Assembly (NCBI GenBank): GCA_044222185.1
Contig: JBGANV010000004.1
Span: 160,001-224,000 of the forward strand
Direction: 5' to 3'
DNA length: 64,000 nucleotides
From: Planctomycetota bacterium
GTDB lineage: Bacteria; Planctomycetota; GCA-002687715; CAIWVZ01
Below the pieces are notes generated by a model. The model ran no database searches, had not been told where the DNA came from, and was given only the letters and a program-made list of their open reading frames with translations. Positions 1-64,000 of this stretch are shown here, piece after piece; position 1 is the stretch's first letter, and each line of letters opens with the position of its first letter. The translations under genes were made by a program, and so were the position numbers.

Positions 1-1836
1 CACGACCCCGATCCGAAGGCCGCCGAGCCGATCAAGGGTTCGTACGTGACGCCGGTGACGCTCGTGAACGACGTGGTTTGGGCGTCCGTCTCCTACGGCG
101 CCGGCCGCCGTGGCGCGTTCGGCGTGGGAACCGCCAAGTATGACACCTGGATCGATGCGGGTATCTGCGACGAGCTGCACAAGCCCGCCGGGGACGTCGG
201 CGAGGTCAAGTTCGGTCCGTTCGACCTCGCGAAGTTCGTCCCCTTCCGCCCCGAGGAGATCCGCCAGATACACCCCGACGGCGTCTTCGGCATGTCGGGT
301 CTGAACCTCCTCCAGCACTTCCGCGTGGAGATCGATCGCGTCAATCGCGTCGCGCGCTGGACGAACACCGCGCCGCCGCGTTTCCCGAAAGCCGATCTGG
401 CGTACTTCATCGCGCGGGCGAAACACGAGCCGGGTGCCATCGAGGGCTGGCTCGACGCCAACCAGAAGGAACGTCTCGCGCCCGAGGCGGCGGACCTGCT
501 CGTCGACATGCGGCTCGATGCGCTTGCCGACGACGGCGCCATGCGCAAGGCGATGGACTGGGTGATGAAGACCCGACCCGAGGACCTTCAGACGACTGGC
601 GCCCTCGAGCTCATGAAGAAGATGTTCCAGTCCGCGCGGCCCGACTACGTCCTCGCCGCGGCCACGCTCGGACTGAAGAACCCCCGCGCGGACCGGTATC
701 CGGATTCCGTTCACAAGGTCCACGCGCGCATGGGGTCCGTACTTCTCGACCAGGGCAAGGGGCTCGAGGCCTGGCGGCATCTGCTTTCCGCGGCGTTCGG
801 GATGCCCGACGATGGACCGCTGAACCTGGACCTCGCCCGGTACTACGAAGGCGAGAAGCGCTGGTTGCGGGCCTACTCGCGCTACGTGCAGGCGCTGCTC
901 TCCGCCGACAGCGGCCCGCGTGCGATCGACGGGCTCGAGCGTGTCGGGCAGAAGCTCGACGAGCCGTTCTCCGTCGACGCCATCGAGAAGCTGATCGAAG
1001 GCAAGGTCGAGGGGTTCGGCGCCGCAGCTCGCTACAAGCCCGAATCCCGCCGATCCACGAAGAAGATCCCGCTCGTCGAGATCTTCACCAATGCCCACTG
1101 GATCGGGGAGAGCGGCATGGCTCTCGGAGCCGACGGCGTTCGGGATCACTTCGGCGACCACGCGATCCAGCTCGTCTACCACGTTGCGGAGGGTGAGCTG
1201 GAGCCCGAGCCTCTCGTCAACGCGGCGAGCGTCGCGGCGTTGGACGCGGCCCGTGAACGCAACGAATCCATGGACGCGTTGGCCGGGTTCGTGGATGGAG
1301 TGGTCCCCATCCCGCCGGGCGCCCCCGCGCGGTTCAAGGCGAAGGTGTTCGACGCCTACAAGAGCGCCGTGATGTCGCGCATCGACCTGCCGACCGACTA
1401 CACGATCGAGCTCACGGGTGAAGCCAACGCGCGCGGACTCACGGGGAGGGTCGTCGTCCGCGGCGAGCAGCGGCCCGACGTCCACCTGGAGATCCTCCTC
1501 GTGGAGCGGGGCGTGCTCTTCCCGGGGAAGAGCAAGGTCGTCATCCAGCGCAACGTCGTGCGCGCCCACCTGCTCGGCGATGGCGAAGGCGAGCCGCTCG
1601 CGATCAAGCAGGGGACCATGACCGTTCCATTCTCCGCCGTGTTCGCCGACGTCCAGAAAGCCAACGCCGACTTCCTCGAAGCGCAAGAAAAGGCGGGCAA
1701 GGCGAGGACGCCGCGCTCGCCGGTGAGGATCGACCCGCGGCAGGCAACGATCGTCGCGCTCGTGCGTAACGCGGGGAGCGGCGAGGTCTACCAGGCGGCG
1801 AAGCTCGTCCCCACGTTCAAAGAGGATGCGAAGTGA
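1..1836 (+). CDS. 5'-truncated multidomain protein: retropepsin-like aspartyl protease fold + TPR-like helices + degenerate thioredoxin/Omp28-like C-terminal domain
   Basis: Frame is open from base 1 (HDPDPKAAEP...). GMSGLNLLQHFRVEIDRVNR resembles the retropepsin GxLGxxFLxxFxVxID motif. Helical TPR-like middle. VEIFTNAHW...IQLVYHV...RNVVRAHL resembles Omp28/DUF1223. Stop overlaps the next GTG (GTGA). Confidence 0.6.
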   Translation, partial: HDPDPKAAEPIKGSYVTPVTLVNDVVWASVSYGAGRRGAFGVGTAKYDTWIDAGICDELHKPAGDVGEVKFGPFDLAKFVPFRPEEIRQIHPDGVFGMSGLNLLQHFRVEIDRVNRVARWTNTAPPRFPKADLAYFIARAKHEPGAIEGWLDANQKERLAPEAADLLVDMRLDALADDGAMRKAMDWVMKTRPEDLQTTGALELMKKMFQSARPDYVLAAATLGLKNPRADRYPDSVHKVHARMGSVLLDQGKGLEAWRHLLSAAFGMPDDGPLNLDLARYYEGEKRWLRAYSRYVQALLSADSGPRAIDGLERVGQKLDEPFSVDAIEKLIEGKVEGFGAAARYKPESRRSTKKIPLVEIFTNAHWIGESGMALGADGVRDHFGDHAIQLVYHVAEGELEPEPLVNAASVAALDAARERNESMDALAGFVDGVVPIPPGAPARFKAKVFDAYKSAVMSRIDLPTDYTIELTGEANARGLTGRVVVRGEQRPDVHLEILLVERGVLFPGKSKVVIQRNVVRAHLLGDGEGEPLAIKQGTMTVPFSAVFADVQKANADFLEAQEKAGKARTPRSPVRIDPRQATIVALVRNAGSGEVYQAAKLVPTFKEDAK

Positions 1837-3337
1837 GCGGAGGTCCGGGCGATCGTCGAGGAGAGTTCGAGCGCGTCGGCGAACGCGCGTCGCGCGAGAT
1901 CCTTCGTCATGAGGTGTGGGCTGCAGCGCTGAGAGCCATCCGCGTGTCGAGCCCTTGGGTCGTCGTCGGGCCCGCCGTCGCTCTGCTCGTGCACGCGGGC
2001 GAACGCCTCGTCGGCGCGGGACAATTCGCCGTCCCGCTCGAGGTGATGATCGGCTCTGCGGTGTTGCCGTCGCTGCTGTTTGCAGGCATCGCCGTCGCCA
2101 CGCACCTCATGCGCAGCGCCGACCCGATCTCCGGCCTCGAGATTCTCGACCACGAACTTCGTGCCGCTGACCGCATGCGGACGGCGCATGACTTCCTCGG
2201 ACATCGCGACCTGACACCGTTCGAAGCTGCCGCAGTCGAGGACGGTGAAGCGATGATCGAACGCGCGCGGGCGCACGCGCTCGCTCGATCGGCGGCGGGG
2301 GAGTGGGACCTCCGCGTGGTGGCATTCTGGGCGCTGGCCGCGCTCCTCGTCGTGTTCGGCATGAGCACGGCGCCGCGCGGTGAACGCCCGGAGCCGCGAC
2401 CGACGGTCGGGGGCGGCGGCACGAAGGTCGCCGAGGCGTCCTCGCCGCGAGCCGACTCCCGCAAGGTCCCCGCGCCCGACAAGTCGACGGAGGTCGCTCG
2501 CGACGCGCGCACCGATCGCAAGTCGGAGGCCGCGACCCGACCGGCTGCGACGAGTCGTCCCACGAACCCCGAGCCCGAGCTCGCCGAACGGAAGAGCTCC
2601 GGAAAGACGGGCGACGGGAAGTCGTCCGCGGCCGCGACGCCCGCCAATCAATCGACGCAGAGCCAGGGGTTCCCGTCGTCCCCCAGCGAGACGAACGACA
2701 AACCGACGCCGACGAAAACCGTGGCGAAAGCTCCCAAGCCGAAACCACCGCCGAAGCCCGGCGACCCGCCGAAGAAGAAGGTGGACGAGCCATCCGGCTC
2801 GACGGCCGGCCGCGGCGTCGGAAGCGGCGCCAGCAAGAACCCGGGCGCCACCGAATGGGCGAGCAAGGATCAGGTCACGGACGACCGCGAGGATCCGCCC
2901 GAGGACGAAGTGGACGTCGACGAGGAGATGGACGAGTCGGAGAACCGGGGCGGCGTCCAGCCGAGCTTGCGCGATCGTCGTCCAGCGGTGAATCGCGACC
3001 TCACCATCGGGTTCGGAAACCGTCCCAGTCCCGACGCCAACGGTCGCGGTGGCCCGTCGCAGGAACAGAAGAAGTCCCGCGGCGTCGCGTCACTCGTGCT
3101 CGGCGTCCCCATCCCCGATCACGTCAAAGGCAAACCTGGTCCCGGTAGGACCAAGATCACGCAGGAGCGGGTCGAGCCGCGTCCCGAAGACGCCGCGCCC
3201 GCCGATGCTCTCGCCCGCGCGCCGCGCGCGGGGAAGTCCGGTCAGCTCGCGCACCCGGACCTCGCGCCGTGGATGCGCGAGGTCGTCCGTCGGTTCTTCG
3301 TCTCGCAACGTCAGCTCACCAAGGAGCAGGAACGTCC

Positions 3338-3341
<4 letters not shown>
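1833..3341 (+). CDS. Membrane-anchored protein with long low-complexity Pro/Lys/Ser/acidic C-terminal region (MoxR-operon accessory protein)
   Basis: Three hydrophobic segments around LDHELRAADRMRTAHDF, then a disordered tail ending ...WMREVVRRFF. GTGA and ATGA overlaps with both neighbours. Confidence 0.6.
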
Positions 3342-4366
<1,025 letters not shown>

Positions 4367-4380
4367 GCCTGGCGACTCCA

Positions 4381-5283
4381 TTGAACGCAGCCCGAACGAT
4401 CTCGCGCGACGATCTCTGCGACCCCGCGTTCCTCGCGGCGTTGCAGAACCTCCAACTCGTCGCCCGCCGCGTGGCTCCCCGCGGACGCTTCGCCGAGCAG
4501 CGCTCGCGCGCCATCGGCGGCGGCATCGAGTTCAAGGACTTCCGCCCCTACGCGCCGGGCGACGACCTGCGCGGCGTCGACTGGAACATCTACCGGCGAC
4601 TTGGCCGCGTGTTCCTGCGGCTGTTCGAGGAGACGGAGGACCTTCCCCTCTATCTCTTGCCCGACGTCTCCGAGAGCGCGTGGTTCGAGACCCCGCCGCG
4701 TGCGCTCGCTGGGTTGCGGTGCGCGCTCGGCCTCGCCTCGGTGAGTCTGGGGCAACACGACCGCGTCGGCGTCTTCCCGTTCGCGGACGATCTGGCGACG
4801 CTCATCCGGCCACAGGCCGGGAAGGGGCGCATCCTCGACATCGCACGCCGCGTGGCGGAGGTAAAGCCCGGCGGAGCGACCGATCTCCCGAAGGCGCTCG
4901 ATCGATTTGCGGCGCTCGGGCTCCGCGAGGGCCTCGTTTGCGTGATCTCCGACTTCTTCGACCCGCAGGGGATCGACGCCATCGTCGAGTCACTCATGCG
5001 CGTTCGCCATCGCCTGTTGCTCGTGCAGCTCTTCCGCAAGAGCGATGCCGAGCCGGTCGCGGGCGGTGACGTTCGCATGGTCGATTGCGAGTCGGGGGCG
5101 ATCGTCGACGTTTCGGTGACGCCCACCGTCGTCGAGCGCTACCGCGCTGCCGTGGCGCGATTCCAGGAGAAGCTCGTCACGTTCTCCCGTGCGCGAGGCG
5201 TGGGGCTCCTGCGCCTGGACGTGGAAGTCGACGTGCTCCACCAGCTCTCCGTCCTGTTCGAGAGCGGGAGGCTCGTCGTATGA
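4381..5283 (+). CDS. DUF58 family protein (vWA-like MoxR partner)
   Basis: EFKDFRPYAPGDDLRGVDWN, DVSES, VISDFF motifs; directly after moxR. Confidence 0.92.
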   Translation: MNAARTISRDDLCDPAFLAALQNLQLVARRVAPRGRFAEQRSRAIGGGIEFKDFRPYAPGDDLRGVDWNIYRRLGRVFLRLFEETEDLPLYLLPDVSESAWFETPPRALAGLRCALGLASVSLGQHDRVGVFPFADDLATLIRPQAGKGRILDIARRVAEVKPGGATDLPKALDRFAALGLREGLVCVISDFFDPQGIDAIVESLMRVRHRLLLVQLFRKSDAEPVAGGDVRMVDCESGAIVDVSVTPTVVERYRAAVARFQEKLVTFSRARGVGLLRLDVEVDVLHQLSVLFESGRLVV

Positions 5284-6947
5284 CTTTCGGGCTCATGCCC
5301 CTCTGGGCGGTGTTCGCCGGGACGGCCGTTCTGGCCGGCCTCTTGTTCCTGCTCCAACGACTGCGCGTGCGCTACCAGGAGCGCCGCGTCGTCACGACGA
5401 TCTTCTGGAAGGAGGCCGTCGAGGAGGCGCAGGCGCGCGTGCTCGTCAAGCGCTTCCGCCATCCCTGGGCGTACGCCCTCATCCTCGCGATCGCCGCGGC
5501 GATCTGGCTGTCGGCCGGGGCACCGGAACTCGACGCGAGTCACGAACGCACCACCGTTCTCGTTCTCGCCAACGCGATGGCACCGCAGGGTCCCCGCGCG
5601 CGGCTCGCTCACGACGCCGTCATCGAGAGACTCGCCAGCCTTCCCCGCGATCGCGCGCGCGTCGTCGCCGCCGCGGGGGGCCGGGTCAAGACCCTGCTCG
5701 ACTTCGGCGAGGAGATCCCGCTCCTGGACCGCCGACTGGCGGCAACGACGAAGGAGCCGGCGGCTTCGTCCGTGCGGGATGCGGTCCGGGACGCACTCCT
5801 CTCCGCCGATCCGACGCATCCCGTCGACGTGCTCGTCTTCGGCGACGACCCGTTCGAGGCCTCGACGGTCTCGGTGCCGCCCGCATTCGCAACGGTGCGC
5901 CGCGTGCCGCTCGCTGGCGCGGCGATCGCCGATGGTGGCGTGACCGCGCTCGGCGTTGGCGAGGCTCGATCGGGCGCCTGGTCGAAGGTCGACGTCGTCG
6001 CGCACCTGCAGGGCACGGACGCGGCGGCCTGCCGCGTGCTGCTCGACGGCAAGCCGCTGGGCGAGGCTCGCATCGAAGCTGACGGTGGGGGTGTGCGTAT
6101 CGCCGTGCCTGACGTGGAGGCCCGCGGCGGCGTGCTCGAAGTGCGTCGCGAAGGCGCACCCGATGCGGTGCCGGCGAACGACTCGGTGCGCATTCGCCTG
6201 CCCGATCGCCCGCGCATCCACGTCGCGGTCGCGCCTTCCGTCCCGGCCGTCGTCAAGGCGGCGCTCGTCGCCGACGAGTCCGTGCTCGTCACGGACGATG
6301 CTCCGGCCGTCCGCGTGCGAGCGGCGGGCGACTCGTTCGGCGGTGCGGGTCCGGCGTTGGAGCTCGTTCCGGCGGTCAATCAGGACGCGGCGTTCCGGGT
6401 CCAGGTGACGGGCGATTCGGACGCCGATGCGGAACTCCGCCACGCGTTCGACGAACTGGGCCTGGGCGAGATCGACGGGACGTCACTCGCGGATCAAGCC
6501 CGTCGCCCCGTGACCGTCGATCTCGTCCGCGGACCGACGCCCATGGTTTCGATCTGGTCCGAGCTCGTGGGCGACGGATTCGACTTCACCCAGTCGCGAG
6601 CCTTTCCCCTGTTCCTCTCGCGCGCGGTGCGCATGCTGGCGGGGCAGCCGCGGCTTCGGGAGACTGCGGCCGCGGGTGACGTCATCGTCGAGCCCTGGAC
6701 GAACCCCCAGGGGCGCAGGATCGATCCGCTTCGAGGCGTCGCCCACATCCCGAGCGTCGGTGAGTACGCCGACGCTGGCGGGCGGCCGTTCACGGCGTCG
6801 CTCGTCGGAGTGCAGGAACCCACGGCGGCTGCTCCGCTGACGCAGAACGGAACGTCGAGCGTGTCGCTCTCGACGTGGATCGCGGCCTTCGCGATCCTCC
6901 TTCTCGTGGCCGAGTGGAACCTGCTCCGGAAGGGACGGATTCCGTGA
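5280..6947 (+). CDS. BatA (aerotolerance N-terminal) domain protein with degenerate vWA domain and C-terminal TM helix
   Basis: N-terminal LLFLLQRLRVR...VVTTIFW BatA-like signature; C-terminal LLLVAEWNL. ATGA overlap at 5280. Confidence 0.8.
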   Translation: MTFGLMPLWAVFAGTAVLAGLLFLLQRLRVRYQERRVVTTIFWKEAVEEAQARVLVKRFRHPWAYALILAIAAAIWLSAGAPELDASHERTTVLVLANAMAPQGPRARLAHDAVIERLASLPRDRARVVAAAGGRVKTLLDFGEEIPLLDRRLAATTKEPAASSVRDAVRDALLSADPTHPVDVLVFGDDPFEASTVSVPPAFATVRRVPLAGAAIADGGVTALGVGEARSGAWSKVDVVAHLQGTDAAACRVLLDGKPLGEARIEADGGGVRIAVPDVEARGGVLEVRREGAPDAVPANDSVRIRLPDRPRIHVAVAPSVPAVVKAALVADESVLVTDDAPAVRVRAAGDSFGGAGPALELVPAVNQDAAFRVQVTGDSDADAELRHAFDELGLGEIDGTSLADQARRPVTVDLVRGPTPMVSIWSELVGDGFDFTQSRAFPLFLSRAVRMLAGQPRLRETAAAGDVIVEPWTNPQGRRIDPLRGVAHIPSVGEYADAGGRPFTASLVGVQEPTAAAPLTQNGTSSVSLSTWIAAFAILLLVAEWNLLRKGRIP

Positions 6948-9424
6948 GCGACGTCATCTTCCTCTCGCCAGCCTGGCTGTGGCTGCTGCTCGGGACGCCC
7001 CTGTTCTTCGTCAACCTGCGGCGAAGCGCGCCACGGCTTCATCCACTTTGGCGGGCGTTCGCCGTCGCGTGCCTCGTGCTCGGACTCGCCCGGCCGGGTC
7101 TGTGGACGGCCGACGAGCATGCGCGCGTCGTATACGTCATGGACGGGTCCGCGAGCGTCGCGCCCGACGAGCTTCGAAGCGCGGTCGCGGCCATCGACGA
7201 TGCCGTCGAGCGGGCGCCATCATCAGTCGACCCGTCGATCGTGATGGTGCACGCCCGCGTGTTCCGATCGTCGCGGGCACGCGTCCGCGGGATCGTCGAG
7301 CGCAGCGGCGACTCTCCGCTGGGCGCGGCCCTCTCCGCCGGGCTTCGGTCGATTCCCGATGGCAGCAAGGGCTCGCTGGTGTTCGTGACGGACGGACTGG
7401 CGACGGATCGGCGCTTCGGCGACGCGATCGCGGAGGCCCAGGAGCGCGGGATCCCCGTTCACGTCACGCCGCTGCGGGCTCCCCGGCCGGAGCCGTCGAC
7501 CGTCGCCATCTCCACGAGCGACACGCTGCGCGTGGGACACGAGTCACGGATCTACGTCGACGTCGCGGCCGACGGAGCAGACGCTACGGTCACGCTCGCG
7601 GGGCCCGGCGGCGACGTGGGCCGTCAGTCGGGTCGCGTCGAGGGCCGGCGGCGTTTCGAGTTCGCGTTCGAACCGCGCCAGGCCGGGTTCGCGACGATGA
7701 CGGCGACCCAGGGTCCCCGGGGCATCGATCGGCCGTACACGCGCACGTTCGCGGTTCAGCCGGCGTTGCGCGCGTTGTACCTGGGCGGGCGCATGGTGGG
7801 CGGTCGGGATCGGCTGGCGCAACTCGTCGGTCGAGGGATCGACTTCGAGTCCCTGCCGGCCCAGGAAGGCGCCGCCCTTCCCGACTTCTCGCGATACGAC
7901 CTCGTCGTCCTCGACGACGCGCCGAAACCCACGGACCCGATCACGCAGGCCATCACGCGCGCCGTGCGCGAAGACGGCCTGGGGCTCTTCGCCTGCGGAG
8001 GCGAGGCGGCCTTTGGTCCTGGCGGATGGCACGAGACTCCGCTGGCCGACGTCCTTCCCGTCACCGCACGACAGAAGGAAGAGAAGCGGGACCCGAGCTC
8101 GGCGCTCGTCGTCATCATCGATACGTCCGGCTCCATGGGCGGCGAGCGCATCCAACTCGCCAAGGAGACGGCGCGGCTCGCGATCAATCGCCTGCTGCCG
8201 CACGACAAGGTCGGCATCGTCGAGTTCTACGGAACCAAGCACTGGGCCGCGCCACTCCAACCCGCGTCGAACGCCATCGACATCCAACGCGCACTCAACC
8301 GGCTCGACGCTGGCGGCGGCACCGTGATCCTGCCGGCGATCGAGGAGGCGTTCTACGGGCTGCAGAACGTGCAGGCTCGCTACAAGCACGTTCTCGTGCT
8401 CACCGACGGCGGCGTCGAGAACGGAGCGTTCGAACCGCTCCTTCGGCACATGGCCGACGACGGCATCACCACGTCGACCGTGTTGATCGGCCCCGAGGCG
8501 CACAGCGAGTTCCTCGTCAACCTCGCGAACTGGGGCAAGGGCCGGTTCTACGCCGTGCCGGACAGATTCAACCTTCCCGAGATCCTGCTCAAGCAACCCA
8601 AGAGTTCGCGGCTCCCCGCGTACAAGCCCGGAACCTTCGCCGTGTCGACGCGAGGCGGCGCCGGCTGGTGGGGGGAAGTCGATCGCACGACGATCCCGCC
8701 TCTCGCCGGCTTCGTGGAGACCCAGCTCCGACCTGGCGCCGAGGTTCTCGCCGAGGTTCGAGGTTCGCGCGAGCCGATCCTCTCCACGTGGAACGTCGGT
8801 CTCGGTCGCGTGACGGCATTCACGTCGGAGCCCGTGGGCCGCGGAACGGAGCCCTGGAACGAGTGGGCAGGGTTCGGGCCCTGGCTCGCGCGCGTCCTCA
8901 CCCGTACTGCCGACGATGGGCGCCGGCCGTTTTCAGCCGAACTCGTACGCGACGGGGACGCCGTCACCTTGACCGTGCGGCGACGGCGTCCCGGGAACGA
9001 GCGCCCGCGCGCGGTCCGCGTCGATGCGTCGGTCGCGGATCCAGCCGCGGCGCTCCCGCTGCAGGTGCGGTCACCCGACGTCTTTCAGTGCACGTTCGCG
9101 TGCGAATCGACGCACGACGTGCGCGTCGCCGTGAGCGTGGACGGTGCGACGGCCGACCCGGTGGCGTTCGCGGCTTCCGATCACCAGTCCGACGTCGCCG
9201 CCGAGTCGGAGGTCGACCCGGCCGACGCCATCGACCTTCCAGCCGTCGCGCGCGCGACGGGCGGCGACGTCATTACCCTCGACGCGCTGGCCGCGGCGAA
9301 CCCGCGGTCCGGCGGCGACGGCCGTCCGAGCCGCCTCCTCGACCTGACACCGTTTTGCTTCCTTCTCGCGCTCGCGACCTACGTCTTCGAGATCTTCCAT
9401 CGCCGGCGCGACCGGCGCGCCTGA
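6944..9424 (+). CDS. vWA domain / glutamine-amidotransferase-like (DUF1355) membrane protein
   Basis: MIDAS motifs DGSAS and DTSGSM, LTDG; GATase-like YDLVVLDD...GGEAAFGPGGW...LPV; TM helices at both ends. GTG start overlaps the upstream stop. Confidence 0.85.
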   Translation: MSDVIFLSPAWLWLLLGTPLFFVNLRRSAPRLHPLWRAFAVACLVLGLARPGLWTADEHARVVYVMDGSASVAPDELRSAVAAIDDAVERAPSSVDPSIVMVHARVFRSSRARVRGIVERSGDSPLGAALSAGLRSIPDGSKGSLVFVTDGLATDRRFGDAIAEAQERGIPVHVTPLRAPRPEPSTVAISTSDTLRVGHESRIYVDVAADGADATVTLAGPGGDVGRQSGRVEGRRRFEFAFEPRQAGFATMTATQGPRGIDRPYTRTFAVQPALRALYLGGRMVGGRDRLAQLVGRGIDFESLPAQEGAALPDFSRYDLVVLDDAPKPTDPITQAITRAVREDGLGLFACGGEAAFGPGGWHETPLADVLPVTARQKEEKRDPSSALVVIIDTSGSMGGERIQLAKETARLAINRLLPHDKVGIVEFYGTKHWAAPLQPASNAIDIQRALNRLDAGGGTVILPAIEEAFYGLQNVQARYKHVLVLTDGGVENGAFEPLLRHMADDGITTSTVLIGPEAHSEFLVNLANWGKGRFYAVPDRFNLPEILLKQPKSSRLPAYKPGTFAVSTRGGAGWWGEVDRTTIPPLAGFVETQLRPGAEVLAEVRGSREPILSTWNVGLGRVTAFTSEPVGRGTEPWNEWAGFGPWLARVLTRTADDGRRPFSAELVRDGDAVTLTVRRRRPGNERPRAVRVDASVADPAAALPLQVRSPDVFQCTFACESTHDVRVAVSVDGATADPVAFAASDHQSDVAAESEVDPADAIDLPAVARATGGDVITLDALAAANPRSGGDGRPSRLLDLTPFCFLLALATYVFEIFHRRRDRRA

Positions 9425-9436
9425 GAGCAGCTCCTC

Positions 9437-12400
9437 ATGACACTTCGATCGCACGGGTTCGTCGCTTGGACTCTCGCGGGGATCGTCGCCACAGGCTGTC
9501 TCGGGCAGGAAGACACTCGGCCCACGGTGCTCCCCGAGGGTGTGCGCCTGGCCATGGATCGCGCGCTCGCGGATCGCACGGCGGGCCAGTCGCAGTGGGA
9601 AGACGTGGTGACGAAGTGCCTGGGAGGACTCGGCGACGCGTCACTGCTCGTGCACGAACTCGAGTCCGCGGCGGAGGCATCCGACTCTGCGAGGTCGTTC
9701 GCAGCACACCGGGGCCTCGTGTGCGTCCTCAAGCGCGAGGGACGTCTCCAGGACGCGCTGCGGCACGCGGACCGCGCGCTCGCGCTCGTTCCGGATCCTG
9801 CGCTCGAGCTGGATCGCGCGCACCTCCTGGATGCCACCGGCGATGCCGAAAAGGCGCTCGCGGCGTACGACAAGCTCCTCGCGTCGGCGAAGGATCGCGA
9901 GACGCTGGAACACGTGGGGATTCGCCGCGCGCTGTTGAAGGCCTCGATGTCGCCGCCGGTTGCGCCGGACTCACGCCCAACGAAGGACGAGCCTTCCGAG
10001 TTCTTCACCTTCGCATCGCAGCCGGGACGCGACGAGGAGTTTCGCAACCGCGCGGCCGTCGTCCTTGCGATGCTCGGCCGACCGAAGGAGGCCATCCAGC
10101 TGTACACGGCTCACGGCGACGGCCGCGACCGATTCCGTCAAGAGGTGCGGCTTGCCGAATGGAGCCTCGCCGCGAAGGCAGCGGCCGACGCGCAGGTTCA
10201 CGCGTGGAACGCCTACGAATCCGCCACGGTGAAGCGGGACCGTCTCTTCGCGCTCACGATCCTCGTGGAGTCTCACCGCGCCGACAAGTCGCTCCCCAAG
10301 CTCATCGACCGGTTCGCCGCCAAGACCACGATCGACGCGGAGGCGCGCCAGACGTGGATCGACCTCCTGCGCGAAACGTCGCGCGTGGACGAGGCCATGC
10401 GGCTGTTCCGCGCGTCCGCCGACGGAGCGTCGTTCACGCCCGACATGCGGCGCCAGCTTCTCGAGATGTGCCGCGAGGCCGGACGCGAGACGGAGCTCGT
10501 CGCCACCTATCGCCAGCTCATCACGGACGAGCCCGAGCGGATCGAGTGGCGTGAGGGGCTGTCGCGGTACCTCCTCGAGCGCGGCGACCGAGACGGCGCG
10601 CGCAGCATCTGGAAGGACTACGTCGCCAGGTTCACGGACATCGCGCACCGGATGGAGGCGGCCCGGACGGCGCGCATGCTCGGCCTCGAGGACGTCGCGC
10701 GCGCGACGGTCGAGACGTGTCTCGCGGCCGACGCGTTCCACGCGGGAGAAGCGCGGCTCTTCCTCGCGGAGATGGAGCAGAAGGGCGGTCACGCCGAGAA
10801 GGCTCTCGCGCAGCTCGACCTCCTCGACAAGGAGGCACCGGCCGATTCTCCCGAACGCGTGCGACTGGCCGAGGCCCTCGAGCGCGTTGGGGAGAAGAAG
10901 CGCGCGGCGGACGTCCTGAAGGCCCTTTGCGACCGGCGCGGCGGCGATCAGGCTGAAGAGGATCTGGAGATGCGGCTCGCGTGGCTGCTCTCGGAGACCG
11001 GCGACGAGAAGGCGGCGCTCGATCGCTGGAAGAACTTGTGGCGACGCGTCCAATCCGTGCCGCGGCGCCGCCAGGTCGAGGATCGCCTGATGGCGACGGC
11101 GTCCCGGCTGGGAGTGCTCGGCGACATCGCCGTCGAGCTCGAGGAGAAACTCGTGAACGGGACCGCGGATGATCGCGAGTCCGGCCTCCTCACGCGGCTC
11201 TACGGCAAGGTCGGCGATGCCGTGTCGGCCGCGGAAGTCGTCGAAGAGCACCTCAAGCGGAAAGGAAAGGACGAGATCGCGGTCCTCGAGGAGAAGGCCC
11301 AGGTCTATCTTGCGGGCAAGGACTACTACCGGTTCGAGAAGTCGGTCAAGCGGCTGATCGAAGTCGACGTGGACCGCCGCGGCGATCACATGCGCCGGCT
11401 CGCCATGAGCAACCTCGAACGCGGCCGCCCCGCTGAGGCGAAGGCCGTGCTCGACTCGCTCGCGCAGGAAGAGGGCGCCGCGGATGCCGCCGAGTTCGAG
11501 GCCGGCGCGTTGTCGCTGTCGGGATTGAAGGACGACGCCGTTCGCGCCTATCGCCGTGGTCTCGCACTGCGGCCCGAGCGGATCGACGGCTGGCTGCTGC
11601 TCGCCAACGTCATGCGAGACCTCGGGGAGGCGCGCGCGGCGACGGGCATGTTCCAGCACCTGGCCGAGACGGCGGACAAGGACGATCTCTTCACGATCGC
11701 CATCGACGGCGTGCTCAACATGCGGGCCGACGCGACGGTGATGAAGTGGGCGCGCCGCGTGACGCTCGAGCGCCTCGCGCGCAAGCACGATCGCATGTAC
11801 CTGTTCCAGCTCTATGCAGACCTCTCGGACGAAGTGAAGGACACCGCTGGCGGCGCTCGCGCACTCGAGAACGCGCTGCCCGTCGCCGGTGAGCAGCGCG
11901 GCGCGCTCCTTCGCGAGCTGATGGACTCGACCAAGGGCCGTGAGACGGGCGGCTACATCATCGTCAACGGCATGCTCCAGCCCATGCGGAAGAAGGGTGG
12001 CGAGGAGCGGATGCTGGCCTACGGCCGGCGCCTCATCGGCCTCGGCGACGTGCTTCCGCCCCAGGTGTTCCTGGAACTGGGGCAGTCGTTCCTCGGCCTG
12101 AAGGACGTCGTGAGTGCGTCGAAGACCTTCGATCGGGCGCGCGACGTCACCGACTTCGGCGCCTTTCGACGGCAGGTGGCGAGCACCTTCGAGCAGGCAG
12201 GTTATGCCAAGGCCGCGTTGTCGGAGTACGAGCGCGTGATGGCCAGCGAGGCGCAGTCGCCCGCGCTCCTCGTGAAGACCGGCGAGCTGAACGAGACGCT
12301 CGGCAAGGACGAGCGGGCGGCGGAGCTTTATGCGGAGGGCCTTCGACTCCTCCTCGCCGGGCACCCGTTGTTCGGCGACGCCGTCCCGAAGAAGGACAAG

Positions 12401-15400
12401 GAGCAGGAGGACGACTCCGACGAATGGGCAGCGCGGAACCTCAACGACTTCCAGCAGTACTTCTCCCGGCTTCGGGAGGGCTTCTTGTGCGCGGCGGCGG
12501 ATGCGCGGATCGACCGCCTGATCGATGACGAGCGCGCGCTCCTCGACGCCGACCTGAAGGCTCTCGACGCGAAACCCGTCAGCGGCGACGAGGTCCGGAC
12601 ACTGAAGAGTTGTCCACGTGTCGAGCATCGTTCTGGGTTGTTGCGGACCGCGCTGCTCACGCGCGGACGGATCGCCGATGCGGAGGCGATCGACCTCGCC
12701 GTCCTCGCCCGGTTCCCGAAGGACGAGGACGCGGTTACGGCGATCCTGGATCCGCGCAAGACGCGTGGCTTGCGTGACGGCATCCGGCGATTTCTCGAGA
12801 GGTCGCCCCTGGAGGGCGAGGCCCGGGAGAAGGCCGCTGCGCGATACGGCGTTGCGGCAGTTGGAAAGGACGAGGGACAACTGGGGCTGCGGGACGTCGT
12901 CTCGAGGCTCGGTCCCATGGTGATCTCGGGCGACACGTCGCGCGCGGCGCCGTTGATCCGAAGCCTGGGGCCCGTGGTGGCGACGAAGGACGACCTTCCA
13001 TACCTGGAGCTGCTCACCTCGGTTGCCGTTCACCTGGGAGATGAGACTGCCGTTCTCCAGACGGCTCGGACGGCTCTCCTTGGATTCATGAAGCTCTCGA
13101 AGAGCTGGGAGGATCGCAACCGCGCCATGAATCTCATCGAGTCGGCGCGGCGTGTTCTCTCGAAGGAGAACTTCGACGCGCTCATCGATCAGTGCGTCGC
13201 CATCGTGTCGAACGACGACAAGCTGATGCGGGACCTCGACTACTTCCTCGTCGAGCTGCAGGAGAAGGCGAAGCGTCCGCTCTTCAGCACGGACGTGATC
13301 AAGAAGCGGATCGAGGCTTCCTTGGCGCAGAACCCGTGGATGCTCAACACGCTCGCCAGTCTCGCGCCACCGGAGTCGAGGGTTGCTCTGTTGCGGCAGT
13401 ACCTTCCGAAGGTGCCCCAGTCCGAGCAGGCGATGATCGTCCGGCAGCTCTTCTACATGGACGAGGAGGGCGACGGACCCGCCAAGGATGTTCTCGAATT
13501 CGCCACGGAGTTCATCGAGGACGATCGATCGAACACTGATCCGAACGAAACTCGATATCTCCTGTCCGAGCTGCTCGACATGGACATGCTCGCGCCGGCC
13601 GTCGTCCTCCGCGTCATCACCAAGCTTGCGGCGAAGTCGGCGAGCGACCCTGGCATTGGGATGATCCTGGCGGCTGCGCGCGTTCGTGCCGGCGACCAGG
13701 ATGGCGCGATCGCTGCGATCAAGGCGTGCGCCGGAACGAAGGTCGAGCGCAACATGCGCTGGACGGTGACGAGCGGGATCGAATCCATCGCGACGACGAT
13801 CCGGGCGAAGGACCGCGCCGCGTTCATCGCGGCGCTGGAGAAGATCCGAACCCAGGAGACGGCAGATCTCGTCGGGCAGATCGAGACGGAGCTCGTGAGC
13901 CGGATCCAGGACCCGTCGGAGCGGGCGCGCGTCATGGACGAGTTCGCCAAGATCGATCCCAATCGCGTCGAGGTCGTCGAGTTCCGCTCGCGTGACGTGT
14001 ACGAGCGGGGAGACGCGCGCGCGATCCTCCGCGTCCACGAAGAACTGCTCGGCCTCGACAAGGACAAGGCTCGCCAGCAGCGCTCGTTACAGGGGTTCTG
14101 GTCCGGCCGACGCAATCCGATCCGGGCCGAGGCCGCGAAGACCGCCGCCGACCAGGGCGGGGATGCCGCGAATGCCGACGACTTCACGGTCGGCATCACG
14201 GCCGATGCCGCCGCCGACGATCAGGTCGATGGTCCCATGCTCCCCGGCACGAGCACGAAGACGATCGAGAAGGCCGTCGAACAGAAGCGGGAGGATCTGG
14301 CGCGTGCCATGTACCGCCGGTCGTGGCGTGGGCTCGGGTTCGGTGGCGACGGAGCCGGGCGCGTCTTCTACTCGCGGAGGTATGGCGGGTGGGGCGGTCG
14401 GGCGTCGACTCCCTTCAAGGGCGGTCTCGACCCCTATCTTCGCGATGACGACAAGCCTGAGTCCCGACCGGCGACGCTGGACGAGGTCATCCTGGATCGG
14501 CCGTGGGGTCGCGAGGAGATCTCCCGCCGCCTGCGGGCGCAATCGGAAGACGTTGGGTCGGACAAGGACCTGATGCGCGTGGCATATCAGGCGGAGACGC
14601 GCCCGAGCGGGGCTGCCGATGCCGTTCGGCGTTGGAATGAGCGTCGTCGCTCGGGTGAAGCCGGCGTTCTGGAGTCGCGCCTCATCCTCGAGGATTTCGA
14701 CGTCCGGCCCGAGTCGACGTCGGCGGAAGGTCGAGCGCTGTTCGAGGACGTCGCGGCGGCGGTCGATCCGCTGGATGCCAACCAGCTCCGCATCGTGGCT
14801 CGCATCCGCGCCCGCCTCGGCGACGAGACCCGGACGGCTCGGATCCTCGAATGGTGCGGGTCGATCAACAGTGGCTACGACCGGTACTCGTACTACGCTG
14901 ACGAATCGGACGCAGGCAGCCTGGTCGACGAAGCCATCCGCCTCCTCAAGGGCGACGCACTCGTCAAGACCGTCGACGCGCTGCTGAAGAAGACCGCGAC
15001 CGTCGAAGACGAATCGGAGCGGGATGGCGTGGGCGCCACCGCCATCGACACGTGGGAGAAGGTCGGCGGCCCCGAACTCGCACTGAAGAAGTGCGAGAGC
15101 CTCGTGCGCCGCGCGCAGTCCGACAAGCCCGTCCGACTTCGCAACCTCGCCATCCGGGCCGCGCGGCTGCTCGCGCATCTCGGCCGAACGGACGAGGCAC
15201 TCGCGCTCGCCGAGCTGGCGCTGTGCAATCCGCCCGCCGGCGACGCGCCGGAGTCGCGCCCGCACCTGCCGCGCAGGCTCCGCTGGCTCAGTCAGTCCAC
15301 GGGAATCAACGGCGACATCGCCACCGTGCTGCTCCAGGCCAAGCCCAAGGCGAAGGTCGATCTGACGTCGTTCTACCTGGCGTTCGTTGCCAAGGCCGAC

Positions 15401-15868
15401 GACTGGCAGAAGCGCCGCTACATCGAGGAGGGGACGGCGGATCGCTATCGCGCGGTGGCATTCGTGCGGCTCGTGAAGGCCGGCAAGGTGGAGGAGGCCC
15501 GTGCGACGATCGCACCGCTGACGGCGAAGGCGGCGGCGTCCAATCACGCCGCCCACGTCGCCATCGACGCCGCGCGCCTTCTCGGCGACGAAGCCGGCGC
15601 GCGCAGGCTCGAGGACGAACTGCTCCAGTCTCATCGGCTGTACGTGACGCGGATCTGCGACGTCCTGAAGCGGGTTCGGACGATGGACGGAGATGAAGCG
15701 ACCCTCGCACGAGCGGAAGACATCGCGACGACCACGCTCCACCCGGACCTCGTGGCGTTGCTGATCGACCTCTCCGACAAGCTGAAGAAGCCCGACCGTC
15801 TCGAGCACTGGAAGGCGACGAAAGTCGCAGCGGAGGCCGCTGCGAAACGCCTGAACATGACGTGGTGA
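9437..15868 (+). CDS. Giant (2143 aa) secreted TPR/alpha-solenoid protein
   Basis: Long ORF with signal peptide (..LAGIVATGCLG-QED) and many TPR-like repeats (e.g. AVRAYRRGLALRPERIDGWLLLA); 12 bp after the vWA gene. Confidence 0.8.
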   Translation: MTLRSHGFVAWTLAGIVATGCLGQEDTRPTVLPEGVRLAMDRALADRTAGQSQWEDVVTKCLGGLGDASLLVHELESAAEASDSARSFAAHRGLVCVLKREGRLQDALRHADRALALVPDPALELDRAHLLDATGDAEKALAAYDKLLASAKDRETLEHVGIRRALLKASMSPPVAPDSRPTKDEPSEFFTFASQPGRDEEFRNRAAVVLAMLGRPKEAIQLYTAHGDGRDRFRQEVRLAEWSLAAKAAADAQVHAWNAYESATVKRDRLFALTILVESHRADKSLPKLIDRFAAKTTIDAEARQTWIDLLRETSRVDEAMRLFRASADGASFTPDMRRQLLEMCREAGRETELVATYRQLITDEPERIEWREGLSRYLLERGDRDGARSIWKDYVARFTDIAHRMEAARTARMLGLEDVARATVETCLAADAFHAGEARLFLAEMEQKGGHAEKALAQLDLLDKEAPADSPERVRLAEALERVGEKKRAADVLKALCDRRGGDQAEEDLEMRLAWLLSETGDEKAALDRWKNLWRRVQSVPRRRQVEDRLMATASRLGVLGDIAVELEEKLVNGTADDRESGLLTRLYGKVGDAVSAAEVVEEHLKRKGKDEIAVLEEKAQVYLAGKDYYRFEKSVKRLIEVDVDRRGDHMRRLAMSNLERGRPAEAKAVLDSLAQEEGAADAAEFEAGALSLSGLKDDAVRAYRRGLALRPERIDGWLLLANVMRDLGEARAATGMFQHLAETADKDDLFTIAIDGVLNMRADATVMKWARRVTLERLARKHDRMYLFQLYADLSDEVKDTAGGARALENALPVAGEQRGALLRELMDSTKGRETGGYIIVNGMLQPMRKKGGEERMLAYGRRLIGLGDVLPPQVFLELGQSFLGLKDVVSASKTFDRARDVTDFGAFRRQVASTFEQAGYAKAALSEYERVMASEAQSPALLVKTGELNETLGKDERAAELYAEGLRLLLAGHPLFGDAVPKKDKEQEDDSDEWAARNLNDFQQYFSRLREGFLCAAADARIDRLIDDERALLDADLKALDAKPVSGDEVRTLKSCPRVEHRSGLLRTALLTRGRIADAEAIDLAVLARFPKDEDAVTAILDPRKTRGLRDGIRRFLERSPLEGEAREKAAARYGVAAVGKDEGQLGLRDVVSRLGPMVISGDTSRAAPLIRSLGPVVATKDDLPYLELLTSVAVHLGDETAVLQTARTALLGFMKLSKSWEDRNRAMNLIESARRVLSKENFDALIDQCVAIVSNDDKLMRDLDYFLVELQEKAKRPLFSTDVIKKRIEASLAQNPWMLNTLASLAPPESRVALLRQYLPKVPQSEQAMIVRQLFYMDEEGDGPAKDVLEFATEFIEDDRSNTDPNETRYLLSELLDMDMLAPAVVLRVITKLAAKSASDPGIGMILAAARVRAGDQDGAIAAIKACAGTKVERNMRWTVTSGIESIATTIRAKDRAAFIAALEKIRTQETADLVGQIETELVSRIQDPSERARVMDEFAKIDPNRVEVVEFRSRDVYERGDARAILRVHEELLGLDKDKARQQRSLQGFWSGRRNPIRAEAAKTAADQGGDAANADDFTVGITADAAADDQVDGPMLPGTSTKTIEKAVEQKREDLARAMYRRSWRGLGFGGDGAGRVFYSRRYGGWGGRASTPFKGGLDPYLRDDDKPESRPATLDEVILDRPWGREEISRRLRAQSEDVGSDKDLMRVAYQAETRPSGAADAVRRWNERRRSGEAGVLESRLILEDFDVRPESTSAEGRALFEDVAAAVDPLDANQLRIVARIRARLGDETRTARILEWCGSINSGYDRYSYYADESDAGSLVDEAIRLLKGDALVKTVDALLKKTATVEDESERDGVGATAIDTWEKVGGPELALKKCESLVRRAQSDKPVRLRNLAIRAARLLAHLGRTDEALALAELALCNPPAGDAPESRPHLPRRLRWLSQSTGINGDIATVLLQAKPKAKVDLTSFYLAFVAKADDWQKRRYIEEGTADRYRAVAFVRLVKAGKVEEARATIAPLTAKAAASNHAAHVAIDAARLLGDEAGARRLEDELLQSHRLYVTRICDVLKRVRTMDGDEATLARAEDIATTTLHPDLVALLIDLSDKLKKPDRLEHWKATKVAAEAAAKRLNMTW

Positions 15869-15875
15869 GCGCCGC

Positions 15876-15895
15876 GGCACCGTCGCGATGGTGCC
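15876..15895 (+). terminator. GC-rich hairpin just after the TPR gene stop (possible terminator or stabiliser)
   Basis: GGCACCGT-CGCG-ATGGTGCC stem-loop 7 nt after TGA; no U-tract. Confidence 0.3.
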
Positions 15896-16222
15896 AGCGC
15901 CCGTGACGTGGACCGCAGACGCGTTCGGGGGCCAGCTCGCGTCGGCGGTGTCGGACCTCGGGTCTACGGCACAGAGCCCAAAGAGCGGGCCCGTCCCCAG
16001 TCCGGTCGTGGGCGCCTCGGCGCTGGAGCGCGTTCGCGTGACCGCGCCCCGCGACCATGTGCGAGAACGCGATGTGTCCTTTCGATCCGCCGCCGCCCGA
16101 TGATCGACCCGCCCACCTGCGACGGCATGCGCGCCGACCTGTGACCGGTCTGCATGGGGCGTTGGACTGCCGCGATGCTGGATCGCTACACTCCTCACGC
16201 CCTTCGGAAGGAAACTCATCGC

Positions 16223-18973
16223 ATGACCAGAGTCCCTCTCTCGATCGCCCTCTGCGTTCTCGTCATGACTGCGGTCGGTGCCCAGTCGGTCGCGCCTCCG
16301 ACGAGCGCTGGCGGCGGTTCTGGCGGGGCTTCCGGTCAGATCCTCTGGCAGCGCTCGCTCGAGGATGCCCAGGCGCTGGCGAAGGCTCTCGATCGGCCGA
16401 TCCTCATCGCCGTGAACATGGATGGAGAGAGCGCGAGCGATCGCATCACGCGCGAGATCTACCGTGACCCCGAGTTCGTGGCGGCGACGCGCAAGTGCGT
16501 GTGCCTGATGTCGAGCGCGTTTCGCCACAACCTGCGCGACTACGACGACGATGGTCGCCGCATTCCCTGCCCGCGTTTCGGCGAGATCACGTGCGGAGAG
16601 CACGTCGTTCTCGAGCCGATCATCTACAAGCGATATTTGTCCGATGCGGACCGCGTCGCGCCGCGCCACGCGCTGATCCTGCGCAACCGACAGAAGGCCT
16701 GGGATCTCTTCCTCAACTTCGATCTGCGGGACGTCAAGACGCAGTTCCTCGAGTCGATGAAGTCCGAGCCGGCCGTCGTCGAGCCCGAAACGAATCCGGT
16801 GAATGCACCGTGCACCGACGACGATTGGGCGCGATTGGCCTCGTGTCGCGACTGCAAGGGTCGCTCCGAGCTGGAGGCCGCGATCGCAGGCTGCCGCGGA
16901 CCGTCTCTCGTCATGGCGCTCGACGGCCTGCGCAAGCACGGCGATCCGGGTGCACTGGGCGCGTTCCGCGTGCTCGTCGCGAGCTTCGCCGATCGGGACG
17001 AGGACGAGCGTGAGCGGATCCTCGGCGCCGCTCACGATCTGGTTCTCGACTCGCAGGTCGCGGACGTCCTGCGGGAGCAAGTCCAATCGCTCGGGCGCAT
17101 CCCCTTCGACGGTCTTTCAGCCGGGCGCGATCTTCTCGTGTCCGCCATGGCACGCCTCGATCCGACGGCGCCGGAGGTCCGGCGGCTGGTCATCGCGGGT
17201 CGTGGGCTCGGCGGCTTGGATCGTGCAACGTCCGCCGTCATCACGCGCACGCACGATCCGGCAGTCGCGGCCCTGGTCGACGCGACGGTCGCTGCCCACG
17301 GCGCCGCGTTCTCGCTGGAGGCGGCGTTGCGTGCGGCGCGATCCGTCAGGGCGTCCGCCGCGCCCGGGACATTCCCGAAGCCGGGGCGGATCTCGGACGC
17401 CATGCCCGAACTCGCTGACCTCGAGCGCCTGGTCGCGGAGTGCAAGGCTGGCGCGCTGGCGCCCGGAGCCGAGCCCGGCGTCATCGCCCGGTACGCCAAG
17501 GCCTGTCTCGACCTCGGCCGGCGCAAGACGGAGGCGCAGGATCCCGCGGCCGACGCGTCGCTCGCGGACGCCGAGGCCGCATTCGCACGCGCGGTCGCGG
17601 CGAAGGCCGATGAGCCCGACTGGTGGATCGAGCGCGCGCGTACCGCGTACTTCCTCGGCCGCTACGACGACGAGGCGCGATTCGGCCGGCGCGCATTCGG
17701 GTTGATCACGCATGGGGATGGGTTCGATCTGCCAAGCGTCGAGAGGCCGCGGATCGACGACGCGACGCGCCGGATCCTCGGCGATGCCGACGCGGTCGAG
17801 GCGCTCCGGTGGATCGGTGACGGCCTGGCTCGGACCGTCGCCGAGCCGTCGGACGACAACCCGCCCGCCAGGGTCGGGGCCATCGTCGAGGCGTCGCGCG
17901 CGCTCGCGTGCGTGGCTGCGAGCGTCTACTCGGACGCCAACGACTGGCTCGGATTCGCCTCGTTTTTCGCGCGGCTCGGTTTTCAGCGCGAGCAGCTGGC
18001 CGTGATCATCGAGGCCGGTCGACGGTTGCCCGCATCGGCCGAGATCCGCGACGCCATGAATCGAGCGCTTTGGGATGGCGGTCGCATCGAACTCGCCGGC
18101 GAGCTGGCCGATGGACTCGAGAAGGTCCTCGGAGGCGGGGCCGAGGCCGCCTGGTTCTCGGGATACGCCTGGATGCTGGTGGCGGAGAACCAACGGCGCA
18201 CCGAGGCGTCGGATGCGGCCATCACGACCTACCAGAAGGCGATGGACCGTTTTGCGGAAGCTGCCGCGCACGCGGCGACGCAGGCGTCAGCGCGCCTGTT
18301 CACGGCTCTCTCCTGGTTCGGCCGTGGCATGGCGTGCGTGCGAGAGGATCGGCGCGACGATGCCGCGGAGTGTCTCGTGAAGGCCGTCGAGTCGGATCCC
18401 GCGGTCTCGTCGGGCCACGATGGGATGGGTTGCGACGTGCTCGACCTCACGGATCGGATCTTCGAGTGGCGGCAGACCGGTGCGAGCCGCGTCGACTCCG
18501 ACAAGCTCCTCGGTCGTCTCGAGGCGGCGAACCCGGGCAACCCGTTCTGGGCCGTGGCGGTCGCGGATGCAGAGCTCCGCGAAGCCCTCCGCGCGGATGG
18601 CCGCAACCCGGAGAAGGTCGAGCGCGAAACCGTCGACGCCGGGGGAAAGCCGATCCGAATGCTGATGGGTTTGCCGACCGAGGAGGGCGACGTCTACCTG
18701 AAGGCTTCGATCGCAGCCGCGCGCCGCGCGCGTGCGGCCACCGACACGGACGAGACGCGGCGTACACTCGCCCAATCCCTCACGATCTGGGGTGAGCGCA
18801 TGCTCGATCGCAAACGGGCGCTCGACGGGAAGGATGCGTTGATCGAGGCCGCCGAGGTCATGTCCCTGGACAAACCGTCCGACCCGACGGACCCGAAGGC
18901 GCTCACGGACGTGGCCGCGAGCCTGCGGTTCCTCCTGGGCGATGCGCGTCCCAAGCTTCGGCCAAGACGGTAG
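16223..18973 (+). CDS. Secreted protein with N-terminal thioredoxin-like domain (no CxxC) and TPR repeats
   Basis: Signal peptide; WQRSLEDAQALAKALDRPILIAVNMDGESAS resembles Thioredoxin_7; Cys/His cluster CPRFGEITCGEH; TPR-like helices. ATG 16223 has a GGAAGG SD. Confidence 0.7.
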   Translation: MTRVPLSIALCVLVMTAVGAQSVAPPTSAGGGSGGASGQILWQRSLEDAQALAKALDRPILIAVNMDGESASDRITREIYRDPEFVAATRKCVCLMSSAFRHNLRDYDDDGRRIPCPRFGEITCGEHVVLEPIIYKRYLSDADRVAPRHALILRNRQKAWDLFLNFDLRDVKTQFLESMKSEPAVVEPETNPVNAPCTDDDWARLASCRDCKGRSELEAAIAGCRGPSLVMALDGLRKHGDPGALGAFRVLVASFADRDEDERERILGAAHDLVLDSQVADVLREQVQSLGRIPFDGLSAGRDLLVSAMARLDPTAPEVRRLVIAGRGLGGLDRATSAVITRTHDPAVAALVDATVAAHGAAFSLEAALRAARSVRASAAPGTFPKPGRISDAMPELADLERLVAECKAGALAPGAEPGVIARYAKACLDLGRRKTEAQDPAADASLADAEAAFARAVAAKADEPDWWIERARTAYFLGRYDDEARFGRRAFGLITHGDGFDLPSVERPRIDDATRRILGDADAVEALRWIGDGLARTVAEPSDDNPPARVGAIVEASRALACVAASVYSDANDWLGFASFFARLGFQREQLAVIIEAGRRLPASAEIRDAMNRALWDGGRIELAGELADGLEKVLGGGAEAAWFSGYAWMLVAENQRRTEASDAAITTYQKAMDRFAEAAAHAATQASARLFTALSWFGRGMACVREDRRDDAAECLVKAVESDPAVSSGHDGMGCDVLDLTDRIFEWRQTGASRVDSDKLLGRLEAANPGNPFWAVAVADAELREALRADGRNPEKVERETVDAGGKPIRMLMGLPTEEGDVYLKASIAAARRARAATDTDETRRTLAQSLTIWGERMLDRKRALDGKDALIEAAEVMSLDKPSDPTDPKALTDVAASLRFLLGDARPKLRPRR

Positions 18974-18988
18974 GGCTCCGCCTCCGAC

Positions 18989-20119
18989 TCACCCGCGCCC
19001 GTCCGCGAGCCAGAGCCCCAGGTAGAGGAATTGGGGCACCCAGTGGGAGACGGTGACGAACGGCCCCGCCCACGCCTCTTCCCGTTCCATGCAGAGGCGG
19101 AGCCGGGCCTGGAACGCGGCGCGCGCCGCGTCCGCGCCGCCACCCGCATCGAAGCCGAGGGGCCAGAGGACGGAGATCTGCGCGCCGAGGAGGTGGCAGT
19201 TCCCGAGGGTGATCGTCGCGGGCGGCGGAACGAACGCGGGGGGAACGAACGGGCGAACGCTCGCGTTCGCGGCGTCGGATCCACTGAGGCGTGCGCCGAG
19301 CGCCGCGACGGCGGGCAGATGAAGGAACTCGTAGGTGTTCACCGGGCGTGACGTCGTGGCCCGCGCGGCGAGCACCGCCGCGATCTCCGGCAGCCGGCGC
19401 TGGAAGATGGCGCGCACGCGCGCCGCCGTCTCGGGGCGTGTCGGATGACCGAGCTGAACGAGGATCAGCGGCCACAGCGCGGAGTCGTACGTTCCGCTCA
19501 TCCATTGGTCGCGCGGGATGCGCCGCGTTGCGACGCGAGTCGTGGTTCGCGATGCCGGGCGTGACGCCGGTCGAGATGCGCCGTCGTCGACACCGGGATC
19601 CGGTGCCTGCTCCGCGAACGTGAGCAACCGATCCTCGATGCTCGCCGCGAATCCCCGGGCCGACATCCGCAAGTCGTCGGATGCCGTGTCACGGGCAACC
19701 TCGTCGAGGAGGAGGAACAGCCACGCCTCTGCGTATGCGCCCAGCAGGGCCTTCTCCCGACTTCCCTCGACGTACGCGCGTTCGTTCGCGAGGGAGGCGA
19801 TCGTGAACTGCCCCATCAGCCTGTCGAGTTCCGCCCGGTCGCCGATCCTGCGTGCCCAGTTGAGGAGCGCCCACCACGCGGCGATGTTCGAGTGCCGGTC
19901 GTAGGAACCGGTGAACATGGTGGGGTGCCCCTCGACGACCGGGTCATTCCGCAGTCGGCCCGTGGGCTTCTCCTGGTGCAGCGCGTCGGCCATGAGCGTT
20001 CGCAGTCGCGGGACGCGCGCCGCGAGATCGGCGTCGAGCCACGAGCAGAACGGCCGCGAGTCCTGCGCCAGCGCAACGCACGAAACGACCGACATCAGTA
20101 AGAAGTACCGGCTGCGCAC
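18989..20119 (-). CDS. DUF2891-like secreted protein
   Basis: HPTMFTGSYDRHS...WWAL, NCHLLG and VSHWVPQF match the remembered DUF2891 motifs (HPxFxGxxDWHS, HLxGLN, HWLxxF). GTG 20119 has a GGAG SD and a signal peptide. Confidence 0.65.
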   Translation of the reverse strand: MRSRYFLLMSVVSCVALAQDSRPFCSWLDADLAARVPRLRTLMADALHQEKPTGRLRNDPVVEGHPTMFTGSYDRHSNIAAWWALLNWARRIGDRAELDRLMGQFTIASLANERAYVEGSREKALLGAYAEAWLFLLLDEVARDTASDDLRMSARGFAASIEDRLLTFAEQAPDPGVDDGASRPASRPASRTTTRVATRRIPRDQWMSGTYDSALWPLILVQLGHPTRPETAARVRAIFQRRLPEIAAVLAARATTSRPVNTYEFLHLPAVAALGARLSGSDAANASVRPFVPPAFVPPPATITLGNCHLLGAQISVLWPLGFDAGGGADAARAAFQARLRLCMEREEAWAGPFVTVSHWVPQFLYLGLWLADGRG

Positions 20120-20402
20120 GGGGGTCTCCGCTCGTGCCCGGCGACGCCGGCAGGGGCCCGACGGCAGCGGGGACGGCTCGTTGCGGCTTGTCAGATGCGA
20201 GCTTAGGAGCGGACGGGGGGGAGCGGAACGGGATTCGCCCCACCGTTCGCCCGGCCACCCGGCTGCTGCGTCCGACAATCCATTCCTCGCGGCACAGGCC
20301 TCGGGATTCCTCCGTACAATGCCGCCTCGGTTGGAATTCGCGCGCGCATTCACCTGGTGGTCGCTGCGTGCGCGTCGGCTCGCTGGTCTCGAGGAAGTCC
20401 GC

Positions 20403-21905
20403 ATGATTCGTTTCCATCTCGTCGTTCTGACGGCGCTGCTTTGCGCCGCGCTCCCTCTCCATGGACAGTCCACGCTCTACGTCACGGCGGGCGCCGCGTC
20501 GCCGGGAACTGGATCGTTGGCGTCTCCGTTCCCGTCGATCCAAGTGGCGATCAACGCTGCAACCAGCGGTGACACGATCGAAGTGTCGGCTGGAACCTAC
20601 GCCGAGCACGTGAACTTCCTCGGCAAGCGTCTCGTGCTGCGGGCGTCCGATCGCGCGCGTCGAACCGTGATCGACGCGGGTGGCACGGGAACGGCCGTCT
20701 CCCTGGTCAACGGCGAGGCGCCCGGTACCACGATCGAAGGGTTCACGATTCGCAACGGGCTCGGGGCCGCGGGCGCGGGTTCGCCCCCGGCTCCCGGGGT
20801 TGCTGGCGGTCTTGCGCTGTCCGGGGCCACCGTGCTGGTTCGCGGCTGCGTGTTCCTCGACAACACGGGCGGGCGCGGCGGTGATGCTCTCGATGAGTTC
20901 ACGTGCGCAGCGCCCGGGGCCTCGGGCGGCATCGGAGGATTCGGCGCGCTGACGCTCGTGAACTGCGGCTTCGTTCGCAACCACGGCGGCGCGTCCGGGA
21001 TCTCCGGGATTCCGTGCATGACGAGCGGCAGTGCCGGCGCCGTGCAGGTGCAGGGGTCGGTCTTGATCGTGCACTGCACGTTCTCGGCGAACGTCGGCGG
21101 GACGTCGCAATGGTGCCCTGGCGGAGCCGGCGGCGTCGTCGCCGGTCCGTCGTCGATCGTGACGATCGAGAACTCGATCCTTTGGGCGGATGCCGGTGGT
21201 GCAGGCACGACGGTCGGGGCGGGCGAGGTGGCTGGACCGGCCACCGTCGCGTGGAGCGACGTGGCGGGCGGGTTCTCGGGGCTGGGCAACATCGACTCCA
21301 ATCCCATGTTCGTCGCCGGGCCGCTCACCCTCGCACCGGGGGACCCGTCATGGGACATCCATCTGCGCCTCGACTCGCCGTGCCGCGACAGCGTGTTTCC
21401 GCCAACCGGCGGATATCCCGAGCGTGACCTGGACGGCGATGCGCGCGTCGCGAACCAGGCCGCGGACATGGGAGCTGACGAGGTCCTCGGCGGCAACGGA
21501 ACGTCGCCGGCCGCCACCGCTCTCACGTGCTTCATCAACGGCAACGACAACCCGAACGTCCTCCAACGCGTCGTCAACGCCGGCGACACCATCGCCGTGA
21601 GCTTCACATCGCCCATCTTCGTCGGGTATCCGGCCCTGCTCGCTCTGCAGATCTACGTCGACGGACATCCGCCGGCGGGAATCGCCGGGGTATTCCACCT
21701 CGATCCCGCGGTGACGATCCCGTTCTACGGAGCCCTGGCGCCGAACTTCGGAGGAGCGCTCATGACACCCTGGGGCGTCAACTTCAGCTTCGCGGCGCCG
21801 CCCGGCGTCGCGGGCCTGGACGTTCGGGTGCAGGGCGTTTCGTGGGTGCCGGATCCGCAGGCGCCGTTCTGGCCGACCGTCGCGCTCGATCTCCAGTTCC
21901 GTTGA
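20403..21905 (+). CDS. Secreted right-handed beta-helix (DUF1565/pectin-lyase-like) protein with C-terminal beta domain
   Basis: Signal peptide; GSLASPFPSIQVAINAATSGDTIEVSAGTYAE; NIDSNPMF...LRLDSPCRD...DLDGDAR...DMGADE anchor-like motif. Confidence 0.8.
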   Translation: MIRFHLVVLTALLCAALPLHGQSTLYVTAGAASPGTGSLASPFPSIQVAINAATSGDTIEVSAGTYAEHVNFLGKRLVLRASDRARRTVIDAGGTGTAVSLVNGEAPGTTIEGFTIRNGLGAAGAGSPPAPGVAGGLALSGATVLVRGCVFLDNTGGRGGDALDEFTCAAPGASGGIGGFGALTLVNCGFVRNHGGASGISGIPCMTSGSAGAVQVQGSVLIVHCTFSANVGGTSQWCPGGAGGVVAGPSSIVTIENSILWADAGGAGTTVGAGEVAGPATVAWSDVAGGFSGLGNIDSNPMFVAGPLTLAPGDPSWDIHLRLDSPCRDSVFPPTGGYPERDLDGDARVANQAADMGADEVLGGNGTSPAATALTCFINGNDNPNVLQRVVNAGDTIAVSFTSPIFVGYPALLALQIYVDGHPPAGIAGVFHLDPAVTIPFYGALAPNFGGALMTPWGVNFSFAAPPGVAGLDVRVQGVSWVPDPQAPFWPTVALDLQFR

Positions 21906-21976
21906 TCGCGTGAGCGTTCGCGACGGCCACGCTCGGCCGTCGCGGTGACGCATGGTGTGGTAACCTGCCGCCCGCC

Positions 21977-23257
21977 ATGCGCGCCCTCTTCAAGATCTCC
22001 CTGACGAAACAGATCCTCATCGGCCTCGTCGTCGGGGTCTTGTTCGGGTGTTTCATCCACTACGGCCTCGACGGAAACGAGACCGTCATCGCCTGGACGC
22101 GGGTTCTCTCCCGCGTCTTCCTCAAGCTCATCAAGCTGATCATCGCGCCGCTGATCTTCTCCACGCTCGTCGTGGGAATTGCGGGCGCGGGGCACCTGAA
22201 GGAAGTGGGCAGGATCGGGGTGAAGTCCCTGATCTACTTCGAAGTCGTCACGACCGTGGCGCTGTTCATCGGGCTCGGGGCCGTCAACCTGACGCGTCCT
22301 GGCGTGGGCGTGAACATCCCGAACGAGCTTTCGGTGGAGGCGAAGGAGATCGCGTCGACGGCGAGCCACGTCACGCCGCAGGATCACATCGTCAACATCT
22401 TCCCGTCGAGCGTCGTCGATTCCATGGCGCGCAACGACGTCTTGCAGATCGTCGTCTTCAGCCTCCTGTTCGCCGCTGGTCTCGCGGCGTTGCGGGAGCG
22501 GGGCAAGCCGCTTCTCGCGGTGTGCGAGGGGCTCTCCGAGACCATGTTCAAGATCACGAACTACGTGATGTACATGGCGCCCTGGGGCGTCGGCGCAGCC
22601 ATGGCCGTGACCGTCGGCGGACGCGGGCTGAGCGTGCTGAAGAACCTCGGATGGCTCGTCGGCACGCTCTACGGGGCGTTGATCGTCTTCATCGTCGTCG
22701 TGCTCGGAACCGTCGCCTTCATCGTCAAGCTGCCCGTGCGGGAGTTCCTGCGGCAGGTGAAGGAACCGTTCATCCTGGCGTTCACGACGACGTCGAGCGA
22801 GTCGGCCCTGCCGAAGGCGCTCGAGAACATGCAGAAGCTCGGCGTACCCAAGCGCATCGTCGGCTTCGTGCTGCCCATGGGCTACAGCTTCAATCTGGAT
22901 GGCTCCACGCTCTACTTGTCGCTGGCGACCGTCTTCGTCGCGCAGGCCGCCAACGTCGACCTGAGTCTGGGGCAGCAGCTCACGATCCTGCTCACGCTCA
23001 TGCTGACGTCGAAGGGGATCGCGGCCGTGCCGCGCGCGTCCCTGGTCGTGCTCTCGGGAACTCTCGCCACGTTTCATCTGCCGCTCGAGGGCGTGGCGCT
23101 CATCCTCGGCGTCGACGAGTTGATGGACATGGCGCGCACGGCGACCAACGTGCTCGGCAACTGCCTCGCGTCGGTCGCCGTCGCGAAGTGGGAGGGGCAG
23201 TTCCCCGACCCGGAGGCGAAGCGGTTGGTCGCGAACGGTGAGGGTGGGGCGCGGTAG
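21977..23257 (+). CDS. Dicarboxylate/amino acid:cation symporter (DAACS, GltP/DctA family)
   Basis: AFTTTSSESALP, GYSFNLDGSTLY, LTSKGIAAVPRAS, DMARTATNVLGN signatures. Confidence 0.95.
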   Translation: MRALFKISLTKQILIGLVVGVLFGCFIHYGLDGNETVIAWTRVLSRVFLKLIKLIIAPLIFSTLVVGIAGAGHLKEVGRIGVKSLIYFEVVTTVALFIGLGAVNLTRPGVGVNIPNELSVEAKEIASTASHVTPQDHIVNIFPSSVVDSMARNDVLQIVVFSLLFAAGLAALRERGKPLLAVCEGLSETMFKITNYVMYMAPWGVGAAMAVTVGGRGLSVLKNLGWLVGTLYGALIVFIVVVLGTVAFIVKLPVREFLRQVKEPFILAFTTTSSESALPKALENMQKLGVPKRIVGFVLPMGYSFNLDGSTLYLSLATVFVAQAANVDLSLGQQLTILLTLMLTSKGIAAVPRASLVVLSGTLATFHLPLEGVALILGVDELMDMARTATNVLGNCLASVAVAKWEGQFPDPEAKRLVANGEGGAR

Positions 23258-23272
23258 CCGACCGCACGCGGA

Positions 23273-23788
23273 TCAACCGTGCGGCGTGGCGCGAACCTGG
23301 ATCGCCTGGAGGCCGAACAGTCCGATGGCGGACAGCGCGGCGATCATGCGGACTGGCGTGACGCCTGCCCTCCGCGAGCGATCGACGGGTGGGGCGAGCA
23401 TCAGGCCGAGGCTCACGATGGCGAACACGAACGAGAGTGCCTTGCAGCCGACCACGAGTACGCCGCGGTAGGAGTCCTCCGTCGCTGGCCCGAAGTCGTC
23501 GAAAGAGCCGGGATGCCATGAGGCTTCGCCGTGCGCGCCCAACATGGCACCCGGCAGGAGGGCGAGCAGGATCGCGATGGCGCACGCGCGCATGCCGACG
23601 CGCTTGGGCGGGTCTTCCAACGTCTCGCGGGCGATCGTGCTGCCCACTCCGGTCGCGATGGCCGTGGCGACGCCGATCCCCGACCACGCCCACCACCAGG
23701 ACCCGGTCAGGTCGCGCGAAGCGATCACCGTCGCCGCGCCGATCGGTGCCGCTGAACTGGCGACGGCCCGGAGCCTCTGCGCTGACAT
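23273..23788 (-). CDS. Small multi-TM membrane protein (paralog of 24199-24711)
   Basis: ATG 23788 preceded by TATACT at 7 nt; about 5 hydrophobic segments; shares SRDLxxSxWWxWxGxG, FDD and GLxGLxAIQ with its neighbour. Confidence 0.6.
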   Translation of the reverse strand: MSAQRLRAVASSAAPIGAATVIASRDLTGSWWWAWSGIGVATAIATGVGSTIARETLEDPPKRVGMRACAIAILLALLPGAMLGAHGEASWHPGSFDDFGPATEDSYRGVLVVGCKALSFVFAIVSLGLMLAPPVDRSRRAGVTPVRMIAALSAIGLFGLQAIQVRATPHG

Positions 23789-24198
23789 GGCCGCCAGTAT
23801 AGGCGCATCCGTTGTTGCGCGGCGTGGCGAGGGTGGTTTGGTGGGATGTGGTGAACGTGTGGCGGTTGCGGGTTCGCGCAAGCCGGACCGCGCGAGGACG
23901 CGCGGCAATCCGGCCAGTCGCCGCCGCGACGGCGGTCGACGTGGCGCTCCGCGACGCGATCGAGGAAGGCGGCGAACGAGGAGGGCCGTCGATCCAGTCG
24001 CCCGGGGAAGATCGCGAAGGAGCGCCGATCGACCCGCCGCGTCAGCGGCGGCGCGATCGGCCGGGTCGCCGGACGACCGCGGCGAAGCCGAGGCGTCCGG
24101 TCCCGCCGGCGTTGATGCGCCGCGGGCCATTCGAAGATCAAGCCGTCGTTCCGGAACGCGCACCGAATCGTCTCCCTCGCCGCCGCAACGACCGCACC

Positions 24199-24711
24199 TC
24201 ACTCCGTCGCCGCATCGAGCGCCTGGATCTGAATCGCGATCAGGCCAGCGAGGCCGACGAGCGAGAGAAGCCAGCACCACCCGAGTCGTGCGTGGCGTGC
24301 CCGTTCCATCGCGTCGTTCAGCGGGACGAGCATCATGAGACAACCCGACCCGAGGGCGAGGAAGCCGCCGAAGGAAAGACAGGTGCACCACGGAAACCAC
24401 CACGCCGAGTCGTCGAAGGGAGACGTCGGCTGACGCAGGGACTGCTCACACCCACCGAGCAGGAGGGCTGGGAGCTGGCCGAGTGCAAACGGCGACACGC
24501 AGAGCGCCGTCAACGCGGCAAACTTCGGCGAGGTGTGGATCTCACGACCCCTGCCCGTCGAGAGCACGGCGGCGATGCCCAGGCTGATCGGGATGCCGAC
24601 GCCGATCCAGATCCACCAATGGCTCTGGCGCAGGTCACGGGATGTGATCAACACGATCGCCGCGAGTGGAGTTGCAGCGCGCGCGACGCGACCGAGGACG
24701 GCAGGCAGCAT
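24199..24711 (-). CDS. Small multi-TM membrane protein (paralog of 23273-23788)
   Basis: 170-aa hydrophobic ORF preceded by TAAGCT at 6 nt; same motifs as its neighbour. Confidence 0.6.
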   Translation of the reverse strand: MLPAVLGRVARAATPLAAIVLITSRDLRQSHWWIWIGVGIPISLGIAAVLSTGRGREIHTSPKFAALTALCVSPFALGQLPALLLGGCEQSLRQPTSPFDDSAWWFPWCTCLSFGGFLALGSGCLMMLVPLNDAMERARHARLGWCWLLSLVGLAGLIAIQIQALDAATE

Positions 24712-24821
24712 GCGCAGAGCTTAGCCCGCAGCGAGGGGTCTGGGGCCGCTCGAGCGCGGCTTGCGCGACGGCGCGGACGCCCCGTCGGCGGAGCCTCCGC
24801 GGGCACCCGCGGGGCAACACG

Positions 24822-25595
24822 TCACACCGGCGTGACCTTGCGGCACGCTCGGAGCTTCACCGGGATCTGCACTTCGAACCACTTCTGGCCGTTGCGCACG
24901 TCCGGGCCGTTGTAATGGAGCACCCGAACGGGGCCCGCCGCCTCGAACCCGTCGAGTTCGGCAAGCGCCTGCTTCAGCGTCGCGAGGACCCGCTTCGTGT
25001 CGCGCATGCCGTAGCTGCCCTTCGCACCGACGGAGAGGTAGGTGAGCGGCGTCGAGTCGGCGACGCGGACGTCGCCGGCCTGCCCCGCGTCTCCCAGAGT
25101 CGGATTGCGGTAGAGGAACGCCATGGACCACGCGCCGTTCTTCATGTCACCGTCGAGGTCGAGGCCCGGGTAGTCCATCTCCACGGGTGACGTCATGGCG
25201 ATCTGCCGCGATTGGATGTGGTTGAAGAGCTTCCAGAACCCGAGGTTCGAGGCCATGTCGGGCAGCATCGAGCCTGAGACCTCTGCACGCCGGAGGCTCG
25301 GATAGGACTTCAGCTCGATGGCTCCCGGCGCTGTCGGGTCGGCGTACCCGACGGGGAGAGGCGTCGTGATCCGCGCGTCTCCGCAGATCCACAGGTCGGC
25401 TCCGATGCGAGAGGCCTCGAGTTCAGGCTTGCGCCCGACGGGGATGCTCACGCCCGGGGCCGGGAGCGCGGTCGGGGAGAAGACCACGAGCCCACGCGGA
25501 ACCTCCGTCGGGCGTGCGGTGCGAACCTGCCCGACGCCGATGACGCATCCCGCGGCAGCTGAAAGAGCGACGATGAGGACCGTGGTGACGTTCAT
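24822..25595 (-). CDS. SOUL heme-binding family protein, secreted
   Basis: IELKSYPSLRRAEV, FWKLFNHIQ, IAMTSPVEM, MAFLY, YNGP motifs; ATG 25595 with AGGAG SD. Confidence 0.88.
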   Translation of the reverse strand: MNVTTVLIVALSAAAGCVIGVGQVRTARPTEVPRGLVVFSPTALPAPGVSIPVGRKPELEASRIGADLWICGDARITTPLPVGYADPTAPGAIELKSYPSLRRAEVSGSMLPDMASNLGFWKLFNHIQSRQIAMTSPVEMDYPGLDLDGDMKNGAWSMAFLYRNPTLGDAGQAGDVRVADSTPLTYLSVGAKGSYGMRDTKRVLATLKQALAELDGFEAAGPVRVLHYNGPDVRNGQKWFEVQIPVKLRACRKVTPV

Positions 25596-25669
25596 GACCC
25601 GACTCCTGGTTGAGGTTTCGCAAGGGCTCGGCGCGCGGCCGAAGCCGCGGCGCCGAGTGCGCGCGTCGA

Positions 25670-26587
25670 TCACTTCGGCAGGATCATCGTGTCGATCACG
25701 TGGATGATGCCGTTCGACGCGTTGATGTCCGCCGCGAGCACCTTGGCTCCGCCGACCGTGAGGCCTCCGTCCGCCGACACGATCGCGAGCTTCCCGCCTT
25801 GGAGACTCGCGGCCTCCTTGACCTTCGCCGCCGCCGTCGAGTCGACGCGCCCGGCGAGCACGTGGAGCTTGAGGATGTCTGCGAGCTTGGACTTGTTCTC
25901 GGGCTTCAGGAGATCCTGGACCGTACCTTTCGGCAACTTCGCGAACGCCTCGTCGGTCGGTGCGAAGACCGTGAACGGCCCGCCCGTCCCGAGCGTGTCG
26001 GCGAGCCCGGCTGCCTTCGCCGCCGCGAGCAGGGTCTCGAACTTCCCGGCACCTGCGGCGACGTCGACGATGGACTTGTCGGTCGGCAGCAGCACGCGAT
26101 CGACGACGTGGATCACGCCATTCTTCGCCGCGACGTCGGCCTTCGTGACGGTCGCTCCGTCCACGGTCACCTGATCGCCACTCACCTTGAAGGCGAGGCG
26201 TTGCCCTTGGAGGGTCAGGGCGCCGGTGGATTTCGTGACCTCGGCCGCGCCGAGGCGGGCGCCCACGACGTGGTAGGTGAGGATCGACGTCAGCCTGGCC
26301 TTGTTCTCCGGCTTGAGCAGATCCTCGACGGTGCCCTTGGGCAGCCGGGCGAAGGCTTCGTCCGTCGGCGCGAAGACCGTGAGCGGACCGTCGGCCTTGA
26401 GCGCGTCGACGAGGCCCGCGGCCTTGGCAGCGGCGAGCAGCGTGCCGAAATTCCCGGCGGCCGCGGCCGTCTCGACGATGTCTCCTTCGCTACGGGCGCA
26501 CGCGGCCGCGCCGCCGTGGGATTGGGCGACGACGGAGGTCCCGGCGATCGAAAGAGTTGCGATGCAGGCGAGTGCGAGCGTTCTCAT
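25670..26587 (-). CDS. Fasciclin (two FAS1 domains) secreted protein
   Basis: Two copies of [27 protein letters not shown] and NGxIHVxD; signal peptide. Confidence 0.95.
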
Positions 26588-26631
26588 GGGTTGCAGCTCC
26601 ATTGCGGGTGATGTGGCGTCTCGGACGGGCC

Positions 26632-26676
26632 ATCGTATGAAACGTCCACAAAGTTCAAAGCGTCCATATCGTCCAC
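26632..26676. promoter_or_regulatory. Tandem 9-bp direct-repeat array (candidate operator) in the fasciclin/regulator divergent promoter
   Basis: ATCGTATGA-AACGTCCAC-AAAGTTCAA-AGCGTCCAT-ATCGTCCAC in exact 9-bp register; two related units at 26766-26783. Confidence 0.6.
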
Positions 26677-26793
26677 GATGGCGAGGGATGAGACGGCGGG
26701 TGCCCGGAATGGCTCCAAGAATTCTTGCGAGTTTTTCTCTTGCCTTCGCGACGAGGCGGCTCAGAATCGGTCAAAACGTCCGGACAAACTCCA

Positions 26794-27645
26794 GTGAAGC
26801 CCGACTTCTACCTGAGCCCCGCCGATCTCGCCGAAGCCTTGGGGCTCTCCGTCTCGACGCTCAAGCGCTGGACCGACAAGGGGCTACTCGCGGTGGAGCG
26901 AACGGCTGGCGGGCATCGCCGCATCGCCATGCCCGAAGCGCTCCGGTTCGTGCGCGATTCAGGCATGAAACCCGTCATGCCGCACCGTCTGGGGCTCGCG
27001 CCTGTGGAGCGCGGCGCTCCCGGCGGCGCCGAGGACCGTGCCTCGCGGATGTGCGAACTCCTCGTTTCAGGGAACGCCGAGGACGCACGCCGGGTCCTGG
27101 TGAGCGCGTTCTTGTCGGGCATGGAGGTGGCGCAGATCGCGGATCGTTGGCTGCAGCCCGCGTTCCAGCGGATCGGCGAGCTATGGCGTCACGGGGAGGA
27201 CGGCATCGCCATCGAGCATCAGGCGACGGACTCCGTGCTGCGCGCGATCGCCGAGATGCGGGCGCTGATCGAGACGCCGACCTCGGCACCAGTTGCGATC
27301 GGTGGCTCCATCGCAGGCGACCCCTACACGATTCCCACGGCGCTCGCCGGTCTCGTGCTGGCCGTGTGCGGGTTCCACGCAATCAACCTGGGAGCCGACG
27401 TTCCCAAGTCCGCGCTCCTCGCTGCCGTCGATCGCACGAAGCCCCGGATCGTCTGGCTGAGCATCTCGACCGACGGGTCGAAATCCGCCAGGCCGTCGGC
27501 GCTCGTAAAGCTCGGCGCGGACGTGGCGGCGCGAGGCGCGGCGTTCGTCGTGGGGGGGCGCTGCGCACCCCAGCGCATCCGCGGTGTGACCGTGGGGCGT
27601 GACCTGGGTGCGCTGGCCGCGTTCGCGCGCGGGATCCTCGCATGA
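26794..27645 (+). CDS. CarH/LitR-like regulator: MerR/excisionase-type HTH + B12-binding cap + Rossmann domain with His-to-Tyr change
   Basis: LSPADLAEALGLSVSTLKRW...RTAGGHRR HTH; W-x9-EH (WRHGEDGIAIEH); GDPYTIP replaces ExHxxG; NLGADVP, VWLS, VVGG. Confidence 0.85.
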   Translation: MKPDFYLSPADLAEALGLSVSTLKRWTDKGLLAVERTAGGHRRIAMPEALRFVRDSGMKPVMPHRLGLAPVERGAPGGAEDRASRMCELLVSGNAEDARRVLVSAFLSGMEVAQIADRWLQPAFQRIGELWRHGEDGIAIEHQATDSVLRAIAEMRALIETPTSAPVAIGGSIAGDPYTIPTALAGLVLAVCGFHAINLGADVPKSALLAAVDRTKPRIVWLSISTDGSKSARPSALVKLGADVAARGAAFVVGGRCAPQRIRGVTVGRDLGALAAFARGILA

Positions 27646-28685
27646 ACCGAATGCTCGAAGCGGGCCCGACCGACCCGTTGGTGAGTCGCGCGAGTGCGCG
27701 TTTGGGTCGCAGTCGCCCCATCTGGCACGTCGTCCGCGGCTGGTTCGATGCCGGCTTCGGCCCCGCATCGACGCAGGCGCCAGAACGGGTCGACTGGCCG
27801 CGCCTTTGGCCTTTCATCGGCATGCACCTGGGGTGTCTGCTCGCGATTCCCGCCGGGATTTCCACGACGGCGGTCCTCGTGGCGCTCGCCCTCTACGCGA
27901 TCCGCATGTTCGCGATCACGGGCTTCTACCACCGGTATTTCTCCCACCGCTCGTTCCGCACCTCGCGAGCGTTTCAGTTCGTCATGGGATTCGTCGGCGC
28001 GCTGTCGGCCCAGCGAGGTCCGATCTGGTGGGCCGCTCATCATCGTCGCCATCACCGGTGCGCCGACACACACGACGACTTGCACTCGCCCATGCGGCGC
28101 GGGTTCTGGCAGAGTCACATGGGCTGGTTCGCGACCGTCGAGGGGTTCACGACGCACACGGAGCTCGTGCACGACCTCACACGCTTCCCCGAGCTGCGAC
28201 TCCTCGATCGGTTCAACACGGCCCCGCCGCTCTTGATGGGCGCCGCGCTGTGGGGTGTGGGGGCGATCCTCGAGGCCAGGGCCCCGGGGCTCGGAGTCGA
28301 TGGATTCCAGTTGTTCGTCTGGGGGTTCTTCGTCTCGACGGTGGTTCTCTACCACGCCACCTACACCATCAACTCGCTCGCGCACCTGATCGGCTCGCGG
28401 CGCTTTCCGCTGCCGGATACGAGTCGCAACAACCTGGCGCTCGCGCTCCTGACCTTCGGCGAGGGCTGGCACAACAATCACCACCGCTATCCCCACTCGG
28501 TGCGGCAGGGATTCCTCTGGTGGGAGGTCGACATCACCTGGTACGGGCTGAGGCTGCTGGAGGCCGTGGGGCTGATCTCGGACCTGCGCCCGGTCCCGAC
28601 GGAGTTGCTGGCCGAGGCGCGCCGGCTCGCCGCCTCGCGCATCGAAAGGCGGGCGTCGTCGCCCGAGGCTGCCGGCGCGCGATGA
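27642..28685 (+). CDS. Acyl-CoA (delta-9 type) fatty acid desaturase
   Basis: His boxes HRYFSH, HHRRHH, GEGWHNNHH; WWEVDITW. ATGA overlap with the regulator. Confidence 0.95.
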   Translation: MNRMLEAGPTDPLVSRASARLGRSRPIWHVVRGWFDAGFGPASTQAPERVDWPRLWPFIGMHLGCLLAIPAGISTTAVLVALALYAIRMFAITGFYHRYFSHRSFRTSRAFQFVMGFVGALSAQRGPIWWAAHHRRHHRCADTHDDLHSPMRRGFWQSHMGWFATVEGFTTHTELVHDLTRFPELRLLDRFNTAPPLLMGAALWGVGAILEARAPGLGVDGFQLFVWGFFVSTVVLYHATYTINSLAHLIGSRRFPLPDTSRNNLALALLTFGEGWHNNHHRYPHSVRQGFLWWEVDITWYGLRLLEAVGLISDLRPVPTELLAEARRLAASRIERRASSPEAAGAR

Positions 28686-29440
28686 ACAGCGCGCTCTATT
28701 TCGGGTCGGTGCGGCATCGGCGGCAGGTCCCCGTCGTGCACGAGTTTTCCTACCGCCTGTTCATGGTGTGGCTCGACCTCGACGAGATCGACCGTGCCTT
28801 TGCCGGCCGCTGGCTGTGGTCTTCGCGGCACGCCGCCCCAGCATGGTTCCGGCGACGCGATTACCTGGGCGATCCCAGCGAGCCCCTCGCGGATTCGGTG
28901 CGCCGCGCGGCGGCCGCGAAGATCGGCGTCGCCCCGCAGGGCCCGATCCGCATGCTGACGCACCTGCGCTACTGGGGGTACGTCCAGAACCCGGTGACGT
29001 TCTACTACTGCTTCGATCCCTCGGGCGACACGCTCCAGTGCGTCGTCGCCGAGATCACGAACACGCCGTGGGGCGAGCGGCACGTCTACGTCACGCCGCG
29101 CGCACCCGGCGGCGGCGTCGCCGGAACTTTCGACAAGGAGTTCCACATCTCGCCGTTCATGGACATGGGGCAGCGGTACTCCTGGGTGTTCGGTGCGCCG
29201 GCCGAGCGCTTGCACGTCGCCATGCGAAACGAGTCCCACGGCGTGACGACGTTCGATGCCACGCTCGACCTCGAGCGGGCGCCGCTCGACGGAATCCACT
29301 GTGCGAAGGCACTGGCGCTGCACCCGTGGATGACGTTGAAGGTCTTCTTGGGGATCTACTGGAATGCGCTTCGACTCCGACTGAAGGGGTGCCCGTTCCA
29401 TCCTCATCCCAAGCGATTGGTGAAGGGCGGCACGGCGTGA
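28682..29440 (+). CDS. DUF1365 family protein (UfaO-like)
   Basis: SALYFGSVRHRR...FSY, GYVQNPVTFYYC, AEITNTPWGERHVY, KEFHISPFM, IYWNALRL. Start 28682 by ATGA overlap. Confidence 0.92.
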   Translation: MNSALYFGSVRHRRQVPVVHEFSYRLFMVWLDLDEIDRAFAGRWLWSSRHAAPAWFRRRDYLGDPSEPLADSVRRAAAAKIGVAPQGPIRMLTHLRYWGYVQNPVTFYYCFDPSGDTLQCVVAEITNTPWGERHVYVTPRAPGGGVAGTFDKEFHISPFMDMGQRYSWVFGAPAERLHVAMRNESHGVTTFDATLDLERAPLDGIHCAKALALHPWMTLKVFLGIYWNALRLRLKGCPFHPHPKRLVKGGTA

Positions 29441-30732
29441 CCGCGGCGAGTCGCACCCGCGTCGCTGCAACGCCGGCGGCAGTCCCGTCTCTCGTGGACG
29501 GCGTGGCACGCCGGCTCGTGTGCGCCCGGTTCTCGGCGCTGCGCCGAGGGGCCGTCACCGTGATCGACGACCGTGGCGCGTCGCGATTCGGTGCACCCGA
29601 ATCGGGAGAGGTTCCCAGCGGGACCCTGCGCGTCGTCGACCCCCGCGTCTGGCGTCGAGCCGCGCTCGGCGGAGCCATCGGGCTGGCCGAAAGCTACGCG
29701 GACGGCGATTGGACCAGCGACGACCTCGTCGCGTTCATGCGCGTCTTCGCTCGTGAGGCGGCCGTTTCCGACGGCGTCGAGCGCCTCGGCGCACGCCTGG
29801 CGAAGCCCCTGCGACGTCTGCGCCACGCCATCCGTCGGGATACGCGCGCGGGCTCCCGCCGGAACATCCACGAGCACTACGATCTCGGCAACGAGTTCTT
29901 CCGACTGTGGCTCGATCCGACCATGACCTACTCGTGCGCGGTCTTCCCGCGCCCCGATGCGTCGCTCGAGGACGCCCAGATCGAGAAGATCGATCGCATC
30001 TGCCGCAAGCTCGCCCTGAAGCCGGGGGAGAGCCTGCTGGAGATCGGCACGGGATGGGGAGCCCTCGCACTCCACGCCGCACGCCAGTACGGCGTGAACG
30101 TGACGACCACGACCATCAGCGACGAGCAGTACCGGCACGCGACGGATCTGGTGGCGCGCCAGGGTCTCGGCGATCGCATTCGCGTGCTCTCGTGCGACTA
30201 TCGCGACCTCGCGGGGACGTTCGACAAGCTCGTCTCCGTCGAGATGATCGAAGCGGTGGGCGCCGCGTATTTCGACGCGTACTTCGCCGCCTGCTCGCGG
30301 CTCTTGGCACCGCATGGTCGGATGCTCATCCAGTCGATCACCATCGCCGAGAATCGCTACGACCACGCCCTCCATTCCGTCGACTTCATCCAGAAGCACA
30401 TCTTCCCTGGAAGTTGCATCCCGTCGCTCGCGGCGATCATGCGATCCGTGGCGAAGGCGACGGACCTGGGACTGGCCCACCTCGAGGACATCACGGCGCA
30501 CTACGTCCGCACGCTCTCGGAATGGCGGCGGCGGTTCCTCGCCGCGCGGGCGCGCGTCACGGACCTGGGATTCTCCGAGCGGTTCGTCCGCATCTGGGAC
30601 TGGTACCTCGCCTACTGCGAAGCCGGGTTCGCCGAGCGTCGCATCGGTGACGTCCAGCTCCTGTTCGTGAAGCCCGGTTTCCGGGAGGATCCGATCGGCA
30701 TCGGCGCGGCAGCCGAGGGCGTGACGCCTTGA
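29437..30732 (+). CDS. cfa: Cyclopropane-fatty-acyl-phospholipid synthase family methyltransferase (Cfa/UfaM-like)
   Basis: NIHEHYDLGNEFF, MTYSCA, LEIGTGWG, VSVEMIEAVG, FIQKHIFPG, YLAYCEAGF. GTGA overlap. Confidence 0.92.
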   Translation: MTAASRTRVAATPAAVPSLVDGVARRLVCARFSALRRGAVTVIDDRGASRFGAPESGEVPSGTLRVVDPRVWRRAALGGAIGLAESYADGDWTSDDLVAFMRVFAREAAVSDGVERLGARLAKPLRRLRHAIRRDTRAGSRRNIHEHYDLGNEFFRLWLDPTMTYSCAVFPRPDASLEDAQIEKIDRICRKLALKPGESLLEIGTGWGALALHAARQYGVNVTTTTISDEQYRHATDLVARQGLGDRIRVLSCDYRDLAGTFDKLVSVEMIEAVGAAYFDAYFAACSRLLAPHGRMLIQSITIAENRYDHALHSVDFIQKHIFPGSCIPSLAAIMRSVAKATDLGLAHLEDITAHYVRTLSEWRRRFLAARARVTDLGFSERFVRIWDWYLAYCEAGFAERRIGDVQLLFVKPGFREDPIGIGAAAEGVTP

Positions 30733-31514
30733 GCGTCTTCTCCACGCTCGGCTGCGTCTGGCTCGCGGCTTCGGTCTACATGACGCTTGCCTGGGTCGTC
30801 GCGCGGCGCATCGGCAAGGCCGGGATCGTGGATGCCTTCTGGGCGTTCGGGGTCGGCGCTGCAGGAGCTGTTGCGGGACTCGCCGGCGATGGGCTCCTCG
30901 CCCGTCGGGTCGCCGTCGCCGTGGTCGTCGCCGTGTGGGCTTGCCGGCTCGGGGCGATGCTCTTTCGGCGCGTCCTCCAGTCGGCGGAGGATGGGCGGTA
31001 CGCCGCCATGATGAACGCGTTCGGCGCCAAGGCGTGGCCGCGGATGTTCGTGTTCTTCCAGGTCCAGGCGTTCTGGATCGCGCTGTTCGCGGCGCCGGCA
31101 GCGGCAGCGGGGCGCGACACGAGCCCGCTCCGGGTCCTCGACGCCGTCGCGATCCTGATCGGGCTCGGTGCCATCGCGGGAGAGGCGATCGCCGATCGAC
31201 AGCTCGCGGAGTTCCGGGCCCAGCCGGCCCATCGCGGCAAGACGTGCCGCTCGGGACTGTGGGCCTGGTCACGTCATCCCAACTACTTCTTCGAGTGGCT
31301 GCACTGGTTTGCCTATCCCGTTTTCGGGTTCGCCGCGCCGCAGGCGTGGCTCTGCCTCGCGGGGCCGTTCGTCATGTTCGTCTTCCTCTACCGGGTGACG
31401 GGCATTCCGTGGACGGAGAAGCAGGCGCTGCGCTCGCGTGGCGACGACTATCGGCGGTATCAGGCGGAGACGAGCGCATTCATCCCGCTGCCGCCGAGGC
31501 GGAGGATGGTGTGA
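30729..31514 (+). CDS. DUF1295 family membrane protein (steroid 5-alpha-reductase-like)
   Basis: IVDAFW, EDGRY, EAIADRQL, GLWAWSRHPNYFFEW, TGIPWTE, YQAETSAFIP. Confidence 0.92.
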   Translation: MSVFSTLGCVWLAASVYMTLAWVVARRIGKAGIVDAFWAFGVGAAGAVAGLAGDGLLARRVAVAVVVAVWACRLGAMLFRRVLQSAEDGRYAAMMNAFGAKAWPRMFVFFQVQAFWIALFAAPAAAAGRDTSPLRVLDAVAILIGLGAIAGEAIADRQLAEFRAQPAHRGKTCRSGLWAWSRHPNYFFEWLHWFAYPVFGFAAPQAWLCLAGPFVMFVFLYRVTGIPWTEKQALRSRGDDYRRYQAETSAFIPLPPRRRMV

Positions 31515-32560
31515 TCGGCGAATTCGTCACGCGCGCGCTGATCTCCCAAGCCGAGGCGGGGCGGCTCCCCGACGCCTGGATCCGGGCCGGCATCCGCCGA
31601 CTGCTCCGGAAGCGACTCGAGCAAGAGTGCGTGGGGAACCCCGCCGCCGTGGCGACGCGGACGGCTGCGTTCGAGCACGCGCTGCGCAGCGCGACCGTCG
31701 CCGTGGAGACCGCTGCCGCCAACGTGCAGCACTACGAGGCGCCAACCGAGTTCTATCGGATCTCGCTTGGTCCGCGGATGAAGTACAGCGGCTGCCTGTG
31801 GTCCGACGGCGTCGTCGACCTCGCTGGCGCGGAGCTCGCCTCCCTCGAACAGGTCGCGGCGAGGGCGCGATTGGTCGATGGCCAGGACGTGCTCGAGCTG
31901 GGCTGCGGATGGGGTTCGTTCACCCTGTGGGCCGCGGAGACGTTCCCGAACTCGCGCTTCACGGGCGTGTCCAACTCGCGGACGCAGCGGGAGTGGATCG
32001 AGTCGGAAGCGATCCGCCGCGGACTGGCCAACGTCACGGTCCAGACGTGCGACATGAACGTGTTCGACCCGGGACGGACGTTCGACCGCATCGTGTCCAT
32101 CGAGATGTTCGAGCACATGCGGAACTACGAGGTGCTGTTGTCGCGCATCGCTCGCTGGATGCGATCGCAGGCGACGCTCTTCATCCACGTGTTCTGTCAC
32201 CGCACGGCCGCCTATCCGTTCGAGGTCGGCGGCGCCGCCGATTGGATGGCGCGCGAGTTCTTCACGGGCGGGCTGATGCCCAGCGCGGATTTCATCCCGC
32301 GGTTTCGGGGCGAGCTCATCCACGAGGCGACGCATCTCGTCGGCGGTGAGCACTACCAGAAGACGGCCGAGGCGTGGCTTGCCAACACGGATGCCCGTGC
32401 GGACGCGGCGCTCGCGGCGTTGTCGGATGGCGTGAAGCCTTCGGAGGCGGCGCTGCGACTGCAGCGACGGCGGATCTTCTACATGGCCTGCGCCGAGCTC
32501 TTCGGCTTCGCCGGGGGCCGGGAGTGGCTCGTCGCGCACCACGTGTTTCGCAAGGCGTGA
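31511..32560 (+). CDS. Class I SAM-dependent methyltransferase (CFA/coclaurine-N-methyltransferase-like)
   Basis: ANVQHYE, LGPRMKYS, LELGCGWGS, SIEMFEHMRNY, FFTGGLMPS, ACAELFG. GTGA overlap. Confidence 0.92.
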   Translation: MIGEFVTRALISQAEAGRLPDAWIRAGIRRLLRKRLEQECVGNPAAVATRTAAFEHALRSATVAVETAAANVQHYEAPTEFYRISLGPRMKYSGCLWSDGVVDLAGAELASLEQVAARARLVDGQDVLELGCGWGSFTLWAAETFPNSRFTGVSNSRTQREWIESEAIRRGLANVTVQTCDMNVFDPGRTFDRIVSIEMFEHMRNYEVLLSRIARWMRSQATLFIHVFCHRTAAYPFEVGGAADWMAREFFTGGLMPSADFIPRFRGELIHEATHLVGGEHYQKTAEAWLANTDARADAALAALSDGVKPSEAALRLQRRRIFYMACAELFGFAGGREWLVAHHVFRKA

Positions 32561-32579
32561 CGGGAGCGCAGCGGCGTGG

Positions 32580-33830
32580 TCACCATTCGATGCCGAGGCC
32601 GCGCGCGACGTCGACGGCCGAGCGCAGGCCGTCCTCGTGGAAGCCGAACCCCAGATGGGCACCGGCGAACCAGGTGCGACGGCGTCCGTTCAGCGCGCGC
32701 AGCGCTGCGCGGGCTGCTGCGGCGGCGGGAGTGCCCAACGGGTGTTCGAACGTCGTGCGATGGGCCACGTCGGCGTCTCCCAAGGGAGCCTCGGCGTTCA
32801 GCGTGACCGACCACGGCGTGCGCGTCGGCAGCGACTGGAGGCGGGTCATGGCGTAGGTGATCGGGACGCCGACCTCGGGCGCGCGGCAGTCGCGGACGCG
32901 GTAGTTCCACGAGGCCGCGGCTGCGGCGGATCGGGGAAGGAACGTGGGGTCGCGGTGGAGCACCAGCGGGTTCGTCGCGTACTCGAACGCGGCGAGAGCC
33001 GTCCGCTCCTCGGGCGCGGCGTCCTGCAGGAGCCGCAGGGTCATGTCCGCGTGCACGGCGAACACGACGGCATCGAACCGGAGGTGCTCGCCGGCGGCGG
33101 TCACGGTCACGCCGTCGTCGTCACGCCGGACGGCGGCCACGGGCGTCGCCGTGCGCACGCGCGGCCCCAGGATCCCGAGGAGTTTGCGGACGTAGGTTCG
33201 GCTCCCACCCGTGACGGTGCGCCACCGCGGTCGTCCGCCGAACGCGAGCAGCCCGTGGTTGTCGTAGAAGCGGAACAACTCGCCGATGGGAAACTCGCCG
33301 GTGCGACGGGCCGACGTCGACCAGATGGCGGCGGTCATCGGCGCGAGGAAGTGTCGTTCGAAGTCGTCACTCAGGGCCGCCCGGCGCCGCCACACGTCCA
33401 GCGGCATGGCCGCCATCGCCGGATCGTTCAGGGCCGCTCGCGCGCGCCGGAAGAAGCGGCGGAACCCCATCACGGTGCGCCAGAACGCAGGCTTCAGGAC
33501 GTTCGACGGTTTCGCGAGCAGCGCCCGGAGCGACGTCGTCGCGAACTCGATCTTGCAGCGCTCGCAAGCGACGCTGAACGACATGTCGGACGCTCGTGTC
33601 GGGACGTCGAGCTCGGCGAACAGCCGTGTGAGCAGCGGATAGGTGCGTTCGTTGTAGACGATGAACCCTACGTCGATGGGGATCGTGGTCTCGCCGTCGA
33701 CGACGTCGATCGTGCGTGCGTGACCGCCGGCCAGCGGCTCGCGCTCGAACACCGTGACGTCGTGACTGCGACGAAGGATGTAGGCCGCGCCGAGTCCCGA
33801 GATGCCGGCGCCGATCACCGCGATACGCAT
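32580..33830 (-). CDS. FAD-dependent oxidoreductase, amine-oxidase family (UfaD-like)
   Basis: GAGISGL dinucleotide motif, GGHART, DVGFIVYNERTYP, SDMSFSV, ASWNY, GFHEDGLRSA. Confidence 0.92.
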   Translation of the reverse strand: MRIAVIGAGISGLGAAYILRRSHDVTVFEREPLAGGHARTIDVVDGETTIPIDVGFIVYNERTYPLLTRLFAELDVPTRASDMSFSVACERCKIEFATTSLRALLAKPSNVLKPAFWRTVMGFRRFFRRARAALNDPAMAAMPLDVWRRRAALSDDFERHFLAPMTAAIWSTSARRTGEFPIGELFRFYDNHGLLAFGGRPRWRTVTGGSRTYVRKLLGILGPRVRTATPVAAVRRDDDGVTVTAAGEHLRFDAVVFAVHADMTLRLLQDAAPEERTALAAFEYATNPLVLHRDPTFLPRSAAAAASWNYRVRDCRAPEVGVPITYAMTRLQSLPTRTPWSVTLNAEAPLGDADVAHRTTFEHPLGTPAAAAARAALRALNGRRRTWFAGAHLGFGFHEDGLRSAVDVARGLGIEW

Positions 33831-33944
33831 GGCGCGAGCGTAGCAGCCCGTTGATCGAGTGTCGCCGTCACGCGCGGTGCGAAGGTCGGCGGTGACGCGC
33901 CGCAGGCTTCTCGTTCCGCCGGACGGGCGTTATGAAGCGCGACG

Positions 33945-34487
33945 ATGCTGCAACCCGGCGACTTCGCTCCCGACGTCTCGGTCCTCACGGTCGATGGAGC
34001 TTCCGCGACACTCGCTTCGTTCCGAACGGGCCCCGTCACGATCTTCGAGTTCGTGCGTCACCTGGGTTGAATCTTCTGCCGCGAACAGCTCGGTGAGCTG
34101 AAGTCCAGGAAGGCCGCGTTCGACGAGCGCGGTGCGACGATCGTCGTCGTCTCCCTCGCGAGCCCTTCGGCGACGAAGGCGTTCGCGACGACGCAGGAGC
34201 TGCCGTTCACCTGCGTCTCGTCTGCGGACGGTGCGGCGCATCGCGCGTTCGGCCTTCGCAAGGGCCGGTTGTGCGAGCTCCTCGGGTGGTCCGTGATTCG
34301 GGCCGGCATCCGCTCGTTCTTCGCCGGCCATCGCGCCGGCCTGCCCGCGGGCGACATGACGATTCTCCCGGGCACGTTCGCCGTCGACGGGGCCGGGCGA
34401 GTGGTCTTCGTGCACTACGGCCGCACCAGCGCTGACCATTTGCGCGCAGATGCGTCGCTCGCGCGGCTCGACGCCGTGCGGCGATAG
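33945..34487 (+). CDS. Peroxiredoxin-like AhpC/TSA_2 (SelL/SelU/PRXL2-like) selenoprotein with UxxC; in-frame TGA at 34068-34070
   Basis: Manual translation: MLQPGDFAPDVSVLTVDG...IFEFVRHLG*IFCREQLGEL...AHRAFGL...LPGTFAVDGAGRVVFVHYGRTSADH. The stop falls exactly at the first Cys of the family motif RHLGCxFC, and family-like sequence continues in frame for 138 codons. Confidence 0.85.
34071..34112 (+). promoter_or_regulatory. Candidate bacterial SECIS element
   Basis: CAGCTC-GGT-GAGCTG perfect 6-bp stem (34086-34100); loop starts with G, 21 nt after the UGA; possible lower stem TTCTG/CAGGA. Confidence 0.7.
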
Positions 34488-34646
34488 ACGCGCGGTATGT
34501 CTCGGTCCGGGCTCCGTTCGTCGCGCGGCGACTCGCGCACGGTGACGCGCGTTGACTCGACCACGGGGCCGCCGAGTACACTGTGGCCGCGCCCAGGCGA
34601 ACGCGCGGTTCGCACGTCCCCCGACCTTCGAAAGCAGGGTTCGACC

Positions 34647-35150
34647 ATGGTCACCAATCGATCGAGTGGTTTCATTCTCGTCGCGTTGCTCGTCACGTCC
34701 GTGGCGGCGGCGCAGTTTCCCATCGGGGCCGTCGGGTTCAGTTGGAGCGGCACGACGACTCCCAGCGCCGGGAACTTCTGTTGGGGTTTCAGCTGCGCGC
34801 CCGATTCCGTCACGGTGGCCGTCGGCGAGACCGTCACGATTCGCGTGCGTGGCGATTACCAGCAGCCTTACGCGATAGGTTTCTCCACTTCGGCCACACG
34901 CTGCATCACGATCCCCGGCGTGCTCCACAACCTCATTCTCGATGATCCGATCACGGTCGTGTGGACCGGCTTCCTCGTCGTGGGCAGTCCGATCCTCGCG
35001 TGCCCGTCGGGGACGGACGCGGTGACCGTCGTCATCCCGCCGTTCTTCCCGTCCGGGACGACGTTCGCGCTTCAGGCCGTGGCCGGCACGCTCGGGCCGG
35101 CCGGAAGTCAGCTTTCGTTCACGTCCGCACTTGCCGTGACCGTCAGCTGA
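34647..35150 (+). CDS. Small secreted protein consisting mostly of the recurrent C-terminal beta domain
   Basis: Signal peptide (..VTSVAAA-QF); ends VIPPFFPSGTTFALQAVA...SFTSALAVTVS. Confidence 0.7.
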   Translation: MVTNRSSGFILVALLVTSVAAAQFPIGAVGFSWSGTTTPSAGNFCWGFSCAPDSVTVAVGETVTIRVRGDYQQPYAIGFSTSATRCITIPGVLHNLILDDPITVVWTGFLVVGSPILACPSGTDAVTVVIPPFFPSGTTFALQAVAGTLGPAGSQLSFTSALAVTVS

Positions 35151-35168
35151 GGCGTGCTTCGCGGGCGT

Positions 35169-36632
35169 TCACGGGGTGCGACCCGTGAGCGCCATCGCCT
35201 CGGTGTCGATCCACGTGTTCCAGGCTGCCTGCAATTCGTCCAGGCCCATGCCGAAGGCCTCTCGCGACACGGCGTCGATGGCTGCCGGCAGGTTCGCGCG
35301 TGCCGTGCCTGCCTTCGCCAGGAACCGCGTGAAGCTCGGCGCGAAACGCGGGTCCTCACGCAGGAACGTGATGATCAGCGCGCTCTGCATGCGTGCGTCG
35401 AGATGATCTGGGCCCGTCGTCTTGCGCCATGGGTGGCGGTCGTCGTCGAGTGCCCACTGACTCAGATCGTCGAATCCGATCCCGTTCATGACGCTCGCGA
35501 ACGAAGCGCGGCGGCCGCGCGCGGCGACCTCGGCGCACGTGTGCAGGTGCGCGCGCGACAGCTGGACGTAGTCCGCGACACCCTCCTGCAGCCACTTGCC
35601 GCCGCCGGGGATGAACAGCCGGTTCTCGAAGATCTCGTGCGTCGCTTCGTGAACGAGGATCGGATCCTCCGGACCGCGATACCACGTCACGAACGTGTCG
35701 CCGCCCTGGTGCCCGAGCCGAACGTCGGACGGCCGGCACCGGTCGTACTCCGCCTCGCTCTTGAAGAGGATCAGCGGCATGAGCCGCCGCTCGCGCGCTT
35801 CGGTGAACGGAAACGCCTCGCGCACCTTCTCGTGATTGCGCTCGAGGCGGCGCAGCAGCGAAGCGCCGGCGTCGATCGTCGAGAGGACGATGTAGTGTTG
35901 GGTACGCGTGATCTGCTTCAGCACGGGTAGCTCGTCACCCTCGTAGGCGAAGGACTTCACGTACGAATCGAAGCGCGCCTTGGCCTCGGCGTCCGTCCAG
36001 CGCTCGTCCCGCAGGGCCCCGACGTGGTGAATCCCGTGCTGGAACAGGTCCAGGACGCGCGCTTCGACGTCCGGCGAAGCAGCCGGCGCGCTGAGGACCT
36101 GAAGGATCCAACCGCGCGACGCCGCGATTCCGGCAAGCACGTAGAGCCGGCCCTGGTCGGCGCCGGTCGCGAGCTTCGTGAGTCGGCCCTGCGCATACCC
36201 GGCGAGTGGTGTTCCGCCGTAGTCGCCTCGCCAGGTCTCGATGTCACCGATGCGTGCGACGAGTCCGCGATGCGTGAACGCATCGCGCAACTCCTCCGCG
36301 CAGGGTTCGCTCGACTGATGCGAGCAGAATGCGACCGCCGGCGTTCGGACGCTCGTCTTCAGCAGCCACAACAGCGACTCCGGTTCGGAGATCAGGAAGT
36401 CGTTCACGGGAACGATCTGGAGGAGAAACTCCACTTCCGAACCGAGAAGCTCGCCGCGCCACGAACGCGACTTGATGCGCCCGCCGCCGTCCGAGGTGAC
36501 GGCGTTGGTGAGAGGCGGGAGCGCCAGTGTGAGCGAGTGACCGGTCTCGACAGGCACGGTCTCCACGCCCTGCGCTGCGACGAGCGGGAGGATGAGAAGG
36601 ACGGCCGCAAGCACCTTGTTGGTCGGGAACAT
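35169..36632 (-). CDS. Secreted gluzincin metallopeptidase (DUF1570/peptidase MA-like)
   Basis: Signal peptide; ILVHEATHEIF followed by WLQEGVADY. Confidence 0.75.
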   Translation of the reverse strand: MFPTNKVLAAVLLILPLVAAQGVETVPVETGHSLTLALPPLTNAVTSDGGGRIKSRSWRGELLGSEVEFLLQIVPVNDFLISEPESLLWLLKTSVRTPAVAFCSHQSSEPCAEELRDAFTHRGLVARIGDIETWRGDYGGTPLAGYAQGRLTKLATGADQGRLYVLAGIAASRGWILQVLSAPAASPDVEARVLDLFQHGIHHVGALRDERWTDAEAKARFDSYVKSFAYEGDELPVLKQITRTQHYIVLSTIDAGASLLRRLERNHEKVREAFPFTEARERRLMPLILFKSEAEYDRCRPSDVRLGHQGGDTFVTWYRGPEDPILVHEATHEIFENRLFIPGGGKWLQEGVADYVQLSRAHLHTCAEVAARGRRASFASVMNGIGFDDLSQWALDDDRHPWRKTTGPDHLDARMQSALIITFLREDPRFAPSFTRFLAKAGTARANLPAAIDAVSREAFGMGLDELQAAWNTWIDTEAMALTGRTP

Positions 36633-36861
36633 GCCCTTCCCATCGCAAGTGCGGGGCCCAATGCCCGGTCACCCCGGCTGACGACCCGTCGATCGATCCG
36701 AAGTCCATCGGCGCCAATGGTCTGCGGTGGACGAGAAGCCGGGAACCCGGCCCCGGTTGACGCGGCCACGAACGCTACGTGTGAGTAACGCGTGCCGGTC
36801 CGGAACGCTGAGAACGCGTCCATCGCGCAGCGGGGCAAGGCGCGCTATCTCATGGCCCATC

Positions 36862-37560
36862 ATGTTCACCTTCCGCCTCGCTTCCGATCGTGGCCATGCC
36901 AACCATGGGTGGCTGGATACCTGGCACTCGTTCTCCTTCGCGAACTACTTCGACCCCGAGCACATGGGGTTCCGCGTGCTCCGCGTGATCAACGAGGATC
37001 GCGTCGCGGCGGAGAAGGGGTTCGGGATGCATCCGCACCGCGACATGGAGATCGTCACCTACGTGCTCAGCGGCAAGCTCGAGCACCGCGACAGCATGGG
37101 GAACGGCGAGGTGATCCAGGCTGGCGAGGTGCAGCAGATGACCGCGGGCACGGGAGTCATGCACAGCGAGTTCAACCCGAGCACGACGGAAGCCGTTCAC
37201 CTCTATCAGATCTGGCTTCTGCCGGATCAGCGCGGACGTGAGCCGCGGTACGCCCAGCGATCGTTCCCCAAGGCGGACCGCGCCGGACGGTGGCAGCTGA
37301 TCGTCTCCCCGGACGGCCGAGGCGGATCGCTCCCGATTCACCAGGATGCGACGATCGAACTGGCCGAGCTCGCGGCCGGCGCCAAACTGGCGCGGCCGTT
37401 CGCCACTGGCCGTCACGGCTGGTTGCAGGTGCTGCGTGGGTCGCTCGAGGCGGCCGGTCGCACGCTTTCGGCAGGGGACGCCGTCGCCATCTCCACCGAA
37501 CCGTCGATCACGCTCGTCGCGAAGGACGCCGCCGAGGTCATGATGTTCGACCTGCCGTGA
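36862..37560 (+). CDS. Pirin family protein (YhhW-like)
   Basis: RGHANHGWLDTWHSFSFANYFDP, GFGMHPHRDMEIVTYV, MTAGTGVMHSEFN, YQIW. Confidence 0.95.
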   Translation: MFTFRLASDRGHANHGWLDTWHSFSFANYFDPEHMGFRVLRVINEDRVAAEKGFGMHPHRDMEIVTYVLSGKLEHRDSMGNGEVIQAGEVQQMTAGTGVMHSEFNPSTTEAVHLYQIWLLPDQRGREPRYAQRSFPKADRAGRWQLIVSPDGRGGSLPIHQDATIELAELAAGAKLARPFATGRHGWLQVLRGSLEAAGRTLSAGDAVAISTEPSITLVAKDAAEVMMFDLP

Positions 37561-37582
37561 GGCGGCGCGGACGCGAGCCGTT

Positions 37583-38821
37583 TCAGAACGGCTGGAACTC
37601 GATCAGGATCGCGCTCGACATGAGGCCGACTCCGCTCGGCGTCGACGGGTCGAGCGAGGCTCCCGCGACGTAGAGCTGCAAGCCGGACAGGGCGCCGACG
37701 GGGTCACCGGCAAATCCGAATGCGGTGCCGTCCGGGCCCAACGTCCCGAGGAATCCTCCGGTGAACGGCGGGATGTCCGTGGCGAGCGTCGTCGTGAAGA
37801 CGAAGTCGGGATCGAGCGGGACGAACAGCGAGCCCACGTTGAAGCCCGTGTTGCCGAGCGACGCGGCAAGCACGTAGGGCGCTCCCGGCCGTGCGCCGTC
37901 GCGGAAATTCAGCGACATCGACGACGTGATCGCCGCGTACCCGCTGTGCCAGAGCCCGTTGAAGCGCGTGGAGAGGATTTCCTGGCTGCCTTGCGCGGTC
38001 GTGTAGCCCGCGGCGACGTACATCTCCAACCCGTCCGACGACGGCGCCGCGCCGTAGACGCCGAGCGATGGTCCGACGGTGTCGAATTCGGGCAAGTGCA
38101 CGGAGCTCGTGAACGGAGCACTGCGATTCACGCGCGTCGCGCGAAACACCTGGATCCGGCTCACGGGCGAGGGGAGGAACTCGGTGTAGGTCAGCGTCAG
38201 GCCGTCGGCCGAGACGTGAACGTCGCGGTGCGTGTTCGCGTTGGCGAGGCCGGTGACGATGGTCGGCGTGCCGAACGGAACGCTCGTGTTTGGTCGCGTG
38301 GCAACCGCGATCGCGTTGTTGGGCGTCGCAGGTGCGCCCCAGCCCGTCGTGAGCATGTAGATCTCGAGTTCGTCGCCCGTGATCGACGGAGACGATTCGC
38401 TTCCGGAGGAGTTCAGCTCCGTGACGAACGTCGGCGTGCCCCAGGGTGCCGCCGTCGACGGTCGCGTCGACTTCATCACGTCGAAGCCGCCCACGCCTCC
38501 CGCTCGGTTGCTCGCGAGGTAGATCTCCAGTCCGCTCGTCGTGATGAACGGGTTGTCGTCCGTCGCGCTGCCGCCGAGGGCCGCTTCGAGAACGGGTGTG
38601 GTCCAAGGCGACGTGCGCGACGCGCGCGTCGCCGAGTAGATCTCCCAGTTCGAGCTTCGGAACGACGCGAAGTACAGCGTCAGGTCGTCGGCGGAAAGCT
38701 GCGGCGACGTGTCGGCGGCAGTGCTGTTGACGGCCGTTTCGAGAACAGGCACGGACCAGACGCTCTGCGCTGAAGCAACGCAGGCGAACAGGGCGAGACA
38801 GAGGACGAGCGATGAACGCAT
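37583..38821 (-). CDS. Secreted PD40/WD40-like beta-propeller protein with C-terminal beta domain
   Basis: About 5 repeats of type NSxxxDxxPxlsxDgLxlYfaS...iyxATRxxxxxPfxxP; signal peptide. Confidence 0.85.
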   Translation of the reverse strand: MRSSLVLCLALFACVASAQSVWSVPVLETAVNSTAADTSPQLSADDLTLYFASFRSSNWEIYSATRASRTSPWTTPVLEAALGGSATDDNPFITTSGLEIYLASNRAGGVGGFDVMKSTRPSTAAPWGTPTFVTELNSSGSESSPSITGDELEIYMLTTGWGAPATPNNAIAVATRPNTSVPFGTPTIVTGLANANTHRDVHVSADGLTLTYTEFLPSPVSRIQVFRATRVNRSAPFTSSVHLPEFDTVGPSLGVYGAAPSSDGLEMYVAAGYTTAQGSQEILSTRFNGLWHSGYAAITSSMSLNFRDGARPGAPYVLAASLGNTGFNVGSLFVPLDPDFVFTTTLATDIPPFTGGFLGTLGPDGTAFGFAGDPVGALSGLQLYVAGASLDPSTPSGVGLMSSAILIEFQPF

Positions 38822-38912
38822 GCTGGCGGCTCCTGTTTGTTCGAGCGGTTGGGCGAAGCCGCCAGGATAGAGTTCGCGCCGTGGCCGGGCAAATCGGCGC
38901 GGCGGCGCGACG

Positions 38913-40751
38913 TCAGCGGAGACGGTCCGGTCGAGTCTCTCGTTCCGGATTGTTCGGAGTCTGGGTCGCTGGCTGACCGAGTTTCTTGATTTCGGCGTGG
39001 TTCAGCAGGAACTCGCGCCGCTTGTCGGCAAAGACGCGCAGGCTGGCCGTCATTCGGCGCGCGCCGGCGCGTGCTTCCCCCTTGGGCTCGGCGGGCGGCG
39101 CATCGGCGACCGCGGCGACGAACGCTTCGTACGTCGACAGCTTGCGCGTATCGGCCTTCACCTCCGCATCGATCAGCTCGCGGTACTTCGCGACCACCGG
39201 GCCGAGCGTCTTCCAGTCGAGCCACGTGGAGGCGATGTCGCGGACGTAGCGCAGGTAGCGCTCGCGGAGCGCTGGCACGGCGAGCAGCCTGCTTCGAAGC
39301 GGCTTCCCCGCATCCTTGGCGCCGACGAGCGGATCGAGCGTGACGCCACCCGCGCCTCCGGGGCCTCGCCCCATGCCACGCCGGCCGCCCTCGCCGCGCT
39401 GCGGCTGACCGCCGTCGGAGGGACGCGGAGGTTGCATGCCCTCGCCGCCCGGAGGTGTGCCGCCCGGTGCCGGCGCTCCGTCGTCACCCGGGCCCATTCC
39501 TGGTGGCGGGCGCATGCCCCCCATGCCGCCCGGTGGCCCGAATCCGCCGCCACTGGTGAAGACTTCATTCATGTCGTGCGGCAGGATGTGGAACTTCCCG
39601 TCCGCGCCTTCGAAGATGCTGTAGTCGCTGGCGCGGACCCAATACCCGTCCCCGTTCACGCACACGACCTCGAGCGCGAGGAACTTCAGGGCGCCATCGA
39701 TGTCGAAGATCGGCGTCAACGCCTCCTCGAGTTTGTCGAGCGGCGTCTCCGTGAGGACCTTGCACAGCCGAATGAGGTCCTTCCATGCCTTCGGATGGTC
39801 GTCCGATTTGATCTCGTAGCGGGCCTTGTAGTCCTCGACCTTCTCGCCGACGTAATCCAGGCCGCCCGCACCGCGCGGGCTGCCGGGGACCTTCCAGCGC
39901 GCGCCCTTCTGCCCCGCGAAGTTCTCCGCGATGAACGTCCGGTCGAACTGCTGCGCGCTCGTGTACACGCCCCAGCTTTCGCCGTTGATCACGACGCGCA
40001 CGAAGTTGGCCTTGGGAGCGGGGAGGTACTGACGGGCGATGTGCGAGTACAGCACCGTGTGGAGGAACGAGGCGTCCTCGTGCGCGTTCAAGAGGTTCAG
40101 GCTCTTGTAGCCGAGCAGGCGTTGCTTGGGGTCGCCATGGTCGAGCGACACGTCGAGCGAACGCTTGTGACCTGCGCTGACCATGAAGAGCGATGACGCG
40201 CCGCGGAAGTGCACGCCGACGTTCGGATACTTCTTGCCGTCGACGGTGAGAGTCGCCGGCACGTCCACGTCCGTGTGGATGAAGTCTCCGAGTTCGGCCT
40301 CCCACTCGGGGTTCTCGAAATCGAGGAAGATCGTTCGCAGGGCGGATTCGTCGTAGAGCGACACGGAGGCGGCGACTGGCTTCACGTCCGAAACGGCGAC
40401 CTTCGGGCCCGGCTTCGCCTCTGGCTCATCGGCCCCGAATCCGCCGGGAGGGCCGAACCCGCGTCGACCGCCGCGCTGTGTGCGCTCCGATTTGATGGAC
40501 TCGCGCGCGGCCTTGCGCTCCTCCGCGTTGAGCTTGCCGTCGCCGTCCTTGTCGAAGGTCGCGACGAGCTTGCGATCCTGTCCCATGGGGCCGCCCGGCC
40601 CTCCGGGTCCGCCCATCCCGGGTCGCCCCATCCCGCCTGGGGGTCCGAAGCCCTCTGGACCGCCAGGTGGGTCCTGTGCAATCACCGACAGGCCGAGAGC
40701 GAGGACGGAGAGGACGATGCGCCAGGAGTTCGGAGTGATGGGGCAGTGCAT
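38913..40751 (-). CDS. CotH family kinase with EF-hand and Gly/Pro-rich inserts, secreted
   Basis: VGVHFRGASS, KRSL, LNLLN, VVINGESWGVY, FHILPHDMNEVF; EF-hand DKDGDGKLNAEE. Start could instead be TTG 40763. Confidence 0.88.
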   Translation of the reverse strand: MHCPITPNSWRIVLSVLALGLSVIAQDPPGGPEGFGPPGGMGRPGMGGPGGPGGPMGQDRKLVATFDKDGDGKLNAEERKAARESIKSERTQRGGRRGFGPPGGFGADEPEAKPGPKVAVSDVKPVAASVSLYDESALRTIFLDFENPEWEAELGDFIHTDVDVPATLTVDGKKYPNVGVHFRGASSLFMVSAGHKRSLDVSLDHGDPKQRLLGYKSLNLLNAHEDASFLHTVLYSHIARQYLPAPKANFVRVVINGESWGVYTSAQQFDRTFIAENFAGQKGARWKVPGSPRGAGGLDYVGEKVEDYKARYEIKSDDHPKAWKDLIRLCKVLTETPLDKLEEALTPIFDIDGALKFLALEVVCVNGDGYWVRASDYSIFEGADGKFHILPHDMNEVFTSGGGFGPPGGMGGMRPPPGMGPGDDGAPAPGGTPPGGEGMQPPRPSDGGQPQRGEGGRRGMGRGPGGAGGVTLDPLVGAKDAGKPLRSRLLAVPALRERYLRYVRDIASTWLDWKTLGPVVAKYRELIDAEVKADTRKLSTYEAFVAAVADAPPAEPKGEARAGARRMTASLRVFADKRREFLLNHAEIKKLGQPATQTPNNPERETRPDRLR

Positions 40752-40843
40752 GCGGGTTCTCAACGGTTCATGATGCGAACACTTTCGCGCGTTCCAGGTT
40801 CCGAGGGGCGCGGCTGGCGGGCCTTACGGCCTACCGATCTCGT

Positions 40844-43396
40844 TCACTGGACGGGCGCAGCGAGGGCGCTGCGCGTTCGGGGCCGCCGGAGGAGCGATCC
40901 CACGAGGAGCGCCCCAGCGCCGGATGCGATCAGGAGGTCTCGCCGCCATCCGGGCGGCCGGAACCGCAGGCGAAGCCGCTGTGCTCCCTCGCCGACTGCG
41001 ATGGCGCGAAGTGCCACGTCGGCCCGGAGTACGGGCAGGGCCTGCTCGTCGCCGTTCGGAAACGTGGACGTGCACGTCCAGCCCGGCATGTACGAGTCCG
41101 AAACCACGACCCACCCCCGCGGGCCCGGTCCGACGTCGATCGTGAGATCGCCCGCCAGCGATGCCGCCACGTCGACCGCGCGTGCGACCGGTGGCTCGTC
41201 CGTCGCGTCCTCCGTGCCGGACGAAGCCGGCGGTAGCAGGACGACGTTCCGCGGATCGACGGCGCTTCGCCGCAGCATCGACGCTGCAGCCTCGTCGGTT
41301 GCGTGGCGGGCGCTGCGTGCGAACCACGCCCGGGGCAGCACGGATCCCGTCTCGTAGATCCACAGGTCGGCGTTCGACGTGCCCACGGGAGGATGCACGA
41401 GGCGCAGATCGGCCGACGGCATGGGGCGCGCCGCGACGAGGTAGCGGACGCGCGTGAGCGCCAGGATCGGTGAGTCCGCGTTGGCCAGGGCCACCCCCGT
41501 GATCCCCGACTCACGCTGCACCGCGGCGACACCGTCCCACAGCGCGAGCCACCATCGGGGAATCAACTCGCGGTAGCCCTGCGCGTCGGCGAGTCCGCGA
41601 ACGATGCCCAGGTTGGGCACCAGCAGCGAGTCCTTGTCGGTGAATGCCGCCTCCGCCGTTTCACTGACCCGCATGAACCGATCGGGGCCGAGATGTTCGC
41701 GAAGCCAAGTCAGTCCCGGCGTGTCGGTGAAGATCCCCTGGCGCGACACGGGAAGCGTGACCGGTACGAAGCAGGCCGCGAGTTCCACGGCCACGGCCAT
41801 GGGCGCGACTCGGGATATCCAGGCGCGCCTCGCGGGCCCGGCGGACTTGTCGCGCATCAGCCACCACGCACAGATCGTGGCGAGCGAGACCGCGAGGAGG
41901 TCGGCTCGCAGGTCTTCCAGCGGCGTGCGGATGACAGGTTCGTAGATCTCCAGGGGCTTGGACGGATCGAGCCCGAACTGCGCGTCGGCGCCGGCTGCGC
42001 GGAGTGCGCGAAGTGCGAGGAGGCCGCAGCTCCCGGGCGCGGCGAATGAGGCGATCGCGCCGATGCCGGAGGCGATCGCCACGATCATTGCGAGGACGCG
42101 GACGCTCGGGAGGATCCAACGGCGCCGACGATCGGCTGCGGGCTCCAGGATGTGATCGAGTCCGAAGGCGGCGAGCGCGGGTATGGCAACGCATACGAGA
42201 GCGACGCCGCGCGCCGGTGCCCCCACCGCGAAGACCGGGAGCGAACCGCACGCGCGGATGACGGCCTGGGGGCAGGACCACGCGACGCCGACGGCGCCCA
42301 TGCACACGATCGCGACCGCCTGGGGACTTCGCGTCGACATCATCCCCACGAGCGCCAGGACGAGGACGACGACTCCGCAGAAGACGGTGCGCTCGCTCCA
42401 GTTCACGATGCCCGGCGGCGTCATCGCGGGACCTTCGCCGAGCGCGATGCGCACGGCCGGCTGGTCGGGCCAGTGACCCGGACGCATGGGGCTTCCGAGC
42501 GTCCGCGGCATGGCGAGTCCGGTCCAGGCTGCCGGGCGAAATCGGCCGTCGACCAACGCATCGATGGATGGAGATCCGCGGGCCGTGGCTTCGCGGACAT
42601 CGAGCGTCGTCCCGAGCTGCGGCATGGCCAGGGCGACTCCCAGCGCGCAATGGCCCGCGGCCAACGCGAGCCTCGAGCCACCGGTTCGCCTGTCCGTCGA
42701 CGGCTGGACGGCGGCGATCCACCGCACCAGTCCATAGATGCCGACGGCCGCCGTGCCCAGGATCGCGAGCTGCGGAAAGCCCGCGAGCCACATGAGCGCC
42801 GTTGCCGCAGCGAGAGCCGGCTGGTTCCAGCGCGAGCGACCGCCGAGGATCCCCTCGAGGAAGAACAGTGCGACGGGCAACCACGCAGCCGTCGCCACGA
42901 TGGGTGTGTTCTGGATGTGCGCCGCCATCCAACCCGAGAGCATGAAGCCGAGCCCGGCCATCGACGCCGCGGGACCGGAGCGACCACATCGGAGCAGGAA
43001 TCCCATGAGGCCGAGCCCTGCGATCAGGGCATGGAGCGCCGCATCCACGACCAGCGAGTCCTCGAGTGGGACGAGCAGCAGCAGCCAGTTCACGGGGTAG
43101 AAGACGCCGGTGAGCGGGTTGGCTGCGTGCGAGAGCCCGCCGAGGATTCCGTCGTTCCACAGGGGCAGCCGACCGTCCCGGAGTTCCCGGCGGAAATACC
43201 ACCGGTCCGGGTAGATCAGGTTGACCTTGTCGTTGATCGAGTAGTTGAAGGGCTGCGACCCTGCTTCGACTGCCGGCACGCGCGTCCACGGGATGTCGTG
43301 TGCCGACGGATGCCGGGGGAGGAACACCCTGTCGGTCCCGATCACCAACGTCACGCCCGTGGCGGCGACCAGGATCAGCGGAATCGCGCATTTCAT
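40844..43396 (-). CDS. YfhO-family (GT-C fold) membrane glycosyltransferase-like protein
   Basis: GRLPLWNDGILGGLSHAANP...FYPVNW, many TM helices, LPRAWF, VVSDSYMPGW, LRAIAVGEG...LRFRP. Confidence 0.85.
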   Translation of the reverse strand: MKCAIPLILVAATGVTLVIGTDRVFLPRHPSAHDIPWTRVPAVEAGSQPFNYSINDKVNLIYPDRWYFRRELRDGRLPLWNDGILGGLSHAANPLTGVFYPVNWLLLLVPLEDSLVVDAALHALIAGLGLMGFLLRCGRSGPAASMAGLGFMLSGWMAAHIQNTPIVATAAWLPVALFFLEGILGGRSRWNQPALAAATALMWLAGFPQLAILGTAAVGIYGLVRWIAAVQPSTDRRTGGSRLALAAGHCALGVALAMPQLGTTLDVREATARGSPSIDALVDGRFRPAAWTGLAMPRTLGSPMRPGHWPDQPAVRIALGEGPAMTPPGIVNWSERTVFCGVVVLVLALVGMMSTRSPQAVAIVCMGAVGVAWSCPQAVIRACGSLPVFAVGAPARGVALVCVAIPALAAFGLDHILEPAADRRRRWILPSVRVLAMIVAIASGIGAIASFAAPGSCGLLALRALRAAGADAQFGLDPSKPLEIYEPVIRTPLEDLRADLLAVSLATICAWWLMRDKSAGPARRAWISRVAPMAVAVELAACFVPVTLPVSRQGIFTDTPGLTWLREHLGPDRFMRVSETAEAAFTDKDSLLVPNLGIVRGLADAQGYRELIPRWWLALWDGVAAVQRESGITGVALANADSPILALTRVRYLVAARPMPSADLRLVHPPVGTSNADLWIYETGSVLPRAWFARSARHATDEAAASMLRRSAVDPRNVVLLPPASSGTEDATDEPPVARAVDVAASLAGDLTIDVGPGPRGWVVVSDSYMPGWTCTSTFPNGDEQALPVLRADVALRAIAVGEGAQRLRLRFRPPGWRRDLLIASGAGALLVGSLLRRPRTRSALAAPVQ

Positions 43397-43474
43397 GCCG
43401 CGCGAGACATTACCCTATGCCCGTCGATCCGGCGCGGTTGGCGCCGCCGCATCCCCACCGGATTGAACTCGGCC

Positions 43475-44557
43475 ATGCAGGACCCAATCGTCGAATCCGT
43501 GCGCGCGCACGAGGCGTTTCCGGCCGAGATCGGGGCCATCCAGTGCTCCCGATGGCTGAAGCGCGGGTCGCTGTGCACGACGCTCGCGCTGAATGTCCGC
43601 CGCGGGCGGGCGGTGCTGAAGCACTTCCCATTCGACCTCGGGGTCTCGATTCCGCAGGCGGCGGATCCGCGGATCCGGTCGTTGCCAAGCTGGCTCGCGG
43701 TGCCTCCGTACTTCTCCTCGATGTCGGAGCGGCTGCGGCGTGCGGCGAACGGAATCGGTGACGCCGCCCCGAACGTCCTCGGGGAAGGCGTGGTGGCGGA
43801 CGGTGCGCGCTTCGTCGTCTTGTCGTGGATCGAGGGCGAGACGATGGATACCTGCGTCCAACGTGAGCGGTCTTGCGGGCGATCGATCTCGGCGGGTCTC
43901 GGCGCGTTGGCGCGGGTGCTTCACGCCGCGAACCCGGCGACGGACGACGGCGGTCGTTCCTGGGATTCGCTCGTCGCCGAGTGGCTCCACGCGGTGGTCG
44001 ACGGACTGCCCGGGCTCGCCGTCGGCGCGAGCGATCGGTGGCGCATGCGTGTCGCCGTCGAAACGATCGCAGCGCGTCTCGGTGGCATGGACCCGGGGCC
44101 TCGCGTGCTCGTGCACGGCGACCTGAACCCGAGCAACGTCATCGTGGATCCGAACGGCGCGATCACCGGGCTCATCGACTTCGAGCTGGCATGCGATGCT
44201 CCCGCGTCCGTCGACTTCCGCTTCCTCGACGCTCTGGATGCGGACGCATTCCTCGACGGCTACGGCGTGGCCGCGGCGCGCCGCAGCGACGCGCGGTGGC
44301 TCGGCGTCGTTCACGACCTGTTGTGGCAGGGCATCGCCATGTTGACCGCGTCGCGCTGCACTCCGTTGGACCTGGGCGCCGACTACTGGACTCCGTACGT
44401 GGCGCAGTTCGCCTACCTGATGGGAGTCGCAGCTCACGAGCCGCTGCGGCTCGGCCAGGAGGCGCGACGCCTGGCGTTTCACCGCCGGTGTCTCCGCCGG
44501 TGCGGGACCCGCATCGCGCGGGCAATCGCCACTCAGAGCGGCCGCGTGACGTCGTAG
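43475..44557 (+). CDS. Aminoglycoside-phosphotransferase-like (APH/choline kinase fold) kinase
   Basis: AVLK, LVHGDLNPSNVIV, GLIDFE; start taken at ATG 43475. Confidence 0.8.
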   Translation: MQDPIVESVRAHEAFPAEIGAIQCSRWLKRGSLCTTLALNVRRGRAVLKHFPFDLGVSIPQAADPRIRSLPSWLAVPPYFSSMSERLRRAANGIGDAAPNVLGEGVVADGARFVVLSWIEGETMDTCVQRERSCGRSISAGLGALARVLHAANPATDDGGRSWDSLVAEWLHAVVDGLPGLAVGASDRWRMRVAVETIAARLGGMDPGPRVLVHGDLNPSNVIVDPNGAITGLIDFELACDAPASVDFRFLDALDADAFLDGYGVAAARRSDARWLGVVHDLLWQGIAMLTASRCTPLDLGADYWTPYVAQFAYLMGVAAHEPLRLGQEARRLAFHRRCLRRCGTRIARAIATQSGRVTS

Positions 44558-45339
44558 GTGTGGTAGCCGCCCGATCCACCGCGGGCGTGGAACACCCACG
44601 TATCCTCCGCGATCCTGCAGGAGAGTCCGCGCTCGGTGAACCACGTCTCCCAGCTGCGGCGCTTCGAATGGAAATCGTCGAACGCAGACAGGTAGTCGCG
44701 CAGCGTCGCGAGGTGCTCGACGCCCGTGAGGAGGCAGAAGCCGCTGGGCGCGCCGCTGCGGGAGCGGCCCGAGAACGCATGCTGGACCCGGGAGGCATAG
44801 CGCACGATCCGTTCGAGGCTCGGTGCCGGTGCGCCGGCTCTCGCACCGCGTGAGCCCGCGTGCTCGGCGATCGCCGGGAACTCGTCCGGGATCACGACCG
44901 TAGGGTGCGGAGCAGAACGCAGGTGGCCGCGGAGTCGTGCCAACCAGCCGGGTGTGGTGATCACGTCGCTGTTCAGGAGGCAGATGGCGTCGTCCGATTC
45001 GCTCACGCGATCGAGCCCGACGAGGCTCCCTCGTGCCCAACCGGCGTTGTCATCGCGACGCACGACGACGAGTCGCGGATCCGCCGCGGCCGTACGTTCG
45101 AGCCACTCCCGCGTTTCGTCGGTGCTGCCGTTGTCGACGACGAGCAACCGGTACGCCGTGTCCGTGAAGCGGAGTATCGACTCGATCGCGGGCCGCGTCG
45201 TCGTCTCCAGGTGATTCCACGCCACGAGGACGATCGCGGTGGTCGGAGCGGCGAGACCGGGTCGGCCCGGCGGCGCGGCAGCGGTCCTGCCGCGCTCACC
45301 CGCGCCGCTGCCGCCGCTGCCGCCCTCGATTCCGTTCAC
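44533..45339 (-). CDS. Glycosyltransferase family 2
   Basis: IVLVAWN, VVDNGSTDET, NAGWARG, LLNSDVITTPGWL, SGFCLL, VFHARGGS. Confidence 0.88.
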   Translation of the reverse strand: MNGIEGGSGGSGAGERGRTAAAPPGRPGLAAPTTAIVLVAWNHLETTTRPAIESILRFTDTAYRLLVVDNGSTDETREWLERTAAADPRLVVVRRDDNAGWARGSLVGLDRVSESDDAICLLNSDVITTPGWLARLRGHLRSAPHPTVVIPDEFPAIAEHAGSRGARAGAPAPSLERIVRYASRVQHAFSGRSRSGAPSGFCLLTGVEHLATLRDYLSAFDDFHSKRRSWETWFTERGLSCRIAEDTWVFHARGGSGGYHTYDVTRPL

Positions 45340-45394
45340 GGCGCCGGCTCCGACGCCGTGCCGGCGGAAGCCTCGAACGGGGCGGCGCCCTGGC

Positions 45395-46423
45395 TCACGG
45401 CAGGATCGTCGACGTGAACTGATCCGCGATGCTGAAGTGGGAGAGGGTCGCCTGATCGACGAGTCCGACCGCGAAGTACAGCGTCAGGCCGACGTACTGC
45501 TGATCGTTGGGAATCGTGACCGGCACGGTCACGATCTCATTCGGCGCGAGGAAGTACGTGGAGATGATCGCGTAGAACGGGGAGCCGACCGGCAGAGTCA
45601 CCCCGCCGGAGATCGTCGGGCCCGGCGTCGTCGAGAAGACGAGGCAGCCGTAGCAGCCCGTGCCACCGGACTCGACGAACGTCACGGTGTTGCCGATGCG
45701 GGGCTCGCCCACCATCCATCCACCAGCCGCGCACGAGGTCGTGGTGCCGATCGTTCCGCTGCCGCCCTGGGCGCCCGCCTGGAACTTGAACGCGCCCGTC
45801 GTGCGCATGCTGCCCGGAGGATTCACCGAAAGCGAGTGCGAGAACGCCGTGTTCGTGAGCGTCGACACTCCCGGTCCGTCGATGTGGAGGACGAAGGTCG
45901 CCGGTCCGATGACCCACGACCCTGGAGGCGCGCCGATCGTGTCCGCCGCCGGGTTGGAGATCCCGCCGTGGATGTTGGGACGCGTCAGGCTGAAACCGAA
46001 CGCCCCGAAGCAGCCGAAGGTCACGTTGTTGTTGCCGTCGCGATTGTCCACGTCGACGTTCAGGGCGAACGCCGGCGCTGCGCCGCCCGAACCCGTCTGC
46101 GAGACGAGAGTCACGGCGGAGACGGCGAGGTACGGCAGGTTGCCGTAGATGTGCGTGATGATCGGATTCTGGACGCCGACGGTGACCGGCGAGGTGTTGC
46201 TCACGACGAGCGTGAGGTTCTGTGAAACGTGGTCGTAGGAATACGAGAGCGTTCCCGTGGCGACCGTGCCGTCGCTCAAGGTCGGGGGGTTGGCGCCGCC
46301 CTGACAGCCGTTGGAGCCGAGGCCGCCAATGCTGCCGACGTCGGCCTGTGCGAGGAGGGGTGATCCGGCTGCGAGGATGAACCCGAGCGCGGCCAACGAG
46401 GTGAGGGGTCGCTTCGATGACAT
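45395..46423 (-). CDS. Secreted beta-rich protein with C-terminal beta domain
   Basis: Signal peptide; ends GEPRIGNTV...VPVTIPNDQQYVGLTLYFAVGLVD...FSIADQFTSTILP. Confidence 0.75.
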   Translation of the reverse strand: MSSKRPLTSLAALGFILAAGSPLLAQADVGSIGGLGSNGCQGGANPPTLSDGTVATGTLSYSYDHVSQNLTLVVSNTSPVTVGVQNPIITHIYGNLPYLAVSAVTLVSQTGSGGAAPAFALNVDVDNRDGNNNVTFGCFGAFGFSLTRPNIHGGISNPAADTIGAPPGSWVIGPATFVLHIDGPGVSTLTNTAFSHSLSVNPPGSMRTTGAFKFQAGAQGGSGTIGTTTSCAAGGWMVGEPRIGNTVTFVESGGTGCYGCLVFSTTPGPTISGGVTLPVGSPFYAIISTYFLAPNEIVTVPVTIPNDQQYVGLTLYFAVGLVDQATLSHFSIADQFTSTILP

Positions 46424-46540
46424 CGACGATTGCTCCGTTCAGGTGTGCGTGTCGGACACGCGAGGGTTTGTCCAAGCGCTGGCTCCGTTGCCCGCGCCCG
46501 CTCTCGTTCTGGGGCGCGAACCTATCTCAATGGAAAGCCG

Positions 46541-46714
46541 GCACGAAAGGGGCTGTTGAATTTTCGGACGTGCTGCCAGCGGCCGGTCCCGCCGGGCTGA
46601 ACACGAATCCATCCATTCGTGCTCAGGAAGTGCCTGGGGAGCCCGCAAGCGGGTCGAAGGCCCGGAGGAACGCGGCGCTGCAGGCACGTTTGCCATCGCC
46701 GGACCCTTTCGTGC
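46541..46714. ncRNA. Candidate structured RNA / long imperfect branched hairpin between divergent genes
   Basis: Nested complementary segments read by eye: 46541-51/46704-14 (11 bp perfect), 46566-73/46684-91, 46577-81/46676-80, 46592-97/46660-65, with two apical hairpins. Confidence 0.35.
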
Positions 46715-46811
46715 GTCGTGCCCGGTCGACGTGGTCGATTGACTGCGGGCGACGTCGGTCCTTTAATCGTGCGTCGATGACGCACCACGGCCGAGCACGC
46801 CAGACATCCCG

Positions 46812-48371
46812 ATGAGCAGGGGCACCGGTGAAGCACGCACGGCCCGCGATCGACCCACGCGCATTGGGTTCGTGAATCTGCACGCGCGTACGGACAACTG
46901 GCCGCACATGGTCATGGTGCCGCAGGGAATCATGGCGCTTTCCGCCGCCGTGAAACGTGCCTTTCCAACGGACGTCGACGTCCGGCTCCACGACATGACG
47001 TTGACGGAGGGCGGCGTCTCGTTGGAGACCGAGGTCGAGCGATTCCTTCGCGAATTCGATCCGGACATCGTCGGGATCCGGGGATTCACCTGTCAGGCGG
47101 CCGAGTTTCCAGTCGTCGCGGCTCTCGCGAAACGAAGGCGTCCCGACGTCGTCGTGATCGCCGGCGGTCCGCACGCCAGCACGAAGTCGCGGACGCTCTT
47201 CGACGAGCCGGCCATCGACTTCGTCGTGCCGTTCGAGGGCGACGTCACCTTCGTCGAACTCGTCGCGGCGCTTCGCGACGGGACGGATCCCACCTCGGTT
47301 CCAGGCGTCGCGTGGGACGACGGCGGGGTCACCCGCGAAGCTCCGCCAAGGCCGCTGATCCAGGACCTCGATGCCCTGCCCTTCCCCGACTACTCCATCA
47401 TCGACCTCGATCGCTACCAGGGTCCGTGCACGATGACGGGGCTTTGGCCCCGCGGGCGATACTCGTCGATCTTCACGTCGCGGGGTTGCCACTACCAGTG
47501 CGCGTACTGCCACGACAACTTCGGCAAGCGTGTCCGATATCGCTCCGTCGACGACGTGATCGACGAGATGGCCTGGCTGATCGACACCCACGGCGTCACC
47601 GAGTTCCAGATCATCGACGACATCTTCAACGCGGACGAAGAGCGTGCGATCCGGATCTTCGACAGGATCGTGCGCGCGGGTTGGAAGATCCACCTGGCGT
47701 TTCCCAACGGCTTGCGCGGGGACGTCATGACCGAGCCGTTCGTCGCAGCGGCGCGGGCGGCTGGGGCGTATTACTGGGGTCTGGCAGTGGAGTCGGCGTC
47801 GCCGCGCATCCAGAAGCTCGTGAAGAAGTTCAACAAGCTCGACCGACTCGCAGAGAGCATCGCGATGTCGCGCCGCTACGGCGTGCTCACGGCGACGTTC
47901 AACATGCTGGGCTTCCCCACGGAAACTCCGCAGGAGATGGAGGCGACGATCCGCTTCAATCTGGAGACGAAGCCGCACATCGCGTGGTTCTTCCTCGTGA
48001 TGCCGTTCGAGGGGACGACGTTGCACGAGATCGTGAGCGATGCCGCGCTGCCGACTCCGGACCGCGGCGCCGTCCTCACGTTCTCCAACTATTTCGAGGA
48101 TGGCCACCCGTGGTTCACGACCATCAGCCGCCCGGACATCCAGCAGGTGATCGTGGAGGCGTACCGCCGCGTGTACTTCGAGCCCGAGCGCATGGCGCAG
48201 TACGCCGACCTCATCACGCACGGGCACGACCCGGCGCAGCTCCTCGAGTTCATCGAGAACCGCTTGCGAGCGACGGGGCTCGATCGCACGACGGTCTCGC
48301 CGGAGGTCCTGGTGCACATTCGGCGCCTGGAACTCGCGAAGGTTGCCGCGCGTGAGGCGGTGAGCCGCTGA
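46812..48371 (+). CDS. Cobalamin-dependent radical SAM protein
   Basis: N-terminal B12-binding domain (PDIVGI, AGGPHAS, EGD); TSRGCHYQCAYC (CxxxCxxC); IDDIFN, GFPTET. Confidence 0.92.
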   Translation: MSRGTGEARTARDRPTRIGFVNLHARTDNWPHMVMVPQGIMALSAAVKRAFPTDVDVRLHDMTLTEGGVSLETEVERFLREFDPDIVGIRGFTCQAAEFPVVAALAKRRRPDVVVIAGGPHASTKSRTLFDEPAIDFVVPFEGDVTFVELVAALRDGTDPTSVPGVAWDDGGVTREAPPRPLIQDLDALPFPDYSIIDLDRYQGPCTMTGLWPRGRYSSIFTSRGCHYQCAYCHDNFGKRVRYRSVDDVIDEMAWLIDTHGVTEFQIIDDIFNADEERAIRIFDRIVRAGWKIHLAFPNGLRGDVMTEPFVAAARAAGAYYWGLAVESASPRIQKLVKKFNKLDRLAESIAMSRRYGVLTATFNMLGFPTETPQEMEATIRFNLETKPHIAWFFLVMPFEGTTLHEIVSDAALPTPDRGAVLTFSNYFEDGHPWFTTISRPDIQQVIVEAYRRVYFEPERMAQYADLITHGHDPAQLLEFIENRLRATGLDRTTVSPEVLVHIRRLELAKVAAREAVSR

Positions 48372-50300
48372 TCAAGGCGCGCGATCGTCGAAGAGGAGCA
48401 TGCGCCGGGATTCGACGGCCGTGGACTCGTCCGCGGATCGCGCCACGCTCCACGCGATGCCGATGGGGTTCTGGCCGCTCAGGCTCCCCGGCGGAAGTGG
48501 CCAGGCGAACTCCATCCCCGGGGCGAGCGCCCTGCACCCGGAGAGCCGCGCACGCACGGCCAAACCGCTCCTCATCGGGTCGAGTGCCGGTGCCGCATCG
48601 AACGCAAACCGACGTCCGGGGATCTGCAGCCGGATCACCGGATGCGCCGCCGGATCCCGCACCTCGAATGCGAACGACGGCTCGGCGTCCGTGACGCGGA
48701 CGACGGCGAGACGCGCGGGGTCGATCGGGTCGAACGCGGCGCCGGCCCCCGCGGTCGTGTCGTCCTCGAAGACCGTAACGGCTCGCGGCAGGGGTTCAGG
48801 CGTGAAGCGGACGAATCGGATGGCACGAACCGAAGGGTTCATCGACCAGCCTCGGGTTGCGATGACGCGCTCCAGGTCCGGGGCCCACGTCGCCTCCGTG
48901 CCGGTGACGAAAGGGACGACGTCGACCGGCCTCGTGACGAACGGCGGACGCATCGCACGTTCCACGTGTCGGTCGAGACTCGGGGCGCCGACACACTCGG
49001 ATGGAATCCCGAACGCCACGATGGGCGCGCCGACCGGTGCGTTCCACGCCTCGACCAGGAGCGCCTCCCGCACCGCGGTCACCTGATCACCGGCGAGCAC
49101 GTACGCGTGAAGGTTCGTGAGCAGCGCGGCAGCCTGGACGACGACGAGTGCGCCGCACGCGAGCCAGCGGGGCCGATTCCCGGCTGACGCGTCCGAAGGC
49201 GAAGCTCCACACGCCACGAGCGGCGGGATGAGGGCCCAGATGAAGTACGCCGGTCGCGAGTTCAGGAGTGACGGCTCCGAGAAGAACACCCGCAACACCG
49301 GCAGCCACGCGGCGAAGGCCATGGTGATTCCGAGCACCGTGAGGCGCAGGAGAGGCACTCGGAGCTCGCGCGTCGCGGCGAACCGGTGGATCACGCCGAG
49401 TGCCGCCGCCGCCTGAACCACCGCGAATGCCGCGAACACGACGGGGCCCGCGAGCGCCCTGTTCAGCGGCGCGAGCACCATGAGGACCGTTGTCGGGAGC
49501 CGCTCGAACACGTGCAGGTCGCGCGCGTAGTCGTCGAGGCTGGTCCACCCCGCGTAGTTCGTGCCGATCGCGCGGCCGAAGATGCACTCGCGCAGGACGA
49601 AGTACCCCGCAAGCCCGATCGCAGACAGCGCGCCGATGGCCGTCGCGTCGCGGAGGCGCGACGAGCCCGCGTGGTCGCGCGGTGCGACGGCGGCGGCGAT
49701 CGTCAGGACGAGCGGAAGGAGCACCGCCTGCTCGCGGCACAGAAATGCGGCCCAGCCCGCGACGACGGCCGTCGCGAGGGTCGAGCGCCGCCGATCGAGG
49801 ACCCAGGCAAGCGTGCGTTCGACCGAAACGAGGCTGAACGTCAGGGCGAGCACCAGGCTCTGTTGGATGATCCAGCTCGTGGCTTCGATCTGCCCGGGCG
49901 CGAGAGCGAACAGGACGCCGGCCAGGACGCCCGCGCGACGACGACCGGGGCCGCAGAGCCGGTCCGTGATCGACCGGACGATGAGCGCGCTGATCGCATG
50001 GAAGACGATGCCATGCACACGGAACGCCACGGCGCTCGGCCCGAACGCCCAGGCGACGAGGCCCCACGACAGAGCCGGGATCGGGCGCCAGAGATCTCCG
50101 CCCTCGTAGGCGGTCGGCCAGACGAGGTGATCGAACCAGCGCGCGACGTCGAGCGAGCCGTCGGCGTGCGTGAGCGTCGCGAGCCAGAAGTCATCCTTCA
50201 GGAAACCGACGCCGAGGGTCGTCAGGTGGGGGAGCACGGCCGCCAGGACGACGGCGCAAGAGCCACGGTCCACGAGCCGGGAGAGTGCGGATGCCTGCAC
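48372..50300 (-). CDS. GT-C fold (ArnT/PMT-like) membrane protein with soluble C-terminal domain
   Basis: GFLKDDFW, WRPI, FHAISALIV, LFALAPGQIEATSWI, REQAVLLP. Confidence 0.7.
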   Translation of the reverse strand: MQASALSRLVDRGSCAVVLAAVLPHLTTLGVGFLKDDFWLATLTHADGSLDVARWFDHLVWPTAYEGGDLWRPIPALSWGLVAWAFGPSAVAFRVHGIVFHAISALIVRSITDRLCGPGRRRAGVLAGVLFALAPGQIEATSWIIQQSLVLALTFSLVSVERTLAWVLDRRRSTLATAVVAGWAAFLCREQAVLLPLVLTIAAAVAPRDHAGSSRLRDATAIGALSAIGLAGYFVLRECIFGRAIGTNYAGWTSLDDYARDLHVFERLPTTVLMVLAPLNRALAGPVVFAAFAVVQAAAALGVIHRFAATRELRVPLLRLTVLGITMAFAAWLPVLRVFFSEPSLLNSRPAYFIWALIPPLVACGASPSDASAGNRPRWLACGALVVVQAAALLTNLHAYVLAGDQVTAVREALLVEAWNAPVGAPIVAFGIPSECVGAPSLDRHVERAMRPPFVTRPVDVVPFVTGTEATWAPDLERVIATRGWSMNPSVRAIRFVRFTPEPLPRAVTVFEDDTTAGAGAAFDPIDPARLAVVRVTDAEPSFAFEVRDPAAHPVIRLQIPGRRFAFDAAPALDPMRSGLAVRARLSGCRALAPGMEFAWPLPPGSLSGQNPIGIAWSVARSADESTAVESRRMLLFDDRAP

Positions 50301-50335
50301 GCGGCGGCGAGTCTACTCGACTCGCGCCGGGGGGG

Positions 50336-53300
50336 TCAGTGGCGGCCGACGTCGAAGTTCAGCGTGCGGAACGGCTCGACGACGATCGGCGCGGTCCGCA
50401 TCGAGCCGTCTTCGAACCAGAGCGTGATCCGGTGACGACCTGCAGGCAGGACCGTCAGCAGCGACTCGCCCAGGCGGACCCCGCACGTCGCGTAGACGCG
50501 CTCGCCGAGTTCGGAGCGGACGTCGATCTGGGTCGGCAGAGTGCTCCGCGTTGCGCTGCTCGACGTGGTTTGGATCGAGAGCAGCCCAGCCGCCGTCATG
50601 CGGATCTGGCCGCACTCGGCGATGCCCGGGCGCTCGCGCCGCAGGACGACGCTGCCGGACGCCACCCACGTCTGCAGTTCGCCGTTGCGCCACGATGCGA
50701 GGACTGGTTTGTAGGAGGTGCCGGGACGGAGCCCGACCGCCGTGAACGATCCATCCGCTTCGAGCGTGACGCCCTGGAGGATGAACTCGGCGCCGTGGGC
50801 GAAGCCGAGCGACGAGGCTTGCGGGAGGGATCCGCCGTCGATGTGCAAGCGGCCACGCAGCGTCACCGTGGTCTGGTCGACGCCGCGGCCTGCGCCCCCG
50901 AGGGGCAGGACGAGGGTCATGGGGGTTTCCCCTGGGACGACATCCGGCACGATGGCGAAAGTCGGTGCCGCGGCGTCGCCACCGCGCACGGCGAGCTGCA
51001 GGCGTTCGCTCGGGAGGTTGCGGAGCTTGAAGAACCCCCCGTCGCGGGACGTGGACATGGCGCACCAGGAATCCGACGGAGGCACCTGACCTGCGAGGTC
51101 TTCGGCGATCTCCTCGACGGTGCGCGGCGCCCCGGGTTGGACCATCGCCATGACGAGCGCTCCGACGACGGGCCGTCCGTGTTCGTCGACCACCTTCCCG
51201 GTGAGTGCGACCTCGTCCTGGAGCGTGATCGTGATGGCTGGCTCATCGACGCCACGACCCGGAGTGACCAGGCCGGTGAACGCTCGGGCCCGCCCCGGAG
51301 CGCGCGCGTAGATGCGCACGGCACGCGGCGGTTCGGAGGGAGCCTGCGCGGGGAACGTGAGCCGTGCACGACCCTTCGCATCCGTCCGCAAGGGCTGTTC
51401 TGCTTCCGTTCGCGGAACGATGAACATCTTCGTCGAGAGCGCGACGTCCGCGATCGGCGCGCCCGCGCGGTCGACGACGCTGACCTGGATGCCCAGAGGC
51501 TCGCCGATGACGACGTCACCCGCTGCCGACGATTCGCCGGACCGAACGGCGACGCGGCGAGCGGCGTCCGTGCCGAACCGCGTCCACGGCGCGGTGATCT
51601 GGATCTCGACCGAGTCTTCGCCGCTTCCGACGGGCAGTCCGTCGAGCGAGAAATAGCCGTCGGCGTCCGTGATCGTCGCTCCGCGCATCGCCGCGAGGGC
51701 GGCGGGCAGCGCGAGCCCGTCGTCGTAATGAGGCGTGCGTGCAACACGTGCCGCGGCGACGGGGCGGCCGTCGCTCGTCACGACGCGACCGTGCACCACT
51801 GCCGGCTGCGTGGCGAGCAGGGTGATTGCCGTGGACTCGCCCTCTCCGGCCAGCTCGACTTCGGCGACGACGGGCGCATACCCCGGAGCGATGGCGCCGA
51901 TCATGCACCGGCGTCCTTCCTCGAGGTGGTCGAAACGGAACGTACCGTCCGCGTGTGCCACCACGCTCGTCGCTCCCCGCGCGTCCTCCGTGTCGTTCAG
52001 CCACCGGACGTCGGGCCCGGGAATCGCCAGCTTGTGACGGTCCGGCCAGTGGAAGATCGTCGCGCCCGCGATCGGGGATCTCGTCACCGAGTCGTTGATC
52101 GTTCCGGTGACGGCGCACCCGCGGCCGAGCGTGATGCGGGCGTAGCGGCCGCGCGTCGGATCCGCCTCGGGGAGCCTGGAGCACGTGGGCGCGAATCCCC
52201 TGGCCGTGACGACCAGGCGGTCCGCGATCTGCTGGCGTGTCTGCCGGAGGGCTTCCGTCTCAGGGATCTCGTTCAGCTCGAACGTGCCGCCGCTGCTGGT
52301 CGTCGCCGTCCGGTGGATCTCGATTCCCGAGAAGTATGCAATCCAGTCGATGGATGCGCCCGATACCGGCGTGCCGGCCGCGTCGGTGACGAGGCCCGTC
52401 GCCGGCCGGTCGGCGGCGAGGGTCACGGCGATGTGCCCCCCGAGGTGGCGGGACTCCATCACGGTCGGCGCGGCGCGACGCGCACGAACGTAGAGGTTCA
52501 CGAGTCCGCCGGCGGCCGTGGCGGGGAGCGTGAACTCCCCCTGGTCGTTGGTCGTCGCGCGCACGACGCCGCGGAGTGCGGGAGCGGACGGATCGTCGGA
52601 CACGGCGCGGATGATGTCGAGCGGGTACGCGATGACGTCGGCGTCGGCGATGGGGTTTCCCTCGGTGTCGAGAACCACTCCGGTCGTCGTGGCGAGCGGG
52701 CCGGGGTGCGGCACGACTCGCGCGGTGGACGGGGTCGCCGAGCTCGTATCCGGGTCCGTGGCCGCGGCGGAGGGCACGGCCGGGGCTGGCTCGCCTGCGG
52801 CGACCTGGGCGGTGCGGGTCTGCGGGGCCGACGTCAGGACGTGACCAGCCCACCAGATTCCGGTGACGAGCGTGGCGCCGAATAGGAGCGCCGGGAGCCA
52901 GCGCATCAGCACCACCGTTGCGGTCCCGGTTCCCGCAGCGACGGCGGAGGCCTTCGGCGGCAGGCGGATGAGCAGCGGTGCCAGTGTCATGGGCCAGGAG
53001 TCGCCGTGGCGCTCAGCCATCCGCTCCCGAAGCTGAGCGATCGCCCGCTTCAGGCGACTGCGGATCGTCCCCGCCGGCTCCCCCAGCCGGGCCGCGATCT
53101 GGTGCGGCTCGAGGTCGTCGAAGTACCGCAGCAGCACCGTCGTCCGGTACGGCTCGTCCAGTTCCAGGACGAGGCTCGTGAGTGACCTCTGGCGTTCGGC
53201 TCGGGCGACGACGTCCGGCGCCGCGGCTGCTGGCAAACCCGTTGGGGCGAGGCGCTCGCGCCGCGCGCGCCGGCCGCCACTACGCAGGGCCATCAGCGAC

Positions 53301-53500
53301 AGGTTGCGGATGACCGCCGCGATCCAACCCCGTGGCGATTGGTCATGCCGGGGCGGGCGTTCGATGGCAGCAAGGCAGGCCGTCTGAACGATGTCCTCGG
53401 CGAGGTTCGCGTCCCCCACGAGGCGGCGCGCAAGTGCGTGCGCCCATTGGCGGTTGGCGAGGAGGACGTCCAGCCCGTGGTTCTGCGACTCGACGGTCAT
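50336..53500 (-). CDS. ECF sigma factor fused via a TM helix to carboxypeptidase-regulatory-like (Ig) repeats
   Basis: Region 2 AEDIVQTA...GWIAAVIRN; region 4 LDEPYRTTVLLRYF...GTIRSRLKRA; TM WLPALLFGATLVTGIWW; repeated GxVxDxxGxPIAGA...TDADGxF units. Confidence 0.9.
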   Translation of the reverse strand: MTVESQNHGLDVLLANRQWAHALARRLVGDANLAEDIVQTACLAAIERPPRHDQSPRGWIAAVIRNLSLMALRSGGRRARRERLAPTGLPAAAAPDVVARAERQRSLTSLVLELDEPYRTTVLLRYFDDLEPHQIAARLGEPAGTIRSRLKRAIAQLRERMAERHGDSWPMTLAPLLIRLPPKASAVAAGTGTATVVLMRWLPALLFGATLVTGIWWAGHVLTSAPQTRTAQVAAGEPAPAVPSAAATDPDTSSATPSTARVVPHPGPLATTTGVVLDTEGNPIADADVIAYPLDIIRAVSDDPSAPALRGVVRATTNDQGEFTLPATAAGGLVNLYVRARRAAPTVMESRHLGGHIAVTLAADRPATGLVTDAAGTPVSGASIDWIAYFSGIEIHRTATTSSGGTFELNEIPETEALRQTRQQIADRLVVTARGFAPTCSRLPEADPTRGRYARITLGRGCAVTGTINDSVTRSPIAGATIFHWPDRHKLAIPGPDVRWLNDTEDARGATSVVAHADGTFRFDHLEEGRRCMIGAIAPGYAPVVAEVELAGEGESTAITLLATQPAVVHGRVVTSDGRPVAAARVARTPHYDDGLALPAALAAMRGATITDADGYFSLDGLPVGSGEDSVEIQITAPWTRFGTDAARRVAVRSGESSAAGDVVIGEPLGIQVSVVDRAGAPIADVALSTKMFIVPRTEAEQPLRTDAKGRARLTFPAQAPSEPPRAVRIYARAPGRARAFTGLVTPGRGVDEPAITITLQDEVALTGKVVDEHGRPVVGALVMAMVQPGAPRTVEEIAEDLAGQVPPSDSWCAMSTSRDGGFFKLRNLPSERLQLAVRGGDAAAPTFAIVPDVVPGETPMTLVLPLGGAGRGVDQTTVTLRGRLHIDGGSLPQASSLGFAHGAEFILQGVTLEADGSFTAVGLRPGTSYKPVLASWRNGELQTWVASGSVVLRRERPGIAECGQIRMTAAGLLSIQTTSSSATRSTLPTQIDVRSELGERVYATCGVRLGESLLTVLPAGRHRITLWFEDGSMRTAPIVVEPFRTLNFDVGRH

Positions 53501-53896
53501 GTCGCCTCACAGATTGCCACCTCTGGTCACGCCGTTGCAACGAGCGGCGGCCGAATACGCCATGAGCATGTCACGGTGTTGTATCGACGTCGGCCGGGCG
53601 GAATACGGCCCGGAGGGCGACGCTCGAAGGTCCCGTATGGAACCTCCGACGCAGAGGCGCGTCTCTGCGTGGCGTGGCCGGCGGTTCCGGCGCTCGTGAA
53701 CCCCCCCCCAGGTGCGCGGCGTTCTCAGCCGTGCAGGCTGACCGCCAGGTTGGTTGGGGGTGCGACACGTCCGCCCGCCGGCCCGTGTGCGATGGAGTGG
53801 CGGCACGGCTTCGCGGCCCTTCGCCGCGGAATCGTCCGACATGGATTCGAAGAGAATCGTCCGTCGGCCGTCAAAGGAGATGGAGATCGGCGTGTC

Positions 53897-55540
53897 ATGA
53901 CCAAAACGACGTTCTGGTTCGCATGGGCATTCCTGTTCTGCACGTGGGCGGGTGTGGTCGCGCAGGACGCCAAGTCAGGCACCTACGAGGACAAGCGATA
54001 CGGCTTCAAGATGAAGCTCCCCGACAAGTGGGGCGCGGTCCCGGTCGGCATCGACGAGAAGTGGATCGTCTGCAAGTACCTCTGCGACAAGAGCTATCAG
54101 CCCAAGAAGGGCGAGTTCTTCATGGATCACAAGCCGCAGCTGCGGGTGATCGTCTTCGCCGAGGACGCCACGAAGTTCAAAGGCCCGAAGATCGAGACCG
54201 AGGAGACCTCGGGAGGTCGGACGATCTCGGTTTCGCAGACGGAGGTTCCCTTCCGCGACTACAAGGACTATCTGAAGCGCAATCTGCAGGAGGGCTTCTT
54301 CTTCTCCAGCGAGAAGCAGGCGCAGAGCGCGACGATCCCGTGCTGGCAGTACGAGGTGAAGATCGAGAAGCTCACCGTGCCGCGGCGCCTCGTGACGTGG
54401 GTGTTCAAGGGCGACGCCGCCGAGTACGCCGTCGAGTTCGAGGTCCTCGAGGACCACTACGAGAAGCTCCTCCCGACGTTCATGTCGACCCTCCAGTCGT
54501 TCCGCTTCATTCCCAGGGAGTCGTCCGCCGTCGGCAACGTCGGCGCGACGACGGGCGGCGGCGTGAAGGAAGTGGACCTCATGGGGCGGGGCCGCGAGGA
54601 GTGGAAGAAGCTTCCGGCGAAAGAGCGCGCCGACAAGCGCAAGAGCACGGAGGAGAGCCGCTTCCACAAGGCGAAGCAGGGGCTCCCGGCCGGATGGACC
54701 ACGCAGACGACTCCGCACTTCCTCGTGCTGACGCACGCGGACGCGAAGTACACCCAGAAGGTCGTGGATGCGGCCGAGGCCTGTCGCAAATGGCTCGACG
54801 ACACCCTCGGAGGCGTGAGCGACGAATACGTGCTCAAGGCGATCATCCGGGTCTGCGCCGATCAGAACGAAGCCCGCGCGTACGTCTCCGACTCCACGGA
54901 CTCGTACAACGCCGCGAAGCGCGAAGTGGTGACCTACAAGGACGCGTCCATGGGGAGCCGATCGGGCTTCGAGCGTTTGTTCAGCGGCCTGTATCGATCC
55001 TATCTGTACGACAAGGACCCCTACCTGCTCATGAGCACGCCGGACTGGCTCGACGACGGGATGGCGCAGCTGATGTCGGCGGCGACTCCCAAGGGGCAAC
55101 GCCTCGAGACCGCCTCCGACACCTGGGAGGCCGACCGTGTGCGCGAGGCGATGAAGGGCGGCAAGGGGTGGACGGCACGCGCGCTGATCGAGATGCCTGC
55201 AGACAAGTTCCGCGGCAGCGAATTCGGCTCGAACGCCGTCATGTCGGGCCGGCTCGTCCGCACGCTGTTGACGACGAAAGAGAAGTTCCTCTCGGACTTC
55301 ATCGTGCGTTACTACAAGGCCGTCATCGAAGTCTCGGCCGAAATGAACAAGGACGACCGGATGACGATTCGCGGCGCCGACGAGACGGAAGAGCAGGAAG
55401 AGGCGCGGTTGAAGGAGCGCAAGCAGGCCGGCACCAAGCGTGCCGCCGAGCTACGCAAGGCGGTCCACGAGAAGGTGCTCACCTGGACCGACAAGGAATG
55501 GGGCGTGGTCGAGGCTGCGTTCGCCGCCGCCATCAAGTGA
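53897..55540 (+). CDS. Secreted DUF1570-like protein lacking HExxH (probable pseudopeptidase)
   Basis: Signal peptide, AAGGAG/GGAG SD; TPHFLVLTHAD and PDWLDDGMAQL present, but the HExxH position reads FSGLYRSYLY. Confidence 0.7.
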   Translation: MTKTTFWFAWAFLFCTWAGVVAQDAKSGTYEDKRYGFKMKLPDKWGAVPVGIDEKWIVCKYLCDKSYQPKKGEFFMDHKPQLRVIVFAEDATKFKGPKIETEETSGGRTISVSQTEVPFRDYKDYLKRNLQEGFFFSSEKQAQSATIPCWQYEVKIEKLTVPRRLVTWVFKGDAAEYAVEFEVLEDHYEKLLPTFMSTLQSFRFIPRESSAVGNVGATTGGGVKEVDLMGRGREEWKKLPAKERADKRKSTEESRFHKAKQGLPAGWTTQTTPHFLVLTHADAKYTQKVVDAAEACRKWLDDTLGGVSDEYVLKAIIRVCADQNEARAYVSDSTDSYNAAKREVVTYKDASMGSRSGFERLFSGLYRSYLYDKDPYLLMSTPDWLDDGMAQLMSAATPKGQRLETASDTWEADRVREAMKGGKGWTARALIEMPADKFRGSEFGSNAVMSGRLVRTLLTTKEKFLSDFIVRYYKAVIEVSAEMNKDDRMTIRGADETEEQEEARLKERKQAGTKRAAELRKAVHEKVLTWTDKEWGVVEAAFAAAIK

Positions 55541-55556
55541 CGCAGGGGGAACCGAC

Positions 55557-57137
55557 GTGAGATCATCGTTTGGAAGCGTTGCAGTCACGGCCGCCGTCGT
55601 GGCGTTCGCGTGCGTCGTCGTCGCCAGTGCGCAGGATGCGGTGCAACTCACTGACGGCCGCTTCGTCACCGGACCACCGATGACGCGCACGCCCAATGGG
55701 GTCGTCATCCACTACAAGAACGGCGACGTCACGATTCCCAAGACGCTCGTCCGCGAGGCCGCCGTTTCGAAAGTCGAGGGCGTCGAGCCCGACAAGGCGT
55801 CGCCGGAAGCCGCCGAGAAGATCGCGCAGGGCCTCGTCAACTTCGAAGGCAAATGGCTGAAGAAGGACCAGGTCGACAAGATCATCGAAGGGCGCAAGAT
55901 CGGGCGCACGAAGAAGATCAAGGAGGCGATGGATCATCGCGAGTGGCGCAACCGCTACACGTCGCAGACCGAGAACTTCGCCTTCGAGTACACGATCGAC
56001 CAGGAGGTGATGAAGGGCTACTCCGAGCTGATGGAGGTCTACTTCAAGCGCTTCACCAAGGAGTGGAAGATCACGCGCCCGGCGGGCATGGGGAAGCTGA
56101 AGGTCTGCTTCTACCACGACGAGGACACGTTCCATCAAGTGGGCGGCGCTTCACCCGGTGTGCTCGGCTACTTCAAGTTCGTGAAGCCCGAGGAGCTCAA
56201 CTTCTTCTACGACCGCACGGACGAGGAGCTCACCATGGCGGTCATGTTCCACGAGACGAACCACTACCTCACGCACCTGATCGATCCGACGTTCCAGTAC
56301 CCGATCTGGATCAACGAGTCGCTTGCCGAGTACTACGGCGCGAGCAAGTGGGACCCGAAGACGAAGACGATGGACATCGGCCGGATCCAGGATGGCCGGC
56401 TGGCGGTGATCCAGGACCACATCCTCGGAGACAACTGGCAGAAGCTCGACGCGCTGATGCGCCTGAAGCACGGCGAGTTCGACGCGAATCACTACGCCTG
56501 GGGCTGGTCCTTCGTCCATTACCTGATGTCGAACAAGAAGTACGCCGAGAAGTTCAAGGCGTTCTACATCGCGCTGGCCAAGGAGAAGGGCATCAAGCGA
56601 TCCAGCGAGGGGCAATTCAAGACCGTCGAGCCCGACGAGGTTCAACGCGTGCTCATGCAGTACCTCGGGGTGAAGGACATCGCCACGCTCGAGAAGGAGT
56701 GGCACGAGTACATCAAGAGCCTGAAGCAGACCTCAGCACACGGCTTGGCGGAGGCCGGCGAACTGTTCCTCATGTTCGACGCCCCGCTGAAGGCCCAGAA
56801 GTTCCTGAAACAGGCCATCGAAAAGGGCGACGACAACGCCAAGACCTGGTTCAACCTCGCACGAACGTACTCGCGAAAGAGCAAGTACGACGAGGCCGCG
56901 GATGCGATGAAGAAGGCGATCGAGCGGGATCCGCTCAACGGCCTCTTCTACCTCGAGGCGGCTCGCGCCGAGCAGGGGAAGGCCAACCACTCGTCCACGG
57001 ACGAATCGACGCGGCTGAAGCAGCTCGCACTCGAAGTCGAGCCGGACAACTTCGACGTCATCCAGCAGGTGATGATGGACGAGGCCGTGCGGAAGAAGTT
57101 CGGCGAGGAGCGGGAAAAGAGCAAGGGCGGGAGCTGA
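55557..57137 (+). CDS. Secreted DUF1570 gluzincin peptidase with C-terminal TPR
   Basis: MFHETNHYL...WINESLAEYY, YAWGWSFVHYL, TPR (TWFNLARTY...KYDEAADAMKKAIERDP); GTG start with GGGGGA SD. Confidence 0.85.
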   Translation: MRSSFGSVAVTAAVVAFACVVVASAQDAVQLTDGRFVTGPPMTRTPNGVVIHYKNGDVTIPKTLVREAAVSKVEGVEPDKASPEAAEKIAQGLVNFEGKWLKKDQVDKIIEGRKIGRTKKIKEAMDHREWRNRYTSQTENFAFEYTIDQEVMKGYSELMEVYFKRFTKEWKITRPAGMGKLKVCFYHDEDTFHQVGGASPGVLGYFKFVKPEELNFFYDRTDEELTMAVMFHETNHYLTHLIDPTFQYPIWINESLAEYYGASKWDPKTKTMDIGRIQDGRLAVIQDHILGDNWQKLDALMRLKHGEFDANHYAWGWSFVHYLMSNKKYAEKFKAFYIALAKEKGIKRSSEGQFKTVEPDEVQRVLMQYLGVKDIATLEKEWHEYIKSLKQTSAHGLAEAGELFLMFDAPLKAQKFLKQAIEKGDDNAKTWFNLARTYSRKSKYDEAADAMKKAIERDPLNGLFYLEAARAEQGKANHSSTDESTRLKQLALEVEPDNFDVIQQVMMDEAVRKKFGEEREKSKGGS

Positions 57138-57158
57138 GCCCCCGCCCCCGTCATTCGT

Positions 57159-57174
57159 GCGGGCCGAGGCCCGC
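57159..57174. terminator. Hairpin in the convergent gap
   Basis: GCGGGC-CGAG-GCCCGC between convergent stops; no U-tract. Confidence 0.25.
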
Positions 57175-57221
57175 CGCTTGCGCGTTCGCGCCGCGAGACG
57201 CGGCGCGCCGCAGGTTCGCGG

Positions 57222-59174
57222 TCAGAAGATGTTGAACGCGAACGTGAAGTTGGAGCCGAGCCACGGAACCGTGCTCGACCACATGCTCATACCGCTCTGC
57301 GGCCCGTAGGCCTGCAGAATGTTCGTCCCGAGCTTCACGTGGAGGCCGTTCGACGTCTTGATCGGGTCGTTCGGGAACGACACGGGGTTGTACATGACGA
57401 CCTGCATGTAGACGTCGAGCCCCATGAGTGCAGGCGTGTTGGGGATCGGCGCATTCGGCACCGACGTCAACGTGACGGGGATCCACAGTGCCGTCGTGAA
57501 GTCCACGAGCACCACGTCCGTCACGAGGTTGTTGGTGGCCCCGATCGTCGCCCAGAGCGGCGACGTACCGACCAGCGCATAGCACTCGGCGATCTGGACC
57601 GTCACCGAGCACGAGCTACCCGCGCCCAGGTCGTCCGTGAGGTGGAACGTGAAGACCCACGTCCCCGAGTTGGCGTTGTTCGGCGTCCAGTGCAACGTCG
57701 TCTGCGCCGGCTGGCCCGTGGTCGGGAGCGGCGTCGTGAACGAGATTGCAGCCGGAAGCTGAGTGTTCGTTCCGTTCTTGGCGACGCCCGTGAGCGACAA
57801 CGTCACGAACTGATTTGGGCCACCGTTCTGCGCCTCGCCCGCGATCGTGATCGAGAGCGGCGTGCCGACGTTGCCCATGACCGGTCCGATCGGCGTCGGC
57901 GCGATGCAGTGCGGAGCGCCGACCCAGTTCGCCTGGACGACGTTCGAATTCTGCGTCTGCGCGTTCGTCGGGTCGACGTAGCTCGCCTGGATGTTGTCCA
58001 GTCCGACGCCGTTCGCGCCCGTGTACGTGAAACTCGCCTGACCCTGCGCGTTCGTGAGAGCCGCTCCGGAGGTGCCGGCGTTCGGTCCCGTCACGACGCT
58101 GAACGACACGCTCGTGTTCGGAAGCGGCGCGCTGTTCGCCTGCGTGACGGTCGCCGTCACCGTGTGCGTCTGGCCGATGTTGTGCGTCGCAGAGGGCGGC
58201 TGGAGGCTGATGGTGCCGACGCCAGGGGGCGGCGCGAATCCACCGCAGATCCGGACGACGCTGTCGCCGCCGATCGTCACGCCGCTGTTGAGGCGGGTGC
58301 CATCCTGCGTCAGGTAGAGGCAGCCGTCGGCTCCGACCTGCGCCAGGTCGCCGCGGAAACCGCCGGACGCGAACAGGCTGACGGTGCCCGGCTGCGTGTA
58401 ATCGTTGCCGGGGAAGTCGATGCGCTGCATCGTCCCGTCCAGGTTGTTGGTGACGACGAACTGAGGTGAGGCCGCGTGGAACGCGATGCCGTCCGGCTCG
58501 GAGGGCAGGATCACGTGCTGAACGAGCGACCCGTCGCTCGTACGCAGGATCGTCACCCCGAAGCTGCCGAACGTGCCGCTTCCCGAGCGATTGGCGCAAA
58601 ACAGGAACGCGCCGGTCGGGTCGAAGAACACGCCGTCGACGAACTGTCCCTGGAGGACGGTGGAGAAGATGGACGACGTCGTGAGGTTGGGGTCGACGCG
58701 GACCATTTCTCCGCCCGCGCCGACGTACACGAGGTCGCTCGTGACGGGATCGACCGCGATGCCGAGGGCGTTGCCGCCCGGGCCGAATGGACCGCCTGCC
58801 GGCGCGCCGGTCGCCTCGTTCTGGCGAGTGATTCCGCCCGTGGTGTTCGAGTACATGAACCCGTTCGGGTGGTTGGTCAGGCCGCAGCCCACGTTCGACG
58901 GCACGAAGTTGACGAGCGAATGGACCGTGGTCCCGCCGATGTTCGTCGTGAGCGTCGCGCTGAACCGGCCGAGCGACCCGTTGCCGGCAACGCACGGTGT
59001 CACCCAGAGGTCGCCATTCGGCGCGAACGCGACGCCGCCGAAGAACCCGGGTGCCGTGGCGTACAGCTCCTGCGTGAAGCCGGGCTGGAGGAATGTGAAT
59101 GATTGGGCGTGCGCGGCCGTGGCGAGCACGACTGCGGCGAGAAAGAAGGATGCTCGATCGAAAGATCGCATCAT
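57222..59174 (-). CDS. Secreted beta-propeller + Big_1-type Ig domain protein with C-terminal beta domain
   Basis: Signal peptide MMRSFDRASFFLAAVVLATAAHA; NHL/SMP-30-like blades (GVAFAPNGDLWV, GIAVDP, PDGIAF); Ig motif HTVTATV...TNAQGQASFTY; tail IPNTPALMGLDVYMQVVMYN...TSNGL. Confidence 0.8.
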   Translation of the reverse strand: MMRSFDRASFFLAAVVLATAAHAQSFTFLQPGFTQELYATAPGFFGGVAFAPNGDLWVTPCVAGNGSLGRFSATLTTNIGGTTVHSLVNFVPSNVGCGLTNHPNGFMYSNTTGGITRQNEATGAPAGGPFGPGGNALGIAVDPVTSDLVYVGAGGEMVRVDPNLTTSSIFSTVLQGQFVDGVFFDPTGAFLFCANRSGSGTFGSFGVTILRTSDGSLVQHVILPSEPDGIAFHAASPQFVVTNNLDGTMQRIDFPGNDYTQPGTVSLFASGGFRGDLAQVGADGCLYLTQDGTRLNSGVTIGGDSVVRICGGFAPPPGVGTISLQPPSATHNIGQTHTVTATVTQANSAPLPNTSVSFSVVTGPNAGTSGAALTNAQGQASFTYTGANGVGLDNIQASYVDPTNAQTQNSNVVQANWVGAPHCIAPTPIGPVMGNVGTPLSITIAGEAQNGGPNQFVTLSLTGVAKNGTNTQLPAAISFTTPLPTTGQPAQTTLHWTPNNANSGTWVFTFHLTDDLGAGSSCSVTVQIAECYALVGTSPLWATIGATNNLVTDVVLVDFTTALWIPVTLTSVPNAPIPNTPALMGLDVYMQVVMYNPVSFPNDPIKTSNGLHVKLGTNILQAYGPQSGMSMWSSTVPWLGSNFTFAFNIF

Positions 59175-59515
59175 GACGTCTCTCATTTGGGATGGAGTGA
59201 CCGGTCGGACTTCGAACCGGGGAGCGCGAATCCTATTGCCTCGTGGCGCTCGCGCGCAAGGCGCGTGGCGCGACGCGACATGCGCGCGAACCTTCTCGTG
59301 CGAATAGCCTTGCAGCGGATCGGCTTTCTCTCGGAAACCCGTCACGGCACACGGCGCATCGAGCGGCGCCGTGCGAGCCTGCCCGGATGCGCGCGGCGGC
59401 CCGTCGCGCTCCGCGGAGGTGGGAACAGGTGCTGTCGACGACCGCGCCCAGGTCGGTGTAAGCGTGGTTCTACAGAGGACTTTCGTCGACACGAGCCGGT
59501 GCGACCCGCGCGCCG

Positions 59516-60055
59516 TCACCGGGTCGTGTCGCGCGGCGGCGGTCGTACGCCGCCGAACTCCCATGAGTCCTCCGTGGGCGCATTCACCCAGGGCCTGCCC
59601 GCGAGCGCGGCTTCGATCTGTCCGTGATGATGAACGCAGTGGTTGGACGCGAGTCTCAGCCAGCGCCACGCCGCGAATTCGCCCTTCTCGGGATGAAGGC
59701 AACCCGTGAGGAGGCGTTCCCGTGGAAGGTCCTCGACGAAGTGGATGAGCGTTCGCCGTGCGCCGAGAAAAAGTCCGCCGCTCACGTCGGCAGGCCGACG
59801 CGAGTAGTCGAGGTTGCGTGCCCAATCGTCCTGCTCGAAGCTTTCAACCGGGCTCCTTGGTTCTGCGGCCGCGCGGCAGAACCGCCAGAGGTTCACCATC
59901 TCGCAATCGGCCAGGTGCGCGAGGAGCTGGCGGACCGTCCACTTGCCCGGCGCGTAGGCGCGTGCCTGGTCTGCGGCGTTCAACTTGAAGAAGGGCGCGA
60001 CGAGGTCTTGCGTCTCGCGGAGGCGGTTGGCGAGGAATCGGGCGTCGACTTCCAT
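59516..60055 (-). CDS. DinB/YfiT-like (DinB_2) protein
   Basis: YAPGKWTVRQLLAHLADCE, FEQDDWA, NHCVHHHGQI; AGGAG SD. Confidence 0.88.
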   Translation of the reverse strand: MEVDARFLANRLRETQDLVAPFFKLNAADQARAYAPGKWTVRQLLAHLADCEMVNLWRFCRAAAEPRSPVESFEQDDWARNLDYSRRPADVSGGLFLGARRTLIHFVEDLPRERLLTGCLHPEKGEFAAWRWLRLASNHCVHHHGQIEAALAGRPWVNAPTEDSWEFGGVRPPPRDTTR

Positions 60056-60138
60056 GGTCGGACTCCTTTCAGAGGCCGGGAGCGTACGGCGCGGGGGGTA
60101 CAGGGTCCGTGGTTCGCCCGGGTACCATCCCCGCGCCC

Positions 60139-61971
60139 ATGGCCGAGCCGTCCGAACCTCCTCCGTTGCGCGTGCGCCTTCGTGACGGGGTCGTGGCGCT
60201 GAAGCACGCGCTCAGGCTCTGCATCGAGACCGCCCCCACCGCGGCCCTCGGAACGGCGGCTCTCGCGGCGGTGTCTTCGCTCCTCCCGCTCGCGACGATG
60301 TGGCTCATGAAGCTGACCGTCGATGCGGTCGTCATCGCCATGAACGCGCCGGACAAGGACGCCGCGTTCCGGCCCGTGATGTGGCTCGCCGCCGCGAGCG
60401 CGGGCGTGACGGTGCTCGGGCGCCTCGTCTCGACCGTCGACGAGATCGTCACCCTGACCTTCGGCACGAAAGTGTCGAACCGCGTCGCCGACCTCGTGAA
60501 CGAGAAGGCGCTCGGCTTGGACGTGGCGGCATTCGAGCGGCCGGAGGTTTACGACCTCATCCATCGGGCCCAGCAGGAAGCGCCGGGCCGCCCGGCCGCT
60601 CTCGCCCGCGGCATCCTCGATACGTTTCGCTCCGTGATCGGGATCGTTGCGTCCTTGGGCGTGACCTGGACGCTCCACCCGCTGGTGCCGTCGTTCCTCC
60701 TCGTCATCACGCTGCCGCTCGTGTTCGTGCGTTGGAAGCGCAGTCGCGAGACCCTCCGCCTCTCGGCCGCGCTCGCTCCGAAGTCGCGCCTCGCGCAGTA
60801 CCTCACTTCGCTGCTGCTCGGGCCGATCGCCGCCAAGGAAGTCCGGACGTTCGGTTTCGGAGCCGCGCTCGCGCGCCGATCCCGTGCCGTGCGCGATGAG
60901 GTTTTCGGCGAGCAGCTCGCGCTGCAGCGCCGGACGGGCATCAGCCAGACGGCGTTCGCCATCCCCGGCGCGGCTGCCTTCTTCGGCATCCAGGCATGGA
61001 TCGCCTGGCGCGCCGTCCACGGCGCCATCACGCTGGGCGACCTCACGCTCTACACGCAAGCCGCCCAGGCCGTGGCTGGAGGGTTCTTCATGTTGTTCTT
61101 CGCGATCACCGGGGCGGGGGAGAACGTGGGGTTCTTCAAGAGCTTCCGCGACTTCCTCGCACTCGCGCCGACGGTTTGCGACAGGCCGGACGCGCGACCG
61201 ATCGAACACCCCGTGCGCGGCGCGCTGGCCGCTCGTGGCGTCACCTACCGGTACGCCGGCGCGCAGGTCGCGGCGGTCTCGGACGTCACGGTGGAGATCG
61301 CCGCGGGCGAGCACGTGGCGATCGTCGGGCGCAACGGCTCGGGCAAGACGACGCTGCTGAAACTCCTCACGCGCCTCTACGATCCCACGACCGGGCGCGT
61401 CGAGCTGGACGGTGTGGACGTGCGCTCGCTCCGGCTCGGCGACGTGCGGCGCGCGATCGGCGTCCTCTTCCAGGACTTCGTTCGCTACGACATGACGATG
61501 GACGAGAACGTGGCGCTCGCGCTGCCCGAGGGCGCGATCGATCGTCGGGCCCGGATCGATCGGGCACTCGAGGCGAGCGGGGCCGATGCGGTCGCGAAGC
61601 GGCTGCCCGAGGGGTCGGCGACGACGCTCGGCCAGCGATTCAACCAGGCCCGGGATCTCTCGGCGGGTGAGTGGCAACGGGTCGCGCTCGCGCGGCTGTG
61701 GGCGAAAGACTCCCGCATCGTCCTCTTGGATGAGCCCACCTCGGCATTGGACGGCGCCGCCGAGGCCGATTTCTCGCGACGTCTCGCCGAGGCGCTGGCT
61801 GGCCGCACGGCGGTGATCGTCAGTCACCGCTGGTCCACGGTCCGCGCCGCCGACCGCGTGATCGTCCTGGAGGGCGGGCGAGTGGTGGAGGAAGGCCGGC
61901 CCGCCGACCTCATCTCCCACGACGGCCCGCTCGCGCGACTGTTCGGCGCGCAGATCGCCACGGCGTCGTGA
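60139..61971 (+). CDS. ABC exporter, fused TMD + NBD
   Basis: Six TM segments; GRNGSGKTT, VLFQDF, LSAGEWQR, LLDEPTSALD, VSHR. Confidence 0.93.
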   Translation: MAEPSEPPPLRVRLRDGVVALKHALRLCIETAPTAALGTAALAAVSSLLPLATMWLMKLTVDAVVIAMNAPDKDAAFRPVMWLAAASAGVTVLGRLVSTVDEIVTLTFGTKVSNRVADLVNEKALGLDVAAFERPEVYDLIHRAQQEAPGRPAALARGILDTFRSVIGIVASLGVTWTLHPLVPSFLLVITLPLVFVRWKRSRETLRLSAALAPKSRLAQYLTSLLLGPIAAKEVRTFGFGAALARRSRAVRDEVFGEQLALQRRTGISQTAFAIPGAAAFFGIQAWIAWRAVHGAITLGDLTLYTQAAQAVAGGFFMLFFAITGAGENVGFFKSFRDFLALAPTVCDRPDARPIEHPVRGALAARGVTYRYAGAQVAAVSDVTVEIAAGEHVAIVGRNGSGKTTLLKLLTRLYDPTTGRVELDGVDVRSLRLGDVRRAIGVLFQDFVRYDMTMDENVALALPEGAIDRRARIDRALEASGADAVAKRLPEGSATTLGQRFNQARDLSAGEWQRVALARLWAKDSRIVLLDEPTSALDGAAEADFSRRLAEALAGRTAVIVSHRWSTVRAADRVIVLEGGRVVEEGRPADLISHDGPLARLFGAQIATAS

Positions 61972-62091
61972 CGGACGGCGATCGCGTGCGAGCTGATGGG
62001 CTCGATTGACGGTGACAAGAGGCCGGGGTACGGTCGCCAGCTGCGTCGCGCGAGGCTGTGGTGTCCTCCCGCGGCCGAGTGATGGAGGCGG

Positions 62092-62844
62092 ATGGACCCG
62101 ACGACGCCGGACGAATGGGCACGGACGCTCAAGGATGAGTGGGAAGAGCGGGCCAGGTCTGCCTCGCGCGACTTCTTCATCGCGTCGCACGCGGAGTGGA
62201 ACCGGCCGGACGTGTGGGATCGACAGGCCGCGATCGATGCGTCGTGGCCCGTCGCTTGGCTCGACCGGGCGAAGCTGGCGGACGACGACGTGTTGGAAGT
62301 CGGTTGTGGGGTCGGGCGTCTCGTTCCGTACATCGCTCCGCTCGTTCGGTCCTACACCGGCTTCGACGTCGCCTGCGGCCACGTCGCCGAGGCTCGCAGA
62401 CGATCGAGCGGTTTCGAGAACGTGCGCTTCTTCGAGAGCGATGGCCTCGGGATTCCAGCGGGCGCATCCGACCGGAAATACGGCCTGATCTTCGCTCACG
62501 CGGTGTTCATCCACTGCCCACGGGTAGTGATCGAGAGCCTGATTCGCGCGGCGATCGAAGCCCTCGGTCCCGATGGAGAGCTCCGGTTCCAGCTCGCGGC
62601 CGACACCGCTGACCTGGACGGAATCCAGTCCATCGAAGCTTCCGAATCCGCGCGTGTCATCGCGGAGAAGATCGAACGGTTCGACCTGCCCGACCGCCAC
62701 CTCATGGATGAGCGTCACTACGCCGGCGAGCGATTCACGTTTTCGGCCGCGCGCGAGTTCGTCGAAGGGTTCGGCCTGGAGCGGGCCGACGTTTTTCGCT
62801 TCGATCGGGCATTCATCTACGGGCGCCTGGTGAATCGAGGCTGA
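62092..62844 (+). CDS. Class I SAM-dependent methyltransferase
   Basis: VLEVGCGVGRL, GFDV, AVFIHCP. Confidence 0.85.
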   Translation: MDPTTPDEWARTLKDEWEERARSASRDFFIASHAEWNRPDVWDRQAAIDASWPVAWLDRAKLADDDVLEVGCGVGRLVPYIAPLVRSYTGFDVACGHVAEARRRSSGFENVRFFESDGLGIPAGASDRKYGLIFAHAVFIHCPRVVIESLIRAAIEALGPDGELRFQLAADTADLDGIQSIEASESARVIAEKIERFDLPDRHLMDERHYAGERFTFSAAREFVEGFGLERADVFRFDRAFIYGRLVNRG

Positions 62845-62925
62845 CGGCGGTCGAGAGCTCGCGAGGGCCCGTGTCCGGACCGGTTTGCAGCTCCGACGAC
62901 CCTCCTATAGACTGCCGCCCTCCTC

Positions 62926-64000
62926 ATGAAACCGCGTCGACTGATCGTGTGGCTTTTCATCGCGCTGGCAGCGTTCGGAGGGCGGACGGTTTCGGGGCAG
63001 GAGTCGCGGTCGCGTGACGACCGGGCGTCGCGCCCGAGCGGCGCCGAATCGCGTCCGGGCGAAGATGCCGAGGGGGACGAGGCGGCCCGTGCCGCCAAGA
63101 AGAAACGGGACGAGCAGCCCAAACGCGGCATACCCGTCACCGAGCGTCTCCTGTTTGCCCACTGCACGGCGTGTCACGCCACGGAGGAGCGCGACGGACA
63201 GAAGTACCTCAGCCGCATCTCCTACCTGCGCAAGTCGCCGGAGGGCTGGGAGCTCTCGGTCAAGCGCATGATCCGGCAGCACAACCTCTCGATGACGCCG
63301 GACGACGCACGCGAGATCGTCGCCTACCTGTCGAACGACCACGGATTGACGCGCGCCGAGGCGGAGCGCGGGCTCGCGGAATCCGAGCGTCGCGTCCACT
63401 GGTCCGATGCGAGCGCCGACAAGGAGTTTCGCGAGACGTGCGGGGCGTGTCATTCGCTCGGGCGTGTCTACGGCGAGCAGCGTGATCTGGACGAGTGGAA
63501 GCTCCTCAAGCTCACGCACCTCGCCTTCTTTCCCCTGGCCGACTTCCAGGCATTCCGCGGCAACCAGCGCATGGGCGGCGACGACGGCGTCAACTTCGAC
63601 CGCATGTCCGAGTCGGAGATCGAGGAGTACTTCGAGCGCCGCCGGGAGCAGCAGCGCAGCATGCCCGACCGGGCCGACAAGGTGATGGAGAAACTCGCGA
63701 AGGACCAACCACTCTTCAGCAAGGGCTGGGAGGATTGGACCGTGAGCCGTCGCGAGGTCCCGCTGCAGGGAACGTGGTCTGTCGTTGGTCATGAGGTCAC
63801 GCGTGGTGACATCCGCGGGAGCGTGACGATCCGCCGGACGGACAAGGACACCTACGAGACGACCTGGACGCTCACCTACGGCGACGGCGCGACCGTTCGC
63901 CGGGAAGGCAAGGCCTACCTCTATGCGGGCTACTCGTGGCGCGGCCGGTCCAAGCGGCCCGACGGCGCGCCGCGCGAGCCCGAGACGCTGAAGGAAGTGC
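62926..64000 (+). CDS. qhpA: Quinohemoprotein amine dehydrogenase alpha subunit (3'-truncated by the window end)
   Basis: Not in the ORF track (no stop in window). Manual translation: signal peptide MKPRRLIVWLFIALAAFGG..., CTACH, SRISYLRKSPEGWELSVKRM, VAYLSNDHGL, CGACHSLGR, GYSWRG. Confidence 0.88.
   Translation, partial: MKPRRLIVWLFIALAAFGGRTVSGQESRSRDDRASRPSGAESRPGEDAEGDEAARAAKKKRDEQPKRGIPVTERLLFAHCTACHATEERDGQKYLSRISYLRKSPEGWELSVKRMIRQHNLSMTPDDAREIVAYLSNDHGLTRAEAERGLAESERRVHWSDASADKEFRETCGACHSLGRVYGEQRDLDEWKLLKLTHLAFFPLADFQAFRGNQRMGGDDGVNFDRMSESEIEEYFERRREQQRSMPDRADKVMEKLAKDQPLFSKGWEDWTVSRREVPLQGTWSVVGHEVTRGDIRGSVTIRRTDKDTYETTWTLTYGDGATVRREGKAYLYAGYSWRGRSKRPDGAPREPETLKEV

Follow-up and report, generated by a model that had tools for sequence, protein, structure and literature searches.

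A gene very likely to encode a peroxiredoxin-fold UxxC selenoprotein, cut at an in-frame TGA in a Planctomycetota genome

Introduction

The active site of canonical peroxiredoxins is marked by the signature PxxxTxxC, and eukaryotic SelL carries a UxxU diselenide motif with two selenocysteine (Sec) residues. As a signal for Sec insertion, the bSECISearch model describes a stem-loop 3' of the UGA, with its loop 16-37 nt from that codon and a G starting a small apical loop.

Peroxiredoxin-like (Prx-like) selenoproteins with a UxxC motif have been in print since 2004-2008, and Table 1 of PMC13188914 includes them among its high-confidence predicted families. Table 2 of PMC2398784, which reports the GOS survey, gives 225 Sec and 2,740 Cys sequences for Prx-like 1; the same paper calls SelL 'a Prx-like protein' and records it in prokaryotes and eukaryotes. 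Both papers divide the Prx-like selenoproteins into several subfamilies, and we do not place the protein described here in any one of them. The NCBIfam model NF040769 is named after SelL; neither 'SelL-related' nor 'NF040769' was found as a term in the literature searched, which comprised papers without their supplements. A related system is human prostamide/PGF synthase (PGFS; PRXL2B/FAM213B), in which, according to PMC12938796, the C44xxC47 motif reduces the endoperoxide of PGH2 with Cys44 facing the peroxide, and the strictly conserved Arg40 and Arg41 form a positive pocket for the endoperoxide substrate.

Here we analyse a gene in a 64,000-nt stretch of DNA (hereafter the window), which corresponds to C14:160001-224000 of a 7.08-Mb metagenome-type assembly (16 contigs, 93.8% complete). 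A first-pass annotation had read it as a hidden 180-aa UxxC selenoprotein with a Prx-like/AhpC-TSA_2 fold, a SECIS-like hairpin and Sec machinery in the same genome, and this core reading is supported by the results below. We consider it very probable that the gene is a genuine selenoprotein gene, and that its product is a 180-aa thioredoxin-fold oxidoreductase of the AhpC-TSA_2/SelL-related branch of the peroxiredoxin superfamily.

Results

Gene structure and use of TGA

Re-reading the sequence confirmed all coordinates of the 180-aa frame, which runs for 41 codons to a TGA, continues for 138 codons and ends in TAG (Table 1). The start codon is the ATG at 33945-47; since an in-frame TGA at 33933-35, four codons 5' of it, closes the frame upstream, this is the only possible start. 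The junction across the internal TGA reads FVRHLG-U-IFCRE, and the gene contains neither a frameshift nor a second stop. GC content at the three codon positions is 0.68/0.49/0.76 upstream of the TGA and 0.67/0.56/0.88 downstream, showing the same phase on both sides. As the first-pass annotation had also remarked, the table-11 ORF list shows the gene merely as a 72-aa piece (34269-34487).

Table 1. Features of the selenoprotein locus (window coordinates)
Feature	Position	Strand	Remarks
FAD amine-oxidase-like gene	32580-33830	-	divergent from the selenoprotein gene
Divergent intergenic region	33831..33944	.	114 bp, between the FAD amine-oxidase-like gene and the selenoprotein gene
Coding sequence, predicted 180-aa selenoprotein	33945..34487	+	41 codons, UGA (predicted Sec42), 138 codons, TAG stop
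In-frame TGA, predicted selenocysteine U42	34068..34070	+	codon 42, first residue of the UxxC redox motif
TGC codon, Cys45	34077..34079	+	second residue of UxxC; matches the peroxidatic Cys of peroxiredoxins in position
SECIS-like hairpin CAGCTC-GGT-GAGCTG	34086..34100	+	6-bp stem (34086-91 with 34095-100), loop GGU (34092-94)
TAG stop codon of the selenoprotein gene	34485..34487	+	

Elsewhere in the window TGA behaves as a stop. All seven neighbouring genes checked end in TGA and none carries one in frame, and the stop-to-stop frames of at least 350 codons in the window end in 52 TGA, 14 TAG and 3 TAA. A genetic code with TGA as a sense codon was therefore rejected, as the neighbours end in TGA and TGA is the commonest stop of long frames. 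The selenoprotein gene itself ends in TAG, unlike the seven neighbours checked.

The Sec machinery is encoded in the same assembly, as the first-pass annotation had implied it should be: selA, selB, selC and selD were all found. The tRNA-Sec gene scores 74.7 bits, above the Rfam cut-off, and is called tRNA-SeC(tca) by ARAGORN; selA lies immediately upstream of it, and a SelB wing-3 domain is found within a 664-aa frame. The selD gene has an in-frame TGA of its own and reads GGG-U-ACK, which corresponds to the UxxK Sec motif that Table 1 of PMC13188914 gives for this selenophosphate synthetase. This selD (G000:C14:427704-428624; L011:1402-2640) is on the same contig, outside the window, and a second TGA is its true stop. 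A weak thioredoxin-fold match in the same genome (G000:C8:167072-167302, E 3e-4) has one in-frame TGA in a 426-aa frame and may be another selenoprotein.

Selenocysteine and cysteine alternate among homologs

The read-through protein served as query, first against 61 relatives, of which 29 had a match (E <= 0.001), and next against 401 genomes of the phylum, of which 71 did (E <= 1e-8). By table count, 43 of the 76 listed matches of the phylum sample contain one in-frame TGA and 33 contain none. The phylum loci were pooled with 32 loci from named genomes to give 73 loci (L013-L085); these 32 had been found by a Cys-containing back-translated pattern, so that they are all Cys by construction and serve as a control set, giving no estimate of frequency. 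After removal of two loci in which the redox motif was absent or not covered (L032, L061) and three above the E-value cut (L030, L031, L064), the remaining 68 were aligned.

The first position of the U/CxxC motif is exactly where the TGA falls in 24 of the 68, and TGC or TGT fills it in the remaining 44; the residue-42 column thus holds only Cys or Sec, and the in-frame UGA is aligned with Cys in homologs in the manner of a bacterial selenoprotein. Each of the 24 TGA forms contains exactly one in-frame TGA in a frame that is otherwise open over the aligned region. An alignment of this kind had been proposed as a check on the original reading, and what it reveals is alternation of Sec and Cys at the TGA column, not decay. 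One TGA form, L080 (G173:C1:1724501-1724932), has U-x-x-T in place of U-x-x-C (GULFTRE) and is without the partner Cys.

A quick maximum-likelihood tree of 50 sequences was built from the alignment minus its redox column. At least 8 switches between Sec and Cys are required on it, and well-supported branches force at least 3 of them. The window protein stands on a long branch without a supported sister. No homolog was found at E <= 1e-8 in the four genomes of its own family; one of these, G003, gave weak matches near 1e-4.

A SECIS-like hairpin is enriched in TGA forms

The hairpin 3' of the TGA (Table 1) has its first loop G at 34092, 21 nt past the A of the TGA, which bears out the position given for it in the first-pass annotation. 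As a stem-loop shortly 3' of the UGA with a G at the start of a small loop, it has the arrangement of the bSECISearch model. It is present in the minimum free energy fold, at -6.7 kcal/mol. The stability of the hairpin by itself is not above chance, as judged by 200 shuffles: the 58-nt fold has z = +0.84 and 163 of the 200 were at least as stable. Control windows in the same gene range from 0 to -10.7 kcal/mol against the -6.7 of the hairpin. Its weight therefore comes from the comparison with homologs and not from its own energy.

For that comparison we searched for contiguous stems of at least 5 bp with loops of 3-10 nt starting 16-40 nt past the codon, and scored a hairpin when it reached -6 kcal/mol or better and had a G in the first two loop bases. 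By these thresholds, which were chosen after the folds had been inspected, a hairpin is present in 19 of 24 TGA forms and absent from the other five, versus 4 of 44 Cys forms and none of the 14 Cys forms that belong to the same phylum (the 30 other Cys controls, picked by the Cys-containing pattern, represent other phyla, some of lower GC). The median hairpin energy of TGA forms, -9.4 kcal/mol, compares with -1.6 in Cys forms and with -5.1 in control windows further inside the TGA genes. Mann-Whitney tests gave p = 2.7e-6 and 8.6e-5, values which overstate the case because the sequences are related. The stems vary in sequence among lineages while the loops are GGU, GUU or AGUU, and where Cys forms encode the same peptides (LGE, AQLR) they do so with codons that do not pair. 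A permissive Rfam scan of 33000-35500 (E up to 10) returned no SECIS, only three chance-level sRNA matches.

The protein has a predicted peroxiredoxin fold with a thioredoxin-type redox centre

The 180-aa product scores 66.3 bits against Pfam AhpC-TSA (PF00578; gathering threshold 26), 49.3 bits against AhpC-TSA_2 (PF13911; gathering threshold 27) and 43.8 bits, above cut-off, against Redoxin. Its only NCBIfam match at E <= 1e-10 is NF040769, the SelL-related redox protein model (E 1.2e-32). This match covers profile positions 3-167 of 173 and reaches 112.9 bits, 7 bits short of the curated cut-off of 120. Because of this shortfall, we class the protein as a close, divergent relative of NF040769; under NCBI's rule it is no member. 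The cut-off is reached by 20 of 38 homolog fragments, of which 12 have TGA and 8 have Cys. The family and the window protein have in common the motif F-x-R-H-x-G-[U/C]-x-F-C-R-E, and the latter thus has the R-H-x-G-[U/C]-x-F-C-R core along with near full-length coverage of the profile. Among 50 sequences three columns are invariant (R38, H39 and U/C42) and seven nearly so (at least 90%: F36, G41, F44, C45, R46, D93 and G143); the window protein keeps all of these residues.

The closest database proteins (53-66% identity) are fragmentary, with lengths of 107-134 aa. In the two best, the first residue falls about nine positions past the Sec, on contigs too short for the TGA to be checked; gene callers that stopped at a TGA would be expected to produce such starts. 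A search of the PDB by sequence returned remote Prx and ResA-like matches alone (best E 2.2e-6).

An AlphaFold2 model computed with the homolog alignment has a pLDDT of 95.3 and a pTM of 0.91. In it, residue 42 comes directly before helix 43-54, and a helical segment spans 109-126. Foldseek and VIA-align assign the model to the peroxiredoxin fold, a thioredoxin-type fold, with many Prx chains at Z 18-21 over 147-156 residues. The best structural matches are canonical peroxiredoxins of the Bcp/PrxQ and AhpE types (3hjp, Z 21.1; 3drn, 20.1; 5epf, 20.1), with which the many Prx chains at Z 18-20 are effectively tied. The canonical PxxxTxxC signature is absent, however: in a HMMER alignment to Bcp4 (3hjp), Arg38, Sec42 and Cys45 take the Pro, Thr and Cys positions, so that Cys45 occupies the position of the peroxidatic Cys while Arg38 stands in for Pro and Sec42 for Thr. 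The label 'peroxiredoxin-like' in the first-pass annotation thus holds for the fold and does not hold for the active site. Since R38, U42 and C45 align in this way, the protein as modelled would combine a Prx fold with a thioredoxin-type UxxC centre.

The longest structural alignment of the model, 159 residues, is to human PGFS (9usa; Z 19.3, rmsd 2.5), with an AhpC-TSA_2-type fold in both. The spacing R40-R41-x-x-C44-x-x-C47 of PGFS is the same as R38-H39-x-x-U42-x-x-C45 here, with His39 replacing Arg41, and both proteins have a segment between core strands (residues 108-124 in PGFS, helices 109-126 here). The two differ in that PGFS is eukaryotic and has Cys instead of Sec; identity is 15-16%, and the PGFS substrate PGH2 is not expected in bacteria. 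Eukaryotic SelL, compared by description, differs in having UxxU: the gene described here has one in-frame TGA, and the second position of its motif is a TGC Cys codon. The resemblance to the 'Prx-like thiol:disulfide oxidoreductase' and 'Prx-like 1' families is likewise one of description (PMC13188914, PMC2398784) and consists of the Pfam domain (PF00578), a Sec-first UxxC and many Cys homologs.

The TGA is present in independently assembled contigs

Twenty public runs contain the stretch or part of it; they are labelled as sludge, wastewater and bioreactor metagenomes, with one soil metagenome at low share. For comparison we took contigs from the runs of four further studies, leaving aside the possible source sample. 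A 1,084-nt contig from X3 over 33700-34700 has 7 differences, none of them in the TGA codon, and a contig from X7 (34034-34447) has none at all. The 180-nt contig from X19, an RNA library (33976-34155), has one difference and the same TGA, which is no proof of transcription. Contigs from X6 do not cover codon 34068-70. By our own codon reading, the five in-gene variants comprise three synonymous (34028, 34286, 34448) and two non-synonymous (34029, 34407) changes. The first-pass annotation had called for reads to be checked for TGC or TGT at this codon; the contigs from X3, X7 and X19 all have TGA there, with the reservation that assembled contigs can drop rare variants.

Gene neighbourhood

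Upstream of the locus, on the plus strand, lie a gene for a CMAS-type methyltransferase, a DUF1295 gene and a second CMAS-type gene. Together with the FAD amine-oxidase-like gene, which is convergent with them, they make window 28768-33830 a fatty-acid-modification-type cluster. By gene type, the window's lipid genes loosely resemble the UfaM/UfaD/UfaO furan-fatty-acid genes of PMC7380195; no DUF1365 or UfaO-like domain was found among 12 ORFs scanned around 28768-33830. A consensus scan of 33700-34800 gave no sigma-70-like promoter and no intrinsic terminator. We do not claim co-transcription with the downstream ORF as an operon partner: this 217-aa ORF (34497-35150) has no Pfam match, and its plausible start, at a signal-peptide-like stretch, is about 150 nt further on. 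Beyond it, on the minus strand, a 487-aa ORF (35169-36632) has an N-terminal signal-peptide-like stretch, a HEATHE (HExxH-like) motif and no Pfam match; three plus-strand ORFs of the same region look spurious, and this minus-strand frame probably represents the real gene there.

CMAS, DUF1295 and amine-oxidase domains are absent from all 94 flanking ORFs of 38 phylum loci and from all 43 of 15 Cys-form loci, with flanks of 1.5-3 kb that give limited power and, at high GC, many greedy stop-to-stop ORFs that are probably spurious. No conserved neighbourhood was seen among the scanned homolog loci, where the flanks hold unrelated genes. Items that recur are MerR/B12-binding regulators (two loci) and SRPBCC proteins (two loci), and a sigma-70 gene is found in L015. 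The MerR plus B12-binding regulators, of the CarH-like, light-sensing type, adjoin one Cys form and one TGA form (L021:2253-3395 and L071:390-1613; 2 of 38 loci). An AIRS/AIRS_C-domain protein, of the fold class of SelD, ThiL and HypE, adjoins a TGA-form homolog (L022:2037-3044, minus strand). The Armatimonadota loci have the gene after dnaG-rpoD, and inositol monophosphatase also recurs. In L035, L038, L044, L048, L050 and L052, dnaG lies upstream of the Cys form, the match being at about 3001; in five of these six the Cys form comes directly after rpoD, and the sixth, L048 (record title Synechococcus), showed no rpoD. In L038, L044 and L052 an inositol monophosphatase gene stands on the other side of the Cys form.

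Discussion

Since Prx-like UxxC selenoproteins have already been published and NCBI curates the NF040769 model, the gene, judged by its sequence, adds a new and somewhat divergent member to a kind that is already known. In the mechanism that we propose, UGA codon 42 would be recoded to Sec by SelB and tRNA-Sec, guided by the hairpin 21 nt downstream. Sec42 would then sit at the N-terminus of the active-site helix and form a UxxC redox pair with Cys45. Its selenolate would attack an oxidised substrate, which may be a disulfide or else a peroxide or endoperoxide; a selenenylsulfide with Cys45 would follow, and a thioredoxin-type reductant would regenerate the enzyme. The invariant Arg38 and His39 lie where Arg40 and Arg41 of PGFS make their positive pocket for the endoperoxide.

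Could the TGA instead be a nonsense mutation of the catalytic Cys codon in a gene that is decaying? A change from TGC to TGA takes a single base, and the divergence of the protein (112.9 bits against a cut-off of 120), the lack of an ortholog at E <= 1e-8 in the four family-level relatives and the 107-134 aa length of the closest database proteins would all suit a pseudogene. Decay had indeed been named at the outset as an observation that would overturn the selenoprotein reading, and it was not seen: the TGA is at the same column in all 24 TGA-bearing homologs, which belong to many families and have otherwise open frames. The gene itself has no frameshift or second stop and keeps the invariant and nearly invariant residues, its GC3 phase continues unbroken across the TGA, the structural model is confident throughout, and the hairpin is at the expected place. 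The TGA is moreover stable in populations from at least three studies, and we hold a pseudogene to be highly improbable. An error of sequencing or assembly hiding a true TGC or TGT is a natural concern with a metagenome-type source of 16 contigs and 93.8% completeness. Contigs X3 and X7 from two other studies and the X19 RNA library agree at the codon even though X3 and X19 differ from the window at other sites, and the chance of such an error is, in our estimation, close to nil.

A subtler alternative accepts the codon and disputes its decoding, with UGA42 being read by a standard tRNA (Trp, Cys or Arg), or mostly terminating translation with a minor, selenium-free full-length product. The SECIS-like stem is short and weak (6 bp, -6.7 kcal/mol), and Sec insertion at this codon is a prediction from sequence, both of which count in favour of this idea. 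Against it, the genome has a complete Sec pathway, of which selD itself depends on Sec decoding; the position is redox-active and is filled by Cys or Sec alone in 68 homologs; and the hairpin is enriched specifically in TGA forms. We therefore attach very little probability to decoding by a standard tRNA, and Sec at position 42 is the reading that we prefer.

As to substrate, the first-pass annotation had suggested that the selenoenzyme reduces lipid peroxides for an adjacent 'furan-lipid' locus, and this found no support, the lipid-gene domains being absent from all 94 and 43 flanking ORFs scanned around homologs. Because no scanned homolog locus carries such domains, the link to lipid genes, itself a speculation, is a local coincidence or a lineage-specific association. 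In its strongest form, the lipid reading would make the enzyme a dedicated membrane-lipid (endo)peroxide reductase working with the divergent FAD amine-oxidase-like gene, the two CMAS-type genes and the DUF1295 gene, Sec42 acting as Cys44 of PGFS does on PGH2; this reading we judge very unlikely to hold. If true, it would name the physiological substrate of a bacterial SelL/PRXL2-type protein for the first time.

The gene leaves knowledge of selenoprotein kinds and mechanisms as it was. With Sec in 43 of the 76 listed phylum matches and repeated changes of state, the family offers a handy natural series in which Sec and Cys versions can be compared. For the organism, the TGA is where standard gene callers cut the gene, and the correct reading would return an active-site-bearing redox enzyme to the annotation and add one entry to the selenoproteome.
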